Assembly (NCBI GenBank): GCA_049802235.1 | Contig: JBARMB010000050.1 | Span: 87,577 to 151,576 of the forward strand | Reading direction: 5' to 3' | Source: Burkholderiales bacterium | Lineage (GTDB): Bacteria; Pseudomonadota; Gammaproteobacteria; Burkholderiales; SG8-39 | Length of the DNA stretch: 64,000 bases | Shown here: positions 1 to 64,000 of the stretch, in pieces | Position numbering within the stretch: the first letter of the stretch is position 1 | Layout: each line of letters begins with the position of its first letter | Position numbers and translations under genes: made by a program | The notes under the pieces: generated by a model | The model's database searches: none | Told to the model about the DNA's origin: nothing | What the model saw: the letters and a program-made list of their open reading frames with translations, nothing else

Positions 1-108
1 TATGCGAAGGAACACCGGATCGTCGCCTCGCGCCGGATCGAGAAGCTGGCCGGAGAGTCGCTGCTCGCGGGATACAACGCCATACAGACGCAACCGATCC
101 ATGCCTGA
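1..108 (+). CDS. 3' end of an upstream gene (partial; product not determinable from 35 aa)
   Basis: Frame 1 reads YAKEHRIVASRRIEKLAGESLLAGYNAIQTQPIHA-stop with mostly G/C third positions. The stop TGA 106-108 overlaps the next ATG (ATGCCTGA), suggesting translational coupling. The ORF is truncated by the window edge, so it is absent from the ORF track. Confidence 0.4.
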   Translation, partial: YAKEHRIVASRRIEKLAGESLLAGYNAIQTQPIHA

Positions 109-1285
109 AGAGGGCCGCCTCGCCGAAAACGTCATGCACTTCGCGCGCGTGCTGCGCGCGGCGGGGCTGCCGATCGGACCCGACCGCGTGATCGACGCGG
201 TGCGCGCGGTCGAAGTCGCGGGTGTGCAGCGGCGCGACGATTTCTATTGGACCCTCGCCGCCGTGTTCCTCGCCCGGCGCGAGCAGTTCGAGATGTTCGA
301 CCAGGCTTTCCACATTTTCTGGCGCGATCCGAAGATGCTCGAGCGCGTCATGGCGATGATGCTGCCGCAGGTGTACGGGCGCCATACGAAGGTCGACGCC
401 GAGCCGCCTTCGAACCGCATCGCCGATGCGCTCTATCCCAAGCCGGAGAAACCGAAGGCCGAGAGCGAGCCGCAGGAGGTTCAGCTCGACGCCGCGCTGA
501 CGTTCTCCGCGCGCGAGGTGCTGCAGCACGCCGACTTCGAGACCATGACCAACGAGGAACTGGCGCAGGCGAAGAAAATGATCGCTAAGCTGCGCCTGCC
601 GATCCCCGAGATCCGCACGCGGCGCTTCTACGCCGACCCGCACGGCGCCCGGGCGGACCTGCGCGCGACGCTGCGCGCGAGCCTGCGCGGCGGCAGCCAG
701 CTCATATCCCTGCGCAAGCGCTCGCCGGCGCGCCGCCACCCGCCGCTGGTGGTGCTGTGCGACGTGTCCGGCTCGATGAGCCGCTACTCGAGGATGTTCC
801 TGCACTTCCTGCACGCGATCACCAGCGACCGCGACCGCGTGACGAGCTTCGTCTTCGGCACGCGCCTCACCAACATCACGCGCCACCTGCGCCATCGCGA
901 CGTCGACGTCGCCATGACCGGGATCGCCGACGCCATCGCCGACTGGTCCGGCGGCACGCGCATCGGCAACTGCCTCGCCGAGTTCAACCTGCGCTGGTCG
1001 CGCCGCGTGCTGGGGCAGAACGCCGTGGTGCTGATGATCTCCGACGGCCTCGACGGCGACGTCGGCGAGGGACTCGCCGCGCAGATGGAGCGGCTGCACA
1101 AGTCGTGCCGCAAGCTCATCTGGCTGAACCCGCTGCTGCGCTACGAGGGGTTCGAGGCGCGGCCGGCGGGCGTGCGCGCGATGCTGCCGCACGTGGACGA
1201 GTTCCTGCCGGTGCACAACGTCGCCAGCCTCGTCGACCTCGCGCGGGCGCTCGAGGGTTCGCACGAGCATCGGCGCGCGGCCTGA
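101..1285 (+). CDS. VWA-domain protein, CoxE-like (accessory protein of molybdenum hydroxylase/CO-dehydrogenase-type clusters)
   Basis: Translation from ATG 101 begins MPEEGRLAENVMHFARVLRAAGLPIGPDRV, a CoxE-like N-terminus. A C-terminal VWA domain carries the MIDAS-type motif VVLCDVSGSMSRYS. The longer ORF-track start at position 2 lies inside the upstream gene's end. Confidence 0.8.
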   Translation: MPEEGRLAENVMHFARVLRAAGLPIGPDRVIDAVRAVEVAGVQRRDDFYWTLAAVFLARREQFEMFDQAFHIFWRDPKMLERVMAMMLPQVYGRHTKVDAEPPSNRIADALYPKPEKPKAESEPQEVQLDAALTFSAREVLQHADFETMTNEELAQAKKMIAKLRLPIPEIRTRRFYADPHGARADLRATLRASLRGGSQLISLRKRSPARRHPPLVVLCDVSGSMSRYSRMFLHFLHAITSDRDRVTSFVFGTRLTNITRHLRHRDVDVAMTGIADAIADWSGGTRIGNCLAEFNLRWSRRVLGQNAVVLMISDGLDGDVGEGLAAQMERLHKSCRKLIWLNPLLRYEGFEARPAGVRAMLPHVDEFLPVHNVASLVDLARALEGSHEHRRAA

Positions 1286-1323
1286 GCGGCGCACGCCTTC
1301 GATCCCCGCAGAGGAGGAGACCA

Positions 1324-2304
1324 GTGAATTCATTCCGATCGCTATGCGTCGCCGCGCTGCATCTCGCGGTCGCCGCAACCGCCTGCGCGCAGGACCCGGC
1401 GGCACATTATCCGGGCCGCACCATCCGCATCATCGTGCCGTTTCCTGCGGGCGGCGCGGCGGACGCGCTGCCGCGCATCGTCGGCGAGAGGCTCACCGCG
1501 AAATGGGGCCAGCCGGTGATCGTCGAGAACCGCGCCGGCGCCAGCGGCTCGATCGGCGCGGAAGCGGTGTTCAAGGCCGAGCCCGACGGCTACGTGCTGC
1601 TGTCGACGCCGCCCGCGCCGCTCGTCATCAATCCGAGCCTGTACAGGAAACTCCCCTACGACCCGACGCAGTTCGTCCCGGTCACGGTAATGGCGGCGAT
1701 CCCGAGCGTGCTGCTGGTGAACCCGGCAAAGGTGCCCGCGAACTCGCTTCAGGAGTTCGTGGCGCTGGTGCGCGCCAACCCGGACAGATTCAACTACGCC
1801 TCACAGGGGACGACCACCGTCTCGTTCCTCACCACCGAGATGTTCAAGGCGGCGGCGGGGGGACTGAAGATCACGCAAGTGCCCTACAAGGGCACCGGAC
1901 CCGGGCTCGCGGCGCTGCTCGCGGGCGAGGTGGACATCATGTTCGACAACCTCGGCGTGACGGTGCCGCAGATACGCGCCGGCAGGCTGAAGGCGCTCGC
2001 CGTGGCCGGCGAGCGGCGCGTCGCCTCGCTCCCCGACGTGCCGGCGATGGCGGAGTTCTACCCGGGCTTCGTCTCGGTCGCCTGGTTCGGCGTCGTGGCG
2101 CCGCCGAAGACGCCGCCGGAAATCGCGGCGAAACTCTCCGCCGCGATCATCGACGTGCTCAGGCAGCCCGAGGTGGCGAAGCGCCTCGCCGGCCTCTCGG
2201 CGGAGATCGTCGCGAGCACGCCGGCGGAAATGAAGAAGATCATGACCGAGGACGCCGAGCGCTGGCGCGGCGTCATCGGCGCGGCGAACGTGAAAGTCGA
2301 GTGA
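1324..2304 (+). CDS. Bug-family (TctC-like) tripartite tricarboxylate transporter substrate-binding protein
   Basis: GTG start at 1324 preceded by GAGGAGGAGA. A signal peptide (VNSFRSLCVAALHLAVAATACAQ) is followed by the Bug hallmark RIIVPFPAGGAADALPR. Confidence 0.85.
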   Translation: MNSFRSLCVAALHLAVAATACAQDPAAHYPGRTIRIIVPFPAGGAADALPRIVGERLTAKWGQPVIVENRAGASGSIGAEAVFKAEPDGYVLLSTPPAPLVINPSLYRKLPYDPTQFVPVTVMAAIPSVLLVNPAKVPANSLQEFVALVRANPDRFNYASQGTTTVSFLTTEMFKAAAGGLKITQVPYKGTGPGLAALLAGEVDIMFDNLGVTVPQIRAGRLKALAVAGERRVASLPDVPAMAEFYPGFVSVAWFGVVAPPKTPPEIAAKLSAAIIDVLRQPEVAKRLAGLSAEIVASTPAEMKKIMTEDAERWRGVIGAANVKVE

Positions 2305-2581
2305 CGCGGAACGTCTTCCCGCGTGCGCCTGTGAGCGGATCGCGGGGGCGGGCCGGGCTGAAATATGCAGACAGGCTGCGGCGTTGCTCCAGTGGGAGCC
2401 AAACAAGTGAGGCCGCAATCTGACAATTGCCATCTATCACGGTCGGCAATGACGACTCAATCATGCAATGTTTTGATAATGAAGGCTCTTGGCGACAAGA
2501 CCGAAGAATCGCGCTTATGATAGATGGCGGTTTTGCCATCTATTGGATAGTTATACTTCACGAGAGAGACTCGCGAATCGC

Positions 2582-2992
2582 ATGGCGCCGAAGGTTCTTG
2601 CAGACCGGCTGGATCACTTCGTCCTCACGGTCAACGACATCGAGGAAACCACGAGGTTCTACGAACGCGCCCTCGGATTCAACAGGGAGTTCTTTCGCGG
2701 ACCGGACGGGCAGCCGCGGCATGCACTGCGCTTCGGCAATCAGAAGATCAACCTTCAGGACCGCACCACCGATACCCCGACCAAGGCAAAGGCCCCCACG
2801 TTCGGGTCGGGCGATTTCTGTGTTGTCGCAGCCGTTCCGCTGGACCAGGTGCTCGCGCGCCTGCGCGCGGAGAACATCCCGATCGTGGCCGGTCCGGTTC
2901 CGAGATGGGGCGCCCTCGGACCGCTGCGTTCCATCTACTTTCGCGACCCTGACGGCAACCTCGTCGAGATCGCGGAGTACGCCGGCCGGTAA
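2582..2992 (+). CDS. VOC (glyoxalase/bleomycin-resistance/dioxygenase) family protein
   Basis: MAPKVLADRLDHFVLTVNDIEETTRFYERALGF...YFRDPDGNLVEI matches the VOC-fold pattern. The internal ATG at 2582 is chosen because the upstream part of the ORF is AT-rich, repeat-containing spacer. Confidence 0.75.
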   Translation: MAPKVLADRLDHFVLTVNDIEETTRFYERALGFNREFFRGPDGQPRHALRFGNQKINLQDRTTDTPTKAKAPTFGSGDFCVVAAVPLDQVLARLRAENIPIVAGPVPRWGALGPLRSIYFRDPDGNLVEIAEYAGR

Positions 2993-3002
2993 AGGGCGCG
3001 GT

Positions 3003-3479
3003 TCAGAGCGGAATGGCAAGCAGCGTATCGATGCTGCGGCTGTCGAGCACCACGACCCGCTCTTCGAACTGCGGCCGGCCGCCGTCGCCGTTCAGGCGGA
3101 TGCGGTCGAGGTAGCGGCCGCTCGCGAACAGCATCGATTCGCCGGTGTGCATGATGCGCACCACCTGGAAGCCCGACACCGCGCGCGCCGTGTCCGCGTC
3201 GAGACGCTCGACCAGCGTGCACGACACGCCGTGGCGGTAGCGCTGCGCCTCGTAGACGTTGGCGTGCCGCAGGGCGCTCACGCGGTCGCGCAGCATGGCG
3301 CGCGAATCGGCGTAGATGATGGGCAGCGGCAGGTCGCGCTCGAAATTCTCCGCGGTGGTGATGCGGTAGCGGCCGTTCTCGACGAAGAAACCCGGCCAGT
3401 CTTCGAGCCGGTCGTCGTCGATCGCGTGCGCGTAGCGCGCGAGGAGGTTTTCGATTTTGAGCTGCAACTCGATATCCAT
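3003..3479 (-). CDS. Aromatic-ring-hydroxylating dioxygenase, beta (small) subunit
   Basis: 158 aa with an NTF2-like small-subunit pattern (IENLLARYAHAIDDDRLEDWPGFF...). It lies 4 nt downstream of the alpha subunit on the same strand. Confidence 0.85.
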   Translation of the reverse strand: MDIELQLKIENLLARYAHAIDDDRLEDWPGFFVENGRYRITTAENFERDLPLPIIYADSRAMLRDRVSALRHANVYEAQRYRHGVSCTLVERLDADTARAVSGFQVVRIMHTGESMLFASGRYLDRIRLNGDGGRPQFEERVVVLDSRSIDTLLAIPL

Positions 3480-3483
3480 CCGG

Positions 3484-4719
3484 CTACAGTCCCATGTGCC
3501 GGCGGTACGCCTGCCACAAGCCCCTCACCGAGGTCTCGGTGACGCGCGACTCGTCCGAGGCGACACCGGCCCCGCCCATTTCGATCACCGCGGCGCGCTC
3601 CGGCGCGCCCTGAACGCCGCGCTGCACGAAGCCGGTGGCGGCGCCGTCTTCCATCGAGATGAACCCCGCCGGGCCGATGAAATTGGCCTGCTTCAGGCGC
3701 CGCTCCGCCATAGCCGCGTCGTCACTCTCGAAACCGAAGCAGGTCCACACCAGTTCGGTCCGGCACACGCCCTTGGGCAGCACCTGGCGCACCGCGAGGC
3801 TGTTCATGATCTGCTGCAGCACGAAGCCCGGGAACACCGCCAGGATCTGCAGCGTGATGCCGTCGCCGATCTCGTCCACCGAATCGAGCAGCGCCGGCGC
3901 TTCGAGCCGGTAGGCGTCCTTCGCCGAGCGCATCCCGGCCTTCTCGTATTCGTCGCCGCGCGCATCGGTCCTCATCATGGTGAAGCTGACGTGGTTGCCG
4001 CCGTCGCCGCCGACGATGACCCCGCCCTTCTGCGACAGCCGGTTCAGCCGGAACGTGGCGAAGAACGTGTGCAGCAGGCTCGCGTGGTAAGTGTCCTTGA
4101 CGTTGTCGAGATACAGCTTCCAGTTGTTGGGAAAGATCTGGCTGTAGCCGCCGAGCAGCTTCACCGGCGCCTTCATCACCCGCCGGATGCGCTGCAGTAT
4201 CTCCGGCCCGAGATAGTCCTCCAGCGGCGGCGTCGCCCCGGAGAGCGTCGCGAACATCAGCCCGCAGAACGTCGCCACGCGCAGCTTCCGCGGCCCATGG
4301 CATTCCGGCTTCGCATCGGCCGGCATTCCGCCCTTGCCCTGGATACCGCGCCGGAAAGCCACGCCGGTGAGGTCGCCCCGCAGATTGTAGGTCCAGTTGT
4401 GATAGACGCAGACGATCTCCCTGACGTTGCCGCGCTGCTTCAGGCACAGCAGCGCGCCGCGGTGCGCGCAGCGGTTCTCGAAGCAGCGCAGCTCGCCCGC
4501 TTCGTCGCGCGTCACCACCACCGGCATGTCGCCGACAAACGTGGTCTTGAAGTCCCCCGCATCGGGCAGCTCGGCCTCGAGCCCGAGAAAATTCCAGGCC
4601 GCGCCGCGGAAGACCCGCTCCTGCTCGCGGGCGTAGATTGCCTCGTCCTGGTAAACCCAGTACGGAACCCGGGTAATGCCTTCGGCGGGCCAGACGCGGG
4701 GCTCAGACACAGCGGACAC
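3484..4719 (-). CDS. Rieske non-heme iron oxygenase, alpha (large) subunit
   Basis: Rieske 2Fe-2S motif CAHRGALLC...CVYHNWTY. The catalytic domain contains DTYHASLLH. GTG start at 4719. Confidence 0.9.
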   Translation of the reverse strand: MSAVSEPRVWPAEGITRVPYWVYQDEAIYAREQERVFRGAAWNFLGLEAELPDAGDFKTTFVGDMPVVVTRDEAGELRCFENRCAHRGALLCLKQRGNVREIVCVYHNWTYNLRGDLTGVAFRRGIQGKGGMPADAKPECHGPRKLRVATFCGLMFATLSGATPPLEDYLGPEILQRIRRVMKAPVKLLGGYSQIFPNNWKLYLDNVKDTYHASLLHTFFATFRLNRLSQKGGVIVGGDGGNHVSFTMMRTDARGDEYEKAGMRSAKDAYRLEAPALLDSVDEIGDGITLQILAVFPGFVLQQIMNSLAVRQVLPKGVCRTELVWTCFGFESDDAAMAERRLKQANFIGPAGFISMEDGAATGFVQRGVQGAPERAAVIEMGGAGVASDESRVTETSVRGLWQAYRRHMGL

Positions 4720-4791
4720 GGAAACCTCGGCGGAGTAGGTGCAATAAATCTGTCTTGGGCGCGATACGCAGCGCCCGTGGACAAGAAATGT

Positions 4792-5832
4792 TCACACCTT
4801 CCTGCCGGGGTGGCCGCGTCGGGTCAGCAGCGCGTCGAGACGTGGATAGACGCGGCGGGCGTTGCCCTCGAAGATCTTATAGCGGCTCTCATCGCTCAAG
4901 GCCTTGACCTGGTCGACGTAGCGTTTGGTGTCGTCGTAATAGTGACCGGTCTGCGGATCGATGCCCTTCACCGCGCCGACCATTTCCGAGGCGAACAGGA
5001 TGTTGTCTATGGGAATGACCTGGGTGAGCAGCTCGATACCCGGCAGATGATAAACGCAGGTGTCGAACCAGACGTTGCTCAGCAGATATTCGGCGAGCGG
5101 CGGTTTACCCATGTCCTGGCACAGGCCGCGGTAGCGGCCCCAGTGGTACGGTACCGCGCCGCCGCCGTGCGGGATGACGAATTTCAGCGTCGGGAAATCC
5201 TTGAACAGATTACCCTGGATGAGCTGCATGAAGGCGGTCGTGTCGCCGTTGATGTAATGCGCGCCGGTGTGGTGGAAATTCGGATTGCAGGACGAGGACA
5301 CGTGGATCATTGCCGGCACTTCGAGCTCGCACAGCTTCTCGTAGATCGGGTACCAGTGCTTGTCGATGAGCGGCGGATCGGTCCAGTAGCCGCCCGAGGG
5401 GTCGGGATTGAGGTTGACGCCGACGAAACCGAGCTCCTTCACGATGCGCTCGAGCTCGGGAATGCAGTTCTTCGGCGATACGCCGGGAAACTGCGGCAGC
5501 TGGCCGACGCCGACGAAATTATCCGGCAGCAGCCTGCAGATGCGGTGGATGAGGTCGTTGCAGATCGTCGACCATTCCCTGCTGATCGCCTCGGTGCCGA
5601 CGTGATGCGCCATGCCGCCGGCGCGCGGCGAGAAGATAGTGAGATCGCTGCCGCGCTCATTCTGGAACTTGAGCTGCGGCGCGACGCTCTTCACCAGCAC
5701 CTCGTCGCCGATGCCCAGATCGGTCGAGGCCGGCTTGCGGGCGGAATCGGCGAGCCCGGCGAGCTGCTTGTCGCGGAACAAGTGGAGCGCCTGCGGCTCG
5801 GTGGTGTAATGGCCGTGGATATCGATGATCAT
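4792..5832 (-). CDS. Amidohydrolase-2 family enzyme (LigJ/ACMSD-like hydratase or decarboxylase)
   Basis: N-terminal MIIDIHGHY metal-binding motif, then NPDPSGGYW...WYPIYEKLCELEVPAMIHV...HGGGAVPY. From memory this resembles LigJ-type 4-oxalomesaconate hydratase. The substrate is not established. Confidence 0.75.
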   Translation of the reverse strand: MIIDIHGHYTTEPQALHLFRDKQLAGLADSARKPASTDLGIGDEVLVKSVAPQLKFQNERGSDLTIFSPRAGGMAHHVGTEAISREWSTICNDLIHRICRLLPDNFVGVGQLPQFPGVSPKNCIPELERIVKELGFVGVNLNPDPSGGYWTDPPLIDKHWYPIYEKLCELEVPAMIHVSSSCNPNFHHTGAHYINGDTTAFMQLIQGNLFKDFPTLKFVIPHGGGAVPYHWGRYRGLCQDMGKPPLAEYLLSNVWFDTCVYHLPGIELLTQVIPIDNILFASEMVGAVKGIDPQTGHYYDDTKRYVDQVKALSDESRYKIFEGNARRVYPRLDALLTRRGHPGRKV

Positions 5833-5881
5833 GGAATGACAGTCTCTGGGTTGAACGATGAAACCGATGCGGGCGGAGGCG

Positions 5882-6745
5882 CTAGCGCGGCGCGGCGATC
5901 ACGCTATCGAGGAACTGGAGCACCCGCGCAGGAGCCGTTTCCTCCGTCTGGCCGGCGACGGGGACGTCCCAGTACTCCGCGCGCGGCAGGCATTCTTCCA
6001 GATACCTCGCCGCCGAGGTCGCGTGCGAGTCGTCGTGGCCCGGAATGACGAGCGCCGGGATGTCCAGGCGGAGCAAATCCTCGGGCTCGGCGCCCGGAGC
6101 GGTATCCCGATCGAGGAGCGTGCGGCCCATGTCGGCGACCAGGAGCTGGTACTTATCCACGTCTTCCCTGGCATAGGACTCGGCAAAGGCGCGGTCATGC
6201 CGGATGACCGCGGCCCATGGCCCGCCTCTCGGGTCGGCACCGAACGGCTTGCCTTCCTGGGTGACCAGCGAGACGACCTGCTGCAGGCCGTGCTGCTGCA
6301 CATACGCCAGATGTTCCGCAAAGCGCTGCCGCCCCTTGATGCGGTATTTGGCGCCGCCCACGGGCCAATAGAGCACCATGCTGAGCGTGGCCTGCGGATA
6401 GGCGACGCCAAACGCGACCACCGGGCAGCAACCCATGCAGCCGCCCATGAGGTGGGCGCGCTTGATGTTCAGATGGTCCAGCAGCCCCTTGCCCTGCGCC
6501 ACGTAGTGGGCCCAGGTCAGGTGCTCGACCCGGCCGCCCGACTGGCCGCACTCGCGCCGGTCGAAGACGATGCAGGTGTATTTCTTCGGCAGGTGGTCAA
6601 GGAGCCTGATGCGGGCGTACACGCCGAGCGTGCTCCACCTCTCCAGCGTGGCGTCGAATCCACCGGGCGAGTACATCAACAACGGCGGCCCGGAGCCCAC
6701 CACCTCGTAGCGTGTGGCGATGCCATCGATGATCGCGGTGGGCAT
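5882..6745 (-). CDS. Alpha/beta-fold hydrolase
   Basis: 287 aa with GSGPPLLMYSPGG near the N-terminus and a nucleophile-elbow-like HLMGGCMGC. The overall length fits meta-cleavage-product hydrolase-like proteins. Confidence 0.7.
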   Translation of the reverse strand: MPTAIIDGIATRYEVVGSGPPLLMYSPGGFDATLERWSTLGVYARIRLLDHLPKKYTCIVFDRRECGQSGGRVEHLTWAHYVAQGKGLLDHLNIKRAHLMGGCMGCCPVVAFGVAYPQATLSMVLYWPVGGAKYRIKGRQRFAEHLAYVQQHGLQQVVSLVTQEGKPFGADPRGGPWAAVIRHDRAFAESYAREDVDKYQLLVADMGRTLLDRDTAPGAEPEDLLRLDIPALVIPGHDDSHATSAARYLEECLPRAEYWDVPVAGQTEETAPARVLQFLDSVIAAPR

Positions 6746-6757
6746 GGCGCGATCGGG

Positions 6758-7573
6758 TCAGGTCTTGATCTGGCGCGCCGCGCGCACGTCTTCAGCCAGG
6801 GCCGAAAAAGCGTCGAGCGCGATCCTGGCGACATTGGCATAGCCCCCGGGCTTGTCGATGGCGCTGGCCGCATAGCCGATGGCGGCATGCGCCATTCGCA
6901 CCCGCCCATCGAGCCAAGGCCCGCCGCCGAATCCGCCGATCACCGGTATTCCCACCGCACTGACCACTGCAGCGCCTGCCACCGGCCCGGAATTGGTGAA
7001 GTCCAGCAGGGCGGCACCCGCCGCCTCGAGGCGCTTTGCCTGTTCGACGAGCTTCGCCGCCATTCCTGCCGGCGCCTGTGCTCCGGCCGCCGCCTGGGCA
7101 CTGTAGGAGATGCCGAATTGCAGGGCGGTCTGCGGAGTAAGCCCGAATTGCGCCCAGACCGGAATACCCGCACGGGTGAGCGCAGTGACCGCCTCGGGAA
7201 AATCGGCTGCGCCGTCCAGCTTGATCATGTCCGCGCCCGCCTCTTTGACGATGCGGATGGCAGCGCGCACTGTGCTGTCCACGCCCTCCTGCAGCGGACC
7301 GAAGGGAAAGTCGCAGCTGACGAGTGCCCGCTTCACGCCACGGCGCACGGCCTTGCAGACCACGAGCATCTCCTCCAGCGTGACCTCCAGGGGATTGGAA
7401 TGGCCCCACAAATTGACGCCCACCGAATCTCCCACAGAGACGATTTCCACCCCGGCACGGTCCGCGATCTGCGCGATCTGGTAGTCCCAGGCCACCACGC
7501 CGACAATTTTTCGTCCGTCGCGCTTCATCTGCTGAAGCGCAGGAATGGTGACAGCGGACTGCTCGGACTCCAT
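6758..7573 (-). CDS. PanB-family (3-methyl-2-oxobutanoate hydroxymethyltransferase-like) enzyme, catabolic paralogue
   Basis: From ATG 7573: MESEQSAVTIPALQQMKRDGRKIVGVVAWDY...SVGDSVGVNLWGH...GLTPQT...IPVIGGFGGG aligns with the PanB motif order. Upstream of 7573 the ORF track extends into non-coding sequence. Confidence 0.8.
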   Translation of the reverse strand: MESEQSAVTIPALQQMKRDGRKIVGVVAWDYQIAQIADRAGVEIVSVGDSVGVNLWGHSNPLEVTLEEMLVVCKAVRRGVKRALVSCDFPFGPLQEGVDSTVRAAIRIVKEAGADMIKLDGAADFPEAVTALTRAGIPVWAQFGLTPQTALQFGISYSAQAAAGAQAPAGMAAKLVEQAKRLEAAGAALLDFTNSGPVAGAAVVSAVGIPVIGGFGGGPWLDGRVRMAHAAIGYAASAIDKPGGYANVARIALDAFSALAEDVRAARQIKT

Positions 7574-7667
7574 GGTGGCTCCTCTTTCGCTCGGGTCGGG
7601 GCCCCACCGCGCCGGGCGGTGCGACTCCTGATTATAACGATTCCAACGAGACCAAATTCGCCCGGAA

Positions 7668-8612
7668 TCAGGCCGTGAGGCCGTGCGTGTTACGCGCAAA
7701 CAGCTCTCCCACCGTAACGGGGCGGGTGATGATGCCCTGCGTCAGGCTGTGCCGGATGATTTCCTCGAGGACCGACCGGTTGGGCGCGATGCCGTAGGGC
7801 AGCGGATCGCCCGTGATGTCCATCACCCGCCGGTGTACTTCGTCTACCTGGGTCGGCTTCGCAATCCGGCCGGCCTTGAGGCGCTGGATGTAGAGACGCT
7901 TCGCCTCGGCGAAGGCGTTGAAGATGTCCGCGGCCAGATCCGGGTGGGCGTCAAGGAGGTCGTCCTTGATCACGACCGTGTGGTTGATGGGGTAATGGCC
8001 GCGCTGGCGCAGGGCCGCAAGGCCCGCCTCCAGCGCATTGGGAATGAGAGGCTTCACGTCCGGGTGGTCCATCTCAACGCCGATGGCGGCGGCGATCTCC
8101 CCCGAAGCCACCAGGTCCCCCAGCTTCTTCCCTTTCTCAATGGGCACGACATTGACGGGGGGCCGGTACTCGGCCACATGCTCGTCGCCGGAGAGCATCC
8201 AGGTGATCTTGCCCAGGTCCACGCCGTGCTCCTGCTGCAGGACGCTTCGGGCCCACAGACCGGTGGTGACGGTGTAGCCGCGATTGACGCCAATCTTCTT
8301 GCCTTCCAGATCCTTGGGGCTCTTGATGCCGGCCTTGGTGTTGACCACGATGGCGCCGTGATGGAAGGCCCGCACCAGAAAGATGGGCAAGGCGGTCATG
8401 CGCTTCCCATGGGCGCGCGCGCACACGTAGGTGGTGATCGCCATCTCGCAGATGTCGAACTCCAGCCCCCGCACCATGCGGCGGAACGCGTCGATGAGGG
8501 GATTGACCTCTTCGAACTCGAACGCGAAGGTCCTGGGTTTGGCGCTGCCGTCCTTGAGCGCCTGGTTGTTTCCCTGGGTGCGGGTTACGGTCTTCAGCTT
8601 GAGTTCGGCCAT
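7668..8612 (-). CDS. Periplasmic-binding-fold (NMT1/PhtD-like) cytoplasmic protein, putative decarboxylase-family
   Basis: From ATG 8612: MAELKLKTVTRTQGNNQALKDG...EFDICEMAITTY...DLEGKKIGVNRGYT. There is no signal peptide. It shares the architecture of the paralogues at 8812 and 24468. Confidence 0.6.
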   Translation of the reverse strand: MAELKLKTVTRTQGNNQALKDGSAKPRTFAFEFEEVNPLIDAFRRMVRGLEFDICEMAITTYVCARAHGKRMTALPIFLVRAFHHGAIVVNTKAGIKSPKDLEGKKIGVNRGYTVTTGLWARSVLQQEHGVDLGKITWMLSGDEHVAEYRPPVNVVPIEKGKKLGDLVASGEIAAAIGVEMDHPDVKPLIPNALEAGLAALRQRGHYPINHTVVIKDDLLDAHPDLAADIFNAFAEAKRLYIQRLKAGRIAKPTQVDEVHRRVMDITGDPLPYGIAPNRSVLEEIIRHSLTQGIITRPVTVGELFARNTHGLTA

Positions 8613-8811
8613 GGGGCGCTTCGATTCAGGTGGACTGAGGAAGTCATGTCGCGGTTGAGCGCGCAGTGTATGCGTAACGTCCGCGGCGTGTCGAGCGAGA
8701 ACCGGAAACGGGGTGTGTCCTGATCTCCCCTGACCGTTCCCGCGTTCATATTGCGCGCCGAACAATTCCGCTATCATCGACACTGTACAAGCGAAAGCTC
8801 AAGGGGAGCCC

Positions 8812-9801
8812 ATGTCGCAACTGCGTCTTTCCATCGCGACCACGGATTACGATCATTTCCGCGATTTCAGGCTGGGCTGGGTCAAGGCCGAAGGCATCGA
8901 TCTCAATTGGCTCAATCTCGGCCACCACGAGTGCTTTGCGCGCTTCACGGCCCATCGCGAATTCGATTTATCCGAACTTTCCTTGGCGAAATTCACGACC
9001 CAGGTGACGCGCAAAGACAGCGACGTCATAGGCCTTCCGGTCGTCTGCTCGCGGCTGTTCCGCTTCAGCTCCTTCTATGTGAACAAGAAGAGCAAGATCA
9101 AAACCGTGCAGGATCTGAAGGGCAAGAAAATCGGCTCGCCGGAATGGGCGCATTCGGCGGCCGTGTATATGCGCGGCTGGATGCACAACGACATGGGCGT
9201 GAAGCTCACGGACGTGCACTGGGTCCAGGCGGGCGCGAACGCGCCCGGCCGCGAAGAAAAGGTCGAGCTCGATCTCCCCAAGGGGCTGAAGCTCACGCGC
9301 GTCGCCGACAAGTCCCTGAGCGAGTTGCTGGCCGCGGGCGAGATCGACTGCGCCATCATCGCGCGCCCGCCGAACTGTTTCCTGGAAGGCCATCCCGACG
9401 TGGTGCGCCTGTTTCCGGATTATCTCGGGATGGAAGAGGACTATTACGAACGGACCGGGGTCTGGCCGATCATGCACATCATTGCAATGAGGAGGCGGAT
9501 CCTGGAGGAGAATCCCTGGGCCGCGCGCAATCTCTACAATGCCTTCCTGGAATCGAAGCGCCGCAGCATCGAGCGCCTGCTCGATCCCGCCGTATCGCGC
9601 TATCCACTGGCGTGGCTTCCCACCTACGCGCGCAAGATGCGCGACCTGTTCGGCGGCGATCCGTTTCCCTACGGCATCGAGGAAAACCGTGCGACCTGGG
9701 AACAGATGGCGCTCTACACCTGGCAGCAGGGCATTGCCCACCGCCAATTCAAGCCCGAGGAAATTTTCCCCGAGGGCATCATGACCAAGGTGGTGATCTG
9801 A
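8812..9801 (+). CDS. 4,5-dihydroxyphthalate decarboxylase-family (PhtD-like) protein
   Basis: MSQLRLSIATTDYDHFRDFRLGWVKAEGIDLNWL...EFDLSELSLAKF is an N-terminal pattern typical of proteins annotated as PhtD-like. RBS AAGGGGA lies upstream. Confidence 0.65.
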   Translation: MSQLRLSIATTDYDHFRDFRLGWVKAEGIDLNWLNLGHHECFARFTAHREFDLSELSLAKFTTQVTRKDSDVIGLPVVCSRLFRFSSFYVNKKSKIKTVQDLKGKKIGSPEWAHSAAVYMRGWMHNDMGVKLTDVHWVQAGANAPGREEKVELDLPKGLKLTRVADKSLSELLAAGEIDCAIIARPPNCFLEGHPDVVRLFPDYLGMEEDYYERTGVWPIMHIIAMRRRILEENPWAARNLYNAFLESKRRSIERLLDPAVSRYPLAWLPTYARKMRDLFGGDPFPYGIEENRATWEQMALYTWQQGIAHRQFKPEEIFPEGIMTKVVI

Positions 9802-9802
9802 A

Positions 9803-10567
9803 ATGAGCAACGCACACAAGATCGTGGAAGCACCGAAATCAGGCGATCCGGTCGCAGCCGCGCTGATGGCAGACCTGGCCGCCGCGAGCCGCATCCTCGT
9901 CGCGCAGAATGTCGTCGACGGCTTCGGTCACGTCTCGATGCGCCATCCGTCGGCGCCCGAGCGCTATCTGATGGCGCGCTCGATTGCACCGGCATTGGTG
10001 ACGCCCGATGACATCATCGAATACGATCTGGACAGCAATCCCTGCAATGCCAACGGCCGCGGCAGTTTCCTCGAGCGCTTCATCCACGGCGAAATCTACA
10101 AAGCCAGGCCGGATGTCATGTCGGTTGTGCACAGCCATTCGCCGTCGGTGGTCCCGTTCGGGCTGGTCGGCGTGCCGATGCAGGCGATGTTCCACAACGC
10201 CGCCTTTATCGCCGCCGGCGTGCCGGTGTTCGACATCCGTGACAAGTTCGGCGCCACCGACATGCTGGTCGGCAACGGGCCCAAGGGCGTGGCGCTGGCG
10301 GAGGTCATGGGCAACAAGGACATCGTGCTCATGCGCGCGCATGGCAGCGTCGCCTGCGGACCGACGCTGCAGTCGGCGGTATTCCGCGCGGTGTACACCG
10401 AAGTCAATGCCCGCATCCAGCACTGGACCCTGGCGCTCGGGGGCGGTGCGCCGATGGCCGCGCTCGACGCTGATGAAGGCCGGCTCGCCGACGCCATCAA
10501 CCAGACCGCCGGCAAGCGCGCCTGGGACCTGTGGCGCAGCCAGGTCCGCAGCCAGGTCAACTGGTAG
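9803..10567 (+). CDS. Class II aldolase/adducin-domain protein
   Basis: The Zn-ligand His pattern (VVHSHSP...RAHGSV) and 254-aa length fit the family. It starts 1 nt after the previous stop codon. Confidence 0.8.
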   Translation: MSNAHKIVEAPKSGDPVAAALMADLAAASRILVAQNVVDGFGHVSMRHPSAPERYLMARSIAPALVTPDDIIEYDLDSNPCNANGRGSFLERFIHGEIYKARPDVMSVVHSHSPSVVPFGLVGVPMQAMFHNAAFIAAGVPVFDIRDKFGATDMLVGNGPKGVALAEVMGNKDIVLMRAHGSVACGPTLQSAVFRAVYTEVNARIQHWTLALGGGAPMAALDADEGRLADAINQTAGKRAWDLWRSQVRSQVNW

Positions 10568-10624
10568 CGCGCCGGTCAACCTGCAATATCCGCAATCCGC
10601 AACGATCACCGGGGGCAGTACGTC

Positions 10625-11296
10625 ATGTCAGAGACCGAATTGAAGCAGCAGCTCGTCGACTGCATCCGCATGCTCGAGCAATCCGACATCATCGACTACA
10701 ACGGCCATTGCAGCATCCGCGTCGACGACAACCGCGTCCTCATCAACATCGGCTCGTGCCAGCGCAGCCGGCTCACCGTCGATGACATCTGCACCATCGA
10801 CCTCGAAGCGAATCAGATCGAGGGCAAGGGCAATGCGCCGCTGGAGCGCCACCTGCATTGCGGCGTCTACCGGGTTCGGCCCGAGGTGAAGGCGATCGTG
10901 CACGCGCACCCGAAGTGGTCCACGTTCCTCACCATGGTCGGCGAGAGCTACCAGCCGGTGTACGCGCAGGGGTCGCTGGTCTATCCGGTGCCGCTGCTCG
11001 ACTCGCCGAACGCGATCAACAACCGGCCGATGGCCGACCGCCTGGCCGCCACGCTCGGGCAAAGGCCCGCGGCGCTGATGAAGTCGCACGGCGCGGTGAC
11101 GGTCGGCAAGGACATCGTCGAGGCATTCGTGCTCGCGAACTATATGGAGGAGAACGCCTACCGGCAGTACATGGCGCTGCAGATCGGCAAGCCTTATGCG
11201 TTCAGCGAGGAGGAAGTGGCGCTGTGCCGCGAGAAGCTCTGGAATCCGGGTCTGTTCAAGCGCACTTGGGATCATTTCCGCGCGAAGCTGGGGTGA
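10625..11296 (+). CDS. Class II aldolase/adducin-domain protein (second paralogue)
   Basis: IVHAHPKWS...KSHGAVTVG pattern; 223 aa. Confidence 0.8.
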   Translation: MSETELKQQLVDCIRMLEQSDIIDYNGHCSIRVDDNRVLINIGSCQRSRLTVDDICTIDLEANQIEGKGNAPLERHLHCGVYRVRPEVKAIVHAHPKWSTFLTMVGESYQPVYAQGSLVYPVPLLDSPNAINNRPMADRLAATLGQRPAALMKSHGAVTVGKDIVEAFVLANYMEENAYRQYMALQIGKPYAFSEEEVALCREKLWNPGLFKRTWDHFRAKLG

Positions 11297-11389
11297 TCCG
11301 CCGGGCGACTCGGTCCACCTCCGGCGCGAAAGCCGGAGTAAGCTAAGAGCAACGTTGCACAGACAACGCTTCTGAACCAGGGAGGCATC

Positions 11390-11842
11390 ATGCACCCGGA
11401 GATACACTTGAATTTCCCCGCGGTCATCGCGGCGGTCGTCGCCAGCATCATTTTCGGATGGCTCTGGCACGGTCCCCTGTTCGGCAAGAAATGGATGGCC
11501 CTCATGGGCATGCCCATGGACTCCAAGCCCGATCCCAAGGTGGTCAAGAAAATGATGACGCGCGGCATCGGGCTGATGGTGCTCGGCGGCTTCCTCATGG
11601 CCTGGGTGCTGACCTATACCTCCGATATCTGGCGCCCCTCGGTGTGGGGCCTGGGTCCGGACGCGCCGGCCTACGCGTACGGCTTCGCTACCGCATTCTT
11701 CACCTGGATCGGCTTCTTCGTGCCGCTGCTGCTCAACACGGTCGCATGGGAAAGCCGCAGCTGGAGCTTGTTCGGGATCAACGCCGGGTTCCACTTTTTC
11801 AACCTGAATCTCATGGCGTTGATACTTGCCTACTGGCGCTAA
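11390..11842 (+). CDS. DUF1761-like small membrane protein
   Basis: 150 aa with four hydrophobic segments and an N-terminus IIFGWLWHGPLFGKKWM typical of DUF1761 (recalled, not searched). RBS GGGAGG lies upstream. Confidence 0.6.
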   Translation: MHPEIHLNFPAVIAAVVASIIFGWLWHGPLFGKKWMALMGMPMDSKPDPKVVKKMMTRGIGLMVLGGFLMAWVLTYTSDIWRPSVWGLGPDAPAYAYGFATAFFTWIGFFVPLLLNTVAWESRSWSLFGINAGFHFFNLNLMALILAYWR

Positions 11843-11885
11843 GCAAGAGAATCGAAGGGGTCGGAGTCACCCCTCAAGCACTAAT

Positions 11886-11912
11886 GGTCAGTGAGCTGAC
11901 CCCTTAGGTTTT
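11886..11912 (+). terminator. Candidate intrinsic terminator hairpin (GGTCAG-TGAG-CTGACC) after the DUF1761 gene
   Basis: A perfect 6-bp stem with a 4-nt loop at 11886-11901 is followed by CCTTAGGTTTT. The U-tract is short and interrupted. The hairpin overlaps the left direct repeat. Confidence 0.35.
11892..11903 (+). repeat. Left copy of the 12-bp direct repeat TGAGCTGACCCC flanking the island
   Basis: Identical to 16604-16615. A second nearby near-repeat is GGGTCGGAGT (11858-11867) against GGGTCGGAAT (16595-16604). Confidence 0.7.
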
Positions 11913-11938
11913 GACAGGCCCAGTGAACAGAAAATAGT
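11911..11938 (+). promoter_or_regulatory. Candidate sigma70-type promoter for the island operon (TTGACA-N16-AATAGT)
   Basis: Perfect -35 TTGACA at 11911-11916 and a 4/6 -10 match at 11933-11938, about 55 nt upstream of ATG 11992 in an A-rich spacer. Confidence 0.3.
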
Positions 11939-11991
11939 GAAAAAAGTAAAAAAATAATAAGTAGTTCAGCGAAGTAGTGTAAGATTAAATA

Positions 11992-12246
11992 ATGATGCCT
12001 AATGCTCGACTCAAGGCCGTCACCCGTGAGGACGTCATTCGCGTCAGCAAGCGAATCGAACCAAAAACTATCCAGAAGTGGAGCGTTGTTGTAGGAAATA
12101 AAGAGTTTCCTATTAAACAGATTCTAATGGAGGCAGCAAATAGCATTACTTCCTCTGCTCCTCGTGTTACGCCTGCAGATTTCATCACCCATTCCGCAGT
12201 AAGCCGCCTCAAGACGCTTGGGTTTGCGGTTCGGTACTCCGAATGA
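11992..12246 (+). CDS. Small (84 aa) protein resembling the N-terminal putative DNA-binding module of McrB/HNH-type restriction proteins
   Basis: The pattern VTREDVIRV...KWSVVVGNKEFPIKQILMEAAN...TPADFITHSAVSRLKTLGFAV matches a module I recall at the N-termini of many type IV restriction/HNH proteins (itrEdv..., y.l...gk.yP.K.i...A, ...f.....a...L..LGF.v). No clear SD sequence. Its stop overlaps the next ATG (ATGA). Confidence 0.55.
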   Translation: MMPNARLKAVTREDVIRVSKRIEPKTIQKWSVVVGNKEFPIKQILMEAANSITSSAPRVTPADFITHSAVSRLKTLGFAVRYSE

Positions 12247-13589
12247 GAACTCAGAAGCGCTCGACAGTCGAGCTGTCGGATCTGCTAAGCGATTGCGATA
12301 ATCTAGCTCGGCGGTTTGTGGTGGAGGACAGAACTCGAGAGTTCGGAAAATTTCTGACATTTGAGCCCAATCTTTCACGGCCGATTCATCGCTGGTACAA
12401 ATTCAAAGAAGGATTCTCTCAGGAGTTGGTTGATCGCCTCCTAACAGAATATCGGCCGCCTTCGGCGAAGACCTTGGCATTCTTGGATCCGTTCTCCGGG
12501 GTTGGCACCTCGCTGCTGGCTGCTGAGGGGACATTGCGAAAGCTAGGGGCAAAGGAAATCCGAGTTCGTGGCGTCGAAGTAAACCCATACATGCACTTCG
12601 TGGGTAAGACTAAGCTGGACTGGCAACGTTACGATCCAGTCTTTCTCCGTCGCGCAGCTGCGGCCGCTACGAATGGGCTGGCCTTAAGAAAGAAGCCATC
12701 TATCCCAGGTCTGTCTACGATAAGAGATGCTAGGTTCATCGATCCGAATGACCTACAGAGAATCCTCGAGCTCCGAGACAAGGTCAAAATGGTTGCGCAG
12801 GGTCGTCCTGAGGTTCGCCCCCTGCTTCTTGGTCTTGCGGCTGGCGCAGAACGCATTTTCAATCTGCGGAAGGACGGTCGTGCTCTCCGTTTTACGCCTC
12901 GAGAGGGCGGCAAAAGCGTTGACGAGGAAATCGAGTGCGCATGGAATGATATTTCTGAAGATCTGCAGCTCAATGTTGAGAGGTCACCAGCTGACTGGAA
13001 GCTTGCAAAAGGCGACGGACGAAGAGTCGATCGGATATTCAGCCACGAAAAATTCGACGTAATCCTCTTTTCTCCTCCTTATCTGAATAACATTGATTAC
13101 ACCGAAGTCTATAAGATCGAGCAGTGGCTTTTGGGATTTCTGAATAGCAGTCCCGAGATGGTTGCTCAGCGCAAGCGAACCTTTCGCAGTCATCCGAGTT
13201 GTATATTTCCCGACTATCGAGACGCCAATACGGAGGAGGTTGTCAACATTCTGGGCGCGCCATTTCGGCGATTACTTGAATACGCTTCCCGCGAAGAGAA
13301 TTGGCGTCGCCGACTCTTTACTGGTTACTTCGCCGATATGTATAGGACGCTGTTAGCAAGCCGAAGGCTGCTCAAGCAGAGCGGTCGAGTATTTCTCATA
13401 GTAGGGAATTCCGTGCACGGAACGCCGGATCGTCCGATCCCTATTGCCGTTGATCTTTGGATCGCGAAGCTCGCTAAGGCAGCGGGCCTACGTGTGGAAT
13501 CTATTCTAGTTGGCCGATTGCTCTCGAGGCGACGCATGGAGTGGAATGGATTTCGTGAATCGATCATAGTCATGTCGAAGGCGACCTAG
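12243..13589 (+). CDS. Putative DNA methyltransferase (N4-cytosine or N6-adenine; SPPY catalytic motif)
   Basis: AdoMet motif I-like LDPFSGVGTS (aa 81-90, nt 12483-12512) is followed by GVEVNP. Catalytic motif IV is ILFSPPYLNNIDY (SPPY at nt 13071-13082). Motif I precedes motif IV by about 190 aa. VFLIVGNS lies near the C-terminus. Confidence 0.75.
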   Translation: MRTQKRSTVELSDLLSDCDNLARRFVVEDRTREFGKFLTFEPNLSRPIHRWYKFKEGFSQELVDRLLTEYRPPSAKTLAFLDPFSGVGTSLLAAEGTLRKLGAKEIRVRGVEVNPYMHFVGKTKLDWQRYDPVFLRRAAAAATNGLALRKKPSIPGLSTIRDARFIDPNDLQRILELRDKVKMVAQGRPEVRPLLLGLAAGAERIFNLRKDGRALRFTPREGGKSVDEEIECAWNDISEDLQLNVERSPADWKLAKGDGRRVDRIFSHEKFDVILFSPPYLNNIDYTEVYKIEQWLLGFLNSSPEMVAQRKRTFRSHPSCIFPDYRDANTEEVVNILGAPFRRLLEYASREENWRRRLFTGYFADMYRTLLASRRLLKQSGRVFLIVGNSVHGTPDRPIPIAVDLWIAKLAKAAGLRVESILVGRLLSRRRMEWNGFRESIIVMSKAT

Positions 13590-13591
13590 CT

Positions 13592-15535
13592 ATGGCACTC
13601 AGCAAGAAGGACAGCTCCCTTCGATTCGAAGCTAGCGCCAGACTACAGCGATTGTTCGGCCGCGAGCTTATTCCGGACGATGACTCAGCGGTAGAAGAGT
13701 TGACCAAGAACGCATATGACTCTAATGCATCGGAAGTTACGATCACAATTGTTCGTCCATCTGGCGATCGGGATGGAGAAATAGAAATACGAGATAACGG
13801 CCTAGGCTTATCTCTTACAGAGTTCAACCGTGTTTGGATGCGGGCTGGCTATTCAGAGAAAGCCGGACAGCCGCTTCCAGGTACTGGGCGAGTTCAGGTT
13901 GGTGAAAAAGGAATCGGGCGTTTCGCGGCAGATAAACTTGGCCGACACCTAATTGTGCTAACGAAGCCTCGTGGGGCCCGCGAAGCGCTAAAGGTGACCT
14001 TCGACTGGAGAAAGTTCGAGAAGAAGAAACTGTTGCTCTCTGATATTTCCAATCCATATGAACATGTGGACGAGCCTTTGCTTCCGAAGGGCTCCTCCGG
14101 GACGATTCTTCGAATACGCGGCCTACGTTCCGATTGGCCCGACAAGGCCATAGAAGAAATGCGCCGTCGCCTATCGCGCCTTTTGAATCCCTACGACAAA
14201 GGGCAGACTTTCCGAATCGTTCTAAATGCGCCAAGCCGAAAGCTGAGTGGGCCTATCGTCGGGAGCGAGATCAAAAATGCTGACTTCGAATGGGAAGTCA
14301 CGAGGTCTGCGCAGGGCACTATCCGTATGAAGCGACGGAACCGCGTGCAACGCGGTATTCCGGAATGGAGCGACTGGGAATCAGTGCTCATAACAAAAAA
14401 GGGGTCGGTCCCGGAGCAGCAAGACTTTGGTCCTGTAAATGCCCGCTTCTTCTTCTTTGTAGACCGACCGAAGAAAGCAAATATTGGTGATGCTATACCT
14501 GGTGTGGCTATTTACCGTGATGGCATGCGAGTAGAGCCCGCGGGATCGAGTAGCGCGGACTGGCTAGGACTACTAGAAAAGCGGGCAAAGCGCGCTGGTC
14601 ATATGCCGTTAGTTCCTTCTAGACTCTTCGGCTTTGTCAAGATCAGCCGCGATGAAAATCCGGAGTTGCAGGACGCCACAAATCGGCGCGCTTTTGTACA
14701 CGGCCCGCAACTTGATACCTTTCGGCAATTCTTGAAGGACAGACTAAGTGAACTCGAGGCACAAGTCGAAAGTGAGGTTGCCAAGCCCCGGTGGGAAAAG
14801 TCAAAGCAGCTTAAGAGCCAGAAGCTTCTTCAGGCGCGCTACAACACGGTTAGCATCATGTCCCTTAGCTTGGCTCACGAACTTAGGCAACCACTTCAGG
14901 CTATACAGACGGCCTCGGAGAATATTCGTGATTATCTTAAGCAGAAAGGCATCACAATTGCAGAAGTGGACTCTGGGACCGATGTGATTAGAAGAAACGT
15001 GGCACGGATTGAAAAACACATTCAATTTCTGAAGTCACTGGGATCAGGGCGACAAGAACAGGAATCATTCGATGCTGTTAAGGCAGCAGAAGAGGTAATC
15101 GGAGTATTTGGCGGGGTTGCGGCGGCGCAGAACGTTCAGCTTGTCCGAGAAGGTTCACCAAAATCGATGGTACTCAGTAACCACGCGACATTCTTAGCCA
15201 CGCTTACGAATCTTGTCCTCAATGCATTACAGGCCATTGAGGGACAGGATGAACAGAAACCACATCACATTCAAATAAAATTCGAGGCTGGGCGGAAGCT
15301 CACTAAGATACGAGTAGAAGACGATGGGCCAGGAATACCAGAGGCGAACCGCACGAGACTGTTCAAGCGCCTAACGACCAGCAAGCAAGGAGGCATGGGC
15401 ATCGGTCTCATTGTATGGCGCGAGGCCTTGCAGATGTTTAGCGGCGAACTGGAGTGCGAAAGCTTTAGCGACCCAACAACGTTTGTTATAACAGTTCCCA
15501 CGGGGGTGCCGGATGGCTCGAGTTCTTCTGGTTGA
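13592..15535 (+). CDS. Fusion protein: N-terminal MORC/paraMORC-like GHKL ATPase plus C-terminal histidine-kinase core (HisKA and HATPase_c); no TM or classical sensor domain
   Basis: N-terminal Bergerat motifs are EELTKNAYDSNA (N40), IRDNGLGL (aa 66-73) and GEKGIGRFAADKLG (aa 104-117). The H-box is SLAHELRQPL (His429, nt 14876-14878). The second GHKL module has NLVLNALQAI (N-box), VEDDGPGIP (G1) and KQGGMGIGL (G2). No hydrophobic segments. Confidence 0.8.
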   Translation: MALSKKDSSLRFEASARLQRLFGRELIPDDDSAVEELTKNAYDSNASEVTITIVRPSGDRDGEIEIRDNGLGLSLTEFNRVWMRAGYSEKAGQPLPGTGRVQVGEKGIGRFAADKLGRHLIVLTKPRGAREALKVTFDWRKFEKKKLLLSDISNPYEHVDEPLLPKGSSGTILRIRGLRSDWPDKAIEEMRRRLSRLLNPYDKGQTFRIVLNAPSRKLSGPIVGSEIKNADFEWEVTRSAQGTIRMKRRNRVQRGIPEWSDWESVLITKKGSVPEQQDFGPVNARFFFFVDRPKKANIGDAIPGVAIYRDGMRVEPAGSSSADWLGLLEKRAKRAGHMPLVPSRLFGFVKISRDENPELQDATNRRAFVHGPQLDTFRQFLKDRLSELEAQVESEVAKPRWEKSKQLKSQKLLQARYNTVSIMSLSLAHELRQPLQAIQTASENIRDYLKQKGITIAEVDSGTDVIRRNVARIEKHIQFLKSLGSGRQEQESFDAVKAAEEVIGVFGGVAAAQNVQLVREGSPKSMVLSNHATFLATLTNLVLNALQAIEGQDEQKPHHIQIKFEAGRKLTKIRVEDDGPGIPEANRTRLFKRLTTSKQGGMGIGLIVWREALQMFSGELECESFSDPTTFVITVPTGVPDGSSSSG

Positions 15536-16013
15536 TGACGAGAAAGATATCCGTGACATGTTTCTCGATGCGCTGAAACTGCACGGACATCAAGTGGATG
15601 TTGCCGCCTCCGCTGAGGAAGCCATGAAGCGTGCTGCGAATCGAAGCTATGACGTTGCAATAATTGATTACGTTTTGCCGGACAAGCGTGGCCTGGATCT
15701 CTTGCAGGAATTGCGCCGCCGCCAGTCCTTCCTGAGAGCAATCATTATCTCCGGACAGATTGATCACGACGTGCTTGATGCCGGTGAACTTGAGAGGCAA
15801 CTGAAAGAGCGTATCGCGGCAGACCGCTATTTGCCGAAGCCCACCAGTATCGATAGTTTAGTTCGAGCGATAGAAGATGTTCTCAAACCCACGGCTGCCG
15901 GTGATTGGAAGCAGATGGCTGCCGCTGCCGTAGCAGCGCAAGGTGTTAAGACCAAGCACGTAAAGGACATGGATCGCGCACTACATAAAGCGCGCAAGAA
16001 GCGTAAAACATGA
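15513..16013 (+). CDS. Stand-alone response-regulator receiver (CheY-like) protein with a basic C-terminal tail
   Basis: The receiver-signature residues I looked for (acidic pair, phospho-acceptor Asp, Ser/Thr, Lys) are all present: VLLVDDE (D8, D9), IIDYVLPD (D52), IIISG (S80) and LPKP (K109). There is no output domain. The tail is ...HKARKKRKT. It overlaps the kinase gene by 23 nt. Confidence 0.85.
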   Translation: MARVLLVDDEKDIRDMFLDALKLHGHQVDVAASAEEAMKRAANRSYDVAIIDYVLPDKRGLDLLQELRRRQSFLRAIIISGQIDHDVLDAGELERQLKERIAADRYLPKPTSIDSLVRAIEDVLKPTAAGDWKQMAAAAVAAQGVKTKHVKDMDRALHKARKKRKT

Positions 16014-16492
16014 TCTACGTTCTGGATACGTGTGCCTTAATATGGGCCTATCGGGAAAGATCCAAGTTTTGTCGCCGTTGTCGATACATAATTAGCCACT
16101 GTCAAGGGCGCGTATACGTCGCAGAGATAACCGTTCTCGAGATTGTTAGCGCGCTAGGAAGGACACATCGACGCGGGACAATTACACTTGGCGAGTACTC
16201 GCAGGCTAATCGCAGGTTTTTGCGCGATGTTGCTTCAGGCGCACTGGTCGTTATGTCATTACCCAGTTCGGAATTTGTCGCGTGTCGGGATCTATTGCAG
16301 TTGGTCGGAATTGACGCGGGCAGAAATCTCCAAACCCAAGATGCGATGGTCGCTTATACCGCTCGCCGCCTAGCTCTTGAGCGTGGCGAGGTAGTAAGGC
16401 TGCTGACTAGCGACCGGCGTCTTGCGGCGATCGTTAAGGAGCTACCAATCTTCAAGAACCTCGTCATTTCTGAATACCTCAATCCCAACTAA
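16010..16492 (+). CDS. PIN-domain nuclease (VapC-like)
   Basis: MIYVLDTCALIW (D6), VLEIV (E44), TQDAMVAYTA (D111) and LLTSDRRLA (D135) form the four-acidic-residue PIN signature. The ATG overlaps the receiver gene's stop (ATGA). Confidence 0.8.
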   Translation: MIYVLDTCALIWAYRERSKFCRRCRYIISHCQGRVYVAEITVLEIVSALGRTHRRGTITLGEYSQANRRFLRDVASGALVVMSLPSSEFVACRDLLQLVGIDAGRNLQTQDAMVAYTARRLALERGEVVRLLTSDRRLAAIVKELPIFKNLVISEYLNPN

Positions 16493-16603
16493 CCCAGCGG
16501 AGAACAGAGAACAAGAATCAGCACTTCAACCGCCCGGAACTCTGCGCCAGTCGTGCTTCTTCAGCCTATTGCCGATGGCGAGTAAGTCTGCTTAGGGTCG
16601 GAA

Positions 16604-16615
16604 TGAGCTGACCCC
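16604..16615 (+). repeat. Right copy of the 12-bp direct repeat TGAGCTGACCCC flanking the island
   Basis: Identical to 11892-11903. It lies 17 nt from the gor stop codon. Confidence 0.7.
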
Positions 16616-16632
16616 GTTTCCCCGGCTTCCAT

Positions 16633-18000
16633 TTACTTACCCGCGGTTCTTTCCCGCAGCGTCACGAATTCTTCCGCCGCGGTGGGATGGATGCCCACCG
16701 TGGCGTCGAACTGCGCCTTGGTGAGTCCGGCCTTCACCGCGATGGCAATGCCCTGGATGATCTCCGGCGCATCCGCGCCCACCATGTGCGCGCCCACCAC
16801 GCGCTCGCTGGCGGCGTCGACGACGAGCTTCACCAACGTGCGCTCGTCGCGACCGGAGAGCGTGTGCCGCAGCGGCCGGAAGCTCGCCTTGTAGATATCG
16901 ACCTTGCCGAATTTCGCCATCGCCTTGGACTCGGTGAGGCCGACCGTGCCTATCGGCGGCTGGCTGAACACGGCGCTCGGCACGTCGTCGTGGTCCACCG
17001 GCGTTTCGCGTCCGCCGAAGAGCGTCATCGCCACGGCCGCGCCCTCGCGGATCGCCACCGGCGTGAGCGCGATGCGGTGGGTCACGTCGCCCACCGCGTA
17101 GATGCTGGCGACGCTGCTGCGGCAAAACCGGTCCACCACCACGCCGCCCGCGTCGTCCAGCCTGACGCCAACCTCCGCCAAGCCGAGACGCGCGGTGTTG
17201 GGCGTGCGGCCGGTCGCGTAGAGCACCGCGTCGCACTCGAATTTGCCGCCGGGGACGCCGCTCATGCTGACCTCGAGCGTGCCGTCGGCGCGGCGCGCGA
17301 TGCGCGACACCTCGCTCGCAAGCAGGATGCGCACGCCCTTCTTGCCCATCTCGTCGTGCAGGTGGCGGCGCACGTCGTCGTCGAACCCCCTCAGGATCTG
17401 CTCGCCGCGATAGGAAAGCGTGACCTCGGCGCCGAGCCCGCGGAAAATGCCGGCGAACTCCGCCGCGATGTAGCCGCCGCCCACCAGCAGCACGCGCCGC
17501 GGCAGCTCAGGCAATTCGAACGCCTCGTTCGAGGTGATCGCATGCTCGATGCCGGGGATCGCCGGCTTAGCCGGCCAGCCGCCGGTGGCGATGAGAATGT
17601 TTTGCGCCGTCACGCGGCGCCCGCCGATCGCCACGGTGTGCGCATCGAGCAGTTTCGCCGTGCCCTCGATCACGGCGACGCCCGCCTTGATAAGCGCGTC
17701 GGCATAAATGCCGGAGAGCCGCGCGATCTCGCGGTTCTTGTTCTCGATCAGCGCCGGCCAGGAAAACGACGCGCCCGCTACGGTCCAGCCGTAGCCGCGC
17801 GCGTCCTCCAGGTCTTCGGCGTAGTGCGCGGCATAGGCCAGCAGCTTCTTCGGCACGCAGCCGCGGATCACGCAGGTGCCGCCGATGCGGTCGTTCTCGG
17901 CGATCGCCACTCTCGCGCCGAACTGGCCCGCCATGCGGCTCGCGCGCACGCCGCCCGAGCCGGCGCCGATGGTGAAGAGGTCGTAGTCGAAACGCGTCAT
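16633..18000 (-). CDS. gor: Glutathione-disulfide reductase
   Basis: GAGSGGVRASR FAD motif, redox-active GGTCVIRGCVPKK, and a C-terminal GIHPTAAEEFVTLR dimer-interface His motif. Confidence 0.85.
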   Translation of the reverse strand: MTRFDYDLFTIGAGSGGVRASRMAGQFGARVAIAENDRIGGTCVIRGCVPKKLLAYAAHYAEDLEDARGYGWTVAGASFSWPALIENKNREIARLSGIYADALIKAGVAVIEGTAKLLDAHTVAIGGRRVTAQNILIATGGWPAKPAIPGIEHAITSNEAFELPELPRRVLLVGGGYIAAEFAGIFRGLGAEVTLSYRGEQILRGFDDDVRRHLHDEMGKKGVRILLASEVSRIARRADGTLEVSMSGVPGGKFECDAVLYATGRTPNTARLGLAEVGVRLDDAGGVVVDRFCRSSVASIYAVGDVTHRIALTPVAIREGAAVAMTLFGGRETPVDHDDVPSAVFSQPPIGTVGLTESKAMAKFGKVDIYKASFRPLRHTLSGRDERTLVKLVVDAASERVVGAHMVGADAPEIIQGIAIAVKAGLTKAQFDATVGIHPTAAEEFVTLRERTAGK

Positions 18001-18037
18001 GGGGGAAAGGGAAGGCCGGGACTTTTGTTGCGGACTC

Positions 18038-18880
18038 TTAAATGGTCCGCTCCACCATCGCTCTCAGCTCCGCCGTCACCTCGGGCTCGATGCCGAACCA
18101 CGCCTTCCACGCCGGCCGGCCTTGGTGCAGCAGCATGCCGAGACCGTTGACGGTCCGGTTGCCGCGCCGGCGAGCTGCGGCGAGAAACGGCGTCTCGAGC
18201 GGGATGTAGATGATGTCGGCGGCGAGCGCGCTCGCCGGCAGCTTGTCGAGCTTGATGTCGAGCGCGGGCTGGCCCACCATGCCACAGCTGGTGGTGTTGA
18301 CGACCATCGCCGCGCCTTCCAGAACGTCGTCGCGTTGCTCCCAGCGTAGGGCCTCGATCGGGCCGCCGAACTCGTCGGCGATGGCCTTGGCGCGGGCAAA
18401 CGTGCGGTTGACGAGCCGGATCTCCCTCGCGCCCGCTTGCGCCAGGCCGTAGCAGACTGCGCGCGCGCCGCCGCCGGCACCGATCACCACGACCGGTCCG
18501 GCGTCCGCCTGCCAGCCCGGTTGCTCCTGACTGATGTTGTGGATGAAGCCGTAGCAATCGTTGTTGCTGCCGGCGAGCGACCCGTCGGGCCTGACGACCA
18601 CGCAGCTGATCGCGCCGATGCTTTTCGCCACCGCGTCGACTTCGTCGACGATCGTCATTGCCTGCTGCTTGTGCGGGATCGTCAGGTTGACCCCTGCGAA
18701 GCCCAATGGGTGCAGCGCGCGCAGGGCAGCGGCGAGGCCCTCGGGCCTGATCGCAAGCGGCACGTAGGTCCCCGCCAGACCGTGCTGCCTGAACCAGTAG
18801 TTGTGCAGCATCGGCGAGCGGGAGTGCATGACGGGCCAGCCCATGACGCCGGCAAGCAGGAAACGATCGGGATGTGCCAT
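18038..18880 (-). CDS. aroE: Shikimate dehydrogenase
   Basis: From ATG 18880: MAHPDRFLLAGVMGWPVMHSRSPMLHNYWF...GVNLTIPHKQ...GAGGGARAV. An alternative upstream ATG at 18901 is possible. Confidence 0.8.
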   Translation of the reverse strand: MAHPDRFLLAGVMGWPVMHSRSPMLHNYWFRQHGLAGTYVPLAIRPEGLAAALRALHPLGFAGVNLTIPHKQQAMTIVDEVDAVAKSIGAISCVVVRPDGSLAGSNNDCYGFIHNISQEQPGWQADAGPVVVIGAGGGARAVCYGLAQAGAREIRLVNRTFARAKAIADEFGGPIEALRWEQRDDVLEGAAMVVNTTSCGMVGQPALDIKLDKLPASALAADIIYIPLETPFLAAARRRGNRTVNGLGMLLHQGRPAWKAWFGIEPEVTAELRAMVERTI

Positions 18881-19123
18881 CGGAAGCCTTTCCAGCCGCA
18901 CGGCGGGTGCCGCCTGTCACTCCGCCCATGCTCGACACGCGGGGGAGTCGGCAATCTAAACCGCCCGGGCGATCCAGGCAATACCCTGGCACCTGTTGCG
19001 CCCGGAATAATGGGAGATAGCGGGCCGCTTCTTTCCGGATTGTGAACTGGCGGGTGTCATGATTGCGCGATGGCAGCTTATTCGAATAGCATCGCGGACT
19101 CGACGCGAGAAAGAGGAGGTTTC

Positions 19124-20194
19124 ATGCACAAGACTTACAAGATTTTGATCATGGGTGCGTCCTACGGTTCGCTATTGGCAGCCAAACTGCTGTTCGCACG
19201 CCATGCGCTGAAACTGGTATGCCTGCCCGCCGAGGCCGAGTTGATCAACAAGGAAGGCATCCGGGTACGCCTGCCGATAAAAGGCAGGGACGGACTGGTC
19301 GAGATCGATTCGCGCAAGCTGCCGGGGAAACTGTCCGCCGACGGTCCGCAGGCGGTGAATCCGGCTGACTATGATCTGGTCGCGTTGGCCATGCAGGAGC
19401 CGCAGTATCGTTCGCCCGGCGTGCGCGAGCTGCTGGATGCGGTGGCCAAAGCCAAAGTTCCCTGCATGTCGATCATGAACATGCCGCCGCTGCCCTATCT
19501 GGCGCGCATTCCGGGCATCTCGGTCGCCGCATGCAGAGGCTGCTACACGGACCCCACCGTCTGGGACAGCTTCGACCCCAAGCTGATGACGCTGTGCAGT
19601 CCGGACCCGCAGGCTTTTCGCCCGCCGGAAGAAAAGGTGAATGTGCTGCAAGTGAGGCTGCCGACCAACTTCAAGGCGGCGCGGTTTGAGTCGGACGCTC
19701 ACACCGCCATACTTCGCCAGCTGGAGGCGGAGATTGAAGCGGTCCGGTTTGACACCGGCGACGGCAAGATCGAATTGCCCGTCAAGCTCAAGGTGCACGA
19801 CTCCGTCTTTGTGCCGCTGGCGAAGTGGCCGATGCTGGTGGCCGGCAATTATCGCTGCGTGCAAAAAGATACCGTGCGACCCATCAAGGAAGCCGTGCAT
19901 AGCGACATCGAAGCCACGCGGTCGGTCTACAACTGGGTCGCCAAGGTGTGCATGTCTCTGGGTGCGTCCGAGAAGGATCTGGTGCCGTTTGAAAAATACG
20001 CCAACGCGGCACTGTCGCTTGGGAGCCCCTCCTCCGCAGCGCGAGCATTGGCTGCCGGCGCGCCCAATATTGAAAGGGTGGACCGTCTGGTGAAGACCAT
20101 AGCCGCGCAGAAGGGCATGCAGTCCAAGGTGGTCGATGAGATCGTCGCTTTGGTCGATGGCTGGCTGGAGCGCAACCGGAAGAAGGCGGCCTGA
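19124..20194 (+). CDS. Conserved hypothetical protein with an N-terminal Rossmann-like dinucleotide-binding motif
   Basis: ATG 19124 preceded by AGAGGAGG. MHKTYKILIMGASYGSLLAAKLL is a GxxxG-type motif. No further family is recognised. Confidence 0.5.
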   Translation: MHKTYKILIMGASYGSLLAAKLLFARHALKLVCLPAEAELINKEGIRVRLPIKGRDGLVEIDSRKLPGKLSADGPQAVNPADYDLVALAMQEPQYRSPGVRELLDAVAKAKVPCMSIMNMPPLPYLARIPGISVAACRGCYTDPTVWDSFDPKLMTLCSPDPQAFRPPEEKVNVLQVRLPTNFKAARFESDAHTAILRQLEAEIEAVRFDTGDGKIELPVKLKVHDSVFVPLAKWPMLVAGNYRCVQKDTVRPIKEAVHSDIEATRSVYNWVAKVCMSLGASEKDLVPFEKYANAALSLGSPSSAARALAAGAPNIERVDRLVKTIAAQKGMQSKVVDEIVALVDGWLERNRKKAA

Positions 20195-20223
20195 TCTTCG
20201 AAAGCGGTGACGAGTAAAAAGCC

Positions 20224-20526
20224 TCAGCAGCAGTCGCACTCGAACCCATCGGGGACGGCAAGCGCATCCTTCAGCCAGGCGAAGGGAAGATCGTCGATGA
20301 CCACCTTCTCCACCGGCTTGAACAGCTTGAAGTGGTGTCGCTTCCCGTCCGCCGTCCAGAACGCGACCACGGTCTCCAGGGGCGGACAGCCGGGGAGCGT
20401 GCAGGCGAGCTCCGCTACGAGGATCGCCGCCTCTTGGGGAAGTTTGAAGCGCTCGCGCGTCCACGCCTTCACCCGGTCCAGGGCCTGGAGGCGTTCGGGA
20501 CTCTTCCTGGAAGATCCAAGCATCAT
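20224..20526 (-). CDS. Small conserved hypothetical protein (Cys-rich C-terminus CDCC)
   Basis: From ATG 20526: MMLGSSRKSPERLQALDRVKAWTRERFKL...CPPLETVVAFW...FKLFKPV. The longer ORF-track start (20676) overlaps the divergent ADH gene's upstream region. Confidence 0.45.
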   Translation of the reverse strand: MMLGSSRKSPERLQALDRVKAWTRERFKLPQEAAILVAELACTLPGCPPLETVVAFWTADGKRHHFKLFKPVEKVVIDDLPFAWLKDALAVPDGFECDCC

Positions 20527-20714
20527 CGGTATGAGCCTAGCAGAAGCAGCGGCCGCCATCGCCGCCCCTCTCACGCGGCGCAGTGCTTCGCCGCGGCGCC
20601 GCGGCTCGGGTCGCAGTGTGCGCGCGGATTGTAAGGCGGGCGCAATGCATGAGAAACTGCGCGCTCCGGAGTGCATGGATACGAAGTGACCGCAATCATT
20701 GGAGGAATGTAACA

Positions 20715-21821
20715 GTGGAAAAGGTGCTGGCGGCAGTGAGAACAGGCCCGAGCAGGACCGAGATCCGGGAATTTCCCATGCCGGATATTCCCGAGGACAG
20801 CGCCTTGATGAAGATGGAGGTCGCCGGGATCTGCGGAACCGATGTCAAGTTGTACAAGACGCCGCCGTCCAACGCCCCGGTGATCATGGGCCACGAGAAC
20901 ATCGGCACCATCGCCAAGGCGGGCCGCGAGTTCACCCGACGCAAGGGCTTCAAGGAGGGGGACCTGGTATTCGTCGAGCACTACGTCATGTGCGGCAAAT
21001 GCGAGTGGTGCCATCTGGGTCAGTACCGTCACTGTGAAAACACCGACTGGCGCCATAATCCCGACGCCATCCGCTATGGCTACACATCGGCCGCGAAAGC
21101 TCCCCATCTGTGGGGCGGCTTCGCCCAATACGCGTACCTTCCGTGGAACGCCGTCGTGCACCACGTACCGAAGGGCGTTTCGCCGGAATTGGCGGGACTG
21201 GTCACCCCCATGGCCAACGGCATCGAATGGTCCCTGTTCGACGGTGGCGTCGGCTACAACTCCACCGTGCTCATTCAAGGCCCGGGCCAGCAAGGGCTGT
21301 CCCAGACTGTGATCTGCAAGCAGGCGGGCGCCTCTCTCATCATCGTCACGGGCACGTCGAAGGACGGCGCGCGGATGGAGGTCGCCAAAGCCCTGGGCGC
21401 CGACTACGTGATCGACGTGCAAAAGGAAGATCCGCTTGCTCGCATCATGGAGATCACTGCTGGCCGCGGCGTGGACGTCGTGCTCGACTGCACCGCAGGC
21501 GCCGGGACCCTTCCGGTGCTGCTCGGCGTGGAAGCGCTCAAGCGCAAGGGCGGGACGATGGTAATCCAGGGCGAAATGACGGAATTTCCGAATTTCCCGC
21601 TCGCCAGGGTCACGGTCAAGTTCATCACCATCAAGAGCGCACGCGGTCACAGCTACAAGGCCTGCGAGCTCGCCCTGCAGCAGCTTGCCTCAAAGCGCTT
21701 TCCGCTGGAGAAGGTCACGACCCACACTTTTGGACTGAAAGACGTGGACCTTGCCATCCGGTCGGTCGGCGGCCACGGCGTGCCGGACGTGATCCACGCT
21801 TCCCTCATGCCCTGGAAGTAA
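20715..21821 (+). CDS. Zinc-dependent alcohol dehydrogenase family (MDR) oxidoreductase
   Basis: GTG 20715 with GGAGGA 8 nt upstream. Motifs are MEVAGICGTDVKLY, GHENIGTI, the structural-Zn Cys cluster CGKCEWC, and the GPGQQG Rossmann motif. Confidence 0.85.
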   Translation: MEKVLAAVRTGPSRTEIREFPMPDIPEDSALMKMEVAGICGTDVKLYKTPPSNAPVIMGHENIGTIAKAGREFTRRKGFKEGDLVFVEHYVMCGKCEWCHLGQYRHCENTDWRHNPDAIRYGYTSAAKAPHLWGGFAQYAYLPWNAVVHHVPKGVSPELAGLVTPMANGIEWSLFDGGVGYNSTVLIQGPGQQGLSQTVICKQAGASLIIVTGTSKDGARMEVAKALGADYVIDVQKEDPLARIMEITAGRGVDVVLDCTAGAGTLPVLLGVEALKRKGGTMVIQGEMTEFPNFPLARVTVKFITIKSARGHSYKACELALQQLASKRFPLEKVTTHTFGLKDVDLAIRSVGGHGVPDVIHASLMPWK

Positions 21822-21978
21822 ATCGCCGCCGGGGAAGTAGTCGTTCCGGACGTCGATCAGCAACAGCGCCGCACCGTTGATGCGTGAACTCCTCGAAAAA
21901 ACATCCGGCGCAGCCGATCAGTCGCCGCTTGCGGCGGGCGGCTGCATCGGCTTGTCATGTATGGGAGTGGAGCGCGCC

Positions 21979-22863
21979 TTATAGACCCAGCGCGCCTAGG
22001 TCGAGATGCCCGTTCTCCAGCGGCGGACACCAGAAATAGCCTCCGGATACGGGACGAGTGAATTTGAACAGGGCGTCCGATACGCCGTCTTCGGCGCCGG
22101 CCATCCTGCGCAGCTGGGCTTCGAAGGCATCGAACGACTTTCCGAACGCCACGAAGACCAACCCCGCCTGGTGCTCGTCTGCCCAGGGCATCGACCGCCT
22201 GAGGATGAACGCCGCCGGGTCGAAGCTCTCCTGGGCCGTCCTTTTGACATGCGCCGAAAGCGGCGCGTCGGCGAGTTCCTTGTTGTCGCTCTTGCGGCGG
22301 CCGATGGCATTGTCCTGTTCCGCCGCCGTCATCGACTCGAACTTGTCGAAGTCGTGGACCCACTGCTGAACCGCGACGAAACTCGCGCCGTCGAGCCCGC
22401 GACCGCGCCCGCTGACTACCGCCGCATCGACCGCGGCCGCGTCCTTTGGATTCTCGGTCCCGTCCTCATAGCCCGTCAGATCGAGTCCCGGTCCGTAGCG
22501 GAAAGCGTCGATCGCCTGGCTCAACCGGAACGCGGGAGAGACGGCCCGCTCCATCGACCTTGAGCGATGCACGAGTTCGCCGCGATCGCCTCCCCGCAAC
22601 CAGCACCACAACGCGGTGGGCGTCGAAGGCACGGCAAAACCTGCGCCGGCATAGCGCGGGAACGTGCCGAGCCCGTCGATTTTGCGGCCCAGCGCAAGCA
22701 CCAGCGACTCCCCCAAACCGACGACCGTCCTGTCGCCGTCGGCGGAATCGCGCAGGGCACGCAATGAAGCGCGGGGATCGGCCTCGGCGCCGATGACAAA
22801 AAACAGATTCCTCGCATGCGCGGGAACGGGGGCCAATATCCCCGGTTGAACTTCAGCCGTCAT
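21979..22863 (-). CDS. Dyp-type peroxidase
   Basis: MTAEVQPGIL..., LDLTGYEDGTENP and ILRRSMPW are Dyp family signatures. Confidence 0.8.
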   Translation of the reverse strand: MTAEVQPGILAPVPAHARNLFFVIGAEADPRASLRALRDSADGDRTVVGLGESLVLALGRKIDGLGTFPRYAGAGFAVPSTPTALWCWLRGGDRGELVHRSRSMERAVSPAFRLSQAIDAFRYGPGLDLTGYEDGTENPKDAAAVDAAVVSGRGRGLDGASFVAVQQWVHDFDKFESMTAAEQDNAIGRRKSDNKELADAPLSAHVKRTAQESFDPAAFILRRSMPWADEHQAGLVFVAFGKSFDAFEAQLRRMAGAEDGVSDALFKFTRPVSGGYFWCPPLENGHLDLGALGL

Positions 22864-22952
22864 ATGCTTTTCGTCCGCACTCTACCCATGACGCGGATAG
22901 AAGAGTCCTGGCCGTTTCATTCAAGCCTCCGGCACGGATCCGGGGCGGGAAT

Positions 22953-23537
22953 TCAACGGCTGCCCTCGCGACCGGCGCCGCCGCGCCCGAAGCCCGGCAG
23001 CATGCGCTGCATGACATCGTCCTTCCTGACCAGAAGGTGGTACAGGGCGCCGACGAAGTGCACGACGACCAGGATCGCCAGCGCCCAGGCAAGAACACCG
23101 TGGCCTGATTCGAGCTGATCGTGAAGGGCCCGGTCCCGGCTCCCGACGATGCCCGGCACATGCACGAGACCGAACAACGTCGCGTCCATGGGACGGCTGA
23201 AGGTGCCGGCAAGCGCCCAGCCGCTCAGCGACGCCGCGAGGATCAGGACGTAAAGTCCCCAGTGACTGAGATGCGCGGCAACCCGTTCCCAGGCCGGCGC
23301 GGTGCGCGGCAACTCGGGCACCGCGTTCGTCCAGCGCCAGAGGAGCCTGAGAATCACGAGTGCGAGCAGGGCGTAGCCGACGGACGCATGCCACAGGTAA
23401 TGCTCGAACCGCACTTCGCGCGGCGCGAAATCGGCCATCCACTCGCCGTGAGCCAGGAGGACAAGAACGAGGGCCGCGCCGATCCAGTGAAACGCCTGTG
23501 ACGCCCAACCCCAGGCTGCCTTCGTGTTTCCGATCAT
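22953..23537 (-). CDS. Cytochrome b561 family protein (CybB-like)
   Basis: Four TM segments with conserved His residues (FHWIGAALV..., YLWHASVGY..., HLSHWGLY...). Confidence 0.75.
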   Translation of the reverse strand: MIGNTKAAWGWASQAFHWIGAALVLVLLAHGEWMADFAPREVRFEHYLWHASVGYALLALVILRLLWRWTNAVPELPRTAPAWERVAAHLSHWGLYVLILAASLSGWALAGTFSRPMDATLFGLVHVPGIVGSRDRALHDQLESGHGVLAWALAILVVVHFVGALYHLLVRKDDVMQRMLPGFGRGGAGREGSR

Positions 23538-23544
23538 GTGAATG

Positions 23545-23895
23545 TTACCTCTCAGCCTGCTTCAAGCGAGATCTGATTGCCTGCCCGGCTTCATCGTCGA
23601 TGCATGCCGAGGACCTGATGAACTCGTCGACCAATTCAATCCCGTCTCTACGCGTCAGGCTCTCCCTGGAAAGTGCGTCCATTCGATCCAGCTCCCGGGA
23701 AATTTGCTCCCGCTGGTCGAGAAGATGATTGAACTGCTGGTCGCAGCCGGGAATCGGTCGCGGATATTTTCCGATCTCCTCGAAGATCCGATCTCTTCTT
23801 TTTTCGAGTTGCCCCCTGACTTCCTTCCACATCGACTTGAGCAACGCCGATTCCGTTTGCCCGCCGATTGCGTGCCGTGATTTCACCGATGGCAT
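23545..23895 (-). CDS. Hypothetical protein
   Basis: 116-aa ORF, 7 nt upstream of the cytochrome b561 gene on the same strand. Charged and helical-looking. No family recognised. Confidence 0.4.
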   Translation of the reverse strand: MPSVKSRHAIGGQTESALLKSMWKEVRGQLEKRRDRIFEEIGKYPRPIPGCDQQFNHLLDQREQISRELDRMDALSRESLTRRDGIELVDEFIRSSACIDDEAGQAIRSRLKQAER

Positions 23896-24055
23896 GGCGT
23901 GTTCTCCTTCGTCGCGGGCCCGACCTCCGGCTCGCGCCCCTCCCGCAGCAGCACAAGGAAACCGCCCGACACCCGGAATGAGTGGCCGCCTGGAAACGGC
24001 AACACCGCAGCCGGCTCGAGCGACGCGTCAGTGGCCGGGCTCACGGCAACCGGTC

Positions 24056-24412
24056 TCAAGATACCCACACCATCGCGAGTGCCGCCGCACCGGGAAGCGC
24101 CTGAATCCAAAGTATCCTGCGATTCGCCGTCAACCCGCCGAACACTCCGGCGACGATGACGCAAGCGAGAAAGAAGACCTTGATCGAGAACCCGCTCGCA
24201 CCGAGACTGAGGCCCCAGACAAGCCCCGCGACGAGAAAGCCGTTGTACAAACCCTGGTTCGCGGCGAGAGTCTTCGAGGCCTTTGCGAACTCGGGCGCAA
24301 GACCGAACGCGCGCAAACCCGGGGGTCTGTCCCAGAAAAACATCTCCAGCACCAGAAAGTACAGGTGCAACAGCGCCACCAATGCGATCGCGATATTTGC
24401 AGCTGTTGTCAT
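24056..24412 (-). CDS. DUF1304-like small membrane protein
   Basis: From ATG 24412: MTTAANIAIALVALLHLYFLVLEMFFW...ANQGLYNGFLVAGL (DUF1304 pattern as recalled). Confidence 0.6.
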   Translation of the reverse strand: MTTAANIAIALVALLHLYFLVLEMFFWDRPPGLRAFGLAPEFAKASKTLAANQGLYNGFLVAGLVWGLSLGASGFSIKVFFLACVIVAGVFGGLTANRRILWIQALPGAAALAMVWVS

Positions 24413-24467
24413 GGCGCCGTCCTTCCGAGCACTGACCTTCGGCTGATACACGACCATCCACAGGGAA

Positions 24468-25460
24468 TCAGATCTTAAAGGCTTCCAGCGTTTCCGGCGC
24501 GAACAGCTCCTCCACCTTCAACCTGCGCTTCGACAGCCCCTGCTCGTGGTGATAGCGCAGGAACGTCTCGAGCACGTGGAGGTTCGGCTGGCAACCGTAG
24601 GCCCACCAGTCATCGCCCAGTTCGCGCCGCGCTTCTTCGACGTGCGCGACCTGCCACGGCAGCATGGTGGTCAACGCCGCGGTGGTGGTCAGGTTTTCGT
24701 AGACCATTCGCTGCGCTCGCGCGAATGCCTTGTAGAGCGACTGCGCGATCCAGGGGTTCGCCTTGTAGAGCTCGCGGCGGATCACCACCGTGTGCATGAT
24801 GGGAAATATCTTCGTCTTGCGGAAATACGCCTTCTCCACTTCGACGTAATTCTCGAATAGCCGCCGCACCGTTCCGGGCCGGGTCGCGAACGTCGAGGGC
24901 ATGCGCGCGGTGTGCATGGCCTCGAGCTCGCCGTCGGCGATCATCTGCGAGAGTGTCTGCGTGGGGCCGATGGACCTGAGCCTGAATTTCGCCGGCAGAT
25001 CGAGCTTCAGCTTCTCCTCGCGGCCGGGCTCTTCCTCGCCGCCGGTCCAGTACTCGACGCCCGCCGGATCCACGCCGTACTCGTCCTGCAGGATGCCGCG
25101 GATCCACACCGGCGCGGTCATCTGGTACTCCGGCGTGCCGATGCGCTTTCCCGCGAGGTCCTTCGGCTCGCGGATGCCGGACTTCGCCGAGACGAAGATG
25201 CACGAATGCCGGAAGAAGCGCGACGGGAACACCGGAATGGCGATGAAGGGCTGGATTTCTCGGGTGAGCGACACGCAGTACGAGGACAGCGACATCTCGG
25301 CGACGTCGAACTCGCGCTGGCGCAGCATGCGGAAGAACGTCTCCTCGACCTCGAGCTTGAGGTAATTGAGGTCGATGCCCTCGGGCTGCACGCGGCCGTC
25401 GGCCAGCGCCTGGGTGCGGTCGTAGTCCCAGCAGGCAAGAGTGAGGCGGAGTCTGGACAT
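24468..25460 (-). CDS. 4,5-dihydroxyphthalate decarboxylase-family (PhtD-like) protein, third paralogue
   Basis: From ATG 25460: MSRLRLTLACWDYDRTQALADGRVQPEGIDLNYL...EFDVAEMSLSSY. This is the same pattern as the gene at 8812. Confidence 0.65.
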   Translation of the reverse strand: MSRLRLTLACWDYDRTQALADGRVQPEGIDLNYLKLEVEETFFRMLRQREFDVAEMSLSSYCVSLTREIQPFIAIPVFPSRFFRHSCIFVSAKSGIREPKDLAGKRIGTPEYQMTAPVWIRGILQDEYGVDPAGVEYWTGGEEEPGREEKLKLDLPAKFRLRSIGPTQTLSQMIADGELEAMHTARMPSTFATRPGTVRRLFENYVEVEKAYFRKTKIFPIMHTVVIRRELYKANPWIAQSLYKAFARAQRMVYENLTTTAALTTMLPWQVAHVEEARRELGDDWWAYGCQPNLHVLETFLRYHHEQGLSKRRLKVEELFAPETLEAFKI

Positions 25461-25491
25461 TTCGTTCTTCTCGCGTTTCCTTGTCTGGCTC

Positions 25492-25513
25492 CCTCTCCCG
25501 CCGGCGGGAGAGG
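25492..25513. repeat. 22-nt perfect GC-rich palindrome (REP-like intergenic element)
   Basis: CCTCTCCCGCCGGCGGGAGAGG followed by TCCGGGTGAGGGTCGGG. It lies between the PhtD-like gene start and the Bug gene stop. Confidence 0.6.
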
Positions 25514-25554
25514 TCCGGGTGAGGGTCGGGATGGGTGCCGATCGCGGCATTTCC

Positions 25555-26559
25555 TCAATCGACATGAGCGCCGGCGGCGCGCACCACCGGCCCCCAGCGC
25601 TTGAGCTCTTCCGCCAGGTAGGCGGTGAATTCCTGCGGATCGAGATCGCCCGGCTCGATGCCTTCCGGGTGCAGCCGCTCGCGAACATCGGCAAGCTGCA
25701 GTATCCGCCGCACCTCGAGGTTCAGGCTGCGCACGATATCCTGCGGCATCCCCGGCGGGCCGGAAAGCGAAAACCAGATCGACGCGACGAGCTGCGGATA
25801 GCCGAGCTCCTTGAAGGTGGGCACGTCAGGGAAGTCGGGAACGCGGCTCTCCGAAGTGACCGCAAGCGCGCGCGCCCTGCCGGCGCGAATCTGGGCCGAC
25901 GCGGTTGAAACCGTGGTCGAGGTCACGAGCACGTGTCCGGCGATCAGGTCGGCGACGGCGAGACTCGCGCCCTTGTATGGCACGTGCTGCATGTCGATCC
26001 CGGTGAGCTGCTTGAGGTGCTCGGCGATCAGGTGGCCCTGGGTGCCGTTTCCGGGCGAGCCGTAGTTCAACTTGCCCGGATTGGCCCTGGCGTAGGCGAG
26101 GAATTCCTTGAAATCCCGGACCGGCAGGCCGGGATTGACCACCAGCACGCCGGGCGGGCCGCCGAACAAGGCAATATGGGTAAAGTCGCGCACCGGGTCG
26201 AACGGAAAGCTCTTCGACAGCGCCGGCGCAATGCAGTGCGAGGCAACGCCCGACACGAGCAGCGTGTAGCCGTCCGGCGCCGCCTTCGCCACTAGCTCGG
26301 AGCCGATCACGCCGCCCGCGCCGGGGCGGTTCTCGATGACGAAGTTCTGCTTGAAGCTCTCGGAGAGTTTCTGCGCCACCAGGCGGCCGAGCATGTCCGC
26401 GGTGCCCCCGGGAGCAAACGGCACCACGATGCGCACCGGTTTCGAGGGCCAGGCCTGCCCTGAGTCTGCCGAACGGGTCTGCGCGACGCTCTGCGCCGCG
26501 AACGCTGCGCAGGCCAGGGCAAAGGCGCAGAGCAGTGCACGATGTCGATTGGATTTCAT
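25555..26559 (-). CDS. Bug-family (TctC-like) substrate-binding protein
   Basis: A signal peptide is followed by VRIVVPFAPGGTADMLGR, the Bug hallmark. 334 aa. Confidence 0.85.
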   Translation of the reverse strand: MKSNRHRALLCAFALACAAFAAQSVAQTRSADSGQAWPSKPVRIVVPFAPGGTADMLGRLVAQKLSESFKQNFVIENRPGAGGVIGSELVAKAAPDGYTLLVSGVASHCIAPALSKSFPFDPVRDFTHIALFGGPPGVLVVNPGLPVRDFKEFLAYARANPGKLNYGSPGNGTQGHLIAEHLKQLTGIDMQHVPYKGASLAVADLIAGHVLVTSTTVSTASAQIRAGRARALAVTSESRVPDFPDVPTFKELGYPQLVASIWFSLSGPPGMPQDIVRSLNLEVRRILQLADVRERLHPEGIEPGDLDPQEFTAYLAEELKRWGPVVRAAGAHVD

Positions 26560-26761
26560 GTCAGTGTCCCTTGAAATTCATGCCAGCGCATTTTACCGGA
26601 TAGTTCATTGTTGCAGCCATGCCTGACCGCCGCCACGTCGAGTTACAATGGCGCTCAGGCGGGACGTCGAACGCCCACCCTGACCGCGCGCGACAAAGCG
26701 GGCGCACGCGCCGCTTATCGGGCGCCCCGGCATCGGCCGAAATTGGACTGAGGAAATCCAC

Positions 26762-27331
26762 ATGGAAATGACCGGTGAACAGATCATCCCCCTGCCGCAG
26801 ATGGAAGTCTGGCGCGGGCTCAACGACCCGGAAGTGCTCAAGGCCTGCATCGCCGGTTGCGAATCCATCGAGAGAATCTCCGACACCGAGTACCGCGTCG
26901 CCATGACCGCCGCAGTCGGGCCGGTGAAGGCCAGGTTCAACGGCAAACTGTTGCTCTCCGATCTCAATCCGCCCAATTCCTACGCGCTCTCGTTCGAAGG
27001 CTCCGGCGGCGCCGCCGGTTTCGGCAAAGGCAGCGCGCGGGTTTCGCTTGCGGCCGAAGGCGCGGGCACAAAACTCAGCTATACCGCGAAAGCCAACGTC
27101 GGCGGCAAGCTCGCCCAGGTGGGATCGCGGCTGGTCGACGGCGTCGCCAAGAAAATGGCCGACGATTTTTTCACCGCCTTCAATCGCAAACTCGCCGGCC
27201 CCGCTGCCACGGCGGCGGGCGGAGCCGCGCCTGCGCGCGCCGGGCTCCATCCGCTGTGGTGGGTGGCCGGCACGGTGCTCGCGATGCTGCTGATCCACTG
27301 GGCGCTCGGGCCGGCGAAGTACATCTCTTAG
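26762..27331 (+). CDS. CoxG-like SRPBCC-family protein with a C-terminal membrane anchor
   Basis: MEMTGEQIIPLPQMEVWRGLNDPEVLKACIAGCE...VGPVKARFNG...KLAQVGSRLVDGVAKKMADDFF is a CoxG pattern. There is a hydrophobic tail WWVAGTVLAMLLI. Confidence 0.75.
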   Translation: MEMTGEQIIPLPQMEVWRGLNDPEVLKACIAGCESIERISDTEYRVAMTAAVGPVKARFNGKLLLSDLNPPNSYALSFEGSGGAAGFGKGSARVSLAAEGAGTKLSYTAKANVGGKLAQVGSRLVDGVAKKMADDFFTAFNRKLAGPAATAAGGAAPARAGLHPLWWVAGTVLAMLLIHWALGPAKYIS

Positions 27332-27344
27332 TACATCTCCTAGC

Positions 27345-27445
27345 CCCGCCCCCATCCTGCCCTTTCCCCTGAAGGGGAAGGGACGGGTCGGAAGTTCCCT
27401 CCCCATCAAGGGGAGAATCGAAGTGGGGAGGGGATTCCGGTCCGC
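27345..27445. repeat. GC-rich imperfect hairpin repeats (REP-like), sharing the core GGAAGGGACGGG with 61293-61343
   Basis: CCCTTTCCCC-TGAA-GGGGAAGGG and CTCCCC-ATCAA-GGGGAG hairpins. The revcomp of CCCGTCCCTTCC at 61299-61310 equals GGAAGGGACGGG here. Confidence 0.5.
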
Positions 27446-27597
27446 TTCACCGCGAGAGCCGCCGCACACAAGTGTCCTCGAGCGCGCGATGCGCGGCCCC
27501 CGCGGGTAGTGCGGAATCATTTTCGGCCAAGCACGGTCCCGGGAATAAAAAAAAGCCCGGGGGGCACGCCGCCCCCCGGGCTTTCCAGGATTCCGGA

Positions 27598-29748
27598 TCA
27601 GGCCTTTCTCAACTGTTCCGTGTCGAACGGCAGCGAGCGCAGCCGCTTTCCGGTCGCAGCGAAAATTGCGTTGGCCACGGCCGGCGCCGCCGGCGGCAGG
27701 CCGGGTTCGCCGATACCGCCCGGCTTTTCGCTGCTCGCCACGATGTGCACCTCGACCTTGGGCACTTCGTTGATGCGCATCACGCGATAGTCGTGGAAGT
27801 TCGACTGCTCGACCTTGCCGTCCTTGAAGGTGATCTTGCCGTAAAAGGCCGCGGTCAGGCCGTAGACGATGGCGCTTTCGATCTGGCGCTTGATGATGTC
27901 GGGATTGACCGTCATGCCGCAGTCCACCGCGGCGACCACGCGATGCACTTTGGGCCGGCCGTCCCCGCCGATCGAGATCTCGGCGACCTCGGCAACATAG
28001 CTGCCGAACGATTGCCCGACCGCGATGCCGCGGTGCACGCCAGCCGGAAGCGGCTTGCCCCAGCCGGCCTTTTCCGCGGCAAGCTCGAGCGCGCCCTTGT
28101 AGCGCGGCTGTTTGCCGAGCAGGTTGCGGCGGAACTCGAACGGGTCCTGGCCGGCGGCCGCGGCCATTTCATCGACGAAGCTCTCGATGAAAAAAATATT
28201 CTGCGAATGACCGACCGATCGCCAGAACCAGACTTGCACACCCGGCTCCTGCCGCGCGTACTCGATGCGCAGATTGGGAAAGTCATAGGGGCAATCGCGG
28301 ATGCCTTCGACCGCGAATGCGTCCACGTTGTCGGGCGGGAGTTTCATGAAGCCCGAGGCCTCCATGATCGACGGCGAGGCGACGCGCGCGCTGAACGACA
28401 CCGCCTTGCCCGCGGCGTCGAGTCCGCCGGTGAAACGCGTGACCGAAGCCGGACGATAGAAGTAAGCCTTCATGTCGTCCTCGCGCGTGTAGACCAGCTT
28501 CACCGGCTTGCCCGAAATCTTGGACAGCAGCGTAGCGTCGATGGTGAAATCGGGTGCGAAGCGCCGGCCGAAGCCCCCGCCAAGGTACATGGTATTGATC
28601 TTGACATTGCCGGGCGCGACTCCGGCGACCTGGCCGAGGATGCCCTGGGCGGGTCCCTGCGATTGCGTCCCGGCCCAGATCTCGATTCCATCAGGCTTGA
28701 CCCAGGCCGTGCAGTTCATCGGCTCCATGCAGGCATGCGCGAGGTATGGCGCTTCATAAACGGCATCGAGCGTCTTCGCTGCAGTCGCAGCGCCCACGTC
28801 GCCCTCGTTGCGCCCGACCGCGCCGCCTTTCGCGGCAGCTTCGGCCAGCATTTTCGAGACCCCCGCGGAGGAAAGCGCTGCATTGGGGCCATCGTCCCAC
28901 ATGATTGCAAGCGCGTCCCGCCCCATCTTGGCGGGCCAGTAACCGGTGGCCAGCACCGCTACGCCACCCGGAATCTGGATCACCTGCCGGACTCCCGGGA
29001 TGGCCTTCGCCTTGCTGTCGTCGACCGATACCGCCTTGCCGCCCGGCACCGGCGAGCGCGCCATCACCGCGGTGAGCATTCCGGGCAGCCGCACATCCAT
29101 GCCGTACCTGGCGCTGCCGTTGACCTTGACCGGGGTGTCCAGGCGCTTGGCGCCCCTGCCGAGAATCCTGAATTCCTTCGGTTCCTTCAGCTTGACCTCC
29201 GTCGGCACCGGCCGCTTGCCGGCCGCGTCGGCCAGCCGGCCGTACGAAAGCTTCTTGCCGCTCTGGTGCACCACCATGCCTTTTTCGGTGCGACACTCGG
29301 ACGCATCGACCTTCCAGGTGTCGGCGGCGGCGGCGACCAGCATCGCGCGCGCGGCAGCACCGGCCTTGCGCATCGGCTCCCAGTGGCCGCGCACCGAGGT
29401 CGAGCCGCCGGTCGCCTGCATCCCGAACATGGGGTTGTTGAAAGCCTTGTCGACGGGCGCCTGCTCAACCCTGATTCTCGCCCAATCGGCGTCGAGTTCC
29501 TCGGCGATCAGCATGGGAATCGCCGTGTGCACGCCTTGGCCCATTTCCGACAGGCCGCAGATCACGGTGACCCGGTTGTCGGAGGTGATGCGGAGATAGG
29601 CGTTCGGCTTGAATTCCGTCGCGGCCTCGGCCAGGCGCGAGGCGCCGGGAAGGGTGAAGCCGATGATCAGCCCGCCTCCGGTGGTCAGCGCAACCGAAGC
29701 CGAAGTCTTGAGAAAGTCACGGCGCGATACTTTGAATACGCTGCTCAT
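27598..29748 (-). CDS. Molybdopterin-dependent oxidoreductase large subunit (xanthine dehydrogenase family, IorB/aldehyde-oxidase-like) with a Tat signal
   Basis: From ATG 29748: [21 protein letters not shown] is a twin-arginine motif. About 716 aa with a MoCo-binding-domain pattern. The upstream extension in the ORF track overlaps the small-subunit gene. Confidence 0.8.
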
Positions 29749-29750
29749 GA

Positions 29751-30218
29751 TCAGGCCCCTTTCGTCATCGACTGCGCAGCATCCTTGATGGCGGCGCGGA
29801 TCTGATTGTAAGTGCCGCAACGGCAGACATTGCCGCTCATGGCGGCATCGATGTCGGCATCGCTTGGCTTCTTGTTTTTCGCCAGCAGACCGGTAGCGCT
29901 CATGATCTGGCCCGACTGGCAATAGCCGCACTGCGGGACGTCATGCGCGACCCAGGCCGCTTGCACCGCCCTGCCGACCGTGTTCGAACTCATCGCTTCG
30001 ATGGTCGTGATTTTCTTGCCCGCCACCGCCGAGATCGGCGTGACGCAGGAGCGCGTCGGATTGCCGTCGACATGCACCGTGCAGGCGCCGCATTGGGCTA
30101 TGCCGCAGCCGAACTTGGTGCCCGTAAGGCCGAGATGATCGCGCAGGGTCCACAACAGCGGCGTATCGGACGGCACCTCGACGGAAACCTTTTTGCCGTT
30201 GACGGTAAATGAAACCAT
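29751..30218 (-). CDS. (2Fe-2S)-binding small subunit of the molybdenum hydroxylase (IorA-like)
   Basis: From ATG 30218 (RBS AAGGAGG): MVSFTVNGK...[11 protein letters not shown]...CGYCQSG...CRCGTY are the two canonical 2Fe-2S Cys clusters. Confidence 0.85.
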
Positions 30219-30566
30219 CGGGAAATCCTCCTTTGGAAAAATGGGGTCGTTTTTTTTATTGGACGGCGGAATCTTATTCCGGCGGCCTGCGAAAGTCCAC
30301 TGCGGCGGATTGCATCCAGGGACACCTGTTTCAACCCGGGCCGATGGCCCGCTGTCAGACTCCCGCAAGCCATCCACGCGAACAATCCAAAGGCAAGCGG
30401 AGCCGCCCCATGCGCCTTTGCCAAACCCGCACCGATAAGGGAGAATGCCCGGCCGGGCGAAACTTGCTTGCGGACCTGCGTCGACGCCCCGTTCGCAAAC
30501 CCCGAATAAAGAGCGTCGGCGCAATCGGAGTTCCGTCTGTCTGTCGGACAAGGGGGTAAGACCGAA

Positions 30567-31142
30567 GTGAAACTGCTGCTCTCCATTTCGCGCTTCATCG
30601 ACGCCCTTAACGAGCGCGTCGGCCGCGCCGTCTACTGGCTGGTTCTGGCCGCCGTGCTGGTGAGCTCGGCCAACGCCACCGTCCGCTACCTCTTCAGCGT
30701 AAGCTCGAACGCCTGGCTCGAGCTGCAGTGGTACCTGTTCTCCGCCGTGTTCCTGCTATGCGCGGGCTACACGCTGCTGCACAACGAACACATCCGCATC
30801 GACGTGATCTCCTCGCGTCTGTCGCGTCGCGTCCAGGTGTGGATCGATATCTTCGGAATTCTCGTTTTCCTCCTTCCCATGACGCTGATCATCATGCGCC
30901 TGTCCTGGCCGATCTTCCTGAACGCCTGGGATACGGGCGAAGGGTCGGTCAACGCCGGCGGGCTGATCCGCTGGCCGGCCCGGCTGATGGTGCCGGCCGG
31001 GTTCTTTCTGCTGTCTCTGCAGGGTATCTCGGAGCTGATCAAGCGCGTCGCCTTCCTCATGCGCCTCATTCCGGACCCGGCCGAGAAGCACGTCGATCCC
31101 GCGCTGGAGCAGGTCATGGTCGAGGAAGGAAAGACGAAATGA
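30567..31142 (+). CDS. TRAP transporter small permease (DctQ family)
   Basis: GTG start; 191 aa with four TM segments. Its stop overlaps the dctM-like ATG (ATGA at 31139-31142). Confidence 0.75.
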
Positions 31143-32869
31143 CCGCCTTCCTCATCGCCTACATGGCGCCGCTGATGTTCGCGGCGCTGGTGGTTCTGCT
31201 GCTGATCGGCTTCCCGGTGACGTTCTCGCTGGCCGCCAACGGCCTGCTGTTCGGCTGGATCGGCATCGAGCTCGGGCTGCTGCATCCCAGCCTCATGCAA
31301 GCGCTGCCCGAGCGCATCTTCGGCATCATGTCGAACGACACCCTGCTCGCGATCCCGTTCTTCACCTTCATGGGCCTGATCCTGGAGCGCAGCGGCATGG
31401 CCGAGGACCTGCTCGAGACCATCGGCCAGTTGTTCGGCCCGGTGCGCGGAGGGCTCGCCTATGCGGTGATCTTCGTCGGCGCGCTGCTCGCCGCAACCAC
31501 CGGCGTGGTCGCCGCTTCGGTGATCTCGATGGGCCTGATCTCGCTGCCGATCATGCTGCGCCACGGCTACGACCGACGCTTCGCGAGCGGCGTCATCGCG
31601 GCCTCGGGGACGCTCGCCCAGATCATTCCGCCGTCGCTCGTTCTCATCGTGCTCGCCGACCAGCTCGGACGCTCGGTCGGCGACATGTACGCGGGGGCGA
31701 TCATCCCCGGTCTTATGCTGACCGGCCTGTACGTGCTGTATGCGCTGGGTACGACCCTGATCTTTCCCAAGCTCGCGCCGGCGCTGCCGCCCGAGGCGCG
31801 CACGCTGCGCCAGCCCGACGGCAGCAGCGGCATCCTGTCGCTCGCAGTGCTGGTTATCGTCTCTGTTGCGATCGCAGCCGCCATTGGAAAATACTATTAC
31901 AAGCCCGAAGCTCCCGAAGACGAGCGCCTGGTCGTGTCGGCGATCATCGGCGTCGGCACGGCATTCGGCGCCGCGGTGCTCAATCGCCTGTTCAAGTCCG
32001 GGTTGCTCTCCCGCATGGCGGAGCGCGTGACCTTCGTGCTGATCCCACCGCTCGCCCTGATCTTTCTCGTTCTCGGCACCATATTCATCGGCGTCGCGAC
32101 CCCAACCGAAGGCGGGGCGATGGGTGCCACCGGCGCGCTGGCCCTTGCGCTGATAAACCGTCGGCTGTCCTTCACGCTGCTCAAGCAGGCCCTGAATTCG
32201 ACGGCGAAGCTCTCCTCCTTCGTCATTTTCATCCTGATCGGCTCGACGGTCTTCAGCCTGGTATTCCGCGGCGTGAACGGTGACCTGTGGGTCGAGCACC
32301 TGCTCACCAGCCTGCCCGGCGGAACGCTCGGGTTCCTGATCGTGGTCAACCTGCTCACGTTCTTCCTCGCCTTCTTCCTCGACTTCTTCGAGCTGGCGTT
32401 CATCATCGTGCCGCTGCTTGCGCCGGTGGCGGACAAGCTCGGCATCGACCTGATCTGGTTCGGCGTGCTCCTCGGCGTGAACATGCAGACCTCGTTCATG
32501 CATCCGCCTTTCGGCTTTGCCCTCTTCTACCTGCGCAGCGTGGCACCGGCGAAGGAGTTCATCGACAAGATCACGGGCAAGCTGACTGCTCCGGTCACCA
32601 CCGGGCAGATCTACTGGGGGGCGGTGCCGTTCGTGGTCATCCAGGTGATCATGGTCGCCATCCTGATCTTCGCGCCGACGCTCGTCACCGGGAGCCTGCA
32701 CGAGAAGAAGCTCGATGTGAACAAGCTGAAGATCGAGGTCGAGACGCCTTCCTACGAAACGGAGGAGATCGACCAGAGCCTGAACATCGGCGGCGAATCC
32801 GGTCCCACCGGGAAGGAATCTGGCGCAACCGGCAAGAAGCCGGAGCAGAACTCCGGGCCGGGCAAGTAA
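31139..32869 (+). CDS. TRAP transporter large permease (DctM family), long form with a hydrophilic C-terminal tail
   Basis: [27 protein letters not shown]...; polytopic, 576 aa. The frame is shared with the longer track ORF 30728-32869, but the start is set at the coupled ATG. Confidence 0.8.
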   Translation: MTAFLIAYMAPLMFAALVVLLLIGFPVTFSLAANGLLFGWIGIELGLLHPSLMQALPERIFGIMSNDTLLAIPFFTFMGLILERSGMAEDLLETIGQLFGPVRGGLAYAVIFVGALLAATTGVVAASVISMGLISLPIMLRHGYDRRFASGVIAASGTLAQIIPPSLVLIVLADQLGRSVGDMYAGAIIPGLMLTGLYVLYALGTTLIFPKLAPALPPEARTLRQPDGSSGILSLAVLVIVSVAIAAAIGKYYYKPEAPEDERLVVSAIIGVGTAFGAAVLNRLFKSGLLSRMAERVTFVLIPPLALIFLVLGTIFIGVATPTEGGAMGATGALALALINRRLSFTLLKQALNSTAKLSSFVIFILIGSTVFSLVFRGVNGDLWVEHLLTSLPGGTLGFLIVVNLLTFFLAFFLDFFELAFIIVPLLAPVADKLGIDLIWFGVLLGVNMQTSFMHPPFGFALFYLRSVAPAKEFIDKITGKLTAPVTTGQIYWGAVPFVVIQVIMVAILIFAPTLVTGSLHEKKLDVNKLKIEVETPSYETEEIDQSLNIGGESGPTGKESGATGKKPEQNSGPGK

Positions 32870-32887
32870 CTTCGCTTTTAGTCCCCG

Positions 32888-32924
32888 AAAAAACAAACCC
32901 CGCCGAAGCGGGGTTTGTTTTTTA
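32888..32924. terminator. Bidirectional intrinsic terminator
   Basis: AAAAAAC-AAACCCCGC-CGAA-GCGGGGTTT-GTTTTTT: a 9-bp GC-rich stem flanked by A- and T-tracts. It lies between convergent dctM-like and dctP-like genes. Confidence 0.85.
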
Positions 32925-32938
32925 CCTGCGCGGCTCGC

Positions 32939-34045
32939 TCAAAGTCCCCACTTGGTGTGGAACCGGAAGTTGTCGTCCGTGTTCTCGTCCACCCGGAACC
33001 AGGAAATCGAGTCGGCACGGAACTTCTTCCATTCGGGGTAGATCCTCGCCCAGTGCTTGCTCTTGCCCTTCAGCTCCTCGTAGAACTCGAACGCCGCCTT
33101 GGCGGCCGCGTTCATCACCGACGCGGGGAAGGCCTCCACTTTCGTGCCCGTGGCGATGAGCCGCTTGAGCGCGGGCACGTTCACGACGTCGTATTTGGCC
33201 GGCATCCAAGCGTTCGCCTCGCCGCAGGCCGCCTCGAGCGCCGCCTGATAGGGCTTGGGCAGCTCGTTCCACTTCTTCTCGTTCACCAGCGTCACGAGCG
33301 CGGGACCCGGCTCCCAGAAGCCCGGGTAGTAATAGAACTTCGCCACCTTGTTGAAGCCGAGCCTCTCGTCGTCGTAGGGGCCGACCCATTCGGCGGCGTC
33401 GATCGCGCCCTTCTCCAGCGCCGGGTAGATGTCCGGCCCGCCGAGCGACTGCGGCACCGCGCCGAGCCTCTTCATCACTTCGCCCGCGATCAGGCCGCCG
33501 ATGCGGAACTTGACGCCCTTGATGTCGGCGACGCTCTTGATCTCCTTGCGCCACCAGCCACCCATCTGTCCGCCCGTATTGCCGGCAAGGAACGCAACGC
33601 AGCCGTAGTCCTTGAAGAGCGGCGCCATCACTTCCTTGCCGCCGCCTTCCAGCCACCAGGCGTTCTGCTGGCGGGAATTGAGTCCGAACGGGATCGCGGT
33701 GGCAATCGCGAAAGACGGGTCCTTGCCGGCGTAGTAGTACGTGGCAGTGTGGCCCAGCTCGACAGTACCCGCCTGCACCGCATCGAGCACCTGCAGCGCG
33801 GGAACGATTTCGCCGGCCGCGAAGGCGCGGATCTGGAATTTGCCGTCGGTGATCTCTCCAACGCGCCTAGCGACAAGGTCGGCGCCGCCGTAAAGCGTTT
33901 CCAGGCTCTTGGGCCAGCTCGCCGCGAGGCGCCACTGGATCGAGGGCAGGCCGGATGTTTGCTGCGCCTTCGCCTGCGAGACGAGCATCGCCGCGCCCGC
34001 CGCCGTGCCCAGCCCGGCGTTTTTCAGGAACTCACGTCTTTTCAT
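32939..34045 (-). CDS. TRAP transporter substrate-binding protein (DctP family) with a Tat-like signal
   Basis: MKRREFLKNAGLGTAAGAAMLV signal peptide. 368 aa with a DctP-type pattern. Confidence 0.8.
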   Translation of the reverse strand: MKRREFLKNAGLGTAAGAAMLVSQAKAQQTSGLPSIQWRLAASWPKSLETLYGGADLVARRVGEITDGKFQIRAFAAGEIVPALQVLDAVQAGTVELGHTATYYYAGKDPSFAIATAIPFGLNSRQQNAWWLEGGGKEVMAPLFKDYGCVAFLAGNTGGQMGGWWRKEIKSVADIKGVKFRIGGLIAGEVMKRLGAVPQSLGGPDIYPALEKGAIDAAEWVGPYDDERLGFNKVAKFYYYPGFWEPGPALVTLVNEKKWNELPKPYQAALEAACGEANAWMPAKYDVVNVPALKRLIATGTKVEAFPASVMNAAAKAAFEFYEELKGKSKHWARIYPEWKKFRADSISWFRVDENTDDNFRFHTKWGL

Positions 34046-34217
34046 TGATCGTCTCCTCTAGTCTAGGGGTGGATAAGCCGGGCCGATTATAACTCCGGTG
34101 CGGTCCCGGCGTGGCCGCCTCCGGCGGCACGAGCCGCCCTCCGGCGCGGAGGACCAATCCCGGTTCGGAAGCCGTTCCCGGATGCGAACGCCCGGAACTA
34201 CATGAAGGCGGGCGATG

Positions 34218-35558
34218 TCAGTTGCCCGCGATCGTCATTCCCGCGATCAGGATCGAGCCGCAGGTGCGCGAGCCGCGCGTGAGCGCGTCGCTGCCGATGG
34301 CCGCGATCGAGCGGAACATGTCGCGCAGGTTGCCCGCGATGGTGATCTCCTCGACCGGATGGCGGATCTCGCCGCCTTCGACCCAGTAGCCCGCAGCGCC
34401 GCGAGAATAATCGCCGGTGACGACATTGATGCCCTGCCCCATGAGATCGGTGACGAGCAGGCCACGCCCCATTTTACCGATCAATCCGGAAAGGTCGAGC
34501 TCGCCGCCTTTCAGGATCAGGTTGTGGTTGCCGCCGGCGTTGCCGGTGGTTTTCATTCCGAGCTTCCTCGCCGAGTAGCTGCCGAGAAAATAGCCGCGCA
34601 GGACTCCGTCTCTGACTACATCGCGGTCGCGCGTGGCGACGCCGTCGTCATCGAACCACGAGCTCGCCTGGCCGCGCGCAAGGTGCGGGCGTTCGATGAT
34701 GTGAACGATGGGCGAAAAAATTTCCTTTCCGAGGCTGTCGAGCAGAAACGAGGCCTTGCGGTACAGGCTGCCGCCGCTCGCCGCCGAAACGAAGTGCGAG
34801 AGCAGACCATTCGCCACCGGCGCCTCGAACAGCACCGGCGCCTGCGTGGTCCCGATCTTGCGGCTGCGCAGCCGCGCCAGCGCCCGCCTGCCGGCGTAAT
34901 CGCCGACCGCCTCCGGTGTGGCCAGATCCTGCGGCGAGCGCTGCGACACGTACCAGTCGTCGCGCTGCATCTGCCCGTCTTCGGCGGCGATCACCGCGCA
35001 TGAGAGGTAATGGCGCGAACCGGGATAACCGCCCATGAACCCGAGGCTGTTGGCCAGCACGAATTGCGACTGCTGGCAGGAGACGCTCGCGCCCTCGGAA
35101 TTGACGATGCGCTTGTCGAGGCGGAACGCGCTCGCCTCGCAGGCCTTCGCGATTTCGATGGCGCGCTCGACTGGCAGGTCCCAGGGATGGAACAGGTCGA
35201 GGTCGCGCGGCTCGAGCGCGAAGTCCTCCGGGTCGGCAAGCCCGGCACAATCGTCGCTCGCGGTGAAGCGGGCGATCGAAAGTGCCGCATCGACCGTGTC
35301 CCGGATCGCGCGCGGCGCAAAATCGGCGGTGCTGGCGTAGCCCTTCCGCCTGCCGAGGTAAACGGTGACGGAAAGACCCTTGTCGCGGTTGTACTCGATG
35401 GTCTCGACCTCGCCCATGCGCACCGTGACCGTCTGGCCGTAGCCTTCCGAGACCTCGGCTTCGCAGGCGCTCGCGCCTTTTTCTCTTGCGCGCGCGAGCG
35501 CGTCCGACGCGATGGACTGCAGAATATCGAAACGATGGGAAAAACGGGCCTGCGCCAT
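34218..35558 (-). CDS. pmbA: Metalloprotease PmbA (TldD/PmbA family)
   Basis: 446 aa. ...SEGYGQTVTVRMGEVETIEYNRDKGLSVTVY... and the C-terminal GDYSRGAAGYWVEGGEI...AGN fit the family. It is divergent from yjgA, as in E. coli. Confidence 0.85.
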   Translation of the reverse strand: MAQARFSHRFDILQSIASDALARAREKGASACEAEVSEGYGQTVTVRMGEVETIEYNRDKGLSVTVYLGRRKGYASTADFAPRAIRDTVDAALSIARFTASDDCAGLADPEDFALEPRDLDLFHPWDLPVERAIEIAKACEASAFRLDKRIVNSEGASVSCQQSQFVLANSLGFMGGYPGSRHYLSCAVIAAEDGQMQRDDWYVSQRSPQDLATPEAVGDYAGRRALARLRSRKIGTTQAPVLFEAPVANGLLSHFVSAASGGSLYRKASFLLDSLGKEIFSPIVHIIERPHLARGQASSWFDDDGVATRDRDVVRDGVLRGYFLGSYSARKLGMKTTGNAGGNHNLILKGGELDLSGLIGKMGRGLLVTDLMGQGINVVTGDYSRGAAGYWVEGGEIRHPVEEITIAGNLRDMFRSIAAIGSDALTRGSRTCGSILIAGMTIAGN

Positions 35559-35582
35559 GCGGAGAGTCGCGGAAAAGGCGCT

Positions 35583-36134
35583 ATGATATCAGTTCACCAT
35601 CGTCATCCCCTCCCGGAACGAAACGTGCAGGATCAGGAACGCCCGAGCAAGACCCAGCGCAAGCGCGAGATGCACGAGCTGCAGGCGCTCGGCGAGCGGC
35701 TGGTCGAGCTCAATGGCGAGCAGCTCGATGCGGTCGCGCTGCCCGAAAATCTGCGTCAGGCGGTGCGGGAAGCCGGGCGCATCACCCGGCACGAGGCGCG
35801 CCGCCGCCAGCTTCAGTACATCGGCCGGCTCATGCGCGAAGTGGACGCGGCGCCGATCCGCGAGAAGCTCAAGGTGTGGGACGGGCTCTCCGCCGAGCAC
35901 ACCGCGCACGTGCGCCTGATCGAGCGCTGGCGCGAGCGGCTGATCGCGGAGGAAGACGCGCTCGGCGATCTTGCCAAATGCCATGCAGGCATCGACACCC
36001 AGCACCTGCGCTCGCTCATCCGCAACGCCCGCGAGGAACGCGACGCGGGACGGCCGCCGCGCAGCTACCGCGAGTTGTTCCGCGTACTGCGGGAAATTTT
36101 CGGCGATGACCGGCGGGAGGACGAAACGGGCTAG
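35583..36134 (+). CDS. yjgA: Ribosome-associated protein YjgA (DUF615/DarP)
   Basis: ...SKTQRKREMHELQALGERLVEL...LPENLRQAVREA..RITRHEARRRQLQYIGRLMR is the YjgA pattern. The start is uncertain (ATG 35583 or GTG near 35625). Confidence 0.7.
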   Translation: MISVHHRHPLPERNVQDQERPSKTQRKREMHELQALGERLVELNGEQLDAVALPENLRQAVREAGRITRHEARRRQLQYIGRLMREVDAAPIREKLKVWDGLSAEHTAHVRLIERWRERLIAEEDALGDLAKCHAGIDTQHLRSLIRNAREERDAGRPPRSYRELFRVLREIFGDDRREDETG

Positions 36135-36185
36135 CGTCCGCCGTTTGCGGCTCCTGCGGCGGCGGCGCCGGTTATACTTGCCTCC

Positions 36186-36788
36186 ATGAGTGCAACAAGC
36201 GCCGAATTGCTCATCGGCCTGGTTTCGATCAGCGACCGCGCCTCGGGCGGCGTCTACAAGGACGAGGGCATCCCGTCATTGCAGGAGTGGTTTACCCGCG
36301 CCATCGCGACGCCATGGCGCACGGAAACGCGGCTGATCCCCGACGAGCGGCCGCTGATCGAGGCAACGCTTGCTCAGCTTGTCGACCAATTCGATTGTCA
36401 CCTAGTGCTGACGACCGGCGGCACGGGCCCGGCGGCACGCGACGTCACGCCCGAGGCGACGCTCGCGGTCGCCGACAAGGTGATGCCCGGGTTCGGCGAG
36501 CAGATGCGCCGCATCGGCCTCGAGTTCGTCCCGACCGCGATCCTGTCGCGCCAGGTCGCGGTGATCCGCAAGCGCTCGCTCATCATCAACCTGCCGGGCC
36601 AGCCGAGGTCGATCCGCGAAACGCTCGAAGGCCTGAAGGACAAGGACGGCAGGCAGATCGTCCCAGGGATTTTCGCCGCCGTACCCTATTGCATCGACCT
36701 GATCGGCGGCCCCTACATCGAAACCCGCGAGGACGTGATCAAGACATTCCGGCCCAAGTCCGCCATTCGCCCCAGACCACAGACCTGA
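36186..36788 (+). CDS. mog: Molybdopterin adenylyltransferase
   Basis: IGLVSISDRASGGVYKDEGIP...LVLTTGGTGPAARDVTPEAT is the MogA/MoaB signature. Confidence 0.85.
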   Translation: MSATSAELLIGLVSISDRASGGVYKDEGIPSLQEWFTRAIATPWRTETRLIPDERPLIEATLAQLVDQFDCHLVLTTGGTGPAARDVTPEATLAVADKVMPGFGEQMRRIGLEFVPTAILSRQVAVIRKRSLIINLPGQPRSIRETLEGLKDKDGRQIVPGIFAAVPYCIDLIGGPYIETREDVIKTFRPKSAIRPRPQT

Positions 36789-36805
36789 ACGCAAAGAATT
36801 CCACC

Positions 36806-37477
36806 ATGCCCGATCCGCTCGAAGCCGTCGAAATCGAAACCGGAAAAAATCCGACGACGAGCATCATCTGGATGCACGGCCTGGGCGCTGACGGCAACGA
36901 TTTTGTCCCCCTCGTGCCCGAGCTCGATCTGCCCGAGGCGCCGATCCGCTTCGTCTTTCCGCACGCGCCGATGCAGCCGGTCACGATCAACAGCGGCATG
37001 GTGATGCGGGCGTGGTACGACATCAGCGACGCCAGCATCCGGCGCGAGGACGAGCGCGGCGTGCGCGCCTCGCAGGCCCTCGTCGAAGCGCTGATCGAGC
37101 GGGAAAAGGAGCGCGGCACAAAACCGGGCCGGCTGGTGCTCGCGGGGTTCTCGCAGGGCGGGGCCATCGCGCTGCAAACGGGGCTGCGCCAGCCGCAACG
37201 ACTGGCGGGAATCATGGCGCTCTCGACCTATGTGCCGATCGCCGGAAAGCTTGCCGCCGAAGCCAATGCCGCCAACCGCGATACGCCGATCTTCATGGCG
37301 CACGGGACGCAGGACCCGATCATTCCGTTGCCGTTTGCCGCACAGTCGCGCGATCTGCTGCAGTCACTCGGCCACGTGGTCGAGTGGCATCAGTACGGGA
37401 TGCCGCACTCGGTATGCGCGGAGGAAGTGCGCGATATCGGCGCGTGGCTCGCCAGGGTGCTCACTCCGCAATCCTGA
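36806..37477 (+). CDS. Phospholipase/carboxylesterase-family alpha/beta hydrolase
   Basis: From ATG 36806: ...IIWMHGLGADGNDF..., nucleophile elbow GFSQGGAIAL, MAHGTQDPIIP. Confidence 0.8.
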   Translation: MPDPLEAVEIETGKNPTTSIIWMHGLGADGNDFVPLVPELDLPEAPIRFVFPHAPMQPVTINSGMVMRAWYDISDASIRREDERGVRASQALVEALIEREKERGTKPGRLVLAGFSQGGAIALQTGLRQPQRLAGIMALSTYVPIAGKLAAEANAANRDTPIFMAHGTQDPIIPLPFAAQSRDLLQSLGHVVEWHQYGMPHSVCAEEVRDIGAWLARVLTPQS

Positions 37478-37502
37478 GCGGAACCGCAAAGAGCCGTAGA
37501 AC

Positions 37503-38990
37503 CTACTCGCCCGTTTCCCGAATCATCTGGCGGCAGCGAATGATCTCGTAGTCGTCGCCCCTATCCGTCACGCCCGCGGGCATCAGCAGGAAGCGTTTGC
37601 CGTTGCGCTCGATCTCCAGGTTCTGGCCGGTCGCCAGCACGCCCGGGCGCAGGAGCAAGTGTGCCTCGGCACCGTCATCGGACGGATTCAGCAGAATGCC
37701 GGTCCCGGGGTCCGAACCGGTTCCGCTCTGCAATTTCAGTTGCGTCAGCAGCGCGGTCCTCGCCAGCGTCTGGATGCCGACCGTACCCTGCTGCGGCGAT
37801 TCGCGGGTGAAACGGCGTATCACGCCGATCACCCAGTTACTGCCGCCTTCGGGCTGCAACCCGAGCAGGCAACCGATCTTCACCCATTCCCCCTTGATCT
37901 GCGGAATACTCGCGCCAAAGCCGCCGGCGCTGACGTTCTCGACGATCCAGCTCTCGGTGCTGCTTTCGTCGAAATCGAGCGAAGTCGATCGATCGAGCGC
38001 CGCGAGCACTCCGTCGTAGCCGTGGGTCGCGGAGAGCCGCGACTTGACCCTGTGGCGGGGCGCTTTTCTCTCCGGCGGCTTGGGCGACCAGTAGAGCGCA
38101 AGGTGATTGAGGACGTCGAGCACGACTTCGGGTTCGTAGCTGCCGCCCAGCGCGACGCCGGAGGGCACCGCGTTGGTGGACGCGACGGTTTGGATCAACT
38201 GCGTCAGCTCCTGTGCCGCCTTGCCCGCGGCGAAGAACCTGAGGGTCGGCGCATGCTGCGGCGGGCGGGCCAGGCGCAGCGGCGGCCGGCTTGTCGCCAG
38301 ATCGATCCAGTAGGCGATGTCAGGTTGCTGGTCGAGCCTCAGCGTAAACGACGCCGAAAAATGCGCGATCAGCCGCTCCGCCAGCTCGATCTCGACCGGC
38401 AGCAGGCTGTCAGGGGATGAAGCCGACAGCATCACCGCCTTGAGAAATTCCTGCTCCGGCGAGGATTCGCCCGGAACGCCCGGATACACCGTCGCCCTGG
38501 TGCGCGCGAACTTCCGGTTCTCCGCCAGCGCATAGATCCTGGCGACGACACCCCAGATGAAGTTCTCGCAAGGGCCGTAACGGACGTACTGCCATTTTAT
38601 CTGCGCCGCCAGCGCCCGCAACGCGCGCACCGTGAGCAGCGGCAGGTTGTTCTTCAACCGGTCGGCGCCCTTCTGTCCGGTGGCGTACAAATCGATGCAG
38701 GTCGCGAAAGCAAGCGCCGATTGCCTCCAATACCCGTGCATCGAAGTCCACAGGCGATTTTCCTGGAATCTCGATAGCCGCGGCATGGAGAGGTAGTCGC
38801 GCTGGAGCTTGCGCAGTTGCATCTGCGCGGCGTCGTCGATCGCCTGCACCAGCTGCGCGCGGTGTTCGGGCTTGAAGCCTTCGGCTGCACACACCGATTC
38901 GATCCAGTGGCTCAACTCCTCGATCGCCTTGAACGGCTCGCCGGCGGGAATTTCGTCGAGGATCTTCCGCGCCTCCCTGGCATCGGCCAT
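37503..38990 (-). CDS. Conserved hypothetical protein with a C-terminal PilZ-like (putative c-di-GMP-binding) domain
   Basis: RKAPRHR (RxxxR) and ENVSAGGFG (D/NxSxxG) motifs fall at nt 37920-38069. The start is set at ATG 38990 because the longer ORF start (39104) abuts or overlaps the tRNA-Thr 3' end. In addition, codons 1-38 have a low G/C third-position content. Confidence 0.55.
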   Translation of the reverse strand: MADAREARKILDEIPAGEPFKAIEELSHWIESVCAAEGFKPEHRAQLVQAIDDAAQMQLRKLQRDYLSMPRLSRFQENRLWTSMHGYWRQSALAFATCIDLYATGQKGADRLKNNLPLLTVRALRALAAQIKWQYVRYGPCENFIWGVVARIYALAENRKFARTRATVYPGVPGESSPEQEFLKAVMLSASSPDSLLPVEIELAERLIAHFSASFTLRLDQQPDIAYWIDLATSRPPLRLARPPQHAPTLRFFAAGKAAQELTQLIQTVASTNAVPSGVALGGSYEPEVVLDVLNHLALYWSPKPPERKAPRHRVKSRLSATHGYDGVLAALDRSTSLDFDESSTESWIVENVSAGGFGASIPQIKGEWVKIGCLLGLQPEGGSNWVIGVIRRFTRESPQQGTVGIQTLARTALLTQLKLQSGTGSDPGTGILLNPSDDGAEAHLLLRPGVLATGQNLEIERNGKRFLLMPAGVTDRGDDYEIIRCRQMIRETGE

Positions 38991-39103
38991 CGGATGATCG
39001 GACTTGCCACCGCTAAAAAGTTTCAGCTTGCCCCCCTCCCGAAGTTCCGTACTGTCAAATGCCTGAAGGGGCCACGAGGCCCCGAGGGGTGAATCTTTTT
39101 TCA

Positions 39104-39179
<76 letters not shown>

Positions 39180-39214
39180 CCGCGCCCGCAACTGCGCGCG
39201 CGACGATGGGTGTG

Positions 39215-39220
39215 CATTAT
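39215..39220 (-). promoter_or_regulatory. Candidate -10 box (TATAAT on the minus strand) upstream of tRNA-Thr
   Basis: Plus-strand ATTATA at 39215-39220 lies about 36 nt upstream of the mature tRNA 5' end. No good -35 box is present. A 9-bp GC hairpin (39228-39254, probably the fur-family gene terminator) lies just upstream. Confidence 0.25.
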
Positions 39221-39263
39221 AGCAGTCGCGCCCCGGAGACGGCGCCCGGGGCGCCATCTCGCC

Positions 39264-39683
39264 TCAGGATCGGGGACGCGTGCGAATGACGATATCGACG
39301 CCGTCGGCGACCGCTCCCGGCGGAAGAGGCGGCAGGCCGACAACGCGGATGTCATCGGCAGGCACGTCGGTCAATTGCCCGGTCACGACGTCGTAGAAAT
39401 GATGGTGTGGCGCAGTGTTCGGGTCGTACACGACTTTGCTCGGGTCGACGATAAGTTCACGAATGAGCTTCTTCTCCAGGAACAGCTTGAGTGTGTTGTA
39501 CACAGTCGCCTTCGAGGCCTCGGCGTGGCGGGTATTGACAAGCGCGAGGATCTGGTCAGCGGAAAGATGCTCGCGCCGCTCGAACAATGCGTGCGCGATC
39601 TCGATGCGCTGGTGGGTCGGCGTGATGCCGTGAGAGCGCAAAAGGTCGGCCACCTGCTCGCGAGCATGGCTGGGATGTTTCAT
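39264..39683 (-). CDS. Fur-family transcriptional regulator
   Basis: ...HGITPTHQRIEIAHALFERREHLSADQILALVN......ASKATVYNTLKLFLEKKLIREL... is a winged-helix Fur pattern with HHHFYD in the metal-site region. I did not see the C-terminal CxxC pairs. Confidence 0.8.
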   Translation of the reverse strand: MKHPSHAREQVADLLRSHGITPTHQRIEIAHALFERREHLSADQILALVNTRHAEASKATVYNTLKLFLEKKLIRELIVDPSKVVYDPNTAPHHHFYDVVTGQLTDVPADDIRVVGLPPLPPGAVADGVDIVIRTRPRS

Positions 39684-39694
39684 GGGTTTTAATT

Positions 39695-39721
39695 TTAGAC
39701 CACAGTTTGGACTATGTCTAA
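39695..39721. promoter_or_regulatory. Inverted repeat TTAGAC-N15-GTCTAA (candidate operator) in the fur-family/pilE divergent region
   Basis: The 6-bp arms are seen directly. The inner 17-mer AGACCACAGTTTGGACT is itself 6/8 palindromic. It lies 12 nt upstream of the fur-family start codon. Confidence 0.25.
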
Positions 39722-39997
39722 TTTGTTTTCCCCGCCCTTTCTGTCACTGCTCTTTCCGGATTCGCCCAACGCTACATAACTACGGAGATTCGGGCCTACC
39801 GGAAACTCCGATGCGATAACAGGCGTAGTCACGCTCGATGCATTGTTTGCCGTTTCTCGAAGCCGACGGAAGCGTGAAATAGTTCCGCTATACTCGACTC
39901 CGAATGCCGTTCATTCTCTCGAACCGGCCTCTCGTCAGAGCGGGTTGAGCGGCAGCGTTCCTTGCCTCTATCATTCCATCAACCCAAAGGGGGAAAA

Positions 39998-40456
39998 ATG
40001 TCGAAATCGGCTGGCTTCACCTTAATAGAGCTTCTGACCGTGGTGGCGGTTATCGCCGTACTCTCTGCGATCGCGGTGCCGAGCTACACTCAGTACGTCA
40101 CTCGCAGCAAGATCACCGAGGCTACCTCGCAGCTGGCTGATCTACGCGTCAAGATGGAGCAGTGGTTCCAGGACAACCGCACCTATGTCGGCGGCACCTG
40201 CGCGCCCACGGGCAGCGCTGCCGCGCAGGTGAAATACTTCACTTTCTCCTGCATCGCCGGCCAGCCGACCGCAACGACCTACACGATCCAGGCGGTGGGC
40301 GGTACTGCCTCTGACGCTGGCATGGTCGGTTTTGTCTATTCCATCGACCAATCCAACGCCAAGGCCACCTCGATCACAGGGGGGTCGCCAGCCGAGTCCG
40401 CCGGCTGGACCGGCAACGGCAATTGCTGGGTAATCCGTAAAGGCGGGCAATGCTAA
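39998..40456 (+). CDS. pilE: Type IV pilin (PilE-like)
   Basis: Class III signal MSKSAG/FTLIELLTVVAVIAVLSAIAVPSY, with a C-terminal Cys pair (CWVIRKGGQC). Confidence 0.85.
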   Translation: MSKSAGFTLIELLTVVAVIAVLSAIAVPSYTQYVTRSKITEATSQLADLRVKMEQWFQDNRTYVGGTCAPTGSAAAQVKYFTFSCIAGQPTATTYTIQAVGGTASDAGMVGFVYSIDQSNAKATSITGGSPAESAGWTGNGNCWVIRKGGQC

Positions 40457-41028
40457 GGCCGATGCCCATACGGCGCGGTTTCACGATGGTCGAGCTCATG
40501 GTGACGCTCGCTGTCCTGGGCATCCTGATTCTCATCGGTCTGCCCAACCTCAGCGAATGGCTGCAAAACACCCAGATTCGCACCGCGGCTGAATCGATCC
40601 AAAACGGCGCCCAGCTGGCCCGGACCGAAGCGGTGCGCCGCAACACCCAGATCGAATTTGCGCTCATCGCCGGCGATCCCAATTCTGGCAACGCCAATGC
40701 GGCGCCAAATGCCGCGGGCCCCAACTGGATGGTGCGCAATTTCCAGTCTTCGGGCACGTACACGAGCACAGACTTCGTCCAGGGCGGCGGCACCTACAGC
40801 TCGCCGAACGTGGTCATCGCCGCGACGGATCCTACTGCCGTGTTCAACGGGCTGGGGCAGACCAATCTCGCCGCGATCGACACCATTCAGATCACTAATC
40901 CCAACGGCGGCAATTGCGTTGCCGCAGGCGGCGGGATGCGCTGCCTGAACGTGGTGATCCAGATCGGCGGACAGATTCGCATGTGCGATCCCGCGGTCAC
41001 CACCGCCGGGGATACGCGCGCGTGCTGA
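40450..41028 (+). CDS. fimT: GspH/FimT-family minor pilin
   Basis: MLRPMPIRRG/FTMVELMVTLAVLGIL prepilin signal. It overlaps pilE by 7 nt. Confidence 0.75.
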   Translation: MLRPMPIRRGFTMVELMVTLAVLGILILIGLPNLSEWLQNTQIRTAAESIQNGAQLARTEAVRRNTQIEFALIAGDPNSGNANAAPNAAGPNWMVRNFQSSGTYTSTDFVQGGGTYSSPNVVIAATDPTAVFNGLGQTNLAAIDTIQITNPNGGNCVAAGGGMRCLNVVIQIGGQIRMCDPAVTTAGDTRAC

Positions 41029-41051
41029 GCGCGTTCACGCAAGAGTCAACC

Positions 41052-41492
41052 ATGCGCCATAAAGCTCAACAGCGCGGGATCATTCTCCTGGAGGCACTGG
41101 TCGGCATATTGATATTTTCCATCGGCATTCTCGCAATGATCGCCCTGCAAGCGACGGCGATCAAGAATCAGGCCGACGCAAAGTATCGCGCCGATGCAAG
41201 CTACCTCGCCGACCAGATCATGAGCACCATTTGGGTGGACCGTCCCAATATCGCGACATATCAGCACCGCGTCACCGGCGGCGGCCCGAGCTGCAATCCA
41301 TCGGGCGCAAACTCCGCCGCGGCCAACGTGACGGCGTGGCTCGCCAAGGTGCTGGCCACCCTGCCCGGCGCGGCCGGCGCCAACCAGCAGATCATCGTCG
41401 GCGCGGGCAACCAGGTGACCGTGACCGTATGCTGGAGAGGCCCGCAGGAAACCACGTGGCACAACTACGTCGTCACTACTTTCATCAACTGA
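41052..41492 (+). CDS. pilV: Type IV pilus minor pilin PilV
   Basis: MRHKAQQRG/IILLEALVGILIFSIGILAM is a PilV-type signal. The position in the operon fits. Confidence 0.75.
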   Translation: MRHKAQQRGIILLEALVGILIFSIGILAMIALQATAIKNQADAKYRADASYLADQIMSTIWVDRPNIATYQHRVTGGGPSCNPSGANSAAANVTAWLAKVLATLPGAAGANQQIIVGAGNQVTVTVCWRGPQETTWHNYVVTTFIN

Positions 41493-41521
41493 ATCGAACA
41501 CCGTCAGCGATCGACGCAGCC

Positions 41522-42616
41522 ATGAACATCACAAGACGCCCGAGCGGCTTTTCCCTGGTCGAACTCATGGTCGGCATGGCAATCGGCCTGATCGGCATCA
41601 TCGTCATCATGCAGATCTTCGCTTTCTCCGAGGGACAGAAGCGCACCACCACCTCCGGTGCCGACGCGCAGAACAATGGCAACATCGCCCTGTACGGCGT
41701 GATGCGCGACCTGCGCCAGGCCGGCTACGGACTCAGCCTGGATTCGTATGGCTGCACCGTCAACACCTCCTTCGGGAACAATATCGTCAACCCCGGTCCG
41801 TTCACGCTCGCGCCGGTGGTCATCACCGACGGCGGCGTTGACGGAAGCGGAGACGCCCTGCCCGATGCCATACGCGCGCTCTACAGCACGGCGACGATGG
41901 GCAGCCTGCCCAATTTGCTTACGGTCAATCATGCGCAGACCGACACTCTGGTCAATCTGAAGACCAATTTCGGCATAGCATTCCAAAGTCTGTTCGTGTT
42001 CTGGGAATCCGGCAAAAGCTGCACCCTGGCCCAGGTCACCAGCAATATCGTCGATAACACGCAGATCGTGCACGACACCGGCTCGTGGAATGGAAACACC
42101 GCGATTTTTCCGGCGGCCGGATACGCGGCGAACGCAAGCGTCCTCCCCCTCGGCGGCATGGCGCTGCGGACTTACAGCATCGACACCACGAACAATAGCC
42201 TCCAGATGACCGACGTATCCGGCGCCTACGGCGCGTCGGCATCGAGCAGCTTCGTCTTGGCGAGCGAAATCGTCAATCTGCAGGTGCAGTATGGAAAAGA
42301 CACCGGGGCTCACGCCGGACACACGGCAGGCGACAACATCGTCGATGCGTGGGATACGGCAACGCCCGCAAGCGGCGTCGGTGGGCCAGCTACCGCCGCG
42401 CCCTGGCAGCAGATCATCGCCGTGCGACTGGCCATTCTGGCGCGCGCCGGCCAGTACGAAAAACCCGCCACCCCCGGCGGGCCCTGCACCGTGACGACCG
42501 CCGCGCCGACTTGGTCCGGCGGAACCATGGCCGTTCCCGGCGGGCTGCCGAGCTGCTACCGCTACAAGGTTTACGAAACCGTTGTGCCCCTGCGCAACAT
42601 CCTCTGGGGAATCTGA
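41522..42616 (+). CDS. pilW: Type IV pilus minor pilin PilW
   Basis: MNITRRPSG/FSLVELMVGMAIGLIG signal. 364 aa. The operon position fits. Confidence 0.75.
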   Translation: MNITRRPSGFSLVELMVGMAIGLIGIIVIMQIFAFSEGQKRTTTSGADAQNNGNIALYGVMRDLRQAGYGLSLDSYGCTVNTSFGNNIVNPGPFTLAPVVITDGGVDGSGDALPDAIRALYSTATMGSLPNLLTVNHAQTDTLVNLKTNFGIAFQSLFVFWESGKSCTLAQVTSNIVDNTQIVHDTGSWNGNTAIFPAAGYAANASVLPLGGMALRTYSIDTTNNSLQMTDVSGAYGASASSSFVLASEIVNLQVQYGKDTGAHAGHTAGDNIVDAWDTATPASGVGGPATAAPWQQIIAVRLAILARAGQYEKPATPGGPCTVTTAAPTWSGGTMAVPGGLPSCYRYKVYETVVPLRNILWGI

Positions 42617-43272
42617 TGATATCCGCGCACCCCTGTTCGAACATGCAAACGATCGTGCCAACCTCGGGCCGGATCGGCACCCGCGTCGCGCCGCTCAGAC
42701 GCCAGCGCGGCGTGGTGTTGTTCATTGCCCTCATCGTGCTGGTGGCGATGACGCTCGCCGGCATCGCGGCGGTGCGCTCGGTCGATACCACGAACCAGAT
42801 CGCCGGAAACCTTGCATTCAAGCAAAGCACCACCATGGGCGCGGACGCGGCGATAGAGAACGCACGAAATTGGCTTCTTACCCAGATTGCTGCGGGCGCA
42901 CTCGAAAGCGACAATGTCGCCAACGGCTACTTCTCTTATGCGGCGACATCGAGCCCCGGAATCGAGACCGACTGGACCAACTATAACTGGACTTCCAATG
43001 CCGCAGCCAAGCATCTCACGCCTCCCGATGCCGCCGGAAACGATATCTACTATGTCATTCAACGCATGTGCAAAACGACTGGTTCCGGGAGCGCCAGCGC
43101 CAACTCCTGCCTGACTTCTCTGAGCAGCGGGGCAGCGGGAACGTCCAACAGCAGCAAAGGCGCCGGGATCGTCAACCTGATCGGCCTGACCCAGTACTAC
43201 TACCGCGTCAGCGTTAGGGCGACCGGCCCGCGCAATACCGTCAGCTACGTGCAGGCGATGATCGCGCTGTGA
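42616..43272 (+). CDS. pilX: Type IV pilus minor pilin PilX
   Basis: ...RRQRG/VVLFIALIVLVAMTLAG is a PilX-type N-terminus. The start is either ATG 42616 (overlapping the pilW stop) or ATG 42643. Confidence 0.7.
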   Translation: MISAHPCSNMQTIVPTSGRIGTRVAPLRRQRGVVLFIALIVLVAMTLAGIAAVRSVDTTNQIAGNLAFKQSTTMGADAAIENARNWLLTQIAAGALESDNVANGYFSYAATSSPGIETDWTNYNWTSNAAAKHLTPPDAAGNDIYYVIQRMCKTTGSGSASANSCLTSLSSGAAGTSNSSKGAGIVNLIGLTQYYYRVSVRATGPRNTVSYVQAMIAL

Positions 43273-43306
43273 TCCGCGGCGGACATCAACCCGGGAGATA
43301 GCAAAA

Positions 43307-46300
43307 ATGAAATCGTCCTCACCCTCGATCAAATCACTTGCGGTCGGCTTCGCTACGCTCGCCTGCTTCGTTGCGTTGCGCGCCCACGCCGGCTCCACCG
43401 ATATCTCGGCCACCCCCCTGGTGACCGGCAGCACGCTGCCGGTCCTGCCCAACATCATGCTGCTGCTCGACGACTCCGGCAGCATGGAATGGCAATTCAT
43501 GCCGGACAACGTGCTCTATGTCCCCAGCTTCTCGACTGTAAACAGCATCAACTGTCGCAACAGTTCGGGCGGGACCACGAGCTGCGGCGGCACCGCCAGC
43601 CGCGGCAGCCGCAGTTCAGTCTCGCCGCCGGTGGACGCCAAGGAATTCAACGTTATTTCCTACAACCCGGCGATCACCTATGTTCCGCCGGTGAATTACG
43701 ACGGTACGAACACCGCCTTCAAGAATTGGGACAATTCCACCGGCTGGCTGTGGAACGCGGTTGCAAACGATCTCTTTTTGCCCTCCACCAGCCAGGGTAC
43801 CTACAACGTCCAGTCCGGCTACCTCGAGCGCTGGTGGTGCAGCGGCAGTCCAGCGACCGCGAACGACACCGTTCTGTGCCGCCAGAACGGCGCCCTGGTG
43901 AAGCAGCCCGCCATGTCGGGCACGGTCACCAGCGCACCCACGGTCACCGGTAGCTCGCCCAGCTTCACCGTCACGGTCGACGTGACTGCGAGCTATAGCG
44001 CGGGCGGCAAGAACGGTTGCGCGGTGGGCGACCAGGTCACGATTTCCGGCCTGACGCCCTCGAAGGCGAACGGCACGTTTGCGGTCGCTTCCGTTCCGAG
44101 CAGCGGACGCTTCACCTATACCTACTCGAGCACCACCAATACCGCCTCCGACAAACCCTCGAGCGGCGCGGCATTGACGGCCAGCGCCTGCATCCAGGCG
44201 TTTCCGATTTCTTCCATCATCCATAGCACCACGACTGCCACTCTGACCCGCCAGGGCAGCAGCAGCAGCGTCGGGCAAACCGGCTGCTTTCCGGGGGATA
44301 CCGTGACCGTCGCCGGCGTCAGCCCCAGCCAGTACAACGGCACCTGGACCGTCGCAACGGTCTCCGCGTCCGGGCTGACCCTGACCTACACCATGACCTC
44401 GGCGCCGAGCAGCAACGGCAGCGCCGCAAGCAATACGGTGATGACCTTTTCCGCCTGCAACGTCCCCATGGCGCAGCTCGCCCAGAGCGGCGGCACAGCC
44501 ACTGCGACCTTCCTCACCGCCCACGGCTGCAACGTGGGTGATACGGTGACCGTGAGCGGCGCGTTCCAGTCAGGCTATAACATCACCAATGCCACGGTGG
44601 TGTCGGTGCCCGCGCTCAACCAGCTCACTTATGCGGTGGCGACCGGCACCGCCTCCCCGGCCACGCGAGCCACTTCGAGCGTGCCGATCCGCTCCACCGT
44701 CTGCGCCGGAACCCGCACCAGCTATTCCGTCGACGCCAACAGCGTGCCCCCGCTGATGCAGGGCTTCCCCATGGCCGGGTTCAGCAACCAGAGCGACGTC
44801 AGCGGCGCCCCGTACTCCTACGCCATTTATCCCAACGAGTGGTGCACCAGCGAGGACCTGAGCAAGTGCGATTCCACGTTTCAGACATCCACCAACCCGT
44901 TTCCGGCCACGGTGCGCTATTGCGTGAGCAGCGCCACGCAGACGGCGGCCCCGGGCAGCTCCACCACGACCAGCACCAGTTCCTCGAGCGGCTGCCAGCG
45001 CGTCTTTACTTCCAACGGCAGTTTCCAGCGCCCGCGCTACGGCTATTTCGTGCGCTCGGACATCAATTCGAACATCACCAGCTACGCCAAAGCGTCCACG
45101 CGCGGCGATTGCACGGGCGCCACGTGCACCTTCAACCAGGAGATGACCAACTTCGCCAACTGGTACGCTTATTACCGGGTCCGCATTCACATGATGAAGT
45201 CCTCCAGCGGCCGCGCCTTTCAGGCCCTCAACCCCAACAACGCGAACGCGAGCAATGTGGGCTACCGCGTCGGCTTGACCACGACCAACAACGGGAAGAC
45301 CCTGGTCCTCGCGCCATTCGCCGGCGACACTTCGTCCGGCCAGAAGGCGTCGTGGTACACCTCGCTCTACGCGGTGGATCCCAGCGGAGGCACGCCGCTG
45401 CGCCAGGCGCTCGCGCGGGTGGGACGCTATTACGCCGGCAGTTACAAGACCGCATCGCCGTACAACCAGGACCCGATGGAATACTCCTGCCAGCAGAATT
45501 TTGTCATCGCCACCACCGACGGCTACTGGAACGGCGCGGGCGGCGTCAGATTGGATGGCAGCACCGCGGTCGGCGACCAGGACGGCAGCGCGCCGCGCCC
45601 CTATTTCGATTCCTCGGCATCGGCCGCGGCCGACAACGCCGGCACGCTGGCCGACGTCGCCTACTACTATTACGGGACCGACCTGCGCACCGCGAGCAAC
45701 AATCCGAACGGCTCGCTGGGCACGGACGTGACTCTCAACAACGTGCCTGCCATCGGCAAGGACACGGCGACATGGCAGCACATGACCACCTTCACCATGG
45801 GCCTGGGGCTGGACAGCACCTTGCTGTGGGAGTCCGGCTACGACACCGCCGGCACCAGCTCCGACTACAACTCCATCGTCAACGGCGGCCCCGGCGCAAA
45901 GAACTGGCCCGTTCCCGTCCAGAACGATATCACGGCGGTGGACGACCTGTGGCACGCGGCGGTGAACGGGCGCGGCACCTACTTCAGCGCCAAGAACCCG
46001 GAAGCGGTCATCAGCAGCCTCAGCACCGCGTTCTCCAGCATCAAACAGCGCAACGGCACCGACGCGGCGGCTGCGACGAGCAACCCCAATATCGTTTCCG
46101 GCGACAACTTCCTGTTCAGCTCGAATTTCACCACCCTGACCTGGGTCGGCGACCTCACGCGCCAGACGATCGACATCTCGACCGGCGCGGTCAGCTCGGC
46201 GGTGGACTGGTCGGCGCAGGGCCAGCTCGACACGCGGGGAAGCGCAACCACCGATACCCGCACCATCTGGACCTTTGATTCAAGCACGGGCTCGGCGACG

Positions 46301-48151
46301 AAGCTGAGGAGCTTTGTCTGGAGCAACCTGACGACAACGGAACAAGGATATTTCGCCGGCACCAGGGTGCCGGATTTCTCCACGCTTACCGCCAACGAGC
46401 AGGCCAACCTTACTTGCAGCGGCTGCGGCCAGAAAATCGTCGACTTCATACGCGGCCAGCGCGGATACGAGGCCAGCACCAACGACCTCACCACCCCCGA
46501 TCTCACCGACACCGCTTTGTTCCGCAACCGGGTTCACCTGCTGGGAGACATCGTCTCGGCCGAGGCGGTCTACGTGAGAGCGCCCGTTTTCAGCTACGCT
46601 GACCCCGGCTACACCACCTACCAGACCTCCGGCACGGCCGCGACGCGCCAAGCCATGGTGTATGCCGCGGCCAACGACGGCATGCTGCACGGGTTCAACG
46701 CCACCACCGGCGCCGAGGTATTTGCCTATATTCCGACGCACGTCATGCCGAATCTGGTGAATCTCACCGATAAGCAGTATTCCATCCACCACAGCTATTT
46801 CGTCGACGGCACGCCGACTGTCGGCGATGTCTGCACCGCCAACTGCACCAGCAGCAGCACCGCAGTCTGGAAAACCATCCTGGTGGGGGGATTCAATGAT
46901 GGCGGCCGCGGCTATTACGCGCTCGATATCACCGATCCGACCAACCCGAAGGGCCTGTGGGAGCTGAAATCGAGCAGTACCTGCATTCCGAACGGCACCG
47001 GCGCCAACGTCAATACACCCGTGGACCCGGTGAATACGGCCACGGGTGCGCCTTATACCGCTGATTGCGACATCGGCTACAGCTTCGGCAATCCGATCAT
47101 CACCAAGCGCGCGGACGGCAAATGGGTGGTGCTGATCACGTCCGGCTACAACAACATCTCCCCCGGCACCGGCGGCGGCTTTCTCTATGTGATCGATGCG
47201 GGCTCCGGCGAAATCCTGAGCAAGATCGCCACCTTGGTGGGTACGACCAACGCCGGCAACACCACTACGCCGAGCGGTTTCACGCGCATCAATGCGTTCG
47301 CCACCAATACCGACGCCGACAACACCACGCTCCGCGTCTATGGCGGCGACCTGAACGGCAACTTGTGGCGCATCGACAATACCAACATCCTCGGGGCCAG
47401 CGGCAACAGCGCCAAGCTGCTGGCGATCTTCGACACCGCGGCTGTTGTTGGAGCGCAAGGCAGCGGCACGCAGCAGATCACGGAGAAACCGGAACTCGGG
47501 GAGGTCAGCATCAATGGCGTCATGTTCGAGGTCGTGTATGTGGGTACCGGACGCTTCCTCGGCGCCTCGGATCAAAGCGCAGCCGCAACGGCTCAGCAGC
47601 AGTCGTTCTATGCCGTCGAGGATCCTTTGACCGTCAACCCGGGGTGGGGCAATTTCCGCGGCCTCATCGGCACGACCGTAGTGCAGCAGACGTTATCGAT
47701 AATTTCCGGGACAACAAACCGCACCACTACGGCGAACTCGGTGGATTTCTCAGCCGGCAAGGCGGGATGGGTGATCGACTTCAACCCGGTGGTTAGCGGT
47801 GTCGGGCAGTCCCCGGGAGAACGCAGCTACACGGACCCGACGCTGCAACTCGGCACGCTGACATTCACCACCAACGCGCCTGCGGCCGGATCGGACCGCT
47901 GCGTAATCGGCGGGACGAGTTTCCTCTACTTCATCGATTACACGACCGGCGGCCCGATATCCGGCATCTCGGGACAGTTCCTCGGCAATGCGCTGGCGAC
48001 GCGTCCGGTCGTGGTGCGGCTGCCCAACGACAAGGTGATCAGCCTGACACGGCTGTCCGACGGCACTACGGTGAGCTTGCCGGTACCGATCGGCGGCGGG
48101 GGCGGCGGCGGCAAGCGCATCAACTGGCGCGAGATCAATACCAATTTCTAG
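43307..48151 (+). CDS. pilY1: PilY1-like type IV pilus tip adhesin, unusually large (1614 aa)
   Basis: Signal peptide; MIDAS-like DDSGSM (aa 55-60); PilY1 C-terminal propeller signatures VYAAANDGMLHGFNATTGAEVFAYIP, YFVDGTPTVGDV, ILVGGFNDGGRGYYALDITDP; and the Ca-site-like NTDADNTTLRVYGGDLNGNLWRID. Confidence 0.85.
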   Translation: MKSSSPSIKSLAVGFATLACFVALRAHAGSTDISATPLVTGSTLPVLPNIMLLLDDSGSMEWQFMPDNVLYVPSFSTVNSINCRNSSGGTTSCGGTASRGSRSSVSPPVDAKEFNVISYNPAITYVPPVNYDGTNTAFKNWDNSTGWLWNAVANDLFLPSTSQGTYNVQSGYLERWWCSGSPATANDTVLCRQNGALVKQPAMSGTVTSAPTVTGSSPSFTVTVDVTASYSAGGKNGCAVGDQVTISGLTPSKANGTFAVASVPSSGRFTYTYSSTTNTASDKPSSGAALTASACIQAFPISSIIHSTTTATLTRQGSSSSVGQTGCFPGDTVTVAGVSPSQYNGTWTVATVSASGLTLTYTMTSAPSSNGSAASNTVMTFSACNVPMAQLAQSGGTATATFLTAHGCNVGDTVTVSGAFQSGYNITNATVVSVPALNQLTYAVATGTASPATRATSSVPIRSTVCAGTRTSYSVDANSVPPLMQGFPMAGFSNQSDVSGAPYSYAIYPNEWCTSEDLSKCDSTFQTSTNPFPATVRYCVSSATQTAAPGSSTTTSTSSSSGCQRVFTSNGSFQRPRYGYFVRSDINSNITSYAKASTRGDCTGATCTFNQEMTNFANWYAYYRVRIHMMKSSSGRAFQALNPNNANASNVGYRVGLTTTNNGKTLVLAPFAGDTSSGQKASWYTSLYAVDPSGGTPLRQALARVGRYYAGSYKTASPYNQDPMEYSCQQNFVIATTDGYWNGAGGVRLDGSTAVGDQDGSAPRPYFDSSASAAADNAGTLADVAYYYYGTDLRTASNNPNGSLGTDVTLNNVPAIGKDTATWQHMTTFTMGLGLDSTLLWESGYDTAGTSSDYNSIVNGGPGAKNWPVPVQNDITAVDDLWHAAVNGRGTYFSAKNPEAVISSLSTAFSSIKQRNGTDAAAATSNPNIVSGDNFLFSSNFTTLTWVGDLTRQTIDISTGAVSSAVDWSAQGQLDTRGSATTDTRTIWTFDSSTGSATKLRSFVWSNLTTTEQGYFAGTRVPDFSTLTANEQANLTCSGCGQKIVDFIRGQRGYEASTNDLTTPDLTDTALFRNRVHLLGDIVSAEAVYVRAPVFSYADPGYTTYQTSGTAATRQAMVYAAANDGMLHGFNATTGAEVFAYIPTHVMPNLVNLTDKQYSIHHSYFVDGTPTVGDVCTANCTSSSTAVWKTILVGGFNDGGRGYYALDITDPTNPKGLWELKSSSTCIPNGTGANVNTPVDPVNTATGAPYTADCDIGYSFGNPIITKRADGKWVVLITSGYNNISPGTGGGFLYVIDAGSGEILSKIATLVGTTNAGNTTTPSGFTRINAFATNTDADNTTLRVYGGDLNGNLWRIDNTNILGASGNSAKLLAIFDTAAVVGAQGSGTQQITEKPELGEVSINGVMFEVVYVGTGRFLGASDQSAAATAQQQSFYAVEDPLTVNPGWGNFRGLIGTTVVQQTLSIISGTTNRTTTANSVDFSAGKAGWVIDFNPVVSGVGQSPGERSYTDPTLQLGTLTFTTNAPAAGSDRCVIGGTSFLYFIDYTTGGPISGISGQFLGNALATRPVVVRLPNDKVISLTRLSDGTTVSLPVPIGGGGGGGKRINWREINTNF
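43919..44704 (+). repeat. Three tandem ~85-90-aa Cys-framed protein repeats inside pilY1
   Basis: The units are aa 205-295, 296-384 and 385-466. Each carries C-x2-GD-x-VT(I/V)-x-G...NGT(F/W)...(L/F)TY...C, for example CAVGDQVTISG, CFPGDTVTVAG and CNVGDTVTVSG. Confidence 0.7.
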
Positions 48152-48189
48152 TGACCGGGCGCGGGGAGTCGCAACGGCTTCCCGCGGCT

Positions 48190-48936
48190 TCACTCGAGCA
48201 CGAAATATATGACGACGTACACCCGCGCTCTCGCCGGGCGACCGTCAAGCTCCCCCGGCGTGAAGCGGAAATTGCGCACCGCAGCGAGAGCCGCATCGGC
48301 AAACTCCCTGTCGGAATCCGGAGCCGCCAGGGCTTCCGCTACCTTGCCGTCCGCGTTGATCATGAGCTGCAGAAACACCATTCCATGGCGTCCTTCCCGA
48401 TACGCCTCGCGCGGATATTCCGCGGATAATTTCTCGGGCAATTCCGGAGAACGGCTCAGTTTGTCCGCGGTCAGATAGTTCCCGGCATCGGCGAGCGACG
48501 ATATCGGAGGCGACTTCAGCGGCGTAGTGGGGCCCAGGTAAATGTAAGACCGGCTGTTGTCAGCTTTTATGTCCTCCAAGACTTTCGGGGACTGCCTCTG
48601 CGGCTCAAGCGTACCCGCAATCTGTTTTGTCGGGCGCGCATCACCAGTATTTTTTTGCTTGGGCAGCGCCGCCTTCACAGGCGTTGCCTGCGGAAGAGCC
48701 GGTTCGGGGCGCAACGCAACTGCCGCCGGCGAATCACGCCGATCGAGCGGGATCAGCAGCACGTTTAGAGGGGGAGAATCGGAAAAACCCAGCGGCGACT
48801 GCGGCAACCTGAAAATCGCCAATAGCCAAGCATGCAGCAGGAGCGAACAACAAATGGCAAGCACCATGCGCAGACCGGGCGAACCGGGGCGGGTGATGCG
48901 CTGGACGGCGTGCATTGCGGAGCGGCGCAACGCCAT
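48190..48936 (-). CDS. TonB C-terminal-domain protein (energy-transducer-like)
   Basis: From ATG 48936 there is an N-terminal TM segment (MVLAICCSLLLHAWLLAIF) and a Pro-rich linker. The C-terminus is YPREAYREGRHGMVFLQLMINADGKV...FRFTPGELDGRP. The longer track ORF would overlap ispH. Confidence 0.6.
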   Translation of the reverse strand: MALRRSAMHAVQRITRPGSPGLRMVLAICCSLLLHAWLLAIFRLPQSPLGFSDSPPLNVLLIPLDRRDSPAAVALRPEPALPQATPVKAALPKQKNTGDARPTKQIAGTLEPQRQSPKVLEDIKADNSRSYIYLGPTTPLKSPPISSLADAGNYLTADKLSRSPELPEKLSAEYPREAYREGRHGMVFLQLMINADGKVAEALAAPDSDREFADAALAAVRNFRFTPGELDGRPARARVYVVIYFVLE

Positions 48937-48941
48937 CGCAA

Positions 48942-49892
48942 TCAGGATATGCTGGCGAGGCCCTTGGGCAAGGGGAAAGTTACATGCTCCTCTATTCCCT
49001 TGAGCTGGGTAACACCCCTTGCGCCCAACTCCTGCAGTCGGGCGATGACTTCCTGCACCAGAATCTCGGGCGCCGAGGCTCCCGCCGTGACACCGACGCG
49101 CCGCCTGCCCTTGATCCACTCCGGCTGAAGCTGGCGTGCGCTGTCCACCATGTGGGCCTCGGTGCCGCGACTCTGCGCCACTTCGCGCAGACGGTTGGAA
49201 TTGGAGCTGTTGGGCGAGCCGACCACGATGACGAGGTCGCACTGCGGCGCCATGAACTTCACCGCATCCTGGCGGTTCTGCGTGGCGTAGCAGATGTCGT
49301 CTTTCTTCGGCCCCGTAATCGCGGGAAAGCGCTTCTTCAGTGCTTCGACGATCGCGGCGGCGTCGTCGACCGAGAGCGTAGTCTGGGTTACATAAGAGAG
49401 CTTGTCCGGATCGCGCACTTCCAGGCGCGCGACATCGCCCACGGTTTCCGCGAGGTGCATGCCTTCGGCGGCCTGTCCCATCGTGCCCTCGACCTCAGGG
49501 TGGCCGCGATGGCCGATCATGACGATCTCGCGGCCCGCCTGGCGCATTTTCGCGACCTCGACGTGCACCTTGGTGACCAGCGGGCAGGTCGCGTCGAACA
49601 CCCGCAGCCCGCGCGCCTCGGCTTCGGCCCGCACCGCCTTCGACACGCCGTGGGCGCTGAAGATCACCGTGCTGCCGCCGGGCACCTCGTCGAGCGCCTC
49701 GACGAACACGGCGCCCTTCTGCCTCAAATCCTCGACCACGTATTTGTTGTGCACCACTTCGTGACGGACGTAGATCGGCGCGCCGTGGATGGTGAGCGCG
49801 CGCTCGACGATGCCGATGGCGCGCTCGACGCCGGCGCAGAACCCGCGCGGATTCGCCAGCAGAACTTCGGTTTCGGCCTGGATGCCGGACAT
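48942..49892 (-). CDS. ispH: 4-hydroxy-3-methylbut-2-enyl diphosphate reductase
   Basis: [15 protein letters not shown]...VRHEVVHN...[11 protein letters not shown]...[11 protein letters not shown] are IspH/LytB signatures. Confidence 0.92.
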
Positions 49893-49901
49893 GGGCTTAT
49901 T

Positions 49902-50389
49902 CTAGCGCGGCGGCTGCGCGCGCGGACGCAGGCCATCGAGGATCAGCAGCACCGCGCCGACGCTGATCGCGGAATCAGCGAGATTGAACGCCGGCCAGTG
50001 CCAACCGAGGACGTGAAAATCGAGAAAATCCACCACGTGGCCGAGAACCACCCGGTCGCAGAGATTGCCGAGCGCCCCGCCGAGGATCAGCGCCAGGCCG
50101 GCGCAGAACAGCCGCTCGCCGGGATGCCTGGCGAGCAGCGCCACGATCACCACCGCCGCGACAATGGCGATGCCAATGAACAATTCCCGCTGCCACCCGG
50201 CCGCATCGGAGAGAAAGCTGAAGGCGGCGCCGCGGTTGTACACGAACACCAGGTTGAAGAACCCGGTGATCTCGCGGATTTCCCCCGGTCGAAGGCTCGC
50301 GCCGAGCGCGTATTTCGTCGCCTGGTCGAGCCCCGCGACCAGCGCCGCCAGCCCGAGCCAGGGCGCGATCTGCTTCGCTGTCGATGCGT

Positions 50390-50399
<10 letters not shown>
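49902..50399 (-). CDS. lspA: Lipoprotein signal peptidase (signal peptidase II)
   Basis: LDQATKY...[16 protein letters not shown]...VVDFLDF... pattern. GTG start overlapping the ileS stop. The ileS-lspA-ispH synteny is conserved. Confidence 0.88.
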
Positions 50400-53225
<2,826 letters not shown>

Positions 53226-53233
<8 letters not shown>

Positions 53234-54161
53234 TTCGGTAATCCAGCAGAAAATTTCTTGCGGCATCGCAGTCGCGCGCGATCTGCGCCTTCAGGGTCTC
53301 GAGGTCGGGATACTTCTCCTCGTCGCGGATCTTGTGCAGGAATTCGACCCGCAGGTGCTCGTCGTAGAGGTCGCCGGTAAAATCGAACAGGTGCACTTCG
53401 AGCACCGCGCGCCCGCTTCCGGTGACGGCGGGCCGCACGCCGAGGCTTGCGACCGCGGGATGCGGCGTCTCGCCGACGCCGTGGATCCTCACTGCGTAGA
53501 TCCCCATGAGCGGCGGACGGTTGTGCTTCAGTTGCACGTTCGCGGTGGCGAAGCCGAGCTTGCGGCCGAGTTTCCTGCCGTGGATCACCCGGCCGCTGAT
53601 GCTGTACGGTCGGCCGAGCAGCGCCTGGGCCGAGGCGAGGTCGCCCGTGGCGAGCGCAGCGCGCACCGCCGAGCTCGCCACGCGCCCACCGGCGTACGTC
53701 ACGGTCGGCATCGTTTCCACTTCGTAGCCGCAGCGGCCGGCGAAGCTCTTCAGCAACGTGAGATCGCCGGCGCGCTTCGCGCCGAAGCGGAAATCGTCGC
53801 CGATCAGGAGCCAGCGCGCCTGCAACCGCTTCGCCAGCACCTGTTCCACGAACGTCTCCGGCGGCAGCGCCGCGAACGAGCGGGTGAAGCGCTGCACGTG
53901 CACGCGCTCGACTCCATGGGCCGCGAGCAGTTCGCACTTCTCGCGCAGCGAAGTCAGGCGCGTCGGCGCCGCCTGCGGCACAAAAAATTCCCGTGGATGG
54001 GGCTCGAACGTGAGCACGCAGCTCATGAGCTTGCGCTTGCGCGCTTCGCCGGCAAGCCGCGCCAGCATCGCCTGATGGCCGCGGTGCACGCCGTCAAAAT
54101 TGCCGATGGTCAGCGCAACCGGGGGAAATGCGGCGGCGGGAGCGCCATGGGTGAGCAGCAT
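53226..54161 (-). CDS. ribF: Bifunctional riboflavin kinase/FMN adenylyltransferase
   Basis: [17 protein letters not shown]..., FEPHPREFF, and [11 protein letters not shown] in the kinase domain. It overlaps the ileS start by 8 nt. Confidence 0.92.
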
Positions 54162-54311
54162 GAGGAGAGACGGTAAATGCGCAAAGTTTTGAATTATAGC
54201 GGCTTTCAGTGATCCAGAAACGCAGGATCACATCCCGCCGTGCGCTCGCAAGGAACCTGACAGGGGCGCGGGCACGACGTAGGATTGGGCTTTGGCAAGT
54301 CGGAGGAGCGA

Positions 54312-54812
54312 ATGAAATCCGTTGACGAGCAGATGTCGGTCTACGCCGTCTACCACCGTAACCGCTGGAACAAGGCCACGCACTTCATCGGCGTCCCGGC
54401 GATCATCTTCGCGATCCTGGTCCCGATGAGCTGGATTCAATTCGGCGACAACGTCACTCTGGCGCGCGTGTTCGTCGTCGCGGCGCTGATCTACTACTTC
54501 GCTCTTGACGCCGCGTTCGCTCTGACGACGGCGGTCATGGTTGGCGCGCTTCTCTACGCCGCGGAACACGCTGCGGCGGGCGACGCGACCGCGGGCTGGA
54601 TCTGGTTCGGTATCTTCTTTGTCGGCGGCTGGGCTTTCCAGCTTGTCGGCCACGTGTTCGAAGGCCGCAAACCGGCGCTGGCGGACAACCTGTTCCAGAT
54701 CTTCGTCGCGCCGATTTTTCTCGTCGCCGAGATTTTCTTTGCGCTCGGTTTGAAGCGCGACATGCGGGAGAAAATCGAGGCGCGCCTGGCAGGAAACATC
54801 CCCGCGAGATGA
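54312..54812 (+). CDS. DUF962 (Mpo1-like) membrane protein
   Basis: ATG 54312 after GGAGGA. MKSVDEQMSVYAVYHRNRWNKATHFIGVP...GHVFEGRKPA is the DUF962 pattern as recalled. Confidence 0.6.
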   Translation: MKSVDEQMSVYAVYHRNRWNKATHFIGVPAIIFAILVPMSWIQFGDNVTLARVFVVAALIYYFALDAAFALTTAVMVGALLYAAEHAAAGDATAGWIWFGIFFVGGWAFQLVGHVFEGRKPALADNLFQIFVAPIFLVAEIFFALGLKRDMREKIEARLAGNIPAR

Positions 54813-54878
54813 ACGGCGCGGAGCGTCCGCTCGATATCGCGGACGCAAGGCGGCGCGCAAGCGCGTCCGCGCTTGCGG

Positions 54879-55712
54879 CTAGTTTAGCCGCGCAGCGGCC
54901 TGCCTCAGCTCGATGATCTTGCCGTGGATTTCCGTTGCATCCGGCGCCTGCGGCCGCCGCCGCAGGTAGTTCTGCAGGTCCGACAGCGCCGGCCGGAAGC
55001 ACTCGAGTCGCTGGTACACGAAGCCGCGATCGCGCAGCTCCTCGGCCGACTCGGGCATCACCAGCAGCATGCGGTGCATGACCGCGAGCGCCTGTTCCAG
55101 CTTGCCGGCCTGGAGATAGACGTTCTTCAGATTTCTCAGCACGCGGGTGACGATTTGCCGCGGCGTCGCCGGCTCGAGATACTGATCGAGCTGCGCGCGC
55201 TCCGCCTGCTCCGAGGGCAGCATCCGCGCCAGGCGCTGGCGCAAGTCGGCCTCCGACTGCGCATTGCCGCCGGCGAACGGATCGAGCACGAGCTGGCCGC
55301 GCCTGACCGAGAGCTTCACCAGGAAATGCCCGGGAAACGAGACGCCCTTCAGGTTGAGACCGAGGCGTTTGCCGATCTCGAGATACAGGATCGAGAGCGT
55401 GATGGGAATACCGATGCGGCGCTCGATCACCTCGTTGAGATAATTGTTGCGCGGGTTGTAGTAGTCGTCGACGTTGCCCGAAAAGTGCATCTCGTTGAAC
55501 AGGTAGTAATTGAGCGCGAGCACCTTCTGCTCGGCAAAAGCGTCATCCGCAAGCCGCTTCTTGATCGCCGCCGCGATCTCGTCGAGCCGCCCCAGGTAGA
55601 CGGGAATGTCGATTTCAGGATAGACATCCTGCGCCAGCATCAGGCTTGCCTCGGCGAGATCGAACTGCTCCCGCGACACCAGTTCGGCAAAATGTTCGAG
55701 CTGCGCGTTCAT
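54879..55712 (-). CDS. SirB1-family protein (transglutaminase-like N-domain plus TPR C-domain)
   Basis: From ATG 55712: [32 protein letters not shown]...[31 protein letters not shown]...GHFLV. It overlaps the murJ stop by 4 nt. Confidence 0.6.
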
Positions 55713-57244
55713 GCTGCGCGTCTGGCGAAATCCCTGAGCCGGAAACCCAGCAGCCACAGGCAGGCGAAATACGCGCCGCCGCCGAGAAGCACGAGCCCCG
55801 TGATCGCCGCGAAGCGCGTCGCGGCCGGCGCGGTGAACCACCAGCGCTCCGGCTCCATCGCCAGCCAGAGCGCGAGCGCCATTGCCGCCAGTGCCGCCGC
55901 CACCTTGAGCGCGAAGGCCCGCCATCCCGGCTGCGGCTCGTAAATCTTGTGCTCCCGCAGCTTGTGATACAGCAGCCCGGCGTTGAGGCAGGCGCCCAGC
56001 CCGATCGCCAGCGCCAGCCCGGCGTGCTTCAGCGGGACGATAAACGCTGCGTTCATGAGCTGGGTGGCAATCAGGGTCACGATGGCGATCCGCACCGGCG
56101 TGGCAATATTCTGCCGCGCATAGAAGCCGGGCGCCAGCACCTTGACGAGGATCAGGCCGAGCAGCCCGATGCTGTAGGCGACCAGCGCCTGGCGGGTCAT
56201 CCAGACGTCGCGCTCGCCAAATTCCCCGTAATGAAACAAGGTCGTCACCAGCGGCACCGCCAGCAACGCAAGCGCCACGGCCGCGGGCGCCGCAAGGGTG
56301 AGCGTCAGGCGCAATCCCCAATCGAGCAGTTTCGAATATTCACTGTCCGCCGACGCCGAATGGTACCTGGACAGGCTCGGGAGCAGCACCGTGCCGAGCG
56401 CGACGCCGAGCAACCCCGTGGGAAATTCCATCAACCGGTCGGCGTAATAAAGCCAGGAGACGCTGCCGTGCTCGAGAAACGAGGCGAAGATGGTGTTGAT
56501 GAGCAGGCTCACCTGGCTGACCGAAACGCCGAGCACCGCCGGCCCCATCAGCAAGAGGATGCGCCGCACGCCGGGGTCGGCGAACCCGCGCCGCGGCCGC
56601 GGCAGCATGTTGATTCTCGCCAGCGCCGGGAGCTGCAGCGTGAACTGCAGCACGCCGCCGGCGAACACCGCCCAGGCGAGCACCATCACCGGCGGGTGAA
56701 AGTAGGGCGCGAAAAACAGGGCGCCGAAGATAAAGGAAAGATTGAGCAGCGTCGGCGTCAGCGCGGGGATGACGAAGCGGCTCCAGGTGTTGAGGATGCC
56801 GCCGGCGAGAGAAACGAGCGAGATGAAAAGGATGTAGGGAAACGTGATCCGCAGCATCGCCACGGTGAGCTCGAACTTGCCGGGTTCTGCCGCGAAGCCC
56901 GGGGCGCTCACGTAGATGATGACGGGTGCCGCCACCACCCCGATCGCCGAGGCGACGAGCAACGCGAGCGTCAGCAGCGTCGCGGTGCGGTCGACGAGTT
57001 GCCGGGTCTCGCCTTCTCCCCGTCGCGTCCGGTACTCCGAGAGAATCGGAACGAAGGCTTGGGAGAACGCGCCCTCGGCGAACAGGCGCCGCAGGAGGTT
57101 GGGAATCCTGAAGGCGACGAAAAACGCGTCGGTCGCCACCCCTGCCCCGAACAGCCTGGCGATGACCACATCCCGGACGAACCCGAGGATCCGCGACACG
57201 AGCGTCATGCTGCTTACCGTGGCAAGCGCTTTCAGCAGACTCAT
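55709..57244 (-). CDS. murJ: Lipid II flippase MurJ
   Basis: [66 protein letters not shown] is a canonical MurJ/MviN N-terminus. 511 aa, polytopic. Confidence 0.92.
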
Positions 57245-57329
57245 GCGGCCATTATAGCTTTCGGAGCCGGGAAACCTTGCGCCGCGCCGCCTCAGCGATT
57301 ACAATTGCGCCCTTTCGTCCGGGACTCAC

Positions 57330-57593
57330 ATGGCCAACACCAAAGGGGCGCGCAAGGCGGCCCGTCAATCCGAGACGCGGCGCAAGCACAACGCCAGCCT
57401 GCGCTCGACGCTGCGCAGCTCGATCAAGGGCGTCGCGAAGGCGATCCTCGCCGGCGACAAGGCCGCCGCGCAAAAGGCGCTCCGGGAGGCGACCGGCGTC
57501 ATCGATCGCATCGCCGACAAGAAGGTGATCCACAAGAACAAGGCGGCGCGGCACAAGAGCCGCCTCTCCGCGCGCATCAAGGCCCTGGCCTGA
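57330..57593 (+). CDS. rpsT: 30S ribosomal protein S20
   Basis: [26 protein letters not shown]...[19 protein letters not shown]. It is divergent from murJ, as in many proteobacteria. Confidence 0.95.
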
Positions 57594-57617
57594 TTCGCGC
57601 GTGGCTCGGCAAAGAAA

Positions 57618-57641
57618 GGGCGGCTCCGGCCGCCTTTTTTT
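57618..57641 (+). terminator. Intrinsic terminator of rpsT
   Basis: GGCGGC-TCCG-GCCGCC hairpin followed by T7 (57635-57641). Confidence 0.8.
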
Positions 57642-57885
57642 GTTTTCGGCTCCGCGCGGATTCATCGTAGCGATCCGAGCCGCGGCTTTTCCGGTGTTCC
57701 GTAGCGCAAGGCCGCGAGCCGCCGGGATTGCGCACTAACCTCCGCACGCTCCTCCGGCCGCTTCACACCGCGGCCGGCCGGGTTTTCGGGGGCGGATGTC
57801 GTGAGGGCCCAGGGCATGGCGCCCCCTTCTTGCATTCCCCTGCCCTTTGCCGCAACAATCCCGTTTTCCCCTTGCGCCCCGCTTC

Positions 57886-59865
57886 ATGAAAAAACCGGTC
57901 AGCCGCGTACTCATCATCAACGACGAGCCGCTCGTCCTGAAGGAGTTCGTCAAGGGCCTGAACGCCGCCGCGCGCTCGCTCGACAATCCCCTCGGCATCA
58001 CCTTCGCCGGCGTCACCGCGGCGCGCGAGGCGCTCGCCGCAATCGAGGAGGACGGCGACCTCCAGGCCGTGGTGGTGGACGACAAGCTCTACACTCTCAA
58101 CCACAAAATCAACCGGAAAAGCGCGAAGAAGGAAATGTCGGCGCTGGAACTAGTCCAGCGCATCACGCGCTTTCGTCCCGAGCTCGACATCTACATCCTG
58201 ATCGCGCAGGAGCACGAGGACGAGATCGTCGATGCGCTGTTCGCGGAAGCCGTGGACGGATACTTCTACCGCGAGGAGCGCGATTACCGCGGCATGTACC
58301 GGATCCTGAATGCCCAGATCCAGGAGCGCTCAAGGACGCCCTTCTACGACCAGCTCAAGAACTACGTCTGGATGGCAAAGGATTCCTGGCACACGCCCGG
58401 TCACTCCTCCGGCGAGTCGCTGCGCGGCAGCCCCTGGGTGAACGATTTCTACGAATTCATGGGCGAGCACATCTTCGATGCCGACCTGTCGGTGTCGGTG
58501 AGGATGCTCGACTCGCTCATGGAACCCACCGGCGTCATCGCCGAGGCGCAGACCATCGCTGCCAAGGCGTTCGGCGCCCGCCGCACCTTCTTTGCCACCA
58601 ACGGCACTTCCACCGCCAACAAGGTCATCTTCCAGACCCTGCTCGCGCCCGGCGAGAAGCTGCTGCTCGACCGCAATTGCCACAAATCCGTGCACCACGG
58701 CGTAGTGCTCTCCGGTGCACACCCGGTCTACCTCGATTCCTCCGTCAACGCCAGGTACAGCTTGTACGGACCGGTACCGAAGAAGACCATCCTGTCCGCC
58801 ATCAGAAAGCACCCCGACGCGCAGGCGCTGATCCTCACTTCCTGCACCTACGACGGGCTGCGCTACGACCTCGCCCCCATCGTCGAGGCCGCGCACAGGA
58901 AGGGCATCAAGGTGATCGTGGACGAGGCCTGGTATGGCTTCGCGCGCTTCCACCCGGCGTTCCGGCCGACGGCGCTCGAGGCCGGTGCCGACTACGCCAC
59001 GCAGAGCACGCACAAGGTGCTCTCCGCGTTCTCGCAGGCCTCGATGATCCACGTCAACGATCCCGGCTTCAATGAGCACCTGTTCCGGGAAAACTTCAAC
59101 ATGCACACCTCGACCTCCCCGCAGTACAGCATGATCGCGAGCCTCGACGTGGCGCGAAAGCAGGCGGTGATGGAGGGCTACAAGCTGCTCTCGCGCACGC
59201 TCGCGCTCGCGCAGGAGCTGCGCGCGCAGATCAATTCGACCGGGGTGTTCCGCGTGCTGGAGCTGGAGGATCTGCTGCCCGAGGAGGTGAGGCACGACAA
59301 CATCAGGCTCGATCCCACCAAGGTGACGGTGGACATCTCGAGCTGCGGCTACACCGTCGAGGACCTGCAGCGGGAACTGTTCGACCGCTACAACATCCAG
59401 GTGGAGAAATCCACCTTCAACACGCTGACGCTGCTGCTCACCATCGGTACGACGCGCAGCAAGGTCTCGCGCCTGTACGACGCGCTCATGCGCATCGCGC
59501 GCGAAGGCCGCGCGCCGCGCCGGCTGTATCGTTTCCCGGAGATCCCGGGCTTCACCAAATTGCGCTACCTGCCCCGCGACGCGTTCTATTGCGGCGGCGA
59601 GCTGGTGCCGCTGGTGGACGAAAAGGACAACGTCAGGCGCGTGTTGCTCAACCGCATCTGCGCCGACCAGATCGTTCCCTACCCCCCGGGCATCCCGGTG
59701 CTCGTCCCGGGACAGGTCATCACCCGCGACATCGTCCACTACCTGGTCGGGCTCCTCAGATCGCAGAAGCGGGTCGAGCTGCACGGCATCGTCTACGACG
59801 GCTACCTCCCGTGCCTGAGGGTGCTGAAGCCGGCCGAGGAGCGGGGTCTCCGTCCCATCGGCTGA
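57886..59865 (+). CDS. Orn/Lys/Arg decarboxylase family (fold-type I PLP enzyme with an N-terminal wing domain)
   Basis: From ATG 57886: SWHTPGHSSG, ATNGTSTANK, and QSTHKVLSAFSQASMIHV (PLP-Lys region). The substrate is not assignable from sequence alone. Confidence 0.8.
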   Translation: MKKPVSRVLIINDEPLVLKEFVKGLNAAARSLDNPLGITFAGVTAAREALAAIEEDGDLQAVVVDDKLYTLNHKINRKSAKKEMSALELVQRITRFRPELDIYILIAQEHEDEIVDALFAEAVDGYFYREERDYRGMYRILNAQIQERSRTPFYDQLKNYVWMAKDSWHTPGHSSGESLRGSPWVNDFYEFMGEHIFDADLSVSVRMLDSLMEPTGVIAEAQTIAAKAFGARRTFFATNGTSTANKVIFQTLLAPGEKLLLDRNCHKSVHHGVVLSGAHPVYLDSSVNARYSLYGPVPKKTILSAIRKHPDAQALILTSCTYDGLRYDLAPIVEAAHRKGIKVIVDEAWYGFARFHPAFRPTALEAGADYATQSTHKVLSAFSQASMIHVNDPGFNEHLFRENFNMHTSTSPQYSMIASLDVARKQAVMEGYKLLSRTLALAQELRAQINSTGVFRVLELEDLLPEEVRHDNIRLDPTKVTVDISSCGYTVEDLQRELFDRYNIQVEKSTFNTLTLLLTIGTTRSKVSRLYDALMRIAREGRAPRRLYRFPEIPGFTKLRYLPRDAFYCGGELVPLVDEKDNVRRVLLNRICADQIVPYPPGIPVLVPGQVITRDIVHYLVGLLRSQKRVELHGIVYDGYLPCLRVLKPAEERGLRPIG

Positions 59866-59876
59866 CCCCCCCCCCC
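59866..59876 (+). repeat. Homopolymeric C11 tract immediately after the decarboxylase stop codon
   Basis: Counted directly: TGA (59863-59865) followed by 11 C. Confidence 0.9.
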
Positions 59877-59972
59877 GGAACCCGGGAAAAAGGCACCCCG
59901 CCAGGCCCCCCGGATTGAATTTGCAGAATCAGTATGCTATACACTCCCTAACTGCCTGACGGGAGGGGAGAT

Positions 59973-60203
59973 ATGTCATCGACGACGAAATATGGCTTCC
60001 GCATCCGCACACGGCAGGGAATGGTGGTGGAAAATCTCATGATCCACGGCCGCGACGAAGCCGATGCCGAAAAGAAGCTCAAGCAGATGTACCTTCACTG
60101 CGAAATCATCGATCGCAGCGTGATGCAACCGGCAATGATGCGCCCGGCGAGGAAGACCGATGCGGCAAGCTTCGAGGATATCGTCTCGCTGATCAGCAAG
60201 TAG
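59973..60203 (+). CDS. Small hypothetical protein (76 aa)
   Basis: ATG preceded by GGGAGGGGAG. MSSTTKYGFRIRTRQGMVVENLMIHGRDEADAEKKLKQMYLHCEIIDRSV.... G/C-rich third positions are consistent with coding. No family recognised. Confidence 0.5.
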   Translation: MSSTTKYGFRIRTRQGMVVENLMIHGRDEADAEKKLKQMYLHCEIIDRSVMQPAMMRPARKTDAASFEDIVSLISK

Positions 60204-60211
60204 CCCCCCCC
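60204..60211 (+). repeat. Homopolymeric C8 tract immediately after the small-ORF stop codon
   Basis: Counted directly: TAG (60201-60203) followed by 8 C. Confidence 0.9.
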
Positions 60212-60359
60212 TGAACGCAGGGGACGCAAAGATCGCCAAGAACCGGTTATAAAATGAGGGGAAACATCCCCTCATGCTCCCCTGTATTGGAGGCCGTTTC
60301 GGTCATTCTGAAACGGCCTTCAAGAGACTTTCGTGCTTTCGCGGCGATTGCAGTTGCAG

Positions 60360-61124
60360 TTACACCTCCAGGAACCTGCTCGCCAGCAGCTCCTCCAGCA
60401 GTTTCTCGTAGTCCTGCGCGCCGCGGCTCTCCGGCGCGTGGCTGAAAATGTCCTTTCCGACCGCTGGACTCTCCGCCACGCCCACCGTCTCGGCGATGCG
60501 CGTCTCGCACAGCTCGGCGCCGAACCGTCCCGCGAGCTGCGCGGCGATGTCGTGCGACATCCGCCGGCGCGAATCGAACCGCGTCAGCAGATAGCGCCGC
60601 TCGACGCGCCGCTTCAGCACGTGCTCCAGCGCCCGCAAGGTGTTCTCGAGCGCGAGCGCCCCTTTCATCGCGAGGAAATCGGTCGAGATCGGGATTACCA
60701 CGCGTTCGGAAGCGAATATGCCCGAGAGCGACAGCACCCCCAGCATCGGGCAGCAGTCCATGAGTACCGGCCGCGTCCCCGCATAGCCTGTGTCGAGCCC
60801 CTGCTTCAGCCGGTTGAGAATGTCCGGGCCCTTGCCGTACAGCGTATCGACCTTGATCAGCTCCGAATGCGCGGGCAGCAGATCGCCGCCGAAATAGACC
60901 GGCCGCGCGATTTCCGCGAGCGGCTTGCCGCTGCTGTAGTACGCGAACAGACTTTCTCCGCCCGATACGACCGGTCCCAGGATCGAGGTCAGATGCGCCT
61001 GCGCATCCAGGTCCACCAGCAGCGGCGCAAGCCCGCGCCGGGCGAGCGCGGCACCAAGGTTGAGGACGGTCGTAGTCTTCCCGACCCCGCCCTTCTGGTT
61101 GAAGATGGTCAGCCGCGTTCCCAT
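60360..61124 (-). CDS. ParA/MinD-family P-loop ATPase (orphan; no adjacent parB)
   Basis: Deviant Walker A IFNQKGGVGKTTT, then LLVDLDAQAHLT. 254 aa. Confidence 0.8.
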   Translation of the reverse strand: MGTRLTIFNQKGGVGKTTTVLNLGAALARRGLAPLLVDLDAQAHLTSILGPVVSGGESLFAYYSSGKPLAEIARPVYFGGDLLPAHSELIKVDTLYGKGPDILNRLKQGLDTGYAGTRPVLMDCCPMLGVLSLSGIFASERVVIPISTDFLAMKGALALENTLRALEHVLKRRVERRYLLTRFDSRRRMSHDIAAQLAGRFGAELCETRIAETVGVAESPAVGKDIFSHAPESRGAQDYEKLLEELLASRFLEV

Positions 61125-61286
61125 TCCACAAGCTATGTGCTAAATTATTGGCGCTTCAGATGATTTTGATTATCGCACAGGGCGACGACATGACCGGCAT
61201 CCAGCAACCGCGAGCGCGTCGGGCAGGCGCTGCGGCGCCGCCCGTGCGGTTCGATACCCGACGACGCCGACCGCGATCCAGGTAAC

Positions 61287-61343
61287 GATGCGGAAGGGCC
61301 CGTCCCTTCTTTCCAAACGACGCGGAAGGGGCTCGTCCCTTCC
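61287..61343. repeat. Two tandem near-identical hairpin units (GA(T/C)GCGGAAGGG-N5/6-CCCTTC) upstream of argD
   Basis: GAAGGG-CCCGT-CCCTTC (61293-61309) and GGAAGGG-GCTCGT-CCCTTCC (61324-61343). The core is shared with the 27345-27445 element. Confidence 0.55.
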
Positions 61344-61434
61344 TCGGTCGCAAGTCCCGCGCGCCAAGCGGCGCGTTTCAGCAGGAATTGCGGCGCGGGT
61401 ACCATGCCGCGCCCTCGACAATAACGGGTGAGTC

Positions 61435-62634
61435 ATGTCTCATTTGATGAACACATACGGCCGGATTCCCGTGGCGTTTGCCCGCGGCGAGCGGGTATGG
61501 GTGTGGGATGAATCCGGCAGGAAGTATCTGGATGCGCTCGCCGGCATCGCGGTCAGCACGCTCGGCCACGCGCACCCGAAACTCGTGCGCGTGATCGCCG
61601 AGCAGGCTTCGCGGTTGATCCACGTCTCCAACCTCTATCGCATCGCCGAGCAGGAGAAGCTCGCCGACAAGCTCGCCGCGATCAGCGGCATGGACAACGT
61701 GTTCTTCTGCAATTCCGGTTGCGAGGCGAACGAGGCGGCGATCAAGATCGCGCGGCTCTACGGCCACCGGAAAGGCATCGACAGTCCGTCCATCGTCGTC
61801 ATGGACAAGGCGTTCCACGGCCGCACGCTGGCGACGCTCTCGGCCACCGGCAACCGCAAGGTGCAGAAGGGCTTCGAGCCGCTGGTTGCGGGCTTCGTGC
61901 GCGTGCCGTTCAACGACATCGAAGCGGTGCGCCAGGTCGCGGCGCATGACCGTTCGGTGGTGGCGGTGCTGGTCGAGCCGATCCAGGGCGAAGGCGGGAT
62001 CAACATTTCCACGATGCAGTATCTGCGCGATCTGCGCGAGCTCTGCGACCGCCAGGGCTGGCTGCTGATGGTGGATGAAGTCCAGTGCGGCCTCGGCCGC
62101 ACCGGAAAATGGTTCGTCTACCAGCACGCCGGTATCCTCCCGGACGTCATGCCGCTCGCAAAGGGCCTGGGCTCGGGCGTGCCGATCGGCGCCTGCCTCG
62201 CGCGCGGCGCCGCTGCGCAGGTGTTCCAGCCGGGCAATCACGGCTCGACCTTCGGCGGCAATCCGCTTGCCTGCGCCGCCGCGCTCGCGACACTCGACAT
62301 CATCGAGGAGGAAGGGCTGATCGGGAACGCCGGGCGCATCGGCGGCCTCATCCTCGCGGGCTTGCGTGAAGGGCTCGCGGGCCTGCCCGGCGTAGTCGAG
62401 GTTCGCGGCCACGGCCTCATGATCGGCATCGAGCTGGATCGCCCCTGCGGCGACCTGGTCAATGGCGCGCTCGAACAGGGCCTGCTCATCAACGTCACCA
62501 TGGACACGGTGATTCGTCTGCTGCCGCCGCTCATCATCAATGAGCAGGAGGCGCGCCAGGTCCTTTCCATCCTCGTGCCGCTGGTGCGCAACTTCCTGGC
62601 GCAGCCCGCCACTGCAGTCGCCGCTCGCGCATGA
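61435..62634 (+). CDS. argD: Acetylornithine aminotransferase (class III PLP aminotransferase)
   Basis: MSHLMNTYGRIPVAFARGERVWVWDESGRKYLDALAGIAV..., DEVQCGLGRTGKWF, and context with argF/argG. Confidence 0.85.
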   Translation: MSHLMNTYGRIPVAFARGERVWVWDESGRKYLDALAGIAVSTLGHAHPKLVRVIAEQASRLIHVSNLYRIAEQEKLADKLAAISGMDNVFFCNSGCEANEAAIKIARLYGHRKGIDSPSIVVMDKAFHGRTLATLSATGNRKVQKGFEPLVAGFVRVPFNDIEAVRQVAAHDRSVVAVLVEPIQGEGGINISTMQYLRDLRELCDRQGWLLMVDEVQCGLGRTGKWFVYQHAGILPDVMPLAKGLGSGVPIGACLARGAAAQVFQPGNHGSTFGGNPLACAAALATLDIIEEEGLIGNAGRIGGLILAGLREGLAGLPGVVEVRGHGLMIGIELDRPCGDLVNGALEQGLLINVTMDTVIRLLPPLIINEQEARQVLSILVPLVRNFLAQPATAVAARA

Positions 62635-63608
62635 AAAAAGCGCCCGTAAAACTGCGGCATTACCTGCAGTTCAAGGACTTCTCGCGCGAGGAGTACGAGT
62701 ACCTGCTCGCCCGCGCCCGCTGGATCAAGGGCAGGTTCAAGAGTTACGAGCGCTACTGGCCGCTCGAGGACCGGACGCTCGCGATGATCTTCGAGAAGCA
62801 GTCGACGCGCACGCGCCTGTCGTTCGAGGCCGGCATGCACCAGCTCGGCGGCGCCGCGATCTACCTGAACACCCAGGACACGCAGCTTGGCCGCGGCGAG
62901 CCGGTCGAGGACGCGGCGCAGGTGATATCGCGCATGGTCGACATCGTCATGATCCGCACCTTCGAGCAGGAGATCATCGAGCGCTTCGCCGCGCACTCGC
63001 GCGTGCCCGTGATCAACGGCCTCACCAATGAATACCACCCCTGCCAGGTGCTCGCCGACATCTACACCTGGATCGAGCAGCGCGGCCCGATCGCGGGGAA
63101 AACGGTGGCCTGGATCGGCGACTCGAACAACGTCTGCAACACCTGGCTGCAGGCGGCGACGATATTCGACTTCAACGTGCACGTCTCGACGCCGCCGGGC
63201 TACGAAGTCGAGCCCGAGCGCGCCGGGATTTACGACGACTCCCATTACGAGAGCTTCGCCGATCCCATGCAGGCGGCGCGCGGCGCCCACCTCGTCACCA
63301 CCGACGTCTGGACCAGCATGGGCTTCGAGGCCGAGAACGAGGAGCGCAGGCGCGATTTCGAGGACTGGCAGGTGGACGCCGACATGATGAAGGCGGCGAA
63401 AAAGGACGCCCTCTTCATGCACTGCCTGCCGGCGCACCGCGGCGAGGAGGTCGCCGCCGCGGTGATCGACGGGCGGCAGAGCGTGGTGTGGGACGAAGCG
63501 GAGAACAGGTTGCACACGCAGAAGGCGCTGATGGAGTTCCTGCTGCTGGGACGGGTAACGGGCGCGAAAGATGCCGGACGGAGAATTCGCCGCAAGGCGA
63601 AGCCGTGA
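62631..63608 (+). CDS. argF: Ornithine carbamoyltransferase
   Basis: STRTRLSFE carbamoyl-phosphate motif, HPCQVLAD, HCLPAHRGEEV. ATGA overlap with argD. Confidence 0.92.
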   Translation: MKKAPVKLRHYLQFKDFSREEYEYLLARARWIKGRFKSYERYWPLEDRTLAMIFEKQSTRTRLSFEAGMHQLGGAAIYLNTQDTQLGRGEPVEDAAQVISRMVDIVMIRTFEQEIIERFAAHSRVPVINGLTNEYHPCQVLADIYTWIEQRGPIAGKTVAWIGDSNNVCNTWLQAATIFDFNVHVSTPPGYEVEPERAGIYDDSHYESFADPMQAARGAHLVTTDVWTSMGFEAENEERRRDFEDWQVDADMMKAAKKDALFMHCLPAHRGEEVAAAVIDGRQSVVWDEAENRLHTQKALMEFLLLGRVTGAKDAGRRIRRKAKP

Positions 63609-63646
63609 ATGAGCCAAGGAGCGAATGAGTGAAGGACAAAGGCAAA

Positions 63647-64000
63647 GTGAAGAAAGTCGTGCTCGCCTACTCGGGCGGGCTCGATACCTCGGTGATCCTC
63701 AAGTGGCTGCAGGACGTCTATCGCTGCGAGGTCGTCACCTTCACCGCCGACATCGGCCAGGGTGAGGAACTGGAGCCCGCCCGCAGAAAGGCGAAGAAGC
63801 TCGGCGTGAAGGAAATCTTCATCGACGACCTGCGCGAGGAGTTCGTGGAGGATTATGTTTTTCCCATGTTCCGCGCGAACGCGATCTACGAGGGCGAATA
63901 CCTGCTCGGCACCTCGATTGCGCGGCCGCTGATCGCCAAGCGCCAGATCGAGATCGCGCGCAAGACCGGCGCCGACGCCGTCGCTCACGGAGCCACCGGC
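63647..64000 (+). CDS. argG: Argininosuccinate synthase (5' part; continues beyond the window)
   Basis: GTG 63647: [22 protein letters not shown]...[11 protein letters not shown]...AHGATG are argG N-terminal signatures. It has no stop in the window, so it is absent from the ORF track. Confidence 0.9.

Follow-up and report, generated by a model that had tools for sequence, protein, structure and literature searches.

A MORC-type ATPase fused to a histidine kinase in a candidate methylation-linked conflict operon of a Burkholderiales bacterium

The association of DNA methylases with two-component signaling proteins was described by Bellieny-Rabelo et al. (2021, PMC8011034), a computational study of elements encoding a methylase, a HATPase_c_3::DHp::HATPase_c kinase and a receiver-like partner. 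That work proposed a regulatory role, in which signaling controls restriction-modification (R-M) systems, rather than effector-based immunity. A His-Asp phosphorelay operates in phage defense in the Detocs system (DtcA/DtcB/DtcC; Rousset et al., bioRxiv 10.1101/2023.01.24.525353), where the outcome is abortive infection, the His and Asp residues are needed for defense, and the toxic effectors are exchangeable. GHKL+S5 ATPases, including paraMORC1-5, were linked to DNA methylases and nucleases by Iyer, Abhiman and Aravind (2008, PMC2292703), and in the GHKL-Shedu protein VcSduA (PMC12137116) control of a defense nuclease by a paraMORC GHKL module has been shown. Among methylation-associated defense operons, MADS (mad1-8; Maestri et al., bioRxiv 10.1101/2023.03.30.534895) is defined by mad6-8.

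Here, we analyze a five-gene operon from a Burkholderiales bacterium, located within a 64,000-nt stretch of DNA (the window). Full-length phmmer and tblastn matches (E values of 1e-42 to 1e-62) relate its kinase to those found in the C5-methylase context. The best reading of the operon is a methylation-linked conflict system, in which a MORC-type DNA sensor signals through a His-Asp relay to a PIN toxin. We put the probability that it is a horizontally acquired, R-M-like conflict (defense) module at about one half.

Operon layout and gene products

Five open reading frames (ORFs) lie on the + strand at positions 11992-12246, 12243-13589, 13592-15535, 15513-16013 and 16010-16492 of the window, with successive junctions of -4, +2, -23 and -4 nt, so the ORF coordinates bear out the coupled same-strand arrangement proposed in an earlier note on this sequence. 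The same note had placed the operon inside the sole low-GC island of the window, and 1-kb bins agree: GC content is 0.51 to 0.52 in the 12-16 kb bins and ~0.60 to 0.70 in the rest of the window, the lowest value of any other bin being 0.578 or more. For each of the five, other genomes contain homologues in a conserved arrangement, which shows them to be real genes and not chance ORFs. A 12-nt direct repeat, TGAGCTGACCCC, is present to the left at 11892-11903, at the GC break, and to the right at 16604-16615 (unstranded; spacing between copies, 4712); the left copy may mark the island boundary or be a target duplication within a hairpin. Since repeats of 11 to 12 nt arise commonly by chance in 5 kb, the suggestive feature of TGAGCTGACCCC is its position only. 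The low-GC island with its flanking repeat counts in favor of a mobile or defense module. A sigma-70-like promoter match (TTGACA-16-AATAGT, 10/12) lies at 11911-11938 on the + strand, in the A-rich leader 5' of ORF1; it is supported by the consensus alone, and such sites are as numerous in this region as expected from shuffled sequence. No tRNA or Rfam element was found near the island. A search for an empty insertion site through the neighboring glutathione-reductase gene returned related Burkholderiales without the island that were also without the flanking synteny, and thus yielded no clean empty site.

ORF1 (11992-12246, + strand) encodes a small protein of 83/84 aa belonging to the SCO5918 family (PF28009). 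Its true start is probably 11995, as the homologues are 83 aa long and begin at the second Met. ORF1 is an accessory gene, confined to a close subclade and outside the conserved four-gene core. Sequence searches of the protein against PDB and Pfam gave no matches, nor did a comparison with the viral fold library BFVD, and the top fold match of its AF2 model (pLDDT 89) is a marginal one to ScoMcrA (5zmm_B; E value of 0.084). Beyond this match nothing was found in support of the earlier description of ORF1 as "DNA-reader-like", which we regard as overstated.

The second gene (12243-13589, + strand) encodes a DNA methyltransferase of 448 aa, matched over its full length by a PADLOC Type II methyltransferase model (MTase_II, PDLC03224; 2.6e-42), a DNA methylase profile. 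Motif I, LDPFSGVGTS (nt 12483-12512, aa 81-90, + strand), and motif IV, SPPY (nt 13071-13082, aa 277-280, + strand), are both present as previously read, and SPPY is unchanged in 17/17 methyltransferase homologues. The S in motif IV suggests specificity for N4-cytosine. A PDB sequence search with the methyltransferase gave no relatives.

The third gene (13592-15535, + strand) encodes the fusion protein of 647 aa. Its N-terminal part (aa 1 to ~370; 13592-14701, + strand) is a MORC-type ATPase consisting of a GHKL Bergerat fold and an S5-like transducer. Motifs I to IV of the Bergerat fold (E36, N40, D43, D68xGxG72, and G104 to G109) are invariant or nearly so; the invariant residues of the module are E36, N40, D43, D68, G70, G72, G104, K106, G107, G109, R309, D310, W324, G336, H337 and P342, and its most variable stretch is aa 221-280. 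Foldseek matched the module of the AF2 model of the kinase (pLDDT 85) to DNA-bound MORC2 (9cdj, 6e-13), MORC3 (6o1e/5ix2) and SMCHD1 (6mw7) over ~450 columns, with E values from 6e-13 to 5e-12, and indicated the S5-like transducer after the GHKL domain. By AF2 secondary structure, a long signaling helix then runs into DHp helix 1 (aa 372-451) and is followed by DHp helix 2 (aa 457-484), the whole segment spanning 14705-15043 on the + strand. The H-box, AHELRQPL, contains H429 (codon 14876-14878), and an alignment of 119 sequences shows no variation at H429, E430 or Q433. The catalytic ATP-binding (CA) domain of the histidine kinase (aa 491-637; 15062-15535, + strand) carries N544 in the N box, D577/G581 in G1 and G601/G603 in G2; in the same alignment N544, D577, G581 and G603 are invariant and G601 is ≥90% conserved. 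The two Bergerat modules and the H-box recognized earlier by eye are confirmed by matches to Pfam HATPase_c_3 (1e-22) and HATPase_c (8e-22). Pfam searches of the five proteins also returned Response_reg and PIN, whereas two further expected families, HisKA on the fusion (5.7e-5) and N6_N4_Mtase on the methyltransferase (1e-4), stayed below the Pfam cut-offs. Despite the low HisKA score, a PDB profile search, with ZraS at 1.9e-33 and also FixL and HK853, confirmed the histidine kinase core, as did the fold of the CA domain, which Foldseek matched to HK853, FixL and ZraS. Thus, a single uninterrupted helix connects the MORC-type GHKL+S5 module with a complete HisKA/HATPase_c transmitter. Such a kinase would be expected to autophosphorylate and pass the phosphate to the receiver.

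The fourth gene (15513-16013, + strand) encodes a stand-alone receiver of 166 aa (Pfam Response_reg, 8.8e-18). All signature residues of its pocket listed in the earlier note (D8/D9, D52, S80 and K109) are present, the codon of D52 being at 15666-15668, and D52, S80, G81, K109 and P110 are ≥90% conserved in 19 sequences. Pfam detected neither a DNA-binding nor an enzymatic output domain in the receiver. Instead, it ends in a C-terminal extension (aa ~125-166; nt 15885-16010, + strand) with conserved W132, A136 and L157 and a basic end. The start of the fifth gene (16010-16492, + strand) overlaps the receiver stop codon (ATGA). Its product is a PIN-domain nuclease of 160 aa (Pfam PIN, 5.5e-10) with a complete acidic tetrad, D6, E44, D111 and D135, as claimed before and ≥90% conserved in 19 sequences. 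A PDB sequence search with the PIN protein gave no relatives, and its homologues were found solely on contigs carrying the methylase-kinase-receiver system. Pfam, fold and membrane checks also agree with the earlier view: a recognizable restriction endonuclease is absent from the operon, the receiver lacks a DNA-binding output, and the fusion kinase has no membrane segment.

Conservation and the wider superfamily

The order methylase, fusion kinase, receiver and PIN is kept in 21/21 other non-redundant loci of the same clade, most of them from Acidobacteriota but with different phyla represented, and their junctions are typically overlapping or nearly abutting. Many of these loci lie on conjugative elements or beside other defense genes; the neighborhoods include conjugative elements, integrases, type I R-M, a PglZ/SNF2 cluster, Abi_C and NACHT. 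Hence, synteny of the fusion with its three partners in unrelated taxa and in defense or mobile contexts, on which the earlier proposal depended, is found. With no PADLOC call of a named system and a DNA-type methylase profile as well, the first three refuting conditions of the earlier note did not come about. No full-length close relatives were found among the plasmids or the phages searched, and a gammaproteobacterial relative gave no blastn match in E. coli genomes.

The methylase and kinase co-diverge (r of ~0.9). Beyond overall divergence, covariation of their variable regions, aa 215-290 of the kinase against aa 125-265 of the methylase, did not reach significance (partial r of 0.22, permutation p of 0.088), which we count against the mechanism proposed below. 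In one locus, L089, the methylase is split by an IS element while the kinase, receiver and PIN are intact. An intact effector without its methylase argues against simple self-killing upon methylation loss, unless the insertion silences the downstream genes.

At 50% identity, the superfamily as a whole falls into at least 698 clusters, and species-representative genomes contain at least 531 of its loci; these were reached by an alignment scan, the single kinase sequence having retrieved none. Methylase, fusion kinase and receiver are constant throughout, and the class of the methylase varies among C5, SPPY-type and Eco57I-like. The C5 methylase with a partner of ~380 aa is seen in distant relatives of the window kinase, and Vsr is often linked to the C5-methylase forms, a linkage implying that the host genome would really be methylated in these forms. 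The effectors vary as well, including PIN, HNH, a 209-aa protein with an SHG...C motif that is possibly caspase-like, and a receiver-fused domain of ~250 aa. Modularity is typical of immune systems, and we count the exchangeability of methylase class and effector in favor of an immune system. On the other hand, swapping of the methylase class is awkward for a fixed methylase-kinase complex and is counted against the mechanism proposed below.

Proposed mechanism and alternative explanations

How might such an operon work? In the mechanism that we propose, the methyltransferase would mark resident DNA, and the MORC module would act as an ATP-driven DNA clamp or sensor that changes state on DNA without the mark; the methylase possibly serves the MORC module as its sequence reader. 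The helix would relay this change to H429, leading to autophosphorylation and then transfer of the phosphate to D52. The receiver may grip PIN, probably by its C-terminal tail in the style of a VapB antitoxin, and phosphorylation would alter the grip. PIN would then cut RNA (tRNA or rRNA), resulting in growth arrest or abortive infection. The four-step model of the earlier note, in which unmodified DNA is sensed, H429 and then D52 are phosphorylated and PIN is released, is plausible, its trigger and the sign of the switch being purely inferred. Detocs, VcSduA and BbrUII/HgiDII are precedents for relay-gated or GHKL-controlled defense, and our literature search found no experiment on any member of this family. 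Extended to the superfamily, the mechanism describes a widespread R-M-like immunity in which a MORC ATPase reads methylation and a His-Asp relay, in place of execution by an endonuclease, addresses interchangeable effectors in trans; these would be a PIN RNase here and HNH or protease-like modules elsewhere, coupling a methylation mark to abortive infection. We advance this extension tentatively, and it may well not hold.

The same genes could also be wired with the opposite logic, as a guard or addiction module. Here, the kinase would be constitutively active while the MORC module engages methylated resident DNA, and the phosphorylated receiver would silence PIN; the signal could fail when a phage degrades host DNA, ATP levels collapse, anti-methylase proteins act or the island is lost, PIN would then be freed, and the methylase would serve post-segregational stabilization as much as defense. 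HisKA phosphatase activity requires Thr or Asn at position H+4 (as quoted in bioRxiv 10.64898/2026.02.27.708494). The invariant Gln433 occupies this position in the fusion, which makes the reset kinetics of a defense relay doubtful, and the missing phosphatase residue counts toward the guard reading. The ATGA overlap of receiver and PIN also resembles an antitoxin-toxin pair, the receiver tail is conserved, the islands are small and mobile, and the stand-alone receiver of Detocs protects against autoimmunity. However, phosphorylation activates the output in all characterized receiver-effector pairs that we can cite, including Detocs DtcC, and locus L089 tolerates an IS-disrupted methylase. We regard this logic as unlikely, if worth keeping in mind. 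A purely regulatory role is less probable still: a two-component epigenetic switch would tune the methyltransferase, or R-M elsewhere, with PIN as a passenger toxin or an RNA-processing output. Signaling control of R-M systems is what Bellieny-Rabelo et al. propose (PMC8011034), and a small regulator-like gene is commonly found upstream (HTH_17 in locus L002, HTH genes in Deinococcus), but the receiver lacks a DNA-binding or enzymatic output, the slot after it is always taken by a degradative effector (PIN, HNH or the possibly caspase-like protein) unless the effector is fused to the receiver, and the PIN subfamily is exclusive to the system.

Two explanations would take the operon apart. The 647-aa protein could, in the manner of BbrUII/HgiDII, act as a type II restriction enzyme together with the methylase, the receiver and PIN forming an adjacent VapBC-like pair, and it does match NCBIfam NF050001 (1.6e-19) and PADLOC REase_II models. 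We reject this assignment as very improbable, because the matches are limited to the GHKL part (aa 22-216) and reach 70 bits against a cut-off of 550 bits, the remainder is an S5 transducer plus a complete histidine kinase transmitter with no nuclease fold in the model, and the adjoining gene invariably encodes a receiver that is a genuine phospho-acceptor partner. Synteny refutes the idea that unrelated genes came together by chance on a junk island, given the overlapping junctions and the shared order in all the other loci of the clade across different phyla, and we give this idea next to no weight.

If the relay-defense reading is true, this would be the first case of DNA methylation status being converted into a phosphorylation signal, and the second phosphorelay-based immune system after Detocs, mechanistically distinct from it. 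It would also offer a tractable bacterial system for the sensing of DNA or epigenetic state by the MORC family, whose eukaryotic members act in gene silencing, and give a function to at least ~700 protein clusters now annotated merely as "sensor histidine kinase" or "ATP-binding protein".

Comparison with known systems

The earlier note asked for an explicit comparison with MADS, likewise a methylation-associated multigene defense operon including a kinase-annotated gene. PADLOC gave a weak mad2 match on the methylase (1.3e-5) and no matches to mad3-8 among the five window proteins, and with mad6, mad7 and mad8 not found the operon is not MADS. The last two genes resemble VapBC in that a four-acidic PIN toxin directly follows, and overlaps, a small partner gene. 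VapBC antitoxins combine a DNA-binding N-terminal domain with a toxin-binding C-terminal tail. In the window pair, a C-terminal tail is conserved, but a basic-tailed receiver domain takes the place of an AbrB, RHH, Phd or HTH antitoxin, and every receiver-PIN pair among the loci collected came with the kinase and methylase; a plain VapBC is therefore rejected.

Likeness to paraMORC1-5, VcSduA and BbrUII/HgiDII lies in a GHKL+S5 module tied to methylases or nucleases, with control of the nuclease proposed or shown. There, the ATPase either shares a polypeptide with a nuclease or helicase or works with one directly, and none of these proteins has a histidine kinase transmitter, whereas the output of the window fusion would be a phosphorelay. 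With Detocs, the operon shares a predicted His-Asp relay with exchangeable effectors, and PADLOC gave no more than weak receiver-level matches to PDC-M60B/C, which may be Detocs components. Detocs has a TPR-type sensor, no methyltransferase, two receivers (the buffer DtcB and the effector-fused DtcC) and mostly a PNP ATP-nucleosidase effector, whereas the window system has a MORC ATPase sensor, an obligatory methylase, one receiver and an effector on a separate polypeptide. Membership in Detocs is rejected on account of the single receiver, the separate effector and the additional methylase.

The closest likeness is to the HEF_HK/Response_reg_2 elements (PMC8011034), which share a soluble kinase with an N-terminal HATPase_c_3 (paraMORC) domain, a DHp His-Glu and a C-terminal HATPase_c. 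In both, the kinase gene directly follows a methylase gene and directly precedes that of a receiver-type partner, and the published family is strongly linked to R-M. The Pfam models HEF_HK (PF19191) and Response_reg_2 (PF19192) gave no match to the window proteins up to an E value of 10, and the same was true of the C5-type relatives tested. Members of the published family encode a C5 methylase, frequently together with Vsr, and a divergent ~380-aa receiver with an uncharacterized C-terminal domain, and they lack PIN; the window clade instead combines an SPPY-type amino-methyltransferase with a canonical receiver of 166 aa and a separate PIN. The claim that this combination matches no named system thus stands insofar as PADLOC models made no named-system call, but not for the superfamily, which was reported computationally in 2021. 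Overall, the superfamily has been known since then in its C5-methylase form, and the clade with an SPPY methylase, a canonical receiver and PIN is a variant of it.

Organization of the operon and its island

Five genes on the plus strand lie at the positions claimed in the earlier note, with junctions of -4, +2, -23, and -4 nt. ORF1 (11992-12246) encodes a small protein of 83/84 aa and is followed by the genes for a 448-aa methyltransferase (12243-13589), a 647-aa kinase fusion (13592-15535), a receiver (15513-16013), and a PIN protein (16010-16492), none of the five products containing a membrane-spanning segment. In 1-kb bins, the GC content is 0.51 to 0.52 at 12 to 16 kb versus roughly 0.60 to 0.70 in the remaining window, where every bin is at or above 0.578. 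Exactly at both composition breaks lies a perfect 12-nt direct repeat, TGAGCTGACCCC (11892-11903 and 16604-16615), suggestive by position alone, as 12-nt repeats are frequent by chance in 5 kb. Both copies are within hairpin-like sequence (left, GGTCAGTGAGCTGACC), as if the island had entered a terminator or landed next to one. Searches for tRNA and Rfam elements near the island found none. With the glutathione-reductase gene neighborhood as a probe, no clean empty insertion site was obtained among related Burkholderiales, because these genomes lack the island but do not keep the flanking synteny either. The sole tRNA gene of the window, tRNA-Thr(CGT) (39104-39179, minus strand), coincides with the bin at 39001-40000, whose GC content of 0.584 is the second lowest outside the island's own flanking bins; this bin could be another integration hotspot.

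The methyltransferase matches the PADLOC Type II MTase model over its full length (2.6e-42) and Pfam N6_N4_Mtase weakly, and all matches to non-DNA methylases are insignificant (E of 0.01 to 0.035), upholding its earlier identification as a DNA methylase. Motif I (LDPFxGVGT) comes before motif IV, whose SPPY is unchanged in 17/17 aligned homologues. In amino-methyltransferases, Ser in motif IV is a pointer to N4-cytosine specificity, which the window enzyme may share.

In the fusion protein, Pfam detects HATPase_c_3 (aa 32-160), HATPase_c (aa 537-637), and a weak HisKA (aa 426-477). A profile of 27 family members matched solved histidine kinases in the PDB (1.9e-33, positions 394-630) and MORC3 at positions 30-126. 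The AlphaFold2 model (119 homologues; pLDDT 85.4, pTM 0.68) has one helix, 372-451, bearing the phospho-acceptor H429, then a DHp helix (457-484) and a CA domain (491-637). Foldseek aligned the C-terminal half with FixL chimeras, ZraS, and HK853, and the N-terminal part, over about 450 columns, with the MORC2-DNA complex, MORC3, and the SMCHD1 ATPase module; it found no nuclease fold in the predicted model. Profile and structural matches together assign residues 1 to about 370 to a predicted GHKL+S5 MORC-type ATPase. Both ATP sites look intact (E36, N40, D43, D68, G70, G72, and G104-G109 in the first; N544, D577, G581, G601, and G603 in the second). H429-E430 is invariant among aligned homologues, and the H-box, HELRQPL, places an invariant Gln at H+4 (Q433, codon 14888-14890). 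HisKA phosphatase activity is associated with Thr/Asn at H+4 (bioRxiv 10.64898/2026.02.27.708494), and the family may be kinase-only or possess another reset mechanism.

The receiver (Response_reg, 8.8e-18) and the PIN protein (Pfam PIN, 5.5e-10) keep their key residues in at least 90% of 19 sequences each: the phospho-acceptor D52 with S80, K109, and P110 in the former, and D6, E44, D111, and D135 in the latter. At its C-terminus, the receiver is prolonged by a conserved stretch of about 45 residues (W132, A136, L157, then a Lys/Arg-rich terminus) without a match to any known output domain. PIN homologues are few (n = 29), and every checkable one is on a contig that carries the system.

ORF1 belongs to the small SCO5918 family. 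It opens with ATGATG (11992-11997), and since all 46 homologues (83 to 86 aa) align from the second Met, the true start is probably 11995. Its predicted model is confident (pLDDT 89), with a sole and marginal fold lead, the type IV restriction enzyme ScoMcrA (E of 0.084, probability 0.96, TM 0.53). Among loci of relatives in other genomes, ORF1 is restricted to the close subclade of the window (L001, L087, L088, and L090), its slot elsewhere being filled by an HTH_17 gene, a DUF4062 gene, or an unrelated ORF, which argues that it is accessory; it is perhaps regulatory.

Conservation and diversification of the family

Full-length homologues of the fusion number in the hundreds, with 37 to 75% identity among the 120 matches listed. 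We surveyed the close clade in 21 other nonredundant loci, with kinases of 630 to 650 aa and 33 to 75% identity. The window's own carrier is a Burkholderiales MAG, and the 21 loci are mostly from Acidobacteriota (Thermoanaerobaculia, Solibacteraceae, Pyrinomonadaceae, Terriglobia, Bryobacterales, and Vicinamibacterales). The order kinase, receiver, PIN is unchanged in 21/21, overlapping junctions are typical, and a methyltransferase gene is immediately 5' of the kinase at every locus with upstream sequence, L017 having a different, shorter N6_N4-type gene. The obligate four-gene linkage, like the anatomy and the intact catalytic and phospho-acceptor residues, is read directly from these loci. 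Some copies are damaged: L014 and L046 are degenerate, with frameshifts in methylase and kinase, and the L090 kinase is split. In L089 (5228-8004), an IS (Transposase_mut) splits the methylase and leaves the other three genes whole, a case relevant to the question of whether losing methylation kills the cell. The L089 island sits between guaA fragments, with GMP_synt_C on either side.

The genomic contexts, equally visible in the loci, point to mobility and conflict. Conjugative-element genes occur in L006 (TrwC, ParB, and ArdC) and L088 (TraG, RepB primase, DUF932, and RadC). Other neighbors are a type I R-M system and an integrase (L001), a NACHT-metallophosphatase protein of 1,095 aa (L087), two integrases, a ParE toxin-antitoxin pair, and Abi_C (L090), and a PglZ/SNF2/DUF488 cluster (L091).

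Two further arrangements were observed. In L087 (1-12293), the island, the NACHT-metallophosphatase gene, and a transposase fragment lie between a Mur ligase gene and ftsZ, an insertion within a cell-division gene cluster. Just 3' of the system, the independent loci L001 (8914-12691, minus strand) and L006 (8997-12734, minus strand) share a convergent three-gene cassette for an SMC/ABC-like ATPase (682/666 aa), a protein of 230/223 aa, and one of 346/360 aa with a weak PD-(D/E)XK match; it may be a cotraveling second defense system.

Across the superfamily as a whole, at least 531 loci encode relatives (alignment-based scan, one genome per species), and an exhaustive search of 1.84 billion cluster representatives gave 698 at E ≤ 1e-30; the 150 listed of these are mostly 630 to 790 aa, with both modules matched. 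Distant members (25 to 29% identity) occur in Bacteroidota, Verrucomicrobiota, Planctomycetota, Actinomycetota, Proteobacteria, Chloroflexota, and even Thaumarchaeota. In this form, a C5 cytosine methylase is directly 5' of the kinase in 51/65 loci, often accompanied by a Vsr gene, and two arrangements occur on the 3' side: a receiver-like protein of about 207 aa together with a 209-aa protein, or one protein of about 380 aa with an N-terminal receiver. Profile-profile comparison links the three receivers mutually (96 to 97% probability) but gives no link among PIN, the 209-aa protein, and the C-terminal portion of the 380-aa protein. The 209-aa family, 3' of the receiver-like gene (L018-L080; e.g., L028, 9728-10357), has an invariant SHG...C...G, and caspase large subunits make up nearly all of its PDB profile matches, each of them subthreshold (E of 0.4 to 0.7); the protein is a possible caspase-like protease effector. 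A further variant, L172, is on plasmid P2 of the cultured strain Deinococcus gobiensis I-0 (NC_017791.1, 397192-402805), in the order HTH regulator, Eco57I-like methylase, 750-aa MORC::kinase, 215-aa receiver-like protein, and HNH endonuclease, and is a possible experimental model. Other cultured strains with distant forms are Mucilaginibacter sp. E4BP6, Flavobacterium flavipigmentatum F-70, and Azospirillum brasilense ATCC 49958. Such variety across loci indicates, at the sequence level, a constant core of methylase, MORC::kinase, and receiver, with methylase class and effector exchanged as modules.

A candidate signaling route and its rivals

The earlier note had proposed a phosphorelay-gated, methylation-linked defense operon at 11992-16492; its observations were borne out, and its interpretation is supported in part. 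We favor, with a probability of about 0.5, a route from methylase-marked DNA through a MORC sensor and a His-Asp relay to PIN. The methylase would mark resident DNA; that Vsr is linked to the C5 forms is an argument for a methylated host genome. MORC modules in solved relatives dimerize on ATP and clamp DNA, and here the module would be the sensor, reacting to unmarked DNA, perhaps jointly with the methylase. The continuous helix would relay the signal to H429, and the phosphate would move on to D52. The receiver would then control PIN, plausibly gripping it via the conserved tail as VapB does VapC, and PIN would cleave RNA, leading to cell arrest.

The trigger and the sign of the switch, both inferred, are the weakest of these steps. 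The main rival reverses the sign: the phosphorylated receiver would silence PIN and signal loss would free it, a scheme that we consider unlikely. Against the favored route we count a nonsignificant test of kinase-methylase covariation, the swapping of methylase class across the superfamily, and the tolerance of an IS-disrupted methylase in L089. A purely regulatory role is more improbable still, being hard to square with the lack of an output domain on the receiver and with a degradative effector that is always present.

Relation to known systems

A "TCS-like" pair was described through comparative genomics by Bellieny-Rabelo, Pretorius and Moleleki (2021, PMC8011034). Its kinase is soluble and has a DHp segment, covered by a new profile (HEF_HK), between HATPase_c_3 and HATPase_c; the partner, Response_reg_2, is receiver-like. 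The two are 91.6% linked and usually 3' of a C5 methylase, with Vsr often following them; the authors saw a relationship with paraMORCs and suggested that the pair has a regulatory connection with R-M systems. Our distant relatives match this description. A PIN partner and an immune-effector logic are not mentioned in that paper. We found no follow-up or experiment on that family in the literature. HEF_HK (PF19191) and Response_reg_2 (PF19192) gave 0 matches at E up to 10 in the window proteins and in the kinases and receiver-like proteins of L028, L037, L043, L059, and L073; either the models are narrow or they are missing from the Pfam copy searched, and routine annotation will miss the family.

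ParaMORC1-5 were defined in R-M contexts by Iyer, Abhiman and Aravind (2008, PMC2292703); the window protein differs from all five in its fusion to a histidine kinase. The proposed logic has precedents: in Detocs, a His-Asp relay gates a toxic effector in phage defense, as shown experimentally (bioRxiv 10.1101/2023.01.24.525353), and in VcSduA, a paraMORC GHKL module controls a defense nuclease (PMC12137116). MADS requires mad6-8 (bioRxiv 10.1101/2023.03.30.534895), which are absent from the window operon. The earlier note had recognized no named system, and PADLOC models matched at the component level only (MTase_II, REase_II on the GHKL part, and weak receiver matches). The NCBIfam BbrUII/HgiDII restriction-enzyme family scores 70 bits against a 550-bit cutoff, on the GHKL domain only. 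In the HgiDII system such an enzyme is paired with an m5C methylase, and if that pairing is a guide, the kinase forms may be derived from GHKL-containing restriction enzymes, with the nuclease replaced by a transmitter. The window operon is not categorically new; by its gene content it represents the form with an SPPY-type methylase, a canonical receiver, and PIN of a computationally described family that is widespread, unnamed in defense catalogues, and mechanistically unusual, and that merits experimental follow-up.

Follow-up and report, generated by a model that had tools for sequence, protein, structure and literature searches.

The gene at positions 13592..15535 of the window, i.e., the whole stretch of 64,000 nucleotides that was analysed, encodes a soluble histidine kinase with a MORC/MutL-like ATPase clamp as its predicted sensor. 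The adjoining methylase, receiver and PIN genes and the low-GC island that holds them recast it from an 'odd kinase' to part of a cassette of the restriction-modification (R-M)/defence type. The cassette is horizontally acquired and looks like an R-M-style immune or addiction module wired through a phosphorelay. We assign a probability of roughly 0.55 to the reading that the kinase is the sensor of this five-gene cassette, which would follow R-M logic with a phosphorelay set between sensing and killing. The kinase gene divides into the following parts (evidence in brackets).

13592..15535, + strand: dual-GHKL protein (647 aa) with a histidine-kinase core behind a paraMORC-like ATPase head (domains, homologues, model)
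13613..14191, + strand: N-terminal Bergerat-fold ATPase domain, aa 8-200 (HATPase_c_3, BbrUII/HgiDII match, invariant residues)
14192..14704, + strand: middle transducer-like domain, aa 201-371 (AlphaFold, Foldseek, invariant residues)
14705..15043, + strand: signalling helix and DHp, aa 372-484, with the predicted phospho-acceptor H429 (AlphaFold helices, HisKA, invariant residues, FixL DHp alignment)
15044..15511, + strand: catalytic ATP-binding (CA) domain, aa 485-640 (HATPase_c, invariant residues, PDB sequence and fold matches)

The ORF runs uninterrupted from ATG to stop and carries two GHKL modules in one polypeptide, as the sequence-only reading had it. Pfam places HATPase_c_3 at aa 32-160 (81 bits vs. 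a cut-off of 25, E 1e-22) and HATPase_c at aa 537-637 (78 bits vs. 26.4, E 7.6e-22). Between them, HisKA is found at aa 426-477 with 23.5 bits for the whole kinase, i.e., slightly below its cut-off of 26.9, and with 26.5 bits when the kinase fragment is searched alone. All motifs quoted in the earlier reading were found at the positions it gave.

Conservation was assessed in an alignment of 54 full-length homologues (35-75% identity). Invariant are, in the head, E36, N40, D43, D68, G70, G72, G104, K106, G107 and G109 and, in the kinase core, H429, E430, Q433, L435, N544, D577, G581, G601 and G603. Judged from this alignment, both ATP sites and the H-box are under purifying selection. The head is the best-conserved part of the protein, with a mean identity of 55% vs. 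35% for the CA domain.

The C-terminal part shows the features of a class I (HisKA-type) kinase, i.e., an H-box with His and acidic residue, the CA boxes and an adjacent cognate receiver. The H-box (SLAH429E430LRQPL) aligns to that of FixL, with the acidic residue directly after the phospho-acceptor His. PDB matches of the core by sequence and fold are FixL chimeras, NtrB, HK853 and ZraS; YycG is matched by fold (Foldseek). Together with the sub-threshold HisKA, HATPase_c and the invariant H429/N544/D577/G581/G601/G603, this agrees with the earlier claim of a complete class I histidine-kinase core, the activity of which is predicted.

Two further claims concerned the input side and held as well. 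No TM segment is seen (maximal Kyte-Doolittle 19-residue mean 1.15), and the Pfam scan returns no PAS, GAF, HAMP or CHASE domain at E <= 0.01. The GHKL head occupies the usual place of a sensor domain. The kinase protein has no recognisable nuclease domain, and neither a DNA-binding nor a methyl-reading domain was identified in it.

Searching the PDB by sequence gave only weak MutL matches for the head (in which E36 and N40 line up with the conserved E...N of MutL motif I), a chance-level match for the methylase and nothing at E <= 10 for the PIN protein; a fold search was therefore needed. The AlphaFold model supports the proposed MORC/MutL-like N-terminal module with a transducer-like middle: using Foldseek, it matches the ATPase modules of SMCHD1 (6mw7), MORC2 (9cdj) and MORC3 (6o1e) over about 450 residues (419-467 columns, E 3e-13 to 3e-12), i.e., the alignments run beyond the ATPase domain into the middle domain. 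HtpG, GRP94 and Topo VI-B are also matched (E about 1e-12, target-normalised TM 0.41-0.55). These matches are consistent with a GHKL-plus-transducer module, the transducer of which may have an S5 topology. The middle domain is modelled with pLDDT mostly of 84-96. It carries the superfamily-wide motif YRDG.RVEP.G..DWLG...KRAKRAGH, and R309, D310, G311, E315, P316, D323, W324, G336 and H337 are invariant in the 54 homologues.

Head and DHp are joined in the AlphaFold model by one unbroken helix of 80 residues (aa 372-451), followed by a second helix (aa 457-484). The long helix crosses the junction of the two halves, and more than 120 database proteins of 624-653 aa share the two-GHKL architecture; this is a single gene and no frameshift fusion. 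NCBI labels the protein simply 'sensor histidine kinase'. This label would fit an ordinary housekeeping kinase with coincidental neighbours, and an artefactual fusion of two genes could be imagined too. We regard both as extremely improbable given the modelled continuous helix, the many full-length homologues, the retention of both GHKL domains in 67/67 distant members, the deviant GC of the island and the recurrence of the cassette order in 11 loci from different phyla.

The sequence-only reading had further taken the architecture to be uncharacterised. This stands with regard to experiments, i.e., neither a paper testing any dual-GHKL kinase nor another experimental characterisation was found in the literature searched, but the architecture is not new and appears in two computational studies. 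The first (Orlowski and Bujnicki 2008, PMC2441816) describes R.EcoUTORF4938P, a putative REase in which a GHKL head precedes a histidine-kinase-like C-terminus showing N, D, F and G motifs. We did not find this protein at 4.96-5.01 Mb of E. coli UTI89. Bellieny-Rabelo, Pretorius and Moleleki 2021 (PMC8011034) report HATPase_c_3 + HEF_HK + HATPase_c proteins with receiver-like partners, R-M links and HNH_2 or Vsr neighbour genes, and proposed the HATPase_c_3 head as sensor.

These HEF_HK systems are the closest analogue. Their kinases are likewise soluble, with a paraMORC-type GHKL N-terminus, a DHp with conserved His and a C-terminal HATPase_c, and they share the adjacent receiver-like gene, the upstream methylase and the R-M/defence neighbourhood; the window kinase is a remote homologue of many such proteins along its whole length. 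Membership is rejected, since neither HEF_HK (PF19191) on the DHp fragment nor Response_reg_2 (PF19192) on the partner gives a match at E <= 10. Even among the distant relatives of the window kinase, HEF_HK is matched by only 1/67 at 1e-3. The authors stated that no canonical DHp co-occurs with HATPase_c_3 (PMC8011034), whereas the DHp of the window is a canonical HisKA of the FixL/NtrB/AtoS type. Its receiver, in contrast to the HEF_HK partners, is a canonical Response_reg with a special tail, its methylase is an SPPY amino-methylase instead of a C5 enzyme, and the nuclease is a VapC-type PIN instead of HNH_2/Vsr.

Regarding the head, Iyer, Abhiman and Aravind 2008 (PMC2292703) introduced the paraMORC GHKL ATPases of R-M systems. 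At the C-terminus, paraMORC1-5 carry nuclease or TIR domains or ones of unknown type, or the proteins act together with SF2 helicases. A MORC-specific sequence motif separates true MORCs from paraMORCs (PMC2292703); we call the head paraMORC-like rather than MORC. For paraMORC3, i.e., Shedu VcSduA, the head is thought to control the C-terminal nuclease, and ATPase mutants lose defence (PMC12137116). The window head resembles paraMORCs in its intact ATP motifs, the transducer-like domain that follows, the methylase and nuclease genes nearby and a sporadic, mobile distribution. It differs from paraMORC1-5 in its histidine-kinase output, which predicts phosphotransfer to a separate receiver; none of the five is so described.

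The gene further adjoins a methylase as in the HgiDII/BbrUII REases, to the heads of which its own head is homologous. Only the head is matched by the respective restriction-enzyme model (NCBIfam NF050001, E 1.6e-19), over profile positions 24-203 of 659, and with 70 bits vs. a cut-off of 550 and no nuclease domain the protein is not assigned to this type II family. Cleavage, if any, must come from the separate PIN.

The kinase gene lies within a 4.7-kb low-GC island (GC 0.517 vs. 0.62-0.69 around), the sole low-GC block in the 64 kb, which contains a tightly packed operon of five same-strand genes that overlap or are 2 nt apart. Their order is small ORF, SPPY amino-DNA methyltransferase, kinase, receiver-only regulator and VapC-fold PIN. 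The respective features besides the kinase are as follows.

11892..11903, no strand: left copy of the 12-nt direct repeat TGAGCTGACCCC, at the island edge (repeat search)
11911..11938, + strand: sigma-70-like promoter candidate with TTGACA, 16-nt spacer and AATAGT (consensus scan, 10/12)
11992..12246, + strand: small ORF (84 aa), its product probably a controller or DNA-binding protein (position, orthologues)
12243..13589, + strand: DNA methyltransferase (448 aa), amino type, with motif I LDPFSGVGT and motif IV SPPY (PADLOC, PHROG, Pfam)
15513..16013, + strand: response regulator (166 aa) of the receiver-only type, ending in a conserved basic tail of ~40 residues (Response_reg)
16010..16492, + strand: VapC-type PIN-domain nuclease (160 aa) (Pfam PIN, AlphaFold, Foldseek)
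16604..16615, no strand: right copy of TGAGCTGACCCC (repeat search)

Just past the left repeat the GC falls from about 0.62-0.66 to about 0.51, and just past the right repeat it climbs to 0.64-0.72. Since 12-mer repeats are expected at about this level by chance in 5 kb, the pair is a candidate insertion scar only. The promoter candidate is located 54 nt upstream of the first cassette gene in the AT-rich stretch that opens the island; it is a consensus match only, and such sites are no more frequent in the region than in shuffles.

The small ORF, the stop of which overlaps the methylase ATG, is probably a cassette controller or DNA-binding protein. It shows no significant match to Pfam or PHROG. 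Orthologues with 69-71% identity take the same position in two further cassette loci (L001 and L007), and a gene of 83 aa, likewise with a weak PF28009 tag, is located there in L093; in L005 and L094 it is replaced by HTH_17/MerR genes. The methylase is identified by PADLOC (MTase_II PDLC03224, E 2.6e-42) and PHROG (18146 'DNA methyltransferase', E 1e-31), complemented by a weak N6_N4_Mtase match in Pfam; its motifs I and IV do not vary among 7 orthologues.

The receiver, the gene of which overlaps the end of the kinase gene by 23 nt, matches Response_reg (PF00072; E 8.8e-18) and has D8-D9, D52, S80 and K109 in place. Its protein shows no DNA-binding output domain but only the tail of ~40 residues, of which W132, A136, L157 and K162 are invariant in 6 orthologues. 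The PIN ATG in turn overlaps the receiver stop by 4 nt (ATGA). The PIN domain is found by Pfam (E 5.5e-10, 40.3 bits vs. 23.6), its acidic tetrad D6, E44, D111 and D135 is invariant in 23 homologues, and its AlphaFold model (pLDDT 93.4) has VapC-type proteins as best Foldseek matches (2fe1, 1v8o, 3tnd, Mtb VapC11/15/20). The PIN family is small, with only 29 database matches, and all members sampled reside within this cassette.

In size (~160 aa), the four conserved acidic residues, the VapC fold and the 4-nt overlap with the upstream partner, the PIN gene is like the toxin of a VapBC pair. VapC-type PINs usually have DNA-binding antitoxins. Unlike these, i.e., AbrB, RHH or HTH proteins, the upstream partner here combines a phospho-accepting receiver domain and a basic tail. 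The literature searched offers no precedent for a PIN whose antitoxin is a receiver domain.

Next, we consider how constant the cassette is. It is common to all 11 close-clade loci examined, which come from different phyla; the members of the close clade stem mostly from metagenomes. Eight of them (the window, L001, L002, L003, L005, L007, L009 and L016) show an ORF in methylase position, the kinase and then the tailed receiver and the PIN; the same genes are present in the three loci reached from PIN homologues (L092, L093 and L094). The methylase is directly 5' of the kinase in every close-clade locus with upstream flank on the contig, and among L001-L088 an HMM of receiver plus tail has its match behind the kinase throughout the close clade. 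The receiver-PIN pair is never alone in the sampled loci, i.e., it always stands behind kinase and methylase.

Genes found next to the cassette are, among others, type I R-M and an integrase in L001, TrwC/ArdC/ParB in L002, PglZ and an SNF2 helicase in L092 as well as an integrase and Abi_C in L093. BREX, type I R-M, Abi or integrase genes are often seen in its neighbourhoods. Three copies (L016, L019 and L093) look frameshifted.

The wider dual-GHKL superfamily reaches over all major bacterial phyla and some archaea, and the head is matched by at least 5100 cluster representatives at E <= 1e-3. Both GHKL domains are kept in all 67 distant full-length members sampled, one of which is fused to a C5 methylase. 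In a neighbourhood survey of 80 species-representative loci, the upstream ORF belongs to a DNA methylase family in roughly half (C5 23/68, N6_Mtase 7, N6_N4_Mtase 3, Eco57I 3). About 90-95% of the loci have the receiver signature in the downstream gene (acidic pair 70-71/77, acceptor Asp 73/77, Lys/Arg 68/77), and the gene after the receiver is an HNH in 10/57 loci. Among plasmids and phages, no relative of the kinase matches over >= 80% of the query; the plasmid matches listed cover the head only (26-33% identity), besides two low-identity (24%) histidine-kinase matches. Two of the listed matches are annotated and stem from cultured strains.

The conserved methylase linkage would also suit a two-component system with a regulatory role, i.e., one that governs how the methylase or R-M genes nearby are expressed or how active they are, as was suggested for the HEF_HK family (Bellieny-Rabelo et al., PMC8011034). 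We consider this very unlikely for the cassette. Its receiver has only a 40-residue tail in place of a DNA-binding output domain, its invariant partner is a toxin-type nuclease, and a separate small HTH-like/controller gene already heads the operon.

An explanation in which dual-GHKL protein, receiver and PIN form a restriction enzyme is unlikely as well. Here, the clamp on unmethylated DNA would recruit the PIN to cut DNA, modelled on paraMORC, MutL and topoisomerase modules with nucleases, and His-Asp chemistry would merely tune the assembly. The head is homologous to those of real type II REases (NF050001; PADLOC REase_II), an HNH DNase follows the receiver in other subfamilies, e.g., on a Deinococcus gobiensis plasmid, and DNA looping plus nuclease was proposed for paraMORCs (Iyer et al. 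2008, PMC2292703). But the nearest PIN structures are VapC ribonucleases, not PINs of the FEN/5'-nuclease type, and phosphotransfer should be central rather than accessory, judging from the invariance of the H-box and the completeness of both CA domain and receiver signature.

Another reading uses the same parts with reversed polarity and purpose. In healthy cells, the kinase would phosphorylate the receiver all the time and the phosphorylated receiver would silence the PIN, and decay of phospho-Asp would release the toxin upon cassette loss, ATP collapse or host shut-off. Such an addiction or 'dead-man' module, which we regard as rather unlikely, would resemble classical R-M post-segregational killing and use the methylase-clamp pair mainly for selfish maintenance. 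In its favour, the receiver gene is exactly in the place of a VapB antitoxin with its 4-nt overlap, the PIN has the VapC fold, the cassette is a mobile low-GC island often adjoining integrases, and the three frameshifted loci can be read as decaying copies typical of selfish modules. However, it leaves the need for a DNA-type clamp and a methylase without explanation, and the head being the best-conserved part argues for a specific sensed ligand.

According to the preferred reading of the kinase as sensor of an R-M-logic cassette, the SPPY methyltransferase would mark the host's own DNA. The kinase would act as a homodimer with the paraMORC-type GHKL-plus-transducer clamp as input, in which a cue drives ATP-dependent closure of the two heads; head dimerisation as kinase input, as earlier proposed, is a reasonable hypothesis. 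Given the lack of a recognised domain for DNA binding or methyl reading in the kinase, the cue is a guess; the likeliest candidate would be DNA lacking the cassette's methyl mark, read directly or via the methylase, and we infer a physical link between kinase and methylase. Head movement would pass through the long helix to the DHp bundle and alter H429 autophosphorylation, with the phosphoryl group going from H429 to D52 of the receiver-only protein. Encoded in antitoxin position, the receiver would hold or address the PIN by its basic tail, and its altered phosphorylation would free or activate the PIN, where the sign of the signal may be kinase-on or kinase-off. By analogy with VapC toxins, the PIN would cut tRNA or rRNA and halt translation, such that infection or plasmid establishment is aborted. 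We infer kinase activity, PIN toxicity and defence for the cassette in this sense. The more specific proposal of an R-M-type immunity with recognition and killing uncoupled, i.e., clamp and methylase sense unmarked DNA and signal via kinase and receiver 'antitoxin' to a VapC-type RNase, is tentative.

A known two-component anti-phage relay is Detocs (Rousset et al. 2023, bioRxiv 10.1101/2023.01.24.525353), which has a TPR-type kinase sensor, a receiver with the effector fused to it (in most cases a PNP ATP nucleosidase) and a stand-alone receiver as phosphate buffer, and which results in abortive infection. Both systems combine a histidine kinase and receiver proteins, including a stand-alone one, with modular effectors; in Detocs they serve immunity and not transcriptional switching, as is proposed for the cassette. 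The cassette differs in its MORC-like clamp sensor, its effector as a separate PIN gene and its obligate methylase, which Detocs is without. It is no DtcA/DtcB/DtcC trio, i.e., the effector is not fused to a receiver and only one receiver protein is present. Among named defence systems (PADLOC 2023) no dedicated model exists for it; only partial matches to REase_II (kinase) and MTase_II (methylase) are obtained, besides a weak mad2 match (methylase) and weak receiver-domain matches to SduA, PD-T4-6 and PDC-M60, and the system is defined by none of these. Taken alone, the partial REase_II/MTase_II matches would label the locus type II R-M. HATPase and REC domains also occur together in an unvalidated system predicted by DefensePredictor, which is mentioned in a figure legend only.

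The current labels, i.e., 'sensor histidine kinase' and the REBASE-derived 'type II restriction enzyme', each fail to describe the system as a whole. MORC/paraMORC ATPases of prokaryotes are common in defence loci, and the MORCs of eukaryotes play an important part in chromatin silencing. To our knowledge, little is understood about what triggers closure of these clamps and about the readout of that closure. With a kinase fused to the clamp, a simple in-vitro assay of phosphorylation could report clamp activation and, if the reading is true, phosphorylation would be a natural reporter for what closes a MORC-type clamp. The system would then also represent a new defence logic, i.e., epigenetic self/non-self sensing with an abortive, RNA-directed output, and provide the first receiver domain serving as antitoxin of a PIN toxin. 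If the cassette is immune in function, it would be the second kind of two-component immune system after Detocs and the first to join methylation-based self-marking, a phosphorelay and a TA-type RNase.

The sequence-only reading viewed the dual-GHKL kinase gene in isolation and overlooked its operon. The gene is part of a cassette of five closely packed ORFs, all on the + strand, which lies within a low-GC island:

11892-11903 and 16604-16615: 12-nt direct repeat TGAGCTGACCCC, bracketing the island at both edges; its length is near chance level in 5 kb
11992-12246, + strand: small ORF, 84 aa; its stop overlaps the methylase ATG, i.e., it is translationally coupled
12243-13589, + strand: DNA methyltransferase, 448 aa; PADLOC MTase_II PDLC03224 (E 2.6e-42) and PHROG 18146 (E 1e-31)
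13592-15535, + strand: dual-GHKL kinase, open reading frame of 647 codons
15513-16013, + strand: receiver-only response regulator, 166 aa; 23-nt overlap with the kinase
16010-16492, + strand: PIN protein, 160 aa; ATGA overlap with the receiver, above the Pfam cut-off

For the kinase, Pfam finds both HATPase_c_3 (aa 32-160; E 1.1e-22, 81 bits vs. a cut-off of 25) and HATPase_c (aa 537-637; E 7.6e-22); the earlier observation of two GHKL modules in one protein is correct and statistically solid. HisKA matches at aa 426-477 (E 5.7e-5) with 23.5 bits, slightly below the cut-off of 26.9, and reaches 26.5 bits if the fragment is scanned alone. The C-terminal 240 residues are matched by the NCBIfam models of AtoS, NtrB, PgtB, FixL and many other kinases, and FixL-based chimeras align to aa 403-637 H-box on H-box (phmmer vs. 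PDB, E 3e-16). The ATPase and kinase motifs quoted in the sequence-only reading are all located where it had placed them. Within an alignment of 54 full-length kinase homologues (35-75% identity), invariant positions are found in the N-terminal ATP site (E36, K39, N40, D43, D68, G70, G72, G104, K106, G107, G109), the H-box (H429, E430) and the C-terminal ATP site (N544, D577, G581, G601, G603). No hydrophobic segment was found in the whole protein (maximum 19-residue Kyte-Doolittle mean 1.15), in agreement with the proposed lack of a transmembrane helix. Separate parts of the kinase are also matched by PHROG families of unknown function, namely phrog_6203 (head), phrog_8137 (middle domain) and phrog_857 (kinase core), meaning that phages or prophages carry relatives as well.

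Next, we considered the fold. The AlphaFold2 model computed from the same alignment has a mean pLDDT of 83.6, with values above 84 over most of aa 30-400 and brief drops near aa 81-110, 141-150 and 361-370. In Foldseek searches against the PDB, histidine kinases (FixL chimeras, HK853, ZraS, YycG) are the matches of its C-terminal half. For the N-terminal half, alignments of 419-467 columns are obtained with the ATPase modules from SMCHD1 (6mw7), DNA-bound MORC2 (9cdj, 9cdh) and MORC3 (6o1e), and further alignments with HtpG, GRP94 and Topo VI-B (E 3e-13 to 4e-12). The earlier structural reading was right. Since these alignments extend well past the Bergerat domain of about 200 residues, the middle region (aa 201-371) behaves in the model like a GHL-ATPase transducer. 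Among solved structures, MutL N-terminal domains come closest to the head in sequence, a weak match (E about 0.4) in which E36 and N40 align with the conserved E...N of motif I; these two correspond to the general base and the Mg ligand of MutL, E29 and N33 in E. coli. The best-conserved stretch outside the ATP sites is found in the middle domain (AIYRDGMRVEPAG..DWLG..KRAKRAGH..VPSRLFGFV.ISR), where R309, D310, G311, E315, P316, D323, W324, G336 and H337 are invariant among the 54 homologues. The core of this motif reappears in the consensus of relatives at only 22-31% identity. In this protein, a MORC-like ATPase module, its catalytic site intact, is joined to a complete kinase core by a helix that looks rigid.

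We exclude a frameshift artefact because the same architecture occurs in more than 120 database proteins (624-653 aa) and the junction lies within one continuous modelled helix of 80 residues; the ORF is a single gene, as had been read from the sequence. We give almost no weight to coincidence or artefact as an explanation of the whole arrangement.

Methylase and PIN are intact as well. The kinase starts 2 nt past the stop of the methylase. Motifs I (LDPFSGVGT) and IV (SPPY) of the latter do not vary in the orthologue alignment; SPPY is typical of N4-cytosine methylases, which makes m4C a candidate product. The receiver is complete, carrying D8-D9, D52, S80 and K109 followed by a basic tail of about 40 residues, in which W132, A136, L157 and K162 are invariant among orthologues (37-65% identity). 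A purely regulatory two-component system is weakened as a reading by the lack of any DNA-binding output domain, and we consider it improbable. For the PIN protein, D6, E44, D111 and D135 are invariant (n=23 homologues), the model has a pLDDT of 93.4, and the nearest structures are VapC-type toxins (PAE0151, PAE2754; VapC of Shigella, Salmonella and the F-plasmid; VapC11, VapC15 and VapC20 of M. tuberculosis). The small ORF has no family match of its own in Pfam or PHROG. It is kept at 69-71% identity and at the same position in two homologous loci (L001, L007), a gene of 83 aa that bears the same weak 'SCO5918' tag (PF28009) occupies this position in L093, and HTH_17/MerR genes stand in for it in L005 (HTH_17) and L094; it may be a controller protein.

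Within the 64-kb window, these genes are the sole low-GC block (0.517 vs. 0.62-0.69). Its edges at about 11.85 and 16.55 kb are flanked by a DUF1761 gene and a pyridine-nucleotide-disulphide oxidoreductase gene (Pfam), and the 12-nt repeat may be an insertion scar or att remnant. The window's only tRNA, tRNA-Thr (CGT) at 39104-39179 (- strand), is located away from the island.

The order methylase, kinase, receiver, PIN-like gene is common to the contigs of five homologues (37-71% identity), and the same small ORF heads the cassette in the closest ones. The homologous loci L001-L088 were searched with HMMs derived from alignments of the receiver including its tail and of the PIN protein. Here, both genes are found behind the kinase in all loci of the close clade (window, L001, L002, L003/4, L005/6, L007/8, L009, L016), and also in a 28%-identical Chloroflexi locus (L019). 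A PIN-seeded search yields only 29 relatives in the entire database of 5.8 billion proteins, and 3/3 sampled contexts show the same cassette. Methylase, kinase, receiver and PIN are inherited together, in a single mobile operon. The genes around it are characteristic of defence islands and mobile elements: a type I R-M system and an integrase in L001 (1-4256, 13802-13926), TrwC relaxase, ArdC and ParB in L002, ParB-methylases in L003, BREX-like PglZ and SNF2 helicase genes in L092 (1841-7769), and an integrase with Abi_C in L093 (7181-9446). Three copies show apparent frameshifts in kinase or receiver (L016, 6400-7900; L019, 3090-4130; L093, 3513-5526, where the kinase is split into 468 aa and 221 aa, P0030), which reflects either decay of these copies or errors in metagenome assembly.

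With the head (aa 1-410) as query, phmmer against 1.84 billion cluster representatives results in 5100 matches at E <= 1e-3, of which 3193 also reach E <= 1e-10. All 67 distant full-length relatives scanned (22-31% identity, mostly 650-790 aa) contain both HATPase_c_3 and HATPase_c, with a HisKA match in only 2/67, HEF_HK in 1/67 and a C5 DNA methylase domain in 1/67. The latter is presumably the 1401-aa protein P0178, whose length fits a C5 cytosine DNA methylase fused ahead of an entire dual-GHKL kinase; such a fusion suggests that methylase and kinase work as one complex. When one genome of each GTDB species was scanned, at least 569 relatives were obtained; they span all major bacterial phyla as well as Nitrosopumilus, a Methanobacteriota MAG and a Woesearchaeota MAG; the archaeal kinases (L039, L076 and L083, respectively) have the same head.

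Neighbourhoods were counted for 80 loci retained from these relatives. DNA methylase families match about half of the upstream ORFs (C5 23/68, N6_Mtase 7, N6_N4_Mtase 3, Eco57I 3). Downstream, Pfam Response_reg matches 22/77 ORFs, while the receiver signature is far more common in a joint alignment (acidic pair 71/77 and 70/77, acceptor Asp 73/77, Lys/Arg 68/77), and the second downstream ORF is an HNH endonuclease in 10/57. The receiver-like partners (L009-L088) fall into two size classes of about 190-260 and 360-460 aa; an aggregate scan assigned no Pfam family to the C-terminal halves of the long ones, which may be uncharacterised effector domains. Among annotated examples in cultured strains, plasmid P2 of Deinococcus gobiensis encodes an HTH protein, an Eco57I-type methylase, a 'sensor histidine kinase', a hypothetical protein and HNH, and pREB1 of Acaryochloris marina a C5 methylase, an 'ATP-binding protein' and a 388-aa 'response regulator'. 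Given these surveys, the window gene represents a single clade within a very large dual-GHKL superfamily that is linked to methylases, coupled to receivers and in which the nucleases are exchangeable.

The head also matches restriction-enzyme models in part. The BbrUII/HgiDII family (NCBIfam) matches aa 33-216 with E 1.6e-19, covering profile positions 24-203 of 659 only, and two REBASE-derived 'REase_II' models (PADLOC) match the head likewise partially. GHKL heads were reported for HgiDII and four other REase subfamilies, along with a histidine-kinase-like C-terminus in the putative R.EcoUTORF4938P (Orlowski and Bujnicki 2008, PMC2441816). That the cassette encodes a DNA-cutting restriction complex, to which the relay is accessory, is nevertheless unlikely in our view.

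The sequence-only reading knew of no characterisation of this architecture, which is half right. Our literature search yielded no experiments on a dual-GHKL kinase, but the architecture has been described computationally (PMC2441816, PMC8011034). The paraMORC1-5 groups, defined in R-M operons, include no kinase (Iyer, Abhiman and Aravind 2008, PMC2292703). For HATPase_c_3 + HEF_HK + HATPase_c proteins, a linkage of 91.6% to genes for Response_reg_2 was described (Bellieny-Rabelo et al. 2021, PMC8011034). That study also notes nearby C5 methylase, HNH_2 and Vsr genes, suggests the head as sensor and the family as a paraMORC branch, and states that canonical DHp never occurs with HATPase_c_3. 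In contrast, the window protein and many close relatives join HATPase_c_3 to canonical HisKA, and their partner is a canonical Response_reg instead of Response_reg_2; neither the HEF_HK nor the Response_reg_2 profile matches the window kinase or receiver. What is new here is the canonical HisKA and REC, the SPPY methylase and the VapC-type PIN effector. Related defence precedents are paraMORC3 (VcSduA, a Shedu), a validated anti-phage protein with essential ATPase (PMC12137116), and Detocs, where a two-component relay can itself serve as defence system (bioRxiv 10.1101/2023.01.24.525353). A machine-learning paper from 2026 lists a predicted, unvalidated system with HATPase and REC domains.

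We favour the following reading. Self DNA would be marked by the methylase. The clamp, alone or together with the methylase (a methylase-kinase fusion exists in the superfamily), would sense unmarked DNA or another invasion cue and close on ATP, which would alter autophosphorylation of H429. The phosphoryl group would pass to D52 of the receiver, which, in antitoxin position and with its conserved tail, would free or activate the PIN protein. The latter, by analogy to VapC, would cut tRNA or rRNA and thereby arrest translation. The main rival is a 'dead-man' version, where phosphorylation keeps the toxin silent; we consider it the most plausible of the alternatives, yet clearly not the expected outcome.

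The family is very large and found in defence contexts, and the dual-GHKL kinase offers a tractable read-out for MORC-type clamps. The cassette may represent R-M-style sensing that is tied by a phosphorelay to an abortive RNase.

Follow-up and report, generated by a model that had tools for sequence, protein, structure and literature searches.

Results

A five-gene operon within a low-GC island

The window, by which we mean the whole stretch of 64,000 nucleotides of Burkholderiales DNA that was analysed, contains at ~11.9-16.5 kb a low-GC operon of five genes encoding an SCO5918-like protein, an SPPY methyltransferase, a histidine kinase, a receiver (REC) and a PIN nuclease. Four of these, all but the small SCO5918-like gene that comes first here, make up the core of the cassette; its kinase is soluble, its receiver has a single domain and its PIN is of the VapC type. 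The features, in window positions, are the following.

11850-16600, no strand: low-GC island with the whole cassette (GC 0.51-0.53 against 0.63-0.70 in the flanks)
11911-11938, + strand: promoter-like site on the 5' side of the operon (TTGACA-16-AATAGT, 10/12 consensus matches, AT-rich leader)
11992-12246, + strand: 84-aa SCO5918-like small protein (NCBIfam SCO5918_fam, E 2.2e-05, below the family cut-off)
12243-13589, + strand: DNA methyltransferase of the exocyclic-amino type, SPPY (PADLOC and Pfam)
13592-15535, + strand: 647-aa cytoplasmic sensor histidine kinase with a MORC-like sensor module (Pfam, NCBIfam, AF2)
13592-14701, + strand: kinase residues 1-370, GHKL ATPase and transducer (MORC/SMCHD1-like) module (Foldseek and conservation)
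14705-15502, + strand: kinase residues 372-637, signalling helix, DHp and catalytic ATP-binding domain (AF2 model, PDB matches)
15513-16013, + strand: REC, stand-alone receiver of 166 aa (Pfam Response_reg, E 8.8e-18, residues 4-121; AF2; Foldseek)
15897-16010, + strand: C-terminal tail of REC, residues 129-166 (DW motif, two extra helices, basic end KARKKRKT)
16010-16492, + strand: VapC-type PIN nuclease of 160 aa (Pfam PIN, PF01850, E 5.5e-10, residues 3-141; ATG start)
16010-16013, + strand: ATGA in which REC stops and PIN starts (visible in the sequence itself)

The island is bordered on one side by a membrane-protein ORF (stop at 11842) and on the other by a convergent 455-aa gene (16633-18000), which is found 140 nt 3' of PIN; a search for a tRNA, an integrase or flanking repeats at the island found none. 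The cassette is horizontally acquired and combines restriction-modification (R-M) and two-component parts. According to the ORF coordinates, all junctions across the five genes are overlaps or 2-nt gaps, with an overlap of 4 nt between the first two genes and of 23 nt between the stop of the kinase gene and the start of REC. The initial annotation, which dealt with the REC-PIN pair, had mentioned neither this 23-nt overlap nor the membership of the pair in a five-gene operon. The promoter-like site is the sole consensus match on the + strand within 11300-17000, although it is weak evidence because the total of matches in the region is not above that of shuffles.

The first gene possibly has an accessory, regulator role. 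It is kept as the first gene of the operon in the homologous loci L001, L003/L004, L014, L018, L105, L106 and L107, and is missing in other members. The methyltransferase matches the PADLOC model MTase_II over its full length (E 2.6e-42) and Pfam N6_N4_Mtase (E 1e-4). Among 12 homologues its motif I is near-invariant, with D82, F84, G86 and T89 invariant, and the SPPY core of motif IV (residues 277-280) does not vary at all.

The histidine kinase carries a MORC-like sensor module

Pfam finds three domains in the kinase, HATPase_c_3 (residues 32-160, E 1e-22), HisKA (426-477) and HATPase_c (537-637, E 8e-22), and the N-terminus also matches the NCBIfam BbrUII/HgiDII restriction enzyme (E 1.6e-19). 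The protein was modelled with AF2 (pLDDT 80.8), and Foldseek matches of the N-terminal half were to the SMCHD1 ATPase module (6mw7), MORC3 (6o1e, 5ix2) and MORC2 with DNA (9cdh), over 400-466 columns. The GHKL invariants are E36, N40, D43, D68, G70, G72, G104, K106, G107 and G109, and the middle region, R309-R365, is strongly conserved. With its GHKL motifs, its transducer and its adjoining methyltransferase and nuclease genes, the protein fits the MORC/paraMORC R-M ATPases.

In the C-terminal half, the model has a single helix (residues 372-451) with H429 (codon 14876-14878), a second DHp helix (457-484) and a CA domain (491-637), and the sequence and fold matches in the PDB are FixL/YF1, HK853, NtrB and CpxA. 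The features are those of a class I histidine kinase, with the H-box histidine in the DHp helix and the N, G1 and G2 boxes intact; invariant residues of the kinase core in 38 family sequences are H429, E430, N544, D577, G581, G601 and G603. According to the model, the sensor of the kinase is a MORC/SMCHD1-like GHKL ATPase module, predicted to be joined by one continuous helix to the helix of H429. Homologues of the kinase number more than 500 at E<=1e-10. The Pfam models HEF_HK and Response_reg_2 (PF19191/PF19192) gave no match to the kinase or REC at E<=10, and they likewise missed the likely members L054 and L028. Adjacency and the 23-nt gene overlap support the view of kinase and receiver as a putative cognate pair.

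REC and PIN

REC starts with ATG and its translation ends in HKARKKRKT, the lysine/arginine-rich tail that had been described at first reading. The acceptor-site residues D9, E10, D52 (codon gat, 15666-15668) and K109 are invariant in 34 homologues, and S80 is present in >=90% of them. The AF2 model (pLDDT 80, pTM 0.78) has the canonical (beta-alpha)5 fold, its Foldseek matches are receiver domains only, and no DNA-binding output domain was detected on REC by Pfam, PDB or fold matches. In the tail the model places helices at 132-143 and 147-159, followed by a disordered end (160-166). Close homologues share the tail consensus DW..A....VK.K.V..MD..L.K.RKK, which can still be recognised in the distant cassettes L019, L023 and L025, and no Pfam or PDB match, including to wHTH or other DNA-binding domains, covers it. 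The conservation of the tail suggests a specific partner.

PIN keeps its catalytic acids, and D6, E39, E44, D111 and D135 do not vary among 23 homologues. The nearest PDB sequence match, a weak one, is the PIN protein PAE0151. PINs of the cassette are basic, with a family median pI of 9.6 (outgroup PINs, 7.9), and the one described here has a net charge of +7. The family has few members, with 29 clusters among 5.8 billion sequences and, at E<=1e-10, 80 representatives among 1.84 billion, and no PADLOC model matches PIN. Since their starts are GTG or TTG, PIN genes of the cassette are often missed or truncated in public gene calls, and the cassettes are therefore under-annotated.

The junction of the two genes reads aaaacATGAtctac, where the ATG of PIN (16010-16012) overlaps the TGA of REC (16011-16013). 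This bears out the ATGA overlap between a 166-aa CheY-like receiver and PIN that had been read initially (ORFs 15513-16013 and 16010-16492), as well as the remark that PIN has no VapB-like partner: no AbrB-, RHH-, MerR- or Phd-like ORF flanks it, and the gene upstream is REC.

The gene order is conserved across phyla

The initial annotation had proposed homologous loci as a check on the REC-PIN adjacency. We found REC directly upstream of PIN in 26/26 non-identical cassette-type loci, which come from metagenomes or MAGs of several phyla and comprise 24 loci scored with profiles plus L033 and L036. The junction was tabulated for 29 non-identical loci, of which these 26 are cassette-type; the two genes overlap by 4 nt in 12 loci and by 1 nt in another 4, and the remaining cassette-type junctions measure +2 to +30 nt. 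The REC-PIN arrangement is far beyond chance. Further, a methyltransferase and a kinase lie upstream of REC-PIN in all homologous loci where the contig reaches, and the 23-nt overlap between the kinase stop and the REC start recurs in at least 10 loci. Wherever the flanks are long enough, the order methyltransferase, kinase, REC, PIN is kept, in Burkholderiales, Gemmatimonadota, Clostridia, Acidobacteriota, Chloroflexota and other groups, and distant members with 37-42% kinase identity retain the same four genes. All cassette examples were drawn from MAGs or metagenomes. Their neighbours include type I R-M systems with integrases, a BamHI-type R-M system, a NACHT protein, and ArdC with an LmuB-like ATPase. 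Natural fusions of REC and PIN were found in none of 790 PIN relatives and none of ~60 close REC relatives.

REC occupies the position of an antitoxin

Outside the cassette, the closest PINs have a classical antitoxin where REC sits, in agreement with the original proposal that the receiver fills an antitoxin slot. In 71/78 outgroup loci the PIN start coincides with the end of the ORF before it, and these ORFs include AF2212-like, AbrB-like and RHH-like antitoxins. By their sequences and gene context, the closest non-cassette PINs are predicted to be ordinary toxins, with small antitoxins in the position of the receiver. The REC-PIN pair is like these VapBC pairs in that its VapC-type PIN keeps the four acids and is preceded by a small gene whose stop overlaps the PIN start. 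On the other hand, the upstream protein is here a receiver without a DNA-binding domain, it lacks the C-terminal motif of the antitoxins (LExVRxxLSxIxGSLAxxIxxEREER), the pair sits inside a four-gene cassette, and PIN is far more basic. A comparison of the REC tail with the toxin-binding C-terminal motif of the outgroup antitoxins gave no detectable similarity (hhalign probability 2%).

Discussion

A phosphorelay that may end on a nuclease

We favour, with moderate confidence, the view that REC and PIN are the output end of an R-M/two-component cassette, most likely for defence against phage or other invading DNA, in which phosphorylated REC controls PIN by direct contact. The output stage of a two-component pathway, as initially suggested, is plausible because the gene directly upstream encodes a kinase whose H, N, G1 and G2 boxes are intact. 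Since the pair ends a cassette that resembles an anti-phage system published recently, the role of the receiver is probably to relay a phosphorylation signal to PIN and not that of a simple antitoxin.

The sequence of events could be as follows. The MORC-like module, probably together with the methyltransferase, would monitor DNA, for example unmodified or otherwise foreign DNA, and its ATP-driven closure would be passed through the helix to the kinase core. H429 would then autophosphorylate and the phosphoryl group would move to D52 of the receiver, altering the receiver and its helical basic tail and thereby the contact with PIN. The outcome would be either release of an inhibited nuclease, the antitoxin-like option that is slightly favoured, or activation and recruitment of PIN. 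Active PIN could cut RNA, as VapC enzymes do, or the nucleic acid of the invader, and the infection or the infected cell would be stopped. The tail end of REC (+6) and PIN (+7) are both basic, and these charges fit binding of nucleic acid at least as well as binding of each other. A more specific scheme can be offered only tentatively: unphosphorylated REC would stand in for VapB and hold a VapC-like RNase inactive until the MORC-type kinase and the methyltransferase detect foreign DNA and D52 is phosphorylated, whereupon the freed PIN would stop translation.

Several other readings compete with control of PIN by phosphorylated REC. The cassette could restrict DNA directly instead of aborting infection, with phosphorylated REC recruiting PIN to a complex of kinase and DNA, where PIN would cut the DNA of the invader. 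In sister cassettes a DNase whose role PIN would take is encoded after the REC-like gene (HNH in L054; a methyl-directed REase by PADLOC in L029, E 3e-48), and some members of the wider PIN-like superfamily do cut DNA. However, PIN matches the VapC-type family PF01850, its closest relatives are toxins of toxin-antitoxin pairs and, to our knowledge, the characterised members of the VapC-type group are RNases, so that direct restriction appears unlikely. Rather less probable is transcriptional control, in which the phosphorylated receiver would induce the operon through its basic helical tail or a partner and PIN would be set by its expression level only. This is what the authors of the Ambrosia system (AbrR/AbrA/AbrB/AbrC/AbrD) of Pseudomonas propose, through the wHTH of its receiver and not through protein-protein control; there, every gene and the receiver aspartate are needed for phage defence, and the methyltransferase and HNH positions are barely expressed before infection (bioRxiv 10.1101/2025.09.30.679545). 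The tail of REC is helical and the lysine/arginine run at its end could touch nucleic acid, but its ~38 residues include just two short helices, for which neither Pfam nor the PDB gave a DNA-binding domain as a match, and PIN is made whenever REC is made because the two are co-transcribed and translationally coupled.

The receiver might also be a phosphate sink, buffering stray activity of the kinase like DtcB, while PIN would work in a complex with kinase, methyltransferase and DNA without touching the receiver. In Detocs, mutation of the aspartate of the stand-alone receiver makes the system toxic (bioRxiv 10.1101/2023.01.24.525353), yet there the signal goes to another receiver, which forms part of the effector protein. 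A sink would here leave the kinase without an output, because the cassette has one receiver and no other phospho-acceptor, and the conserved tail of REC also suggests a specific partner; we regard this reading as improbable. Finally, REC could simply replace VapB in an autonomous toxin-antitoxin module that neutralises PIN and stabilises the island, next to an unrelated kinase and methyltransferase. The antitoxin position of the REC gene, its translational coupling to PIN and the classical two-gene pairs among the closest outgroup PINs are all in its favour. We consider it very improbable nonetheless, for the pair is accompanied by the kinase in every case and by the methyltransferase where the flank is long enough, the kinase and REC genes overlap by 23 nt in at least 10 loci, REC has no DNA-binding domain for autoregulation, and its tail is not detectably related to the antitoxin motif. 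The toxin-antitoxin-like pair of the initial proposal is not an autonomous module.

If phosphorylated REC does control PIN, the cassette would be a complete His-Asp defence phosphorelay ending on a separate nuclease instead of a transcription factor or a fused effector, and a toxin of a toxin-antitoxin pair would have come under the control of a signalling pathway, a receiver having taken the place of its antitoxin. Release of PIN by phosphorylation, in particular, would tie the sensing of DNA state directly to RNA-targeting abortive infection by a post-translational relay with no transcriptional step. The four small soluble proteins would then be a test bed in which to ask what MORC-type GHKL ATPases sense on DNA and how single-domain receivers regulate partner enzymes. 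The cassette also extends the Ambrosia/paraMORC-kinase superfamily to many soil phyla and shows its output stage to be modular, with HNH, methyl-directed endonuclease, receiver fusions or PIN.

Comparison with known systems

By homology, the cassette is a predicted member of a superfamily of R-M/two-component hybrids that includes the Ambrosia architecture. The kinase is homologous over its full length to that of L054, a Pseudomonas fluorescens locus with the order methyltransferase, kinase, REC-like gene, HNH (30% identity over 421 aa, E 2e-46), and the H-boxes of the two align; L054 was equated with Ambrosia by architecture only, and the comparison used it and not the published Abr sequences. 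Both systems have five genes, for a small regulator-type protein, a methyltransferase, a soluble kinase with an extra N-terminal GHKL/HSP90-like ATPase, a receiver and a nuclease. They differ in the receiver (wHTH in Ambrosia, a helical and basic tail of 38 aa here), the last gene (type IV HNH against VapC-type PIN), the methyltransferase (N6_Mtase against N6_N4_Mtase with SPPY), the first gene (XRE against SCO5918-like) and the hosts (Pseudomonadales against soil and sediment MAGs of many phyla). What the methyltransferase contributes to the cassette is uncertain, because in Ambrosia methylation does not protect the phage (bioRxiv 10.1101/2025.09.30.679545).

Two-component-like elements linked to R-M systems and paraMORCs, in which HATPase_c_3, HEF_HK and HATPase_c occur with Response_reg_2, have been described (Bellieny-Rabelo et al. 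2021, PMC8011034). These elements and paraMORC1 (Iyer et al. 2008, PMC2292703) resemble the cassette in their three-part kinase and soluble proteins, with a receiver-type gene directly 3', a methyltransferase alongside and nucleases close by. They have, however, divergent DHp and receiver families, mainly with C5 methylases, Vsr and HNH, and PIN is not mentioned, whereas Pfam scores the DHp of the cassette as canonical HisKA and its receiver as canonical Response_reg.

Detocs (DtcA/DtcB/DtcC), whose sensor is of the TPR type, is likewise a defensive two-component system with a stand-alone receiver protein and a toxic effector switched on by phosphotransfer. Its effector DtcC is fused to its own receiver, with DtcB the proposed buffer, and it has no methyltransferase, while the cassette has one receiver, a separate PIN effector and a methyltransferase. 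Detocs shows that phosphotransfer from kinase to receiver can drive a defence effector (bioRxiv 10.1101/2023.01.24.525353), and paraMORC3/Shedu VcSduA is a precedent for a defence nuclease under the control of a GHKL module (PMC12137116). In VcSduA and in the BbrUII/HgiDII-family restriction enzymes, which belong to defence or restriction, the nuclease is likewise governed by a GHKL ATPase at the N-terminus, from the Pfam family found here. Nuclease and GHKL module form one protein in those systems; in the cassette a kinase core takes the place of the nuclease, and the proposed route of the signal is a phosphorelay to a separate nuclease.

The receiver and PIN genes are the tail of a five-gene operon

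The PIN gene and the receiver (REC) gene in front of it close an operon of five same-strand genes (g1 to g5), whose neighbours overlap or lie 2 nt apart.

Features of the operon
11911-11938, + strand: promoter-like site, a single site within the AT-rich leader
11992-12246, + strand: g1, 84 aa, weak SCO5918-family match
12243-13589, + strand: g2, DNA methyltransferase
13592-15535, + strand: g3, histidine kinase with a MORC-like sensor, 647 aa
15513-16013, + strand: g4 (REC), 166 aa, ATG start, C-terminal HKARKKRKT
16010-16492, + strand: g5 (PIN), 160 aa, ATG start

The ORFs g4 and g5 agree with the initial annotation, as does the ATGA at 16010-16013, where we read the PIN ATG overlapping the REC TGA; Pfam scores them as Response_reg (E 8.8e-18) and PIN PF01850 (E 5.5e-10). 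What the annotation lacked was the context, namely the five-gene operon and the 23-nt overlap of the REC start with the end of g3. An identical overlap of kinase stop and REC start (15513-15535 in the window), unusually long and conserved, is present in ten or more related loci, many of them divergent. PIN is followed by 140 nt and then a convergent 455-aa gene. No AbrB-, RHH-, MerR- or Phd-type ORF adjoins it among the window ORFs on either side, as had been stated.

The cassette block has a GC content of 0.51-0.53 against a background of 0.63-0.70; its surroundings were searched for island borders, and neither a tRNA nor an integrase nor flanking repeats turned up. The record of a Burkholderiales MAG contains a protein identical to g3, on a 161 kb contig. 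The gene heading the operon, g1, shares 4 nt with the methyltransferase gene in the window and occurs only in the close clade (the window and loci L001, L003/L004, L014, L018 and L105-L107); in distant cassettes it is absent or swapped for other small genes (HTH_17 in L019). It may encode a control protein.

A MORC-type ATPase fused to a histidine kinase

Over its full length the methyltransferase fits the type II methyltransferase model of PADLOC (E 2.6e-42); in the homologue alignment SPPY, the core of motif IV, is invariant, and motif I (DPF.G.GT) is nearly so. The kinase begins with a HATPase_c_3 GHKL domain (Pfam, E 1e-22), a region with a further match to the N-terminus of restriction enzymes of the BbrUII/HgiDII family; HisKA and then a C-terminal HATPase_c come next. 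The GHKL motifs (E36, N40, D43, D68, G70, G72, G104-G109) and the boxes of the kinase (H429/E430, N544, D577/G581, G601/G603) are invariant in 38 homologues, and the middle region 309-365 is highly conserved. An AlphaFold2 model (pLDDT 80.8) places the GHKL-plus-transducer module at 1-370 and H429 on a single helix, 372-451, followed by a second DHp helix and the catalytic domain. In Foldseek searches the C-terminal half matched HK853, YF1 and CpxA; for the N-terminal half, matches of 400-466 columns were to MORC3, to MORC2 with DNA and to the ATPase module of SMCHD1. Domains, conservation, model and fold matches therefore identify g3 as a soluble kinase with a MORC-type ATPase as its sensor.

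In REC, D9, E10, D52 and K109 are invariant among 34 homologues, at least 90% of which also keep S80. Its model (pLDDT 80, pTM 0.78) shows a canonical receiver with extra helices at 132-143 and 147-159 and a disordered basic end. A fold search returned receivers only and no match for the tail, whose pattern in close relatives, DW..A....VK.K.V..MD..L.K.RKK, is still recognisable in distant cassettes. PADLOC matches of REC (SduA, PD-T4-6, PDC-M60) span the generic receiver domain only, and PADLOC gave no match for PIN or g1. In PIN, D6, E39, E44, D111 and D135 are invariant among 23 homologues; among PDB sequences its profile found only marginal matches (PAE0151, E 0.49).

A rare PIN family in a cassette conserved across phyla

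The PIN family is rare: 5.8 billion sequences yielded 29 clusters, and an exhaustive scan of 1.84 billion gave 80 representatives at E<=1e-10; kinase homologues exceed 500 at the same threshold. A tblastn of PIN against 72,556 plasmids gave no match. Most cassette PIN genes have GTG or TTG as their start codon, and public gene calls miss or truncate them (that of L107, 12407-12883, is uncalled, and that of L106, about 12416-12895, is given as 123 aa), so that protein databases under-count the family.

REC lies directly upstream in 18 of the 18 loci found through PIN, with kinase and methyltransferase upstream of it wherever the contig reaches. The order methyltransferase, kinase, REC, PIN is kept in members whose kinases are 37-42% identical, and in further MAG loci. 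The adjacency of REC and PIN across homologous loci, whose usual absence would have counted against the annotation, is preserved in all 26 non-identical cassette PINs. The junction measures -4 nt in 12 of them and -1 nt in 4, and the remainder have a small positive gap. Since this synteny is conserved, a chance juxtaposition of the two genes is rejected.

Hosts include Burkholderiales, Gemmatimonadota, Clostridia, Acidobacteriota, Chloroflexota and others, and this range, together with the GC contrast, indicates that the cassette has spread horizontally. Among its neighbours are a type I R-M system with integrases, a BamHI-type R-M system, a NACHT protein, ParB-methylases, and ArdC with an LmuB-like ATPase. 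In two independent loci (L194, 6097-9834, - strand; L106, 12914-16691, - strand) ArdC-N and a convergent three-gene set stand beside the cassette. Because the 666-aa protein of the L194 set matches LmuB (E 1e-13), this set may be a Lamassu-like neighbour on a mobile element.

REC occupies the position of an antitoxin

The nearest PIN relatives beyond the cassette clade (E about 1e-10 to 1e-13) form two-gene pairs behind AF2212-like proteins. We fetched 80 outgroup PIN loci (L114-L193). In 71 of 78 outgroup loci from representative genomes an upstream ORF ends at the PIN start, and 56 of the 71 upstream ORFs have in common a C-terminal motif, LExVRxxLSxIxGSLAxxIxxEREER, which is presumably the toxin-binding module. 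Their N-terminal domains are unrelated (AF2212-like, AbrB-like, RHH-like and others). Antitoxins are expected to be modular in this way, with a common C-terminus behind unrelated N-termini. The placing of REC in the antitoxin slot is therefore borne out in evolutionary terms, as outgroup PINs have antitoxin-like genes at that very position.

A derivation of the REC tail from the antitoxin C-terminus was rejected at the sequence level (34 REC tails against the outgroup motif, hhalign probability 2%). The REC tail end carries a charge of +6 and the outgroup antitoxin end -2, with about -6.5 on the REC core; the pI is 9.6 for cassette PINs and 7.9 for outgroup PINs. No natural REC-PIN fusion was found among 790 PIN relatives (1.84 billion representatives) or REC homologues. 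Direct contact between REC and PIN is therefore something we only infer.

A proposed pathway and its alternatives

In the reading with the best support, the MORC-like module, probably together with the methyltransferase, would monitor DNA. Its ATP-driven closure would be relayed through the continuous helix to the DHp, and H429 would phosphorylate D52 of REC. Phosphorylated REC would then alter its hold on PIN, by release or by activation, and active PIN would cut RNA or invader nucleic acid. Domain content, conserved residues, operon structure, synteny and the outgroup comparison are results of the analysis; the signal, the phosphotransfer, the contact of REC with PIN and its polarity, and the substrate of PIN are proposals.

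Restriction of DNA by PIN would suit the frequent presence of a DNase in related cassettes (HNH in Pseudomonas fluorescens L054, a methyl-directed restriction enzyme in L029), and we regard it as unlikely. Control of transcription through the REC tail has a parallel in the Ambrosia defence system, whose receiver carries a wHTH and for which the authors propose transcriptional control (bioRxiv 10.1101/2025.09.30.679545); for our REC, with its tail of two helices and a basic end, we consider it doubtful. A role of REC as a phosphate sink seems improbable. An autonomous toxin-antitoxin pair would fit the slot that REC occupies, yet the pair belongs to a larger operon, and this reading is very improbable. 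Returning to the proposed pathway, the idea in the initial annotation that REC controls PIN, as a phosphorylation-dependent inhibitor or activator, stands in part: REC sits where an antitoxin would and very probably connects the kinase to PIN, but the two do not make up the unit by themselves.

Comparison with known systems

Kinases of the same architecture, roughly 25% identical, occur in about 575 loci of representative genomes. Recurrent sister cassettes among them (L026-L104) combine a C5 or N6 methyltransferase with the kinase and a REC-like protein that is divergent and 200-400 aa long. A 385-aa REC-like fusion protein characterises one type, in some cases with a methyl-directed restriction enzyme behind it; a second type has a 210-aa REC-like protein with HNH, and further ones contain unannotated gene pairs (clusters c8+c6, c11, c13+c14). 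Their theme is that of two bioinformatic descriptions, of paraMORC ATPases in R-M operons (PMC2292703) and of HATPase_c_3, HEF_HK and HATPase_c with Response_reg_2 (PMC8011034). Pfam HEF_HK (PF19191) and Response_reg_2 (PF19192) scored neither on g3 and g4 nor on L054 and L028, likely members with the published architecture; either the Pfam copy scanned lacks these models, or their range is far narrower than published.

A phosphorelay can drive a defence effector, as Detocs shows (bioRxiv 10.1101/2023.01.24.525353), and a defence nuclease can be under the control of a GHKL module, as VcSduA shows (PMC12137116). Ambrosia is a validated five-gene Pseudomonas defence system that depends on each of its genes and on the receiver aspartate (bioRxiv 10.1101/2025.09.30.679545). 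Neither a PIN output nor a receiver without output domain as the only acceptor is reported in the cited papers on Ambrosia, Detocs, VcSduA, paraMORC or HEF_HK, and the literature searched yielded no description of a methylase/kinase/REC/PIN cassette. Ambrosia has the same architecture as the sister form with N6-methyltransferase, kinase, REC and HNH, to which L054 is assigned by architecture, and the window kinase is 30% identical to that of L054 over 421 aa (E 2e-46), plus the kinase core. The unit is a four-to-five-gene Ambrosia-like cassette and not a toxin-antitoxin pair.
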